The notes below the pieces were generated by a model. That model was not told the DNA's origin. It saw nothing but the letters and a program-made list of their open reading frames with translations, and made no database searches. A DNA stretch of 25,780 nucleotides from Piromyces finnis finn (Eukaryota > Fungi > Neocallimastigomycota). Below, in pieces: positions 1-25,780 of the stretch; the first letter of the stretch is position 1, and each line of letters starts with the position of its first letter. The stretch covers positions 1 to 25,780 of the forward strand of contig MCFH01000144.1 in the NCBI GenBank assembly GCA_002104945.1, read 5' to 3'. Position numbers and translations under genes: made by a program.

Positions 1-100
1 ACTAGAATTAGTCAAGTTTATTTACCATATGCTTGTAAATTATTATTCCAAGAACTTATGTCAATGAATATTGCTCCAATGATGGTTGGTTATGTAAAAA
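1..100 (+). other. RPB2: Inverted copy of the RPB2 C-terminal coding end (left arm of the fold-back)
   Basis: Frame 1 reads [26 protein letters not shown]. Confidence 0.9.
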
Positions 101-1269
101 AAGTGAAACAAAAAATTATTTACCATATCATCATAATTTTTTTAAAAAATATTAAACTAATCATTATACAAATAAAACCAATTATCACTTAAGAGAAAAA
201 TTACTATTTAAAAGGGAAAAAAAAAAAAAAGCAATTAGATATTAGTTTTATATTAATAATAATAGCATCATTAAGAAAGAAAATATACATATACACAAAC
301 ATTAACAAAACCATTTTTATTTTCATTTCATAAAACAATATATCCAATATATATAGATAGATATATGTCATTTTAGATAATAACTAAATGAAGTGAATTT
401 TTTTTCTTACATCATATATCTATTTATATAGAGTATTATTATAGTTTTATTTATTAAATTTGTAATTAATTCATACATAAAAAACACCACACACCACAAA
501 AAAAACGAACAATTTTTTTAATTTTATTATTATATTATTATTTTATTTTTTTAAACTTTTATAGTATATAATTTTTTTTTTAAAAAAATTTTTTTATTTT
601 TTCTTTATTTTATTAACTTTTTATTTTTTTATTTTTTTTTTTTTTTATTTATTTTAATAATATAAAATTCTTAAAAATAATTTTTTTTTTAAATTAAATT
701 AAAAAAGAACATATAAATCAATGATAAAAAAAAATAGTAAATGAAATAACAAAAGTTAATAAAAATTAAAGAATAAAATAAAAAAAATTTTTTTAAAAAA
801 AAAATTATATACTATAAAAAAGTTAAAAAATATAAAATAATAATAATAATAATAAAAATTAAAAAAATTGTTCGTTTTTTTTGTGTGTGTGTTGTTTTTA
901 TGTATGAATTAATTACAAATTTAATAAATAAAACTATAAAATACTCTATATAAATAGATATATGATGTAAGAAAAAAAAATTCACCTTTCATTTAGTTAT
1001 TATCTAAAAATGACATATATCTATATATATATATTGGTATATATTGTTTATGAAATGAAAATAAAAATGGTTTTGTTAATGTTGTGTATAGTATATTTTT
1101 TTCTTAATGATGCTATTATTATTAATATAAAAAACTAATATCTAATTGCTTTTTTTTTTTTTCCCTTTTAAATAGTAATTTTCTCTTTAGTGATAATTGG
1201 TTTTATTTGTATATATGATTAGTTTAATATTTTTAAAAAATTGATGATAATGGTAAATAATTTTTTGTT

Positions 1270-5785
<4,516 letters not shown>

Positions 5786-5879
5786 TTTTATTTCTATTAT
5801 TTTATAATAAAAACAATTTTTTTTTTAAAAAAATAAAATAATAAAAAATAAAATTCAAATGGAAAGTAATCAATAATGT

Positions 5880-5914
<35 letters not shown>

Positions 5915-7256
5915 TAAAAATAAAAATTTAAATATGAACAATTAATAGAAATTATCTTTTTATTTTTTTATATAATTCTTTAATATCTTAAAATATTATT
6001 GGCTGGTCAAACCATATATTATTAATATATTATGGAATTTTTAAATATTTTTTTATATAAAATAAATAACTTTTTTACAATTAAATAGAAATAAAGAAAA
6101 TGAATTAGAATGGAATAAATATACAAATATTTCACTAATAATATTAATAGGTATTATAAATATTATGTTTTTAAATAAATATATGCTTAACATTTATCTA
6201 TTTATTATTAATAGCAATATTATTATTTTTAAAAATAAATTAATTAATAAATAAAAATAAATAAATTCGAAACAGTTACAATTACAATATCCCAATTAAC
6301 AGCTTTTTAAAATCTACAATTTAAAATATCACAATAAAATGTATTTTTTTTTAAATAAAATTCTCTATCCAGTAGTTAAATGTTTTTCATGTTCTTTAGA
6401 TGTTCTTTTTTCCTAGTAATTTTAATTATTTTTATTATTTTAGATAAAATAATTGATCAATAACTTTATATCTTCTGTCATAAAGGAATTCAAAAATTTA
6501 ATACTTTATTAGATTCATTTAAATTCTTAATTATAACAATATAGCTGAACTTAGGAAACCTTGTATGTTTCTTTATATAATAGCATTTAATCTTTAATTT
6601 TATTTATATTGTTCTATGAAGACTCTATATATGTACTTTATGTACTTTTTAGTTTAATTGAAAATAAATATTTTCGAATCCATAAATTTGTTAATTCAAT
6701 AAAGGTAAAAATTTGCTATATATAATAGATAGTAGATATTTTTGAACTTTCTATTAAATGAACAAACAATGGCATTAATAGTTCTACGTGCAACTAACTA
6801 CTAATAATATAATCAGAAATTCTTTTAATTTCTGAAGTATTATAATTTTCATAAGAAAATGACAATAAAAGTAAATGAAAAAATAATATTGTTACTTAAA
6901 GGTTATATTAATATCGGTCACACTTCCTAGTTCCTTTTCTATTATGAATATTATTTTAAATTTATGATTTAAATAGCATTATAAATAATCAATAAATATT
7001 ATTAATTTCTCCAATAAAGTTGTAATATATAAATTAATATAAATTCGAATTGGTAAAGGATTTAATTTTGTTATATCTATATTTAAACCGAAACATATAT
7101 ATTATTTCTATTTTAAAACGAAATTTCTCGAATTAAATTATTAATAATAATATATACATTTATATATAAAGAGAAGGCAATATAGATGGATTAGAAATAA
7201 TACTTTTAAGTTATGAAAAATTTTGTTAATAAACTTTATAAATTTTTTGTTAAAAC

Positions 7257-7646
7257 TTAATTATTAATAAATTTGTTAGAAAATCTCAAATTTTAATATA
7301 AATTTTATTAATTAGTAAAATGTAGTTAACATAATGTAATGTATTGATAATGTATGTACTTTAGTATTAGATTTAAGTATAAATACAAAATGTAATTGTT
7401 AATTAAAATTTTAAATAAATTGTTAATAAATTATCATAATAAAGTAAATATTAATTATTAATAAAATTTGTTAATCAAATTTTAATATAAATTTATTAAT
7501 TAGTAAAATGTAGTTAACATAATGTAATGTATTGATAATGTATATACTTTGGTATAAGCCATGGATTTTAGTATAAATACAAAAATGTAATTGTTAATTA
7601 AATCTTTGTAATAAATTATTAATAAATTACCATAATAAAGTACATA
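7257..7646. repeat. Tandem duplication, 2 copies of a ~194-bp AT-rich unit
   Basis: Both copies (from 7257 and 7451) contain attagtaaaatgtagttaacataatgtaatgtattgataatgtat and gtataaatacaaaa(a)tgtaattgttaattaaa. Confidence 0.9.
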
Positions 7647-7669
7647 ATAAAAAACAAAAAATTCTAACA

Positions 7670-7915
7670 GATTAGAGTCTCAGCTGGCTCAACGAAATAA
7701 TATATAATAAAATGCCGGAATTTGTATTAAGCGAAAAAAGATAAACTACAAGGCAGCTCCAATTTTGACATATGTGTACTGCACAATTGAAAGCTATTAA
7801 AAGGCCAAACAACTTGGTGGTTATATTAAGAATAACTATAAAACATTCAAAAGAACCAAATAAATTCGGACCAAATGATGCCCTTGCAGGAATTGCAACA
7901 ACGCGAGAGACTCAG
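7670..7915 (+). pseudogene. Possible Ty1/copia-type gag N-terminal relic
   Basis: With frameshifts, ATG 7712 gives MPEFVLSEK-DKLQGSSNFDI(W)...IESY.KAKQLGGYIKN...NDALA, resembling the copia gag start KL.G.NY..W......L.A..L.GY. It is preceded by ...TAACA and a degenerate match (GATTAGAGTCTCAGC) to a half-tRNAiMet-type PBS. Weak. Confidence 0.35.
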
Positions 7916-8235
7916 GTTAACACAACACTAACTAACTATTGTTTGTATTAATAGTATATCTTATTAATAATTTTATTATTTAATATTATTAATACAAATT
8001 AACCTTAATACTAATTCTAAAGACTAAATTTACATGAATTTTATTAATTATTTTTATATTTACGATTTATAAATATTCTTATTTAATAATTATGAATAAA
8101 CATCATTCATATTGATTGGTAACTTCAATTATTTAAATAAAAAAGAAGAAATAGAAATAGACAAATATTATGGATTACATATAGCAATCGCTATATTTAA
8201 TCCACAATATAGAGAACCCAGTGTCACATGACAAG

Positions 8236-8846
8236 TGTAAAGTCAGACACTAAACCGAATAGATTAGGATATCTAACCTATTACAATAACAACATAAATA
8301 AATATGTTTTATAAAGAATAGTTTATTTTTATTAATTTATTGTAATAAAATTGTTAATAACAATTACATCGATAAAATGATGAAAAATATCTTCTATTTA
8401 TATTTTTCCTAAATACATTTATATTATATTATAACTATTTATTTCTTATATATTATTATTTAAATCTACACTAAATCTTAATTATTAATAAATATTTAAA
8501 CTATAACTATTTTTAGTAAAATACAATTGGCAATTCAAATTAAGTACTATTCAATTTGAATATGTGCCCATGTATTATTGATATATTAATCATTTATTAT
8601 TATATATTAGTTATCTATTTCTATGAAAAAACAATACTAAAACTAGGGATTTAAATGAGAATTTTAATTTACTTGTTAAACATTAAAAATAAATTAATAA
8701 TTTATTTTGTTTTAAACTTTAATCATTAATAAATAAATTATGTCTCATTTTCTTTTTCTGTAATATAATTTGTGTAACTTAAACAATAATACTAGTGGCT
8801 TAAGTTACATTAAAGATATCAAGCTGAGGTGTTTGCTATCTTTATA
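8236..8846. mobile_element. Solo LTR-like element, family B (611 bp), inserted in the LTR of element A
   Basis: Termini TGTAAAG...CTTTATA (CTTTACA in the related copies), flanked by the 5-bp TSD ACAAG (8231-8235 and 8847-8851). Homologous pieces occur at 9778-10438. Confidence 0.8.
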
Positions 8847-8921
8847 ACAAGTAGGTCAGCGTCCAACAACCTGACGGTGAAGCCAGCTTGGGGAAAAGGT
8901 ACAAAATCTATATACGTTACA
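8847..8921 (-). mobile_element. Start of the 3' LTR of chromovirus A (interrupted by solo LTR B; the rest lies left of 8236, end not defined)
   Basis: On the minus strand, TGTAACG follows the purine tract AGAAGGAGGACA directly after the pol stop codon. Confidence 0.8.
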
Positions 8922-8932
8922 ATGTCCTCCTT

Positions 8933-9777
8933 CTAATGTCGGATTCCAGACGACATTGAGTGTGGTTTGTCTGGAAACTTTTTGTGGAAAGCCTTCAGTA
9001 ACTCGGGGACATGTATGTCTTCTATGTTTTCCCATGAACGATCTTCAGCAGAATATCCTTTCCAATCAACAAGATACTGAAGTACTCCGATGTTAATTTT
9101 ATAATCCAATATTTCATTTACTTCATACTCTAGTTCATCGTTACTAAAATGGAGGCGGCTTTTGAATGTCTCGGTTTTCAAAGGTATTCTCAATATAGGG
9201 CTCAAGATTGGATATATAGAAAATGGGGTGTCTTCGGTCTCGTTTGGATGGTTTTAACTTGAAATTTTGATTTTCCAAGCATTCAATAATTTCTTCACAT
9301 TGTTTTCCTTTGGGATAGAGTAACTATACTTGTCACCTACATTTAAATTGGGAATCTCTTGTCTTTTCCTATCAGCATATTCTTTAAATTTTTCTTGGGC
9401 TTCTTTCATATTTTCCTTTAGTTTGTCAAGTGCATACCAATGTCACATACAACTTTCTCCGCTTCTGGAACTAAAGATATTATTGGAAGGTCAATTAAAA
9501 ATTCTGGATCATACTTTAAATTAGCCATGAAAGGTGACATTTTAATGGATTCCTGAATAGCATTGTCATAGGCAAATTTGCGAGTGAGATATACGAACTC
9601 CAGTCAGAAACACCTGAATACTGTTCAATTATACTATTAAGTCTTTCTGTTTGCCCATCAGTCTGTTGGTGATGAGCAATTGAGAGTTTGGATTCACAGT
9701 GAAGCAGCTTACAAAAATGTTGGAAGAATTGGAATTAAATTGTCTACCGCGATCTAATATAATTTCCTTTGGAATAC
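8933..9777 (-). pseudogene. pol: Ty3/gypsy chromovirus A: integrase core C-terminal part plus chromodomain, 5'-truncated by a family B insertion
   Basis: GIPKEIILDRGRQFNS...HHQQTDGQTERLNS (integrase) and EYEVNEILDYK...QYLVDWKGYSAEDRSWE (chromodomain; ORF 8933-9205). Confidence 0.9.
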
Positions 9778-10438
9778 TGTAAAGATATCAAACGCCAAAG
9801 ATTTATATCTTTAATGTAACTGTTATGTTGAACACTGGAAGAATAGATTAGGATATCTATTCTATTACAATAAAACTAAAATTTTAAAATAAAATAAAAA
9901 ATTGTTTTATAAAATGTCTTTTATTATAATAGAATTTTAATAATAACAATTACATTGATAAAATGATAAAAAATATCTTCTATTTATATTTTCCTAAATA
10001 CATTTATATTATATATAACTATTTATTTAAAATATATTATTTAAAACCTACACTAAAATCTTAATTATTAATAAAATATTTAAACTATAACTATTGTAAA
10101 GATATCAAACGCCTCTGTTTGATATCTTTAATGTAACTTAAGCCACAAGTATTATTGTTTAAGTTACACAAATTATATTCAGAAAAAGAAAATGAGACAT
10201 AATTTATTTATTAATAATTAAAGTTTAAAACAAAATAAATTATTAGTTTATTTTAATGTTTAACAAGTAAATTAATATCTCAATTTAAATCCCTAGTTTT
10301 AGTATTGTTTTTTATAGAAATAAATAAATAATAAATGATTAATATATCAATAATACATGGGCACATATTCAAATTGAATAGTACTTAATTTGAATTGCCA
10401 ATTGTATTTACTAAAAATAGTTATAGTTTAAATATTTA
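9778..10438. mobile_element. Three abutting fragments of family B LTR in alternating orientation (9778-9822, ~9823-10093, 10094-10438)
   Basis: 9840-10093 is a direct repeat of ~8256-8510. 10094-10438 is the reverse complement of ~8490-8846. 9778-9822 repeats the same terminus TGTAAAGATATCAAACGCC. Confidence 0.85.
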
Positions 10439-10946
10439 TGTAACGTGTATCTATATAAAATTTACTAATATATGAATTCATAAAATTTATATAGAAAAAT
10501 ATATTATTCCCTATAGGTGATATAATTTGTTTAATTTTATTAGAAATTGTTTTATTAATAATTATTTTTATTTTAAAAATTAAAGTTACAAGTTAATAAA
10601 AACACACCATTTAATTTTTGATTCAAACCACTTCTATTTATACTTTTCTAAATCTGAAGTGGCTAAATAAAAAATTCAATTTTCTTTCGAAATTATCTTT
10701 AAATTAATTAAAAATTACATAAAATGAATCCCGTGATAAAAATACAATAAATATTTAATTTTTCGAATATTCGAACTTATCTTTTTTCGAATAAGTTCTA
10801 TAAGTTTCTATAAGTCATAAATTAAATTGTTAAATAAATAATTTAAAATAAAATTTAGATCAGGGTGTGAGTCGAACCCGAGTGATCTATATTGATGTCT
10901 TAAATACTAACCATTAAGACAAATTAATTCTAATAGATTCGTTACA
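10439..10946 (-). repeat. 3' LTR of element C
   Basis: TGTAACG...CGTTACA termini; direct repeat of 22035-22548; preceded on the minus strand by PPT GGGGAGGACCA. Confidence 0.95.
10868..10921 (-). promoter_or_regulatory. Pol III type-2 promoter-like A box (10921-10911) and B box (10878-10868) in U3 of LTR C
   Basis: TGTCTTAATGG + 32 nt + GGTTCGACTCA; each box matches 10/11 to TRGCNNARYGG / RGTTCGANNCC. Confidence 0.6.
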
Positions 10947-11127
10947 TGGTCCTCCCCAGGATTCGGATACCAGACGAATCTTTGGATTCATTTATGTTTT
11001 ATTAAATAATTTTTTTTTAAACTAATAACTACTATATAATTAACTATACTAATTGAATTACAATAAAAAAAAAAAATTTTTTTTCATATATACATTGATA
11101 TTAAATACATGTTATAGTAAGTTTAAA

Positions 11128-11158
<31 letters not shown>

Positions 11159-11199
11159 ATAAAATTAAAAATAAAATTAAAATAAATTAAAATAAAGTT

Positions 11200-11272
11200 T
11201 CTGTTAGAATCATTTCTTTTCGTTAAATTCCTTAAGTAGCTCTGGACATTCAAATTATTTTCTGGCTCCCAG
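11200..11272 (-). pseudogene. pol: C-terminal tail of the element C chromodomain
   Basis: The minus strand reads WEPENNLNCPELLKEFNEK, continuing ...[12 protein letters not shown] from 17686. Confidence 0.9.
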
Positions 11273-11301
11273 TGTAACGAATATATAATAAAACACACAC
11301 A

Positions 11302-11693
11302 TGTAACGATATAGAGAAATTAGTAACCTGTCTTAGTGGTTAGTAACTAAGACCTTGGTTTGAACTACTCGAGTTCGAAACCTCATTAATATTTTTTTTA
11401 ATTATAAAATATTTTATAACGAAATTTTACCAAAGAAGATAATTCTGATTGGCTTAAAAATTAAGTTGTAAAATTTTTATAAATTTACTTTTAAAAACAT
11501 TATATAAATACGAGTGAAATTCTCAAAAATATTGGGAATTCGAGTTTTTATTAACAAAGAATTTTATAATAAAAATAAAATTATAAACACTAACCTGTTA
11601 TAATTTGTTAAGTGTTCAATAATAAAATTTTATTTGCTTTTTTATTTTCCTTTTTATATATTGTGTTTTATTTATTGAACATTAGTCTTTACA
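11302..11693 (+). repeat. 5' LTR of element D
   Basis: Direct repeat of 16951-17346, differing mostly by small indels; TATAAATA at ~11503-11510. Confidence 0.95.
11329..11399 (+). promoter_or_regulatory. Pol III type-2 promoter-like A box (11329-11339), B box (11372-11382) and T8 terminator (11392-11399) in LTR D
   Basis: TGTCTTAGTGG + 32 nt + AGTTCGAAACC + 9 nt + T8. Confidence 0.65.
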
Positions 11694-12368
11694 AAAAAAC
11701 TCCTAAAATATATAAAACACCTTAGTGTTTAAAAAAGGAAGAATTTTAATTTATTAAAAAATTAAGTAAGTCAGTGAAGCTATTTAACAATAAGGTACTG
11801 AAAACAAAGTAAAACCCACAGTTATTATAAGGGAGCGCCAGGACGCTTAATTTAATAATAAAGAAAAATTCATTTTCTAAATAAAACGTTTCTACTTTTA
11901 ATAAATAAAATTAAATTTATTTATTATTTTTGAAAAAATATTAAAATAACAAAGAAGTTAGGATTCAATACCTCCCTAGCGTGGATAGTTGGACACCTAT
12001 ACGTAATACTTTGTTGTTTAGATATTATTAAATCGGGGAATAAACCTATTTTTTTCTTTCCGCTAATAAGTAAGTGACAATAAAGAACTAATACCGTTAA
12101 TTCCTTTATTGAAAATTTCATTTCCAATATTAACAATTGATAATATCTACGTTATAACAAAGAGCTACAAGGGACCTAGTATGAATACTAATAAAATTAA
12201 ATATTGATGGTCCAATACTATTTAATTTGACTCTTTGTCTATATTTAAATATTTTAATCAATAAATAATAATAAAGATTTAATTTTTTTTTCTTTCTTAA
12301 TTTCTTCAAACATAACTTTATCTTATTTACATAATTTTTATTTTCAAACAATTATATTTTTTAATTTA

Positions 12369-13100
12369 ATGGAAGGACAAATATTTGATACGCCTCACTA
12401 AAAGACGTTTCGCAGGAGACAGAAAATATCTCAAAGGTTCTTAGCCAAAATAGAACTTGTTTTTCTCCTTTATCCCGAAAGATATCAAGATGAAGAGAGC
12501 AAGGTTATCTACCTGATTTCTCGCCTTTATGGAAATGCATTAAATTGGGCCGCTACGCTTATTGACAACCATGATCCATGTCTGACCCAACTACCAAGCA
12601 TTCAAGGAAAGACTAAAGGCATTCTACGGGAACAATGATGCAGTCTACGTAGCCAATCAAATGCTACGTACTCTCAAGCAACATCGTTTGGGCGGCATCA
12701 GAGGATACATCCTTGAATTTAACAAATACTCTGATGAATCTAACTGGAATGAAGAGGCTAAGATGGATGCTTTTATCGCTGGGCCTCAACCAAGAAGTTG
12801 CAATGAAGATATTAGAGATGTTCCCAGGACCAAGAGATTTGTTTTCCCTCCAAACTATTGCAGCTAGAATAGACTCCAGACTTGCTACCAGGGATTATTT
12901 TTGACAAAAATACTAAGGGACCAAGTTCTAATTCCAGCAATGGCTCCAGAAAGGCTTCCACAAATCTAAAAGAAATCCCAAGAAGAAAAGATACTTTGGT
13001 CCGTTATCCAAGGAAGAAAAAGAAAGAAGAAGTAAGGAAAACTTATGTGTCTATTGTGGATCTCCAGGACACCAACTGAAAGATTGTCATAAGAGAAGAA
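12369..13100 (+). CDS. gag: Element D Gag (sushi/PEG10-like capsid plus CCHC zinc knuckle), frameshifted in this assembly
   Basis: FLAKIELVFLLYPERYQDEESKVIYLISRLYGNALNWAATL...; knuckle CVYCGSPGHQLKDC at ~13045-13090; homologous to C gag. Confidence 0.9.
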
Positions 13101-13199
13101 ATAAAAACTCAGCATTCGAATCTTTAGTTTCTCTACAAAATAATTCTACCAATTCCAAGAAAAATCAACAAGATAGGGTAACCTCAAATTTTAAATTAT

Positions 13200-16100
13200 C
13201 GTTTGAACTAGACACAAAATTCTTATAGACTCCGGTTCTACACTTAATCTAATAGATGCCGACTATTGCAACGATCACAATATTCCCTACCACTATGAAG
13301 AAGATTTACCCAACGTATCGGTATTGGTGGTAGCCAAAAACTGTTCGGAGTTACTCCACTTCTTAATCTTCGCTACATGGATCACCTATGCCGTACTGTC
13401 TTTTACGTTACTGATCTACCTGTATATCCTTGTATTCTAGGTCTACGTTGGCTTAAGGAACATAATCCAAGTATTGACTTTGAAAATAATAAATTATCCT
13501 TGGTTCTTCATATTGCTTGGATCATTGTATGACTCTCCCTTCGAATGTTCCCGATTCCATCAGGAAACTTCTGTTTTTTCTACTGATTGCAATAACTCTT
13601 CTTCCGTTTCTTTGCCTATTTTTATTGACAAACCTAAATCTTCTTTTTCAATTCTAAGTTATCTCATTCTCGTAATCCCAAAGAAAATCGTTCTAAATCT
13701 GTCTTAATTAACAATGAATCTGTTAACGATCCTTTATCACAAGAGACTTGTACTGTCATGGCTTCTAATATATCTCTTTCTAAAGTGATTCTTGTTCACC
13801 AAAAAACTCTTTAAAGACTCAAATCCTACTACTAAACTTCCGAAGGAATAGAATCATATATGGACGTCTTTAGCGAATCTTCTGCTGCTCAATTACCACC
13901 TCATCGTCCTTATGATTGCCAAATAAACCTAATCGAAAATGCCAAGCTATTTTATGGACCAATCTACCCACTAACAGACGAAGAAACAAGAGTTTTGAAG
14001 GATTATATCGATGAAAACCTCAAAAAGGGTTTCATTAGGAAATCCAAATCTCCTGCTGGTGCGCCTGTACTTTTCGTTCCTAAAAAGAAGGTGAACTCCG
14101 TCTTTGTCAAGATTATAGGGAACTCAACAAAATTACCATTAGAGATTCCTATCCTCTACCTCTGATTCAAGATATGCTAGAGCATCTTGGTAAAGCGAAA
14201 ATCTTCTCAAATTGGATTTACGATCAGCATATAATTGGTCCGAATCAAAAAGGGTGATGAATATAAAACAGCTTTCACCTGCAAATTCGGCCACTTTGAA
14301 TACCTGGTAATGCCATTCGGACTGAAAAACGCCCCCGGCTGTTTTTCAGCATTTTATCAATGATGTTCTGGAAAATATTCTAGGGATTTTTGTTTATTCA
14401 TATATTGACGATTTAATTATTTTTTCTGAAAACCATAAATCCCACATTAAGCACGTTATCGAAGTCCTGGATCGCTTAAGAATGCTGGGTCTTTATGCTA
14501 AGCTTGAAAAGTGTGAATTCTTTGTTTCCTCTATTGATTTCCTTGGTCATCGGATATCCTCTGAAGGTATACATATGGACCCCAATAAAGTTTCTGCTAT
14601 TATTAATTGGCCAGTTCCGTCCAGTGTCAAGGAAGTTCAATCTTTTATTGGCCTAGCCAACTACTATCGTCGGTTTATTCCTAATTTTGCCAAAGTTGCA
14701 CAACCCCCTTCACAGACTACTTCGTAAAAACGTTAAATTTGATTTTTCCTCTGAAGCTCTTGATGCATTTAATACCATTAAATCATTAATTTCATCTGCT
14801 CCCATCCTGTCTCACCCAAATCGTGATCTTCCCTTTATTGTTGAAACCGGACTCTAGCAACTTTGCTATAGGAGCAGTTCTGTCTCAAAAATCTCCTGAT
14901 GATAAAATGATCCATCCTGTCGCTTTCTATTCAAGATCTCTTACTTCCGCTGAAAGAAACTATCCTATATACGATAAAGAACTTTTAGCTATTGTTAATG
15001 CTCTTGAAACTTGGCGACATTTTCTCAAAGGTGCTTTAACCCGTTTACTATTTATTCAGATCATCGAAACTTACTATATCAAAAGAAACCGGAAAAAATG
15101 TCACAACGTCTTGTTCGTTGGGCCTTTTCCTTTCCGAATTTAACTTTAAAATTCTCTACCGCTCTGGTTCATCTAATGGTAAACCTGATGCGCTTTCACG
15201 AAGACCTGATTATATGGATTCCTCTCTTCCTTCTGATGCTCCTTTTTCGGTTTTACGCCCTGAGAATTTCTGCGCTTTGATTTGTTCCATTTCTTCTCTT
15301 AATGATGAAATATTATCTGAATATGTGAACGACTCTTTTACATTGACATTTGCAATTTTCTTGAAAATAAGAATCTCCCAGCTCCACATCCACAAAGTAA
15401 TAAATTCTCCCTTAGTATAGTTTTCTTCTTTTGATAGTAGAATCTATGTCCCTTTAAATGCCGTCCCTCCGTTTTGAAACTCTGTCATGATTCCCCTCTG
15501 CCGGTCATTTTGGTATCCGCAAAACTATTTCTTTGATCTCTCGTGACTTTTGGTGGCCATCCATTTCTATTGATGTTAAGAATTATATCCGATCTTGCGA
15601 GATTTGTTGCCGCTCCAAGCCTTCTCGTCATAAACCATATGGTTTACTTCAACCCCTTGAGATTAGTGACCATCCTTGGGCTTCTATTTCTATGGATTTA
15701 TTACTGACCTCCCTCCTTCGGATGGATTTAACACTATTCTTGTTGTAGTTGACCGCCTTACTAAAATGTGCCACCTCATTCCCTTTAAAGGTATTCCTTC
15801 TGCTTCTGATACTGCTTTTGCTTTTTGAATTATATTTCAAAATTCACGGTCTCCCCTCTGAAATTATTTCCGATAGAGGCGCGCAATTCACTTCGAAATT
15901 TGGAAATCTATTTGTCAATCTTTGGACGTCAATGTTAAATATTCTTCACCATATCATCATCAATCCAATGGCCAAACGGAGAGGGTAAACTCCGTTGTTG
16001 AACAATATTTAAGATGCTTTTCTAATATAAAGGAACAAACTGGATCAACTTTCTTCCATTGGCAGAATTCAGTTACAATAATGCTGTTCAAGACTCAACA

Positions 16101-16706
16101 AAATTCTCACCATTCTTCCTAAATTATGGTTATCACCCAAAATACTCTCCGGTAATTCCTGACCAAACGAATGTTCCAAGAGCTGAAGAGTTTACAAGAG
16201 ACTTTGAAGACCTAATGGAGAAACTAAAAGAAAACTTAAAGAAGGCCATCCAAGTTCAAAAGAAATATGCCGACAAGTATAGACAAGAACCTCCGACATT
16301 CAAGACTGGTGACAAAGTATGGTTGGATAGCTCCTTGATAATTCATAAAGGAAATAAAAATTTAATCCTAGGAAACTTGGCCCGTTTAGGATAATTAGTA
16401 AAATCTCTAATCTCACTTATAATTAGAATTACCAAAATCGCTGAAGATTTACCCAATTGTTCATGTTTCAAACTAGAACCGTATTATGAAGATAGTTTTG
16501 GAAGAATCAAAGATCCACCTCCACCTATAATAGTAAATGAAGAAGAAGAATACGAAGTAGAAGAAATACTTGATAAAAGAAAGCATTATGGGAAGATTCA
16601 ATATCTAATAAAATGGAAAGGTTATCCGCTTTCAGAAGCATCTTGGGAACCTGAAAGTAATTTAAACTGCGATGAACTAATTAAAAACTTTAATAATTCA
16701 CATTAG
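13200..16706 (+). CDS. pol: Element D Pol (protease, RT, RNase H, integrase, chromodomain), frameshifted in this assembly
   Basis: DSGS protease; [37 protein letters not shown] (RT); [26 protein letters not shown] (RNase H); HHCC, SDRGAQF, GQTERVN (integrase); [10 protein letters not shown]...[16 protein letters not shown] (chromodomain); TAG at 16704-16706. Confidence 0.95.
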
Positions 16707-16809
16707 TAATAGTTATTAATTTAAAAAAAAATTAGTAATTGATAAGAGAAAAAGAGAATAGAAAATAGAAAATAGAAAATGAAAAAATATATTTATAATT
16801 TAATATTCA

Positions 16810-16856
<47 letters not shown>

Positions 16857-16950
16857 AAATGTATTCACTCGTTTCAATTATTTCTTTTATAATAAAGTAA
16901 CAAATAAATTTAGTTGATTCGTCTGGTATCCGAATCCTGGAGGAGGACCA

Positions 16951-17346
16951 TGTAACGAATCATAGAAATTAGTAACCTGTCTTAGTGGTTAGTAACTAAG
17001 ACCTTGGTTGAACTACTCGAGTTCGAAACCTCATTAATATCTTTTTTTAATTATTAAAATATTTATAACGAATTTTACCAAAGAAGATAATTTCTGATTG
17101 GCTTAAAAAATTAAGTTGTAAAATTTTTATAAATTTACTTTTAAAACATTTATATAAATACGAGTGAAATTCTCAAAAAATTATTGGGAATTCGAGTTTT
17201 TATTAACAAGAAATTTTATAATAAAAATAAAATATTAAACACTAACCTGTTATAATTTGTTAAGTGTTCAATAATAAAATTTTTATTGCTTTATTATTTT
17301 CCTTTTATATATTTGTGTTTTATTTATTGAACATTAGTTCTTTACA
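16951..17346 (+). repeat. 3' LTR of element D, with the same A box (16978-16988), B box (17020-17030) and T7 run (17042-17048)
   Basis: Direct repeat of 11302-11693; follows the PPT at ~16939-16950. Confidence 0.95.
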
Positions 17347-17685
17347 ACACACTCTAATGTATCAAATATATATGTATTTTTTTAATAATGTTTATTTATT
17401 AAATTTATTATTATAATACGACTAACTCGCTAGGTCAGTGTATTATCAAACTAAAGACGAAATAAAAAACTAATTTTTATTAATTAATAAAAACACTAAA
17501 GAACTATTTTATCTTTCTTATTCTCTCTTTATACATGAAAATATTTTTTTTTTTTTTTTTAATACAATTTGATAAGTGAATTAATTACTTAATGATTGGT
17601 TATAAAATATAATTATGAAATTTTCATTAATCTAACCTTAATGATTTTCTAGTCTAACCCTTATCATTAGATATACCTCATTACA

Positions 17686-20600
17686 CCCAGGATGCTTCAG
17701 ATATCGGGTATCCTTTCCATTTAATTAGGTATTGGACTTTACCATAATATCTTCTTTGTCCAATATCTCTCAACTTCAATTCTTCATTATTATCCACAAT
17801 AACTGGTGGAGGTGGCGGTTGCTTTCTTTTGAACTTATCTTCATGTAGGGTTCCAATTCTGAAACGTGGATGACTGGATGAATACGAATTTCTTTGGTAA
17901 CTCCAATTTGAAAGAAACTGGAGAAATTTTTTCAATTACTCTGTACGGACCAAGTTTTCTAGGTTTTAGCTTCTTATTGCCATTCCGCAATATTAGAGAA
18001 CTGTTGATCCAGACCTTATCATTTACCTTGAGTTCAGGAGCTTTACATCTATGTTTGTTTGCAAATTTTTCTTGTTGATTAATAGATTTCTTAAGTTATC
18101 TTAAGAGTTTTAATTATTCTTTGAATTTCTTGTAAATTCATCCGCAATTGGTACTCGGTACGACTTGGTAAGATTGGAGAATGTTTCGGATTATAGCCAT
18201 AGTTAGCAAAAAATGGTGAAGTTTTAGTAGATTCTTGAACGGCATTGTTGTAACTGAATTCGGCAAGATGTAAGAATTTGTACCAATTGGAACCTTTATA
18301 ATTTGAGTAACACCTTAAGTATTGTTCTACACGGAGTTTACCCTCTCCGTCAGCCCGTTGTTTGGTGGTGGTAGGATAAGAAATTTTAGGTTTATATCGA
18401 AAGATTTACAAATAGAATTCCAGAATTTAGAGTGAATTGAGTACCTCTATCCGAAAAATTTCATTTGGTAATCCGTGGAGACGAAAAACGTTGATCATGA
18501 AAGCATCAGCAGTATCGGAGGCAGAAGAATGTTCTCAAAAGGAATAAAATGACATAATTTAGTTAATCTATCAGTGACAACGAGAATGCAAGTATACTTT
18601 GAGAAGTGGAAGATCTGTAATAAAGTCCATAGATACGGAAGACCAAGGACGTTCAGCAATTTCCAAAGGAGAAGAAATCCATAAGGTTTGGTCGAGAGTC
18701 CTTTGAACGGCAGCATATTCACAGACTTTACATATTCTTTAACATCAACAGAGAGAAAAGGCCACCAAAAGTCACGACAATGAGAGAAGTAGTTTTCTTC
18801 AGTCCGAGTGTCCAGCGGAGGGTGAGTCGTGACAAATCTTAAGAACTTCAAACGACAATCATGAGGACATAGATCCTATCATTGAATAATAATACACCAT
18901 CTTGGAATTTAAAGTTTTCGATTTGTGAATGAGTATTGGTGGAATTTGAGTTTCTAAGTACTTGCATACTTAAAGTAGAATTTATCATCTTTGCTATTTG
19001 AAATGATTTTGTCATAAAGGGTTGTTATCTAGAACCAGGGCACAAAAGTTTTCAGGTCTAAGAACGGAATTTGAGTATCATAGAATCCTAAAATTTTCTA
19101 AGTAATCTGGTCTTCTGGATAAAGCGTCAGGTTACCATTAGCAGAACCGACCGATAGACATAATGAAGTTAACTCGGTAAGAAACAGGACCAACGAACTA
19201 TCTTTGGGTCATTTTTTCGGGTTTCTTCTGGTAGAGCAAATTCCTGTGATCCGAGAAAATTTTGAAAGGCTGAGCAGTCCCTTGAGTAAATGACGCCAAT
19301 TTTCTAAAGCAGCTACAATTGCTAAAAGTTCTTTATCGTAGATCGGATAGTTCCTTCCAGAAGAACTAGCGATCTAAAGAAGAATCTACAGGGTGAACAG
19401 AATTGTCTTTTGGATTCGTTTGGGAAAGGATGGCACCTATAGCAAAATTACTTGCATCCGTTTCAACCATGAAGGTATATCGCGATTCGGGTACGCAAGG
19501 ACAGGAGAAGAAACAAACTTAGTTTTGATTATATTGAATGAATCTCACACTCAGAGAGAAGCAGAATTTAACATCCTTTTAAGTAATGCATTAAGTGGTT
19601 TGTGCAAGATCAGCAAACCTGCAATGAATCTTCTATAATAATTAGCTAACCCAAGAAATGCTTGAACTTCTTAACGTTTCTAGGAGTTGGCCATTCCAGG
19701 ATAGATGCAATCTTTTTAGGATCCATTAAAATACCATCAGACGATATACGATGACCTAAAAAATCGATAAATGGGACAAAAAACTCACATTTTTCAAGTT
19801 TTGCATAAAGTCCCGCTTTCTAAGTCTGTTAAGTACTTCTTACTTGCATAACATTGTTTCAAATTTTCCGAAAAAAATAAGTCATCAATATAACTGAAGA
19901 CAAATACTCCCAAATTCCATCAAGCACATCATTAATGAAATGTTGGAATACTGCAGGCGCGTTCTTCAAACCAAACGCATTACAGTAATATTCAAAGTGT
20001 CCATATTTGCAAGTAAAAGCAGTTTGAATTCATCACCTTCTTTTATCCTCACAAGATTGTAAGCTGATCTTAAATCAATTTGGAGAAGATGTTGCTTTTA
20101 CCTAAGTGCTCCACATATCGTTAATTAGTGGTAAAGGATAGGAATCACGGACTGTGATTTCATTCAATTTCCTATAATCTTGACAGAGACGTAGTTCACC
20201 ATTTTTTTGGAACAAAGAGCACTGGGGCACCTGCCGGTGATTTGAAGTCTAATGAAACTTTTCGCAAATTTTCATCAATATATTCCTCATACCATTGATT
20301 CTTTATCCGTTAAGGGATAAATTGGTCCATAAAAAAGTTTAGAGTCCGGCTAAGAGGATTTCACAGTCGTATTGCCTATGAGGCGGCAATTGTTCAGCGG
20401 CTTTTCATTAAATACATCTTTCAAAGCTTGAAGTTCAGCAGAAGAATAACTTCTTTATTGTTTGTAGGCTTGATGGTGGAATCGTGATTTTTGGAGAACT
20501 TTTTGTTAAATCATGGATATAAGAATTGTTGAAGTGCTACAAGAAGGTTTGGAATCATTAGAAATAGAAGAAATAACATAAGTAGGGCACGTTAGGAATA

Positions 20601-20960
20601 ATAGAGCAATGTGACAGACAGAAATTTGAATTAAAAGATATTCTTTTTCAACGAAGTTAATATTAGGGTTGTGTTGATGTAGCATTCACACTAAGATGCC
20701 GCAATATCCCGAAGGTCTACGATATAGATATAGCTTTACATTGGTGGTTTTTGTATTTGATCGAAATTGGGATAGATTTACCTAAGATTGTTGTTCCCAC
20801 CCAATGCCAGAGATTTTGTTGAAAGAGACGGATTTATCAAAAGGAATATTATTTTCTTCGGCAAAGACCACATCTAGTAGGTTAAGTTGGGATCCTGAAT
20901 CAATTAGTAATTTGTATTCACGGAGACGTCGAAGTATTGAGTTGGAAATCAAAGACTGGC
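17686..20960 (-). CDS. pol: Element C Pol (protease, RT, RNase H, integrase, chromodomain N-terminal part), frameshifted and interrupted by insertion
   Basis: [66 protein letters not shown] and [16 protein letters not shown] on the minus strand. Confidence 0.93.
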
Positions 20961-21039
20961 TGTTTCAGATTGGGTTTCGGAGAATCTTATTCTAGGCTTC
21001 TTTTCAGGCATAGTGTTAAAATATGAATCCCAGCTGATT

Positions 21040-21762
21040 TTCATTTTTATTTCTTTTGGGCAGTTATTTAACTTATGATCAGGAGAACCACAATACAGGC
21101 AGAGATTTCCTTAATTCTTCTAGCTTTTTTCTGAGGAAAGCGGTCCATAAGTTCTTATTTCTGAGTGCAAGGTTTTCTATTGCTTCAGTTCTTCGTTTGA
21201 GTAGTGTTAATAGAATGATTGTTGTTGAAAAATCTTCTATTGGTATCGATTCTAGAATCGATTCTTGATGCAATAACTTGTAAATTTAGCAACGTTTGTG
21301 GACCGGGAAACATTTCTAAAATCCTATTGGCGACTTGATCTTGTAGTCCAGCTAAGAAGGCATCCATTTTCGCACTTTCGTTCCAAGAAGAGTCATCGGA
21401 GTATCGGTTAAATTCAAGAATATATTTTGAATCTCACCGATTTTCCTTTGCTTTATAGTTCGAAGTTTTTGATTAGCCACAAACGTTGAGTCGTTGTCAC
21501 CAAACACAGATTTAAGCTTGGCAACGAATGAGTCATAATTTAGTAGGCATTCGTCATGGTTGTGAATTAATGATGCAGCCCAATTTAAGGCTTCACCATA
21601 TAGTCTCGAAATGATATAAACGATTTTTGCTTCGTCATCCGCGTAACGCTCTGGGTAGACCATAAAGATTAATTCTATTTTAGCGAGAAAACCCTTAAAG
21701 AAACGACGATTTCCAGCGAAACCATCCTTCAATGTAGCATTATTCATCAATTCTTCATCCAT
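21040..21762 (-). CDS. gag: Element C Gag with CCHC zinc knuckle, frameshifted in this assembly
   Basis: ORF 21352-21762 (FKGFLAKIELIFMVYPERYADDEAKIVYIISRLYGEALNWAASL), continuing MDAFLAGLQDQVANRILEMFPGP and ending with CLYCGSPDHKLNNC at ~21100-21057. Confidence 0.92.
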
Positions 21763-21823
21763 TTTCTTTATTTTATTTTATTGATAATATCTAATTTTAA
21801 TTTAATTTAATGAGTATAATGTA

Positions 21824-21960
21824 TCCAAAAGAATCCAAAAACAAAATCCAAAAGAGTCCAAAAGAGTCCAAAAGAGTCCAAAAGAGTCCAAGAGAGTTCA
21901 AGAGAGTCTAAAAGAGTCCAAGAGAGTTCAAGAGAGTCCTAAAGAGTTCAAGAGAGTTCA
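21824..21960. repeat. 10-bp minisatellite (TCCAAAAGAG / TTCAAGAGAG), ~13 copies, in the 5' leader of element C
   Basis: Directly visible periodic array. Confidence 0.95.
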
Positions 21961-22024
21961 GTAAGTTTAAAAAAAAAAATATATATAACAAATTAATCAA
22001 GGTAAAGGGAATATGTTACAACCG

Positions 22025-22034
22025 GTGTTTTTAT
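22025..22034 (-). promoter_or_regulatory. Self-priming-type PBS of element C (ATAAAAACAC)
   Basis: Abuts the 5' LTR end and is complementary to GTGTTTTTAT, 29 nt downstream of the TATA box in the same LTR (22208-22199). Confidence 0.7.
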
Positions 22035-22548
22035 TGTAACGTGTATCTATATAAAAATTTACTAATATATGAATTCATAAAATTTATATAGAAAAATATT
22101 ATTTATTTCCCTATAGGTTGATATAATTTGTTTAATTTTATTAGAAAATTGTTTTATTAATAATTATTTTTATTTTTAAAAATTAAAGTTACAAGTTAAT
22201 AAAAACACACCATTTAATTTTTTGATTCAAACCACTTCTATTTATACTTTTTCTAAATCTGAAGTGGCTAAATAAAAATTCAATTTTCTTTCGAAATTAT
22301 TCTTTAAATTAATTAAAAATTACATAAAATGAATCCCGTGATAAAAATACAATAAATATTTAATTTTTCGAATATTCGAACTTATTCTTTTTTCGAATAA
22401 GTTCTATAAGTTTCTATAAGTCATAAATTAAATTGTTAAATAAATAATTTAAAATAAAATTTAGATCAGGGTGTGAGTCGAACCCGAGTGATCTATATTG
22501 ATGTCTTAAATACTAACCATTAAGACAATATTAAATTTCTAATAGATT
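22035..22548 (-). repeat. 5' LTR of element C; its outermost ~7 bp are displaced by insertion of F; A box 22527-22517, B box 22484-22474
   Basis: Direct repeat of 10439-10939; where the other copy continues cgttaca, this one continues TGTTAAGG. Confidence 0.93.
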
Positions 22549-23254
22549 TGTTAAGGAACCAACAAATAATGTTATTCTTGTCATAATTAATGATTATGAC
22601 CTAATCCATTATTGTTCCTAAATATATGAAAACTTTACAATATTCTTATTTGTAAATTAATGTATACACTTAAATTATATTTAAAATTATTAATAATTAT
22701 TTTTATTGAACTTAAATTTTATTTTATTAAACTTAAAAATTAATTTAGTAATAATAATATATTGAAAATTATAGTTTATTGAACTTTTAGTTTAATTTAT
22801 CAAGTTAATGAATTTTTATTAATTAAAATTATGAATAATATTTCTGTAAAATAGTAAAATTCTTTAGTTAAATATATTTAAAGTAAACTTTTAATGTATG
22901 TTAATCAATTTAATAATATGTATAAATATTTATTATAATAGTAATGTAATTTTATTATTCATTTAAAAGTAATTTAAATACTAAAATTAATGTAAATAAT
23001 TAAAGACTAATTCTTTTAATTAACACTACTTAATTTTTTACAAAAAGTATAAAAAGGTGTATATTATAAGAATTAGAGAATATACAGATATTTTTATTTT
23101 TTTTTTTTATTTTATTTTATAAATTTATATTAATATCTTAATAAAACAATTTTATTAATAAAACAATTTTTCTTATTTCATTTTAATATTTTTTTGAGTA
23201 TTAATAAATTTATTAATATTTTATAAATAAAAGTAAATTCCTCGAACCGTAACA
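22549..23254 (+). repeat. 5' LTR of element F (~706 bp)
   Basis: Termini TGTTAAGG...CCGTAACA (7/8 inverted match), followed by a tRNA-type PBS and, further on, a gag ORF. The second LTR is outside the window. Confidence 0.75.
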
Positions 23255-23261
23255 TAAAAAT

Positions 23262-23279
23262 TGGTGGAGATATCGGGGA
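23262..23279 (+). promoter_or_regulatory. tRNA primer-binding site, probably tRNA-Ala
   Basis: TGGTGGAGATATCGGGGA; the reverse complement TCCCCGATATCTCCACCA looks like a tRNA 3' end with CCA, A73 and U70 (Ala identity G3:U70). Confidence 0.75.
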
Positions 23280-24619
23280 ATAATATTAATAAAATTATTA
23301 ATACATAGGATAAAGTAATATTAAAATATTACTAAAATATTATATAAATTTCTTAAAATTTATTACCCTTCAAAGTTATAGGTAATATTTATATTACTGT
23401 TGAAGCTTTAAGGTATAATATTTAGTAGAACTGAATTAGTACGCTTTAGAAGCAGTACTTATTTAGGAATTAGTGGTTAAGTTTTTAGGTCTAGTTTATC
23501 TTTCACAGTAGGATACTGGAAAGCGCTGAACCTTTCTATTTTGCTAGAGAAATAGAAGTGCCTCGCATAATTGCTACATGACACTGGTAATACGGTAAGC
23601 TGGGCAATTGTGAACTACTTAAGCACCCTAAATAAGTATTGGAAAATTGCTGTGAAATGCTGTTCTACTATACTTATTATTGTAATTCAAATTTTTAATA
23701 AATTAAATATTATTTTAGTATTTATAATTTTTTAAAAAAAAAAAAATATTTTTTTTTAATTGAACGATTTTTAAAAATTATTCTTTTTAAAATATAAATA
23801 AATAATTCGAAAGTGACCCTTAGCGTGGCAAGTTAAACTGCTTACGTAATACTTTGGTGTTCAATTATATCTGATAATTGGGGAAGATAATCAATTATTT
23901 TCTTTCCGCTAATTAAGTTAGTGATAATAAAGAAATTAATTACGTTACTTCCTTTTATTAAATTATATTTAATATTAACCATCGGGTATATTTGTGGCTT
24001 ATCATCAAAGAGCTACGAGGGATTTTCACTTAGAATTACACAACCTATAATACTTGATGGTTTAACATTATATAGGTTGGCTTATATTTTTATAAAAAGA
24101 AATAAGTTTTTAAAAAATAATTAATTAAAAAAAAAAAAAAAAAAAAATATAGATATATATATCTATTCTTTTTGTTGATTCTCTTCGAGTAATTTAATAT
24201 TGCTAATTGAAATATTCTTTTCTTACTGTTTTAAGTTAAACAAGTTATATCAGCATAGACAAGCCTTATTAACTAATCAACAGAGGTATACTAGGGGTGG
24301 TAGAAAGATCCTGAAGCACGTGACGGAACTTAGATCGTGTGAATAAGGTGACGGCAAACATTTACCATTGGACGAAAGACTCTTAGTTAATTCTATATAT
24401 ATAATTTGGTCGGTAACTTGAATCAGTAATAACAATATTAAATTAAAATTCTTGCTAGTAAATTGAAAACAAATAATAATTAACTATAAGAAAAACAGAA
24501 AACAAAAGTAATAATTTCATCTTTTCTGACTGAACTAAGATAGTAAGGAGTGATACTAAAAATTTAAATAAATAATTGGTAGTACGTGCTGTGCTAGATT
24601 ATTTGTATCTCATTCTGTC

Positions 24620-24688
24620 AAGTGGTCGATAAAGGAATTTCGAGCTTGGTTACAACTAATAAGTGGTCGATAAAGGAATTTCGAACTT
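24620..24688 (+). repeat. Two 28-nt direct repeats with 41-nt period (AAGTGGTCGATAAAGGAATTTCGA[G/A]CTT)
   Basis: Copies at 24620 and 24661. Confidence 0.9.
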
Positions 24689-24778
24689 ATAATTTTTTTT
24701 AGACTATCAAAGGTATTTTTGAGTCTATACTGTGTCATCTTGTACTGCAATAAATTCGGTCAAGGAAAATACAAGAAA

Positions 24779-25600
24779 ATGAGCAATTCTACTACAAGGA
24801 TAGATTTCAAGGAGTTGAAGAAGGAACTCAAGGATATAGAAAAACTTTCCAAAGATAATTTGGACATAAGATCCTGGGCTTCTGAAATAAGTTTATGGAT
24901 TGAACTTCAAGATATCACTAGTGCCAAGGAAATTTACATGGCATGTGTGCTTACTTCTAAGGGTGAACCAAGAAAGGTAATCCAAGAGTTGGAAGATAAA
25001 GACAGTGATAGTGAAGATGAATATGAAAGTGAAAATGAAGAAGAGAATCAGAAAAATGAATCTAATGAAGAAGATTATCCCTCACTTGGGAAAATTATCA
25101 ATGCCCTTGAAACATTTTATGGGTTAAAAGAAGATCAAAGTATGTTATTACGGGAACTAAGAAGACTACGTATAAGAAGAAATGAATCAGTTAAAGATTT
25201 CAATAGAAGATATAGATCTTTATATTTAAAGTTGGATAAGAAAAAGAAGAAGCAGATTAGTGTGTTAGATTATGCAGATTCTTTACAAAATAATAAAGAA
25301 GCATGGAGAAAAGTATCTTTAAAAGATGATATCACTCTAGAAAAGGCCTTTAAGATAGCTGAGAAGGTAGATAGGTTATCTACTAGAATAGATAATGATG
25401 GTAATCTACCAACGACTACTGCAATAACCAAAAGTTATAATAATTTTCAACCATACAAGAGAAAAGTTTCTTTTACTGAAGCCAAAAAGCCTAATAAGAT
25501 GATAATGAATAACCTAGTCAAGAAATGAAGAATTTAACTATTAAAGCTTTTTTTCTGTAGTGAACCTGGTCATTATCAACAAAATTGCCAAAACTTCAAG
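24779..25600 (+). CDS. gag: Element F Gag-like protein (acidic insert, C-terminal CCHC knuckle); element continues beyond the window
   Basis: Open ORF 24719-25528 (first ATG 24779). In a shifted frame, (C)FFCSEPGHYQQNC at ~25545-25588. It lies downstream of the LTR and PBS and is not alignable by eye to C/D gag. Superfamily not determined. Confidence 0.75.
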
Positions 25601-25780
25601 CCTTATTGAAGGAAACAAGAAGCGTTATGATAATCATTTAAATCATTAAGTGGGAGAAGAAGCACTCCCATCGTCAATAAAATAGCTTCAGCTCAGTATC
25701 AGTCAATGCCAAGTGAAGAAAACAACAAGCCAGAGTGATTGGTCGAAAGAAGAATATGATGAAGAAATCGAAAGTGACTT

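Follow-up and report, generated by a model that had tools for sequence, protein, structure and literature searches.

The window analysed here is a stretch of 25,780 nucleotides from the anaerobic gut fungus Piromyces finnis, very rich in AT (14-38% GC overall, and 17-21% in the six non-coding stretches that were measured). A host gene, RPB2, encoding the second-largest subunit of RNA polymerase II (Pol II), occupies ~1000-5000 on the minus strand, with an exon ORF at 3165-3536; its best matches are solved Pol II structures (E 1e-54), and a cluster of retroelements starts a few kb away. An AT-rich intergenic segment at 7251-7650 holds a ~200-nt tandem duplication (86% identical). Two long elements in the cluster, D and C, were recognized from their paired long terminal repeats (LTRs), D being nested in the non-coding spacer of C, between integrase and polypurine tract, and flanked by a 5-bp target duplication, ACACA (11297-11301 and 17347-17351). 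Pfam and tblastn searches bear out an earlier note on this DNA in assigning both to the chromodomain-bearing Ty3/gypsy retrotransposons. The gene order of chromoviruses as defined in PMC3605345 (gag, reverse transcriptase-RNase H, integrase with a C-terminal chromodomain) was recovered by Pfam in C and its relatives, and D aligns up to residue 313 of the 318 of a chromodomain integrase. Coordinates are collected in Table 1.

Table 1. Elements D and C, their LTRs, coding remnants and Pol III-type units.
Feature	Position	Strand	Remarks
Element D	11302-17346	+	Ty3/gypsy, chromodomain integrase; 6.0 kb
Element C	10439-22553	-	Ty3/gypsy, chromodomain integrase; ~6.1 kb without nested D
D 5' LTR	11302..11693	+	starts TGTAACGA, ends TTTACA; self-blast pair, 94% identity
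D 3' LTR	16951..17346	+	follows polypurine tract 16939-16950
C 3' LTR	10439..10946	-	TGTAACG...CGTTACA; preceded by polypurine tract 10957-10947
C 5' LTR	22035..22553	-	first bases mutated relative to 3' LTR; 96.8% identity to 3' LTR
D gag, broken	12400..12886	+	at least 1 frame change, 5 stops; Pfam Retrotrans_gag
D gag-RT interval (protease-like in relatives), broken	13049..13460	+	2 frame changes, 1 stop
D reverse transcriptase + RNase H, broken	13854..15698	+	6 frame changes, 7 stops; Pfam RT_RNaseH
D integrase with chromodomain, broken	15766..16697	+	3 frame changes, 6 stops; Pfam Integrase_H2C2
C gag, broken	21188..21738	-	1 frame change, 0 stops; Pfam Ty3_capsid
C protease-like stretch	20732-21098	-	2 frame changes
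C reverse transcriptase + RNase H, broken	19093..20518	-	2 frame changes, 32 stops
C integrase with chromodomain, broken	17687..18630	-	2-3 frame changes, 6-8 stops; Pfam Chromo
Unit, D 5' copy	11329..11399	+	A box, hairpin 1, hairpin 2, T8
Unit, D 3' copy	16978..17049	+	A box, B box, T7; covariance-model match
Unit, C 3' copy	10853..10921	-	A box 10921-10911, hairpin 1, B box 10878-10868, then T4
Unit, C 5' copy	22459..22527	-	A box 22527-22517, B box 22484-22474; 67 bits by covariance model
TATAAATA of presumed Pol II promoter, LTR D	11503..11510	+	174 nt downstream of A box

Coding decay was counted by tblastn with the proteins of the closest open relative (locus L045). Against these, D has accumulated ~12 frame changes and ~19 stops over gag, the protease-like part, reverse transcriptase-RNase H and integrase, and C ~7-8 frame changes and ~40 stops, mostly in reverse transcriptase-RNase H, in addition to the nested D; both are dead copies. 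A third chromodomain element lies at 8257-10095 on the minus strand, with most of its inside missing. What remains is a chromodomain ORF (8933-9205), near 8930 a polypurine tract with the LTR start, and two LTR-like repeats (8257-8511 and 9841-10095) that are 84% identical; the LTR of this element starts with TGTAACG. At the right end of the window a D-like element begins on the plus strand (23817-25780), in which 23817-24022 resembles the D leader (76%) and 24779-25528 is an open, gag-like ORF of 249 codons; no unit-bearing LTR was found upstream of it. An exact look-up of the open gag ORF of the window returned no recorded entry.

Tf1-type fungal chromoviruses, which D and C resemble in being Ty3/gypsy elements with a chromodomain integrase, are self-priming. 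In D and C, the bases that follow the 5' LTR (AAAAACTC, 11695-11702, in D; AAAAACAC, 22032-22025 of the minus strand, in C) are complementary to 8 nt located 38-39 nt past the TATA box (GAGTTTTT, 11542-11549, in D; GTGTTTTT, 22208-22201, in C), each of which is followed by ATTAAC, with one compensatory difference between the two elements. This complementarity suggests Tf1-like self-priming, though a match of only 8 AT-rich nucleotides is weak on its own. No tRNA-type primer site was seen after the 5' LTR of either element. We know of no Pol III-type unit in Tf1 LTRs.

The LTRs of both elements contain, 26-28 nt from their start, a motif resembling the A box of an RNA polymerase III (Pol III) promoter and, 42-43 nt from it, one resembling the B box, at the positions where the earlier note had found them. 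In the D 5' LTR, the A-box-like TGTCTTAGTGG (11329-11339) is separated by a 32-nt spacer from the B-box-like AGTTCGAAACC (11372-11382), which is followed after 9 nt by T8 (11392-11399). The D 3' LTR repeats both motifs (16978-16988 and 17020-17030) with a spacer one base shorter (31 nt), as had been noted; the T8 said to recur there is instead a T7 preceded by C (17043-17049), and the T run lies 9-12 nt from the B box across the D copies. On the minus strand of C, the corresponding motifs are TGTCTTAATGG, beginning at 10921 and 22527, and GGTTCGACTCA, beginning at 10878 and 22484. The earlier note has LTR D open with the A box; in fact its first bases are TGTAACGA, at 11302 right behind the polypurine tract, and the A box lies 27 nt in. 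A sequence identical to an LTR start, TGTAACGAAT, is also present 29 nt upstream of D, in the spacer of C (11273-11282, plus strand); with ~0.08 occurrences expected across the window, it is either there by chance or what is left of an older LTR.

Together, the two boxes and the T run form what we call the unit, ~70 nt long, a GC-richer island within AT-rich U3 that lies 170-280 nt upstream of the TATA box. The D 5' unit folds into two hairpins, the first of 8 bp with an 8-nt loop (11330-11353), the second of 10 bp with one bulge (11357-11382), whose 3' strand is the B-box-like motif; the fold has a predicted energy of -19.2 kcal/mol (z -3.1), and the unit scores 74 bits against a covariance model (R1, a search profile of the 62-nt non-coding unit). 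The unit of the C 3' LTR scores 68 bits, and its B box sits inside a GGGT/ACCC stem surrounded by an outer 7-bp stem. Folding reproduces both this outer stem and the hairpins described previously, including the compensatory change from G-C to A-T between D and C.

The unit matches no known small RNA gene by similarity. ARAGORN found no tRNA gene or pseudogene in the window or in 24 loci of relatives, and Rfam returned no tRNA match at E values up to 10, even for queries of 131 and 141 nt, in agreement with the earlier description of the unit as non-cloverleaf. Rfam scans likewise gave no match to 5S rRNA, the source of the promoters of Cassandra and Ajax elements, or to any other family, a snoRNA match of 19 bits against a threshold of 80 being noise. 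The bases after either 5' LTR show no complementarity to the unit, which argues against its RNA serving as a primer. The earlier note had also proposed an RNAi decoy or an integration beacon; nothing pointing to either role was seen in the sequence analysis of the window and relatives, and ARAGORN placed no tRNA gene near any element in the window and the 24 loci.

Relatives were retrieved blind to the boxes, either through the polypurine tract and LTR start or through integrase and RNase H homologues. The last ~35 nt of the element with the polypurine tract, together with the first 9 nt of the LTR, are near-identical in all relatives. This ~35-nt block (16916-16950 in D; 10980-10947, minus strand, in C) lies 200-370 nt after the integrase stop codon, is near-invariant across all LTR families with or without the unit, and contains ATCCGAATCC, which is loosely B-box-like. 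An exact scan of metagenome contigs for the junction yielded ten loci, four of them GC-rich chance matches; GGTTCGA is present 60-80 nt from the U3 start in all six AT-rich loci, five of which also show a clear A box. Applied to bacterial and archaeal genomes and to viral contigs, the polypurine-tract pattern gave chance matches or none. Retrieval through RNase H and integrase added three further carriers, namely L016, L028 (on a scaffold of Piromyces sp. E2, the fungus for which the protein leading to it is named) and L012 (whose 5' LTR was detected by the covariance model), as well as three altered forms. In the first of the latter, L039, the unit is decayed, as it also is in L022; in L029 the boxes are decayed and their spacing is longer by 6, with hairpin 1 retained; and in L043 hairpin 1 and the A box are deleted and the B box is retained in a 9-bp hairpin (hairpin 2), a B-box-only state like that of sites that bind only the Pol III factor TFIIIC.

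In all, ~11 of 15 LTR families of anaerobic gut fungi (Neocallimastigomycota) carry the unit at the same place in the LTR. The integrases of these carriers are only 46-76% identical. The unit is missing from three related LTR types (the L001-L007 type, L046, and the third window element near 8930) and from two distant, GC-richer chromoviruses of other organisms (L047 and L048, 47% integrase identity). In L046, whose integrase is 75% identical to that of the unit-bearing L016, the corresponding place in U3 is taken by a hairpin of ~18 bp, GC-rich and unrelated to the unit, with A/T runs behind it (L046:4120-4175), which hints that some strong hairpin is wanted there. A stretch of L047 (4500-4590) is complementary to the 3' end of a tRNA directly after ...ACA, and ARAGORN and Rfam find no tRNA in it; it resembles the end of an LTR and the primer site of some other insertion rather than the unit.

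Across families the unit starts 26-36 nt into the LTR, and the distance from A to B box is 42-44 nt (a gap of 31-33 nt) in 11 copies, which represent nine LTR sets in three closer groups, so the constant spacing proposed from D and C holds without drift. Against the consensus printed in PMC12498455, the A box matches at 6-7 of 7 and the B box at 8-9 of 10 positions. An A and a B box 30-60 nt apart make up a type-2 Pol III promoter in sequence, a loose pattern that is common by chance: with the published consensus, 84 box pairs were seen as against ~54 in shuffles of 152 kb, a background too high for such matches to stand as evidence by themselves. Nor does a count of four copies in the window where 0.19 are expected say much, as the four are two LTR pairs. 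What sets the unit apart from chance is that LTR families retrieved independently carry it again and again, at one position in the LTR and with the 42-44 nt spacing.

Conservation is concentrated on the promoter letters. An alignment of 62 columns from ten families has 12 invariant columns, 10 of which fall, with the consensus letter, within the 18 columns of the classical boxes (p 2e-5), or 9 of 12 within 17 box columns by the consensus of PMC12498455 (p 1.7e-4). The two invariant columns outside the classical boxes are both A: one is the counterpart of tRNA position 21, the other belongs to the 3' strand of hairpin 1. Over 260 nt of the LTR, pairwise identity has three peaks, 0.56 at the LTR end, 0.71 over the A box and loop and 0.50 at the B box; elsewhere it ranges from 0.05 to 0.52, one more 20-column stretch, just past the unit, also being at 0.52. 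The boxes are better conserved than the surrounding U3 across some ten LTR families, in line with the earlier expectation, and U3 outside the unit is barely alignable, near the level of random identity. The statistics overstate the independence of the observations, because the families are related; they come partly from the same cultures or samples, and the metagenome matches are short contigs.

The T run, too, recurs: T4 follows the unit within 5-22 nt in every family, against a background probability of 0.37. No T4 run occurs inside any of ten units (joint chance ~0.009 if they were independent, which they are not fully), whereas A4 runs occur inside three of the ten. T5 is found within 29 nt after the unit in 7 of ~10 cases, compared with a background of 0.22; it is absent for 125 nt or more in C and L027, and from the short readable stretch of L016. 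A T run after the unit and none within it is the arrangement expected of a Pol III terminator, although the enrichment is modest, and four Ts may not suffice to halt fungal Pol III.

In every unit the fold is a pair of neighbouring hairpins, hairpin 1 with the A box in its 5' strand and loop, and hairpin 2 with the B box in its 3' strand, paired with an upstream GAAC-type stretch. Stems measure 5-10 bp, reaching 9-10 bp in D, L019 and L043. An RNAalifold prediction on the MAFFT alignment gave a weak, non-covarying GGTT/GACC helix, and the hairpins were accordingly defined sequence by sequence. They fold better than dinucleotide shuffles in 8 of 11 families (z -2.5 to -4.9), and no better in C, L028 and L029, with L027 borderline (z -1.6). 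Pairing is possible in 82% of alignment cells, as against 75% after shuffling (none of 500 shuffles reaches 82%) and 26-46% when the pairing partners are slid, figures that flatter the pairing since each structure was defined from the same sequences that were later counted. Compensatory changes across families, which the earlier note had proposed to look for, do occur, with two-sided changes in five base pairs. The box-bearing strands are constant, and their partner strands vary in both sequence and register, the pattern that would be expected of a fixed promoter within a structured transcript. No tRNA-like arm would form, because the T-loop letters fall in the stem, not in the loop, in most families. 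The hairpins do not prove a sense RNA, as either strand folds equally well, the sense strand giving the more stable fold in 6 of 13 cases. A long-distance interaction of the hairpin-1 loop was considered and set aside, a complement ~260 nt downstream being present only in D and L019, and not in C, L020, L025 or L028.

With promoter letters and spacing fixed and the rest free, with pairing partners that follow the fixed strands, and with T runs outside only, the unit is best read as a tRNA- or SINE-derived type-2 Pol III promoter kept in U3, which would bind TFIIIC and probably yield a short RNA of two hairpins; we hold this reading with even confidence. Should a Pol III reading be right, transcription is about twice as probable as a site that only binds TFIIIC, since the A box, the spacing and the T-run pattern have been kept along with the B box. 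Most likely, the unit derives from a tRNA gene or the head of a tRNA-derived SINE that an ancestor of these chromoviruses acquired in the 5' portion of U3; selection would have kept it while the remaining tRNA-like sequence, and U3 around it, decayed. On the DNA of each LTR, TFIIIC would bind the B box and, more weakly, the A box, with TFIIIB placed over the LTR edge and the adjoining flank. Initiation by Pol III is predicted ~10-20 nt before the A box, which is still LTR sequence, and termination at whichever T run comes first, 5-22 nt beyond the B box. The predicted product, an RNA of 70-95 nt with two hairpins side by side, would be distinct from the Pol II-made genomic RNA, which would start ~170-280 nt further on. 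The unit itself cannot promote the genomic RNA, given the T run directly after it and the TATA box downstream.

We infer TFIIIC binding, Pol III transcription and a benefit to the element from sequence. The benefit we prefer is that TFIIIC and Pol III, held at the outer LTR edge, would keep the neighbouring Pol II promoter open in heterochromatin, the target of chromodomain integrases. Such a barrier fits an integrase that carries a chromodomain, and tRNA genes and TFIIIC sites act in this way in yeasts, where TFIIIC-bound B boxes and tRNA genes block the spread of heterochromatin (PMC2040200, PMC3395662, PMC4502379). The yeast ETC and COC barriers are host loci, ETC sites having a B box only, and barrier activity of the LTR unit is purely conjectural. 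Alternatively, the element could profit from a small RNA that acts in trans, as foamy viruses do.

The hairpins lend themselves to a different account, in which the unit is a cis-acting structure in the U3 of the genomic RNA, or in minus-strand DNA near the polypurine tract, with a role in replication, packaging, RNA stability or 3'-end formation, and the likeness to Pol III boxes is a relic or coincidence. Such a structure would explain why the hairpins are kept through compensatory changes and register shifts and fold better than shuffles in most families, why both strands fold equally well, why the unit lies within a few tens of nucleotides (26-36) of the plus-strand primer site in every family, why L029 retains hairpin 1 without good boxes, and why L046 has a different strong hairpin in the same place. 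It leaves unexplained, however, that the invariant letters are those of the A and B boxes, that their spacing is that of a tRNA gene, and that the box strands are fixed while their partners vary; the search for a long-range partner, moreover, turned up only the loop complement of D and L019. We consider this account the main competitor, and on balance rather unlikely.

The unit might instead be the functionless leftover of a tRNA or SINE insertion, its apparent conservation reflecting no more than the recent common origin of the LTR families. D and C are both dead and the unit is decaying in L039, L029 and L022, as such a leftover would be; yet the carriers' integrases have diverged as far as the identities above indicate and U3 is otherwise near random identity, while the unit still keeps its position, its spacing and its 12 invariant columns, which makes a leftover improbable. 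An upstream Pol II promoter element, made of ordinary transcription-factor sites with the inverted repeats as dimer sites, would suit both the position upstream of the TATA box and the GC-richer composition; we think it quite improbable, because the stems differ between families with complementarity kept, unlike protein half-sites, and the conserved letters are those of the Pol III boxes. Least probable is a docking site for a host tRNA, comparable to the part of the bipartite primer-binding site that yeast Ty3 has in U3, in which strands complementary to the D and T arms would anchor the primer tRNA and link the two ends of the genome: each hairpin does pair a tRNA-sense strand with its complementary strand, but it is the tRNA-sense strands that are conserved and the complementary ones that vary, and no tRNA-type primer site was seen past the 5' LTR, where the sequence suggests self-priming.

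A Pol III-type promoter in an LTR has precedents, from which the present elements differ. Helenus, Cassandra and Ajax are TRIMp3 elements with a Pol III promoter derived from a small RNA in the LTR; they are non-coding, 0.3-1.3 kb long and thought to be transcribed whole by Pol III, occur in fungi as well, and have a polypurine tract and 5-bp target duplications (PMC10886601). The Helenus LTR is tRNA-derived, conserving box A and the GGTTC of box B, usually in the absence of a functional tRNA, and fungal Helenus elements have been tied to Copia partners in rusts and some mushrooms (PMC10886601). D shares with Helenus the same kind of boxes, conserved in the LTR and presumably tRNA-derived, as well as the 5-bp duplication, and the pattern of fixed promoter letters agrees with the one described for Helenus LTRs by Kojima (2024). 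Of the other marks of fungal members, a polypurine tract is present, and a tRNA-complementary primer site was not seen. D is not a short non-coding element: D and C retain remnants of gag, reverse transcriptase-RNase H and chromodomain integrase, the carriers being ~6-kb gag-pol Ty3/gypsy chromoviruses of Neocallimastigomycota. Autonomous partners of TRIMp3, it has been argued, depend of necessity on Pol II, and LTR sequence of this kind is not expected in them (PMC10886601).

Foamy viruses have Pol III-driven miRNA cassettes in U3 (PMC7693620), and the Pol III-driven miRNA cassette of bovine leukemia virus (BLV) uses type-2 A and B boxes (PMC12498455). These viruses, compared here by description, not by sequence, are likewise reverse-transcribing elements with a short Pol III unit of their own beside a Pol II promoter; their hosts are mammals, and their hairpins are of pre-miRNA size (~20 bp or more) and processed by Dicer, whereas the 5-10 bp stems found here are too short for such processing. 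With tRNA genes and SINE heads the unit shares boxes 31-33 nt apart and a following T run, and with SINE heads the survival of the promoter letters only, but it has no cloverleaf, acceptor stem, anticodon arm, or SINE body or tail.

A literature search found no description of a Pol III LTR unit in autonomous fungal chromoviruses or in these fungi. The novelty supposed in the earlier note therefore stands for the chromoviruses, but not for the principle, already published for TRIMs including fungal Helenus (PMC10886601) and for foamy viruses (PMC7693620). What is new is a Pol III-type promoter that is present, and has long been retained, in fungal chromoviruses of autonomous type that are driven by Pol II. 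Tentatively, and with more doubt than we attach to the promoter itself, autonomous chromoviruses of gut fungi may carry an expressed Pol III gene in each LTR, acting as a chromatin barrier or as a trans-acting structured RNA; the foamy-virus cassette would thereby have an equivalent in fungi, and TRIMp3 elements a likely source.

Pol III promoters in LTRs have so far been a matter of non-coding miniatures, in which Pol III is thought to make the transposing RNA, and of foamy viruses, in which it makes miRNAs. That full-size elements driven by Pol II have kept such a promoter, in many diverged families, suggests that retroelements put the Pol III machinery to a second use, and lets one ask, on a concrete example, whether mobile elements targeting silent chromatin carry a boundary with them. 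In the repeat-rich and poorly annotated genomes of gut fungi, such units will be miscounted as tRNA-like or SINE-like loci.
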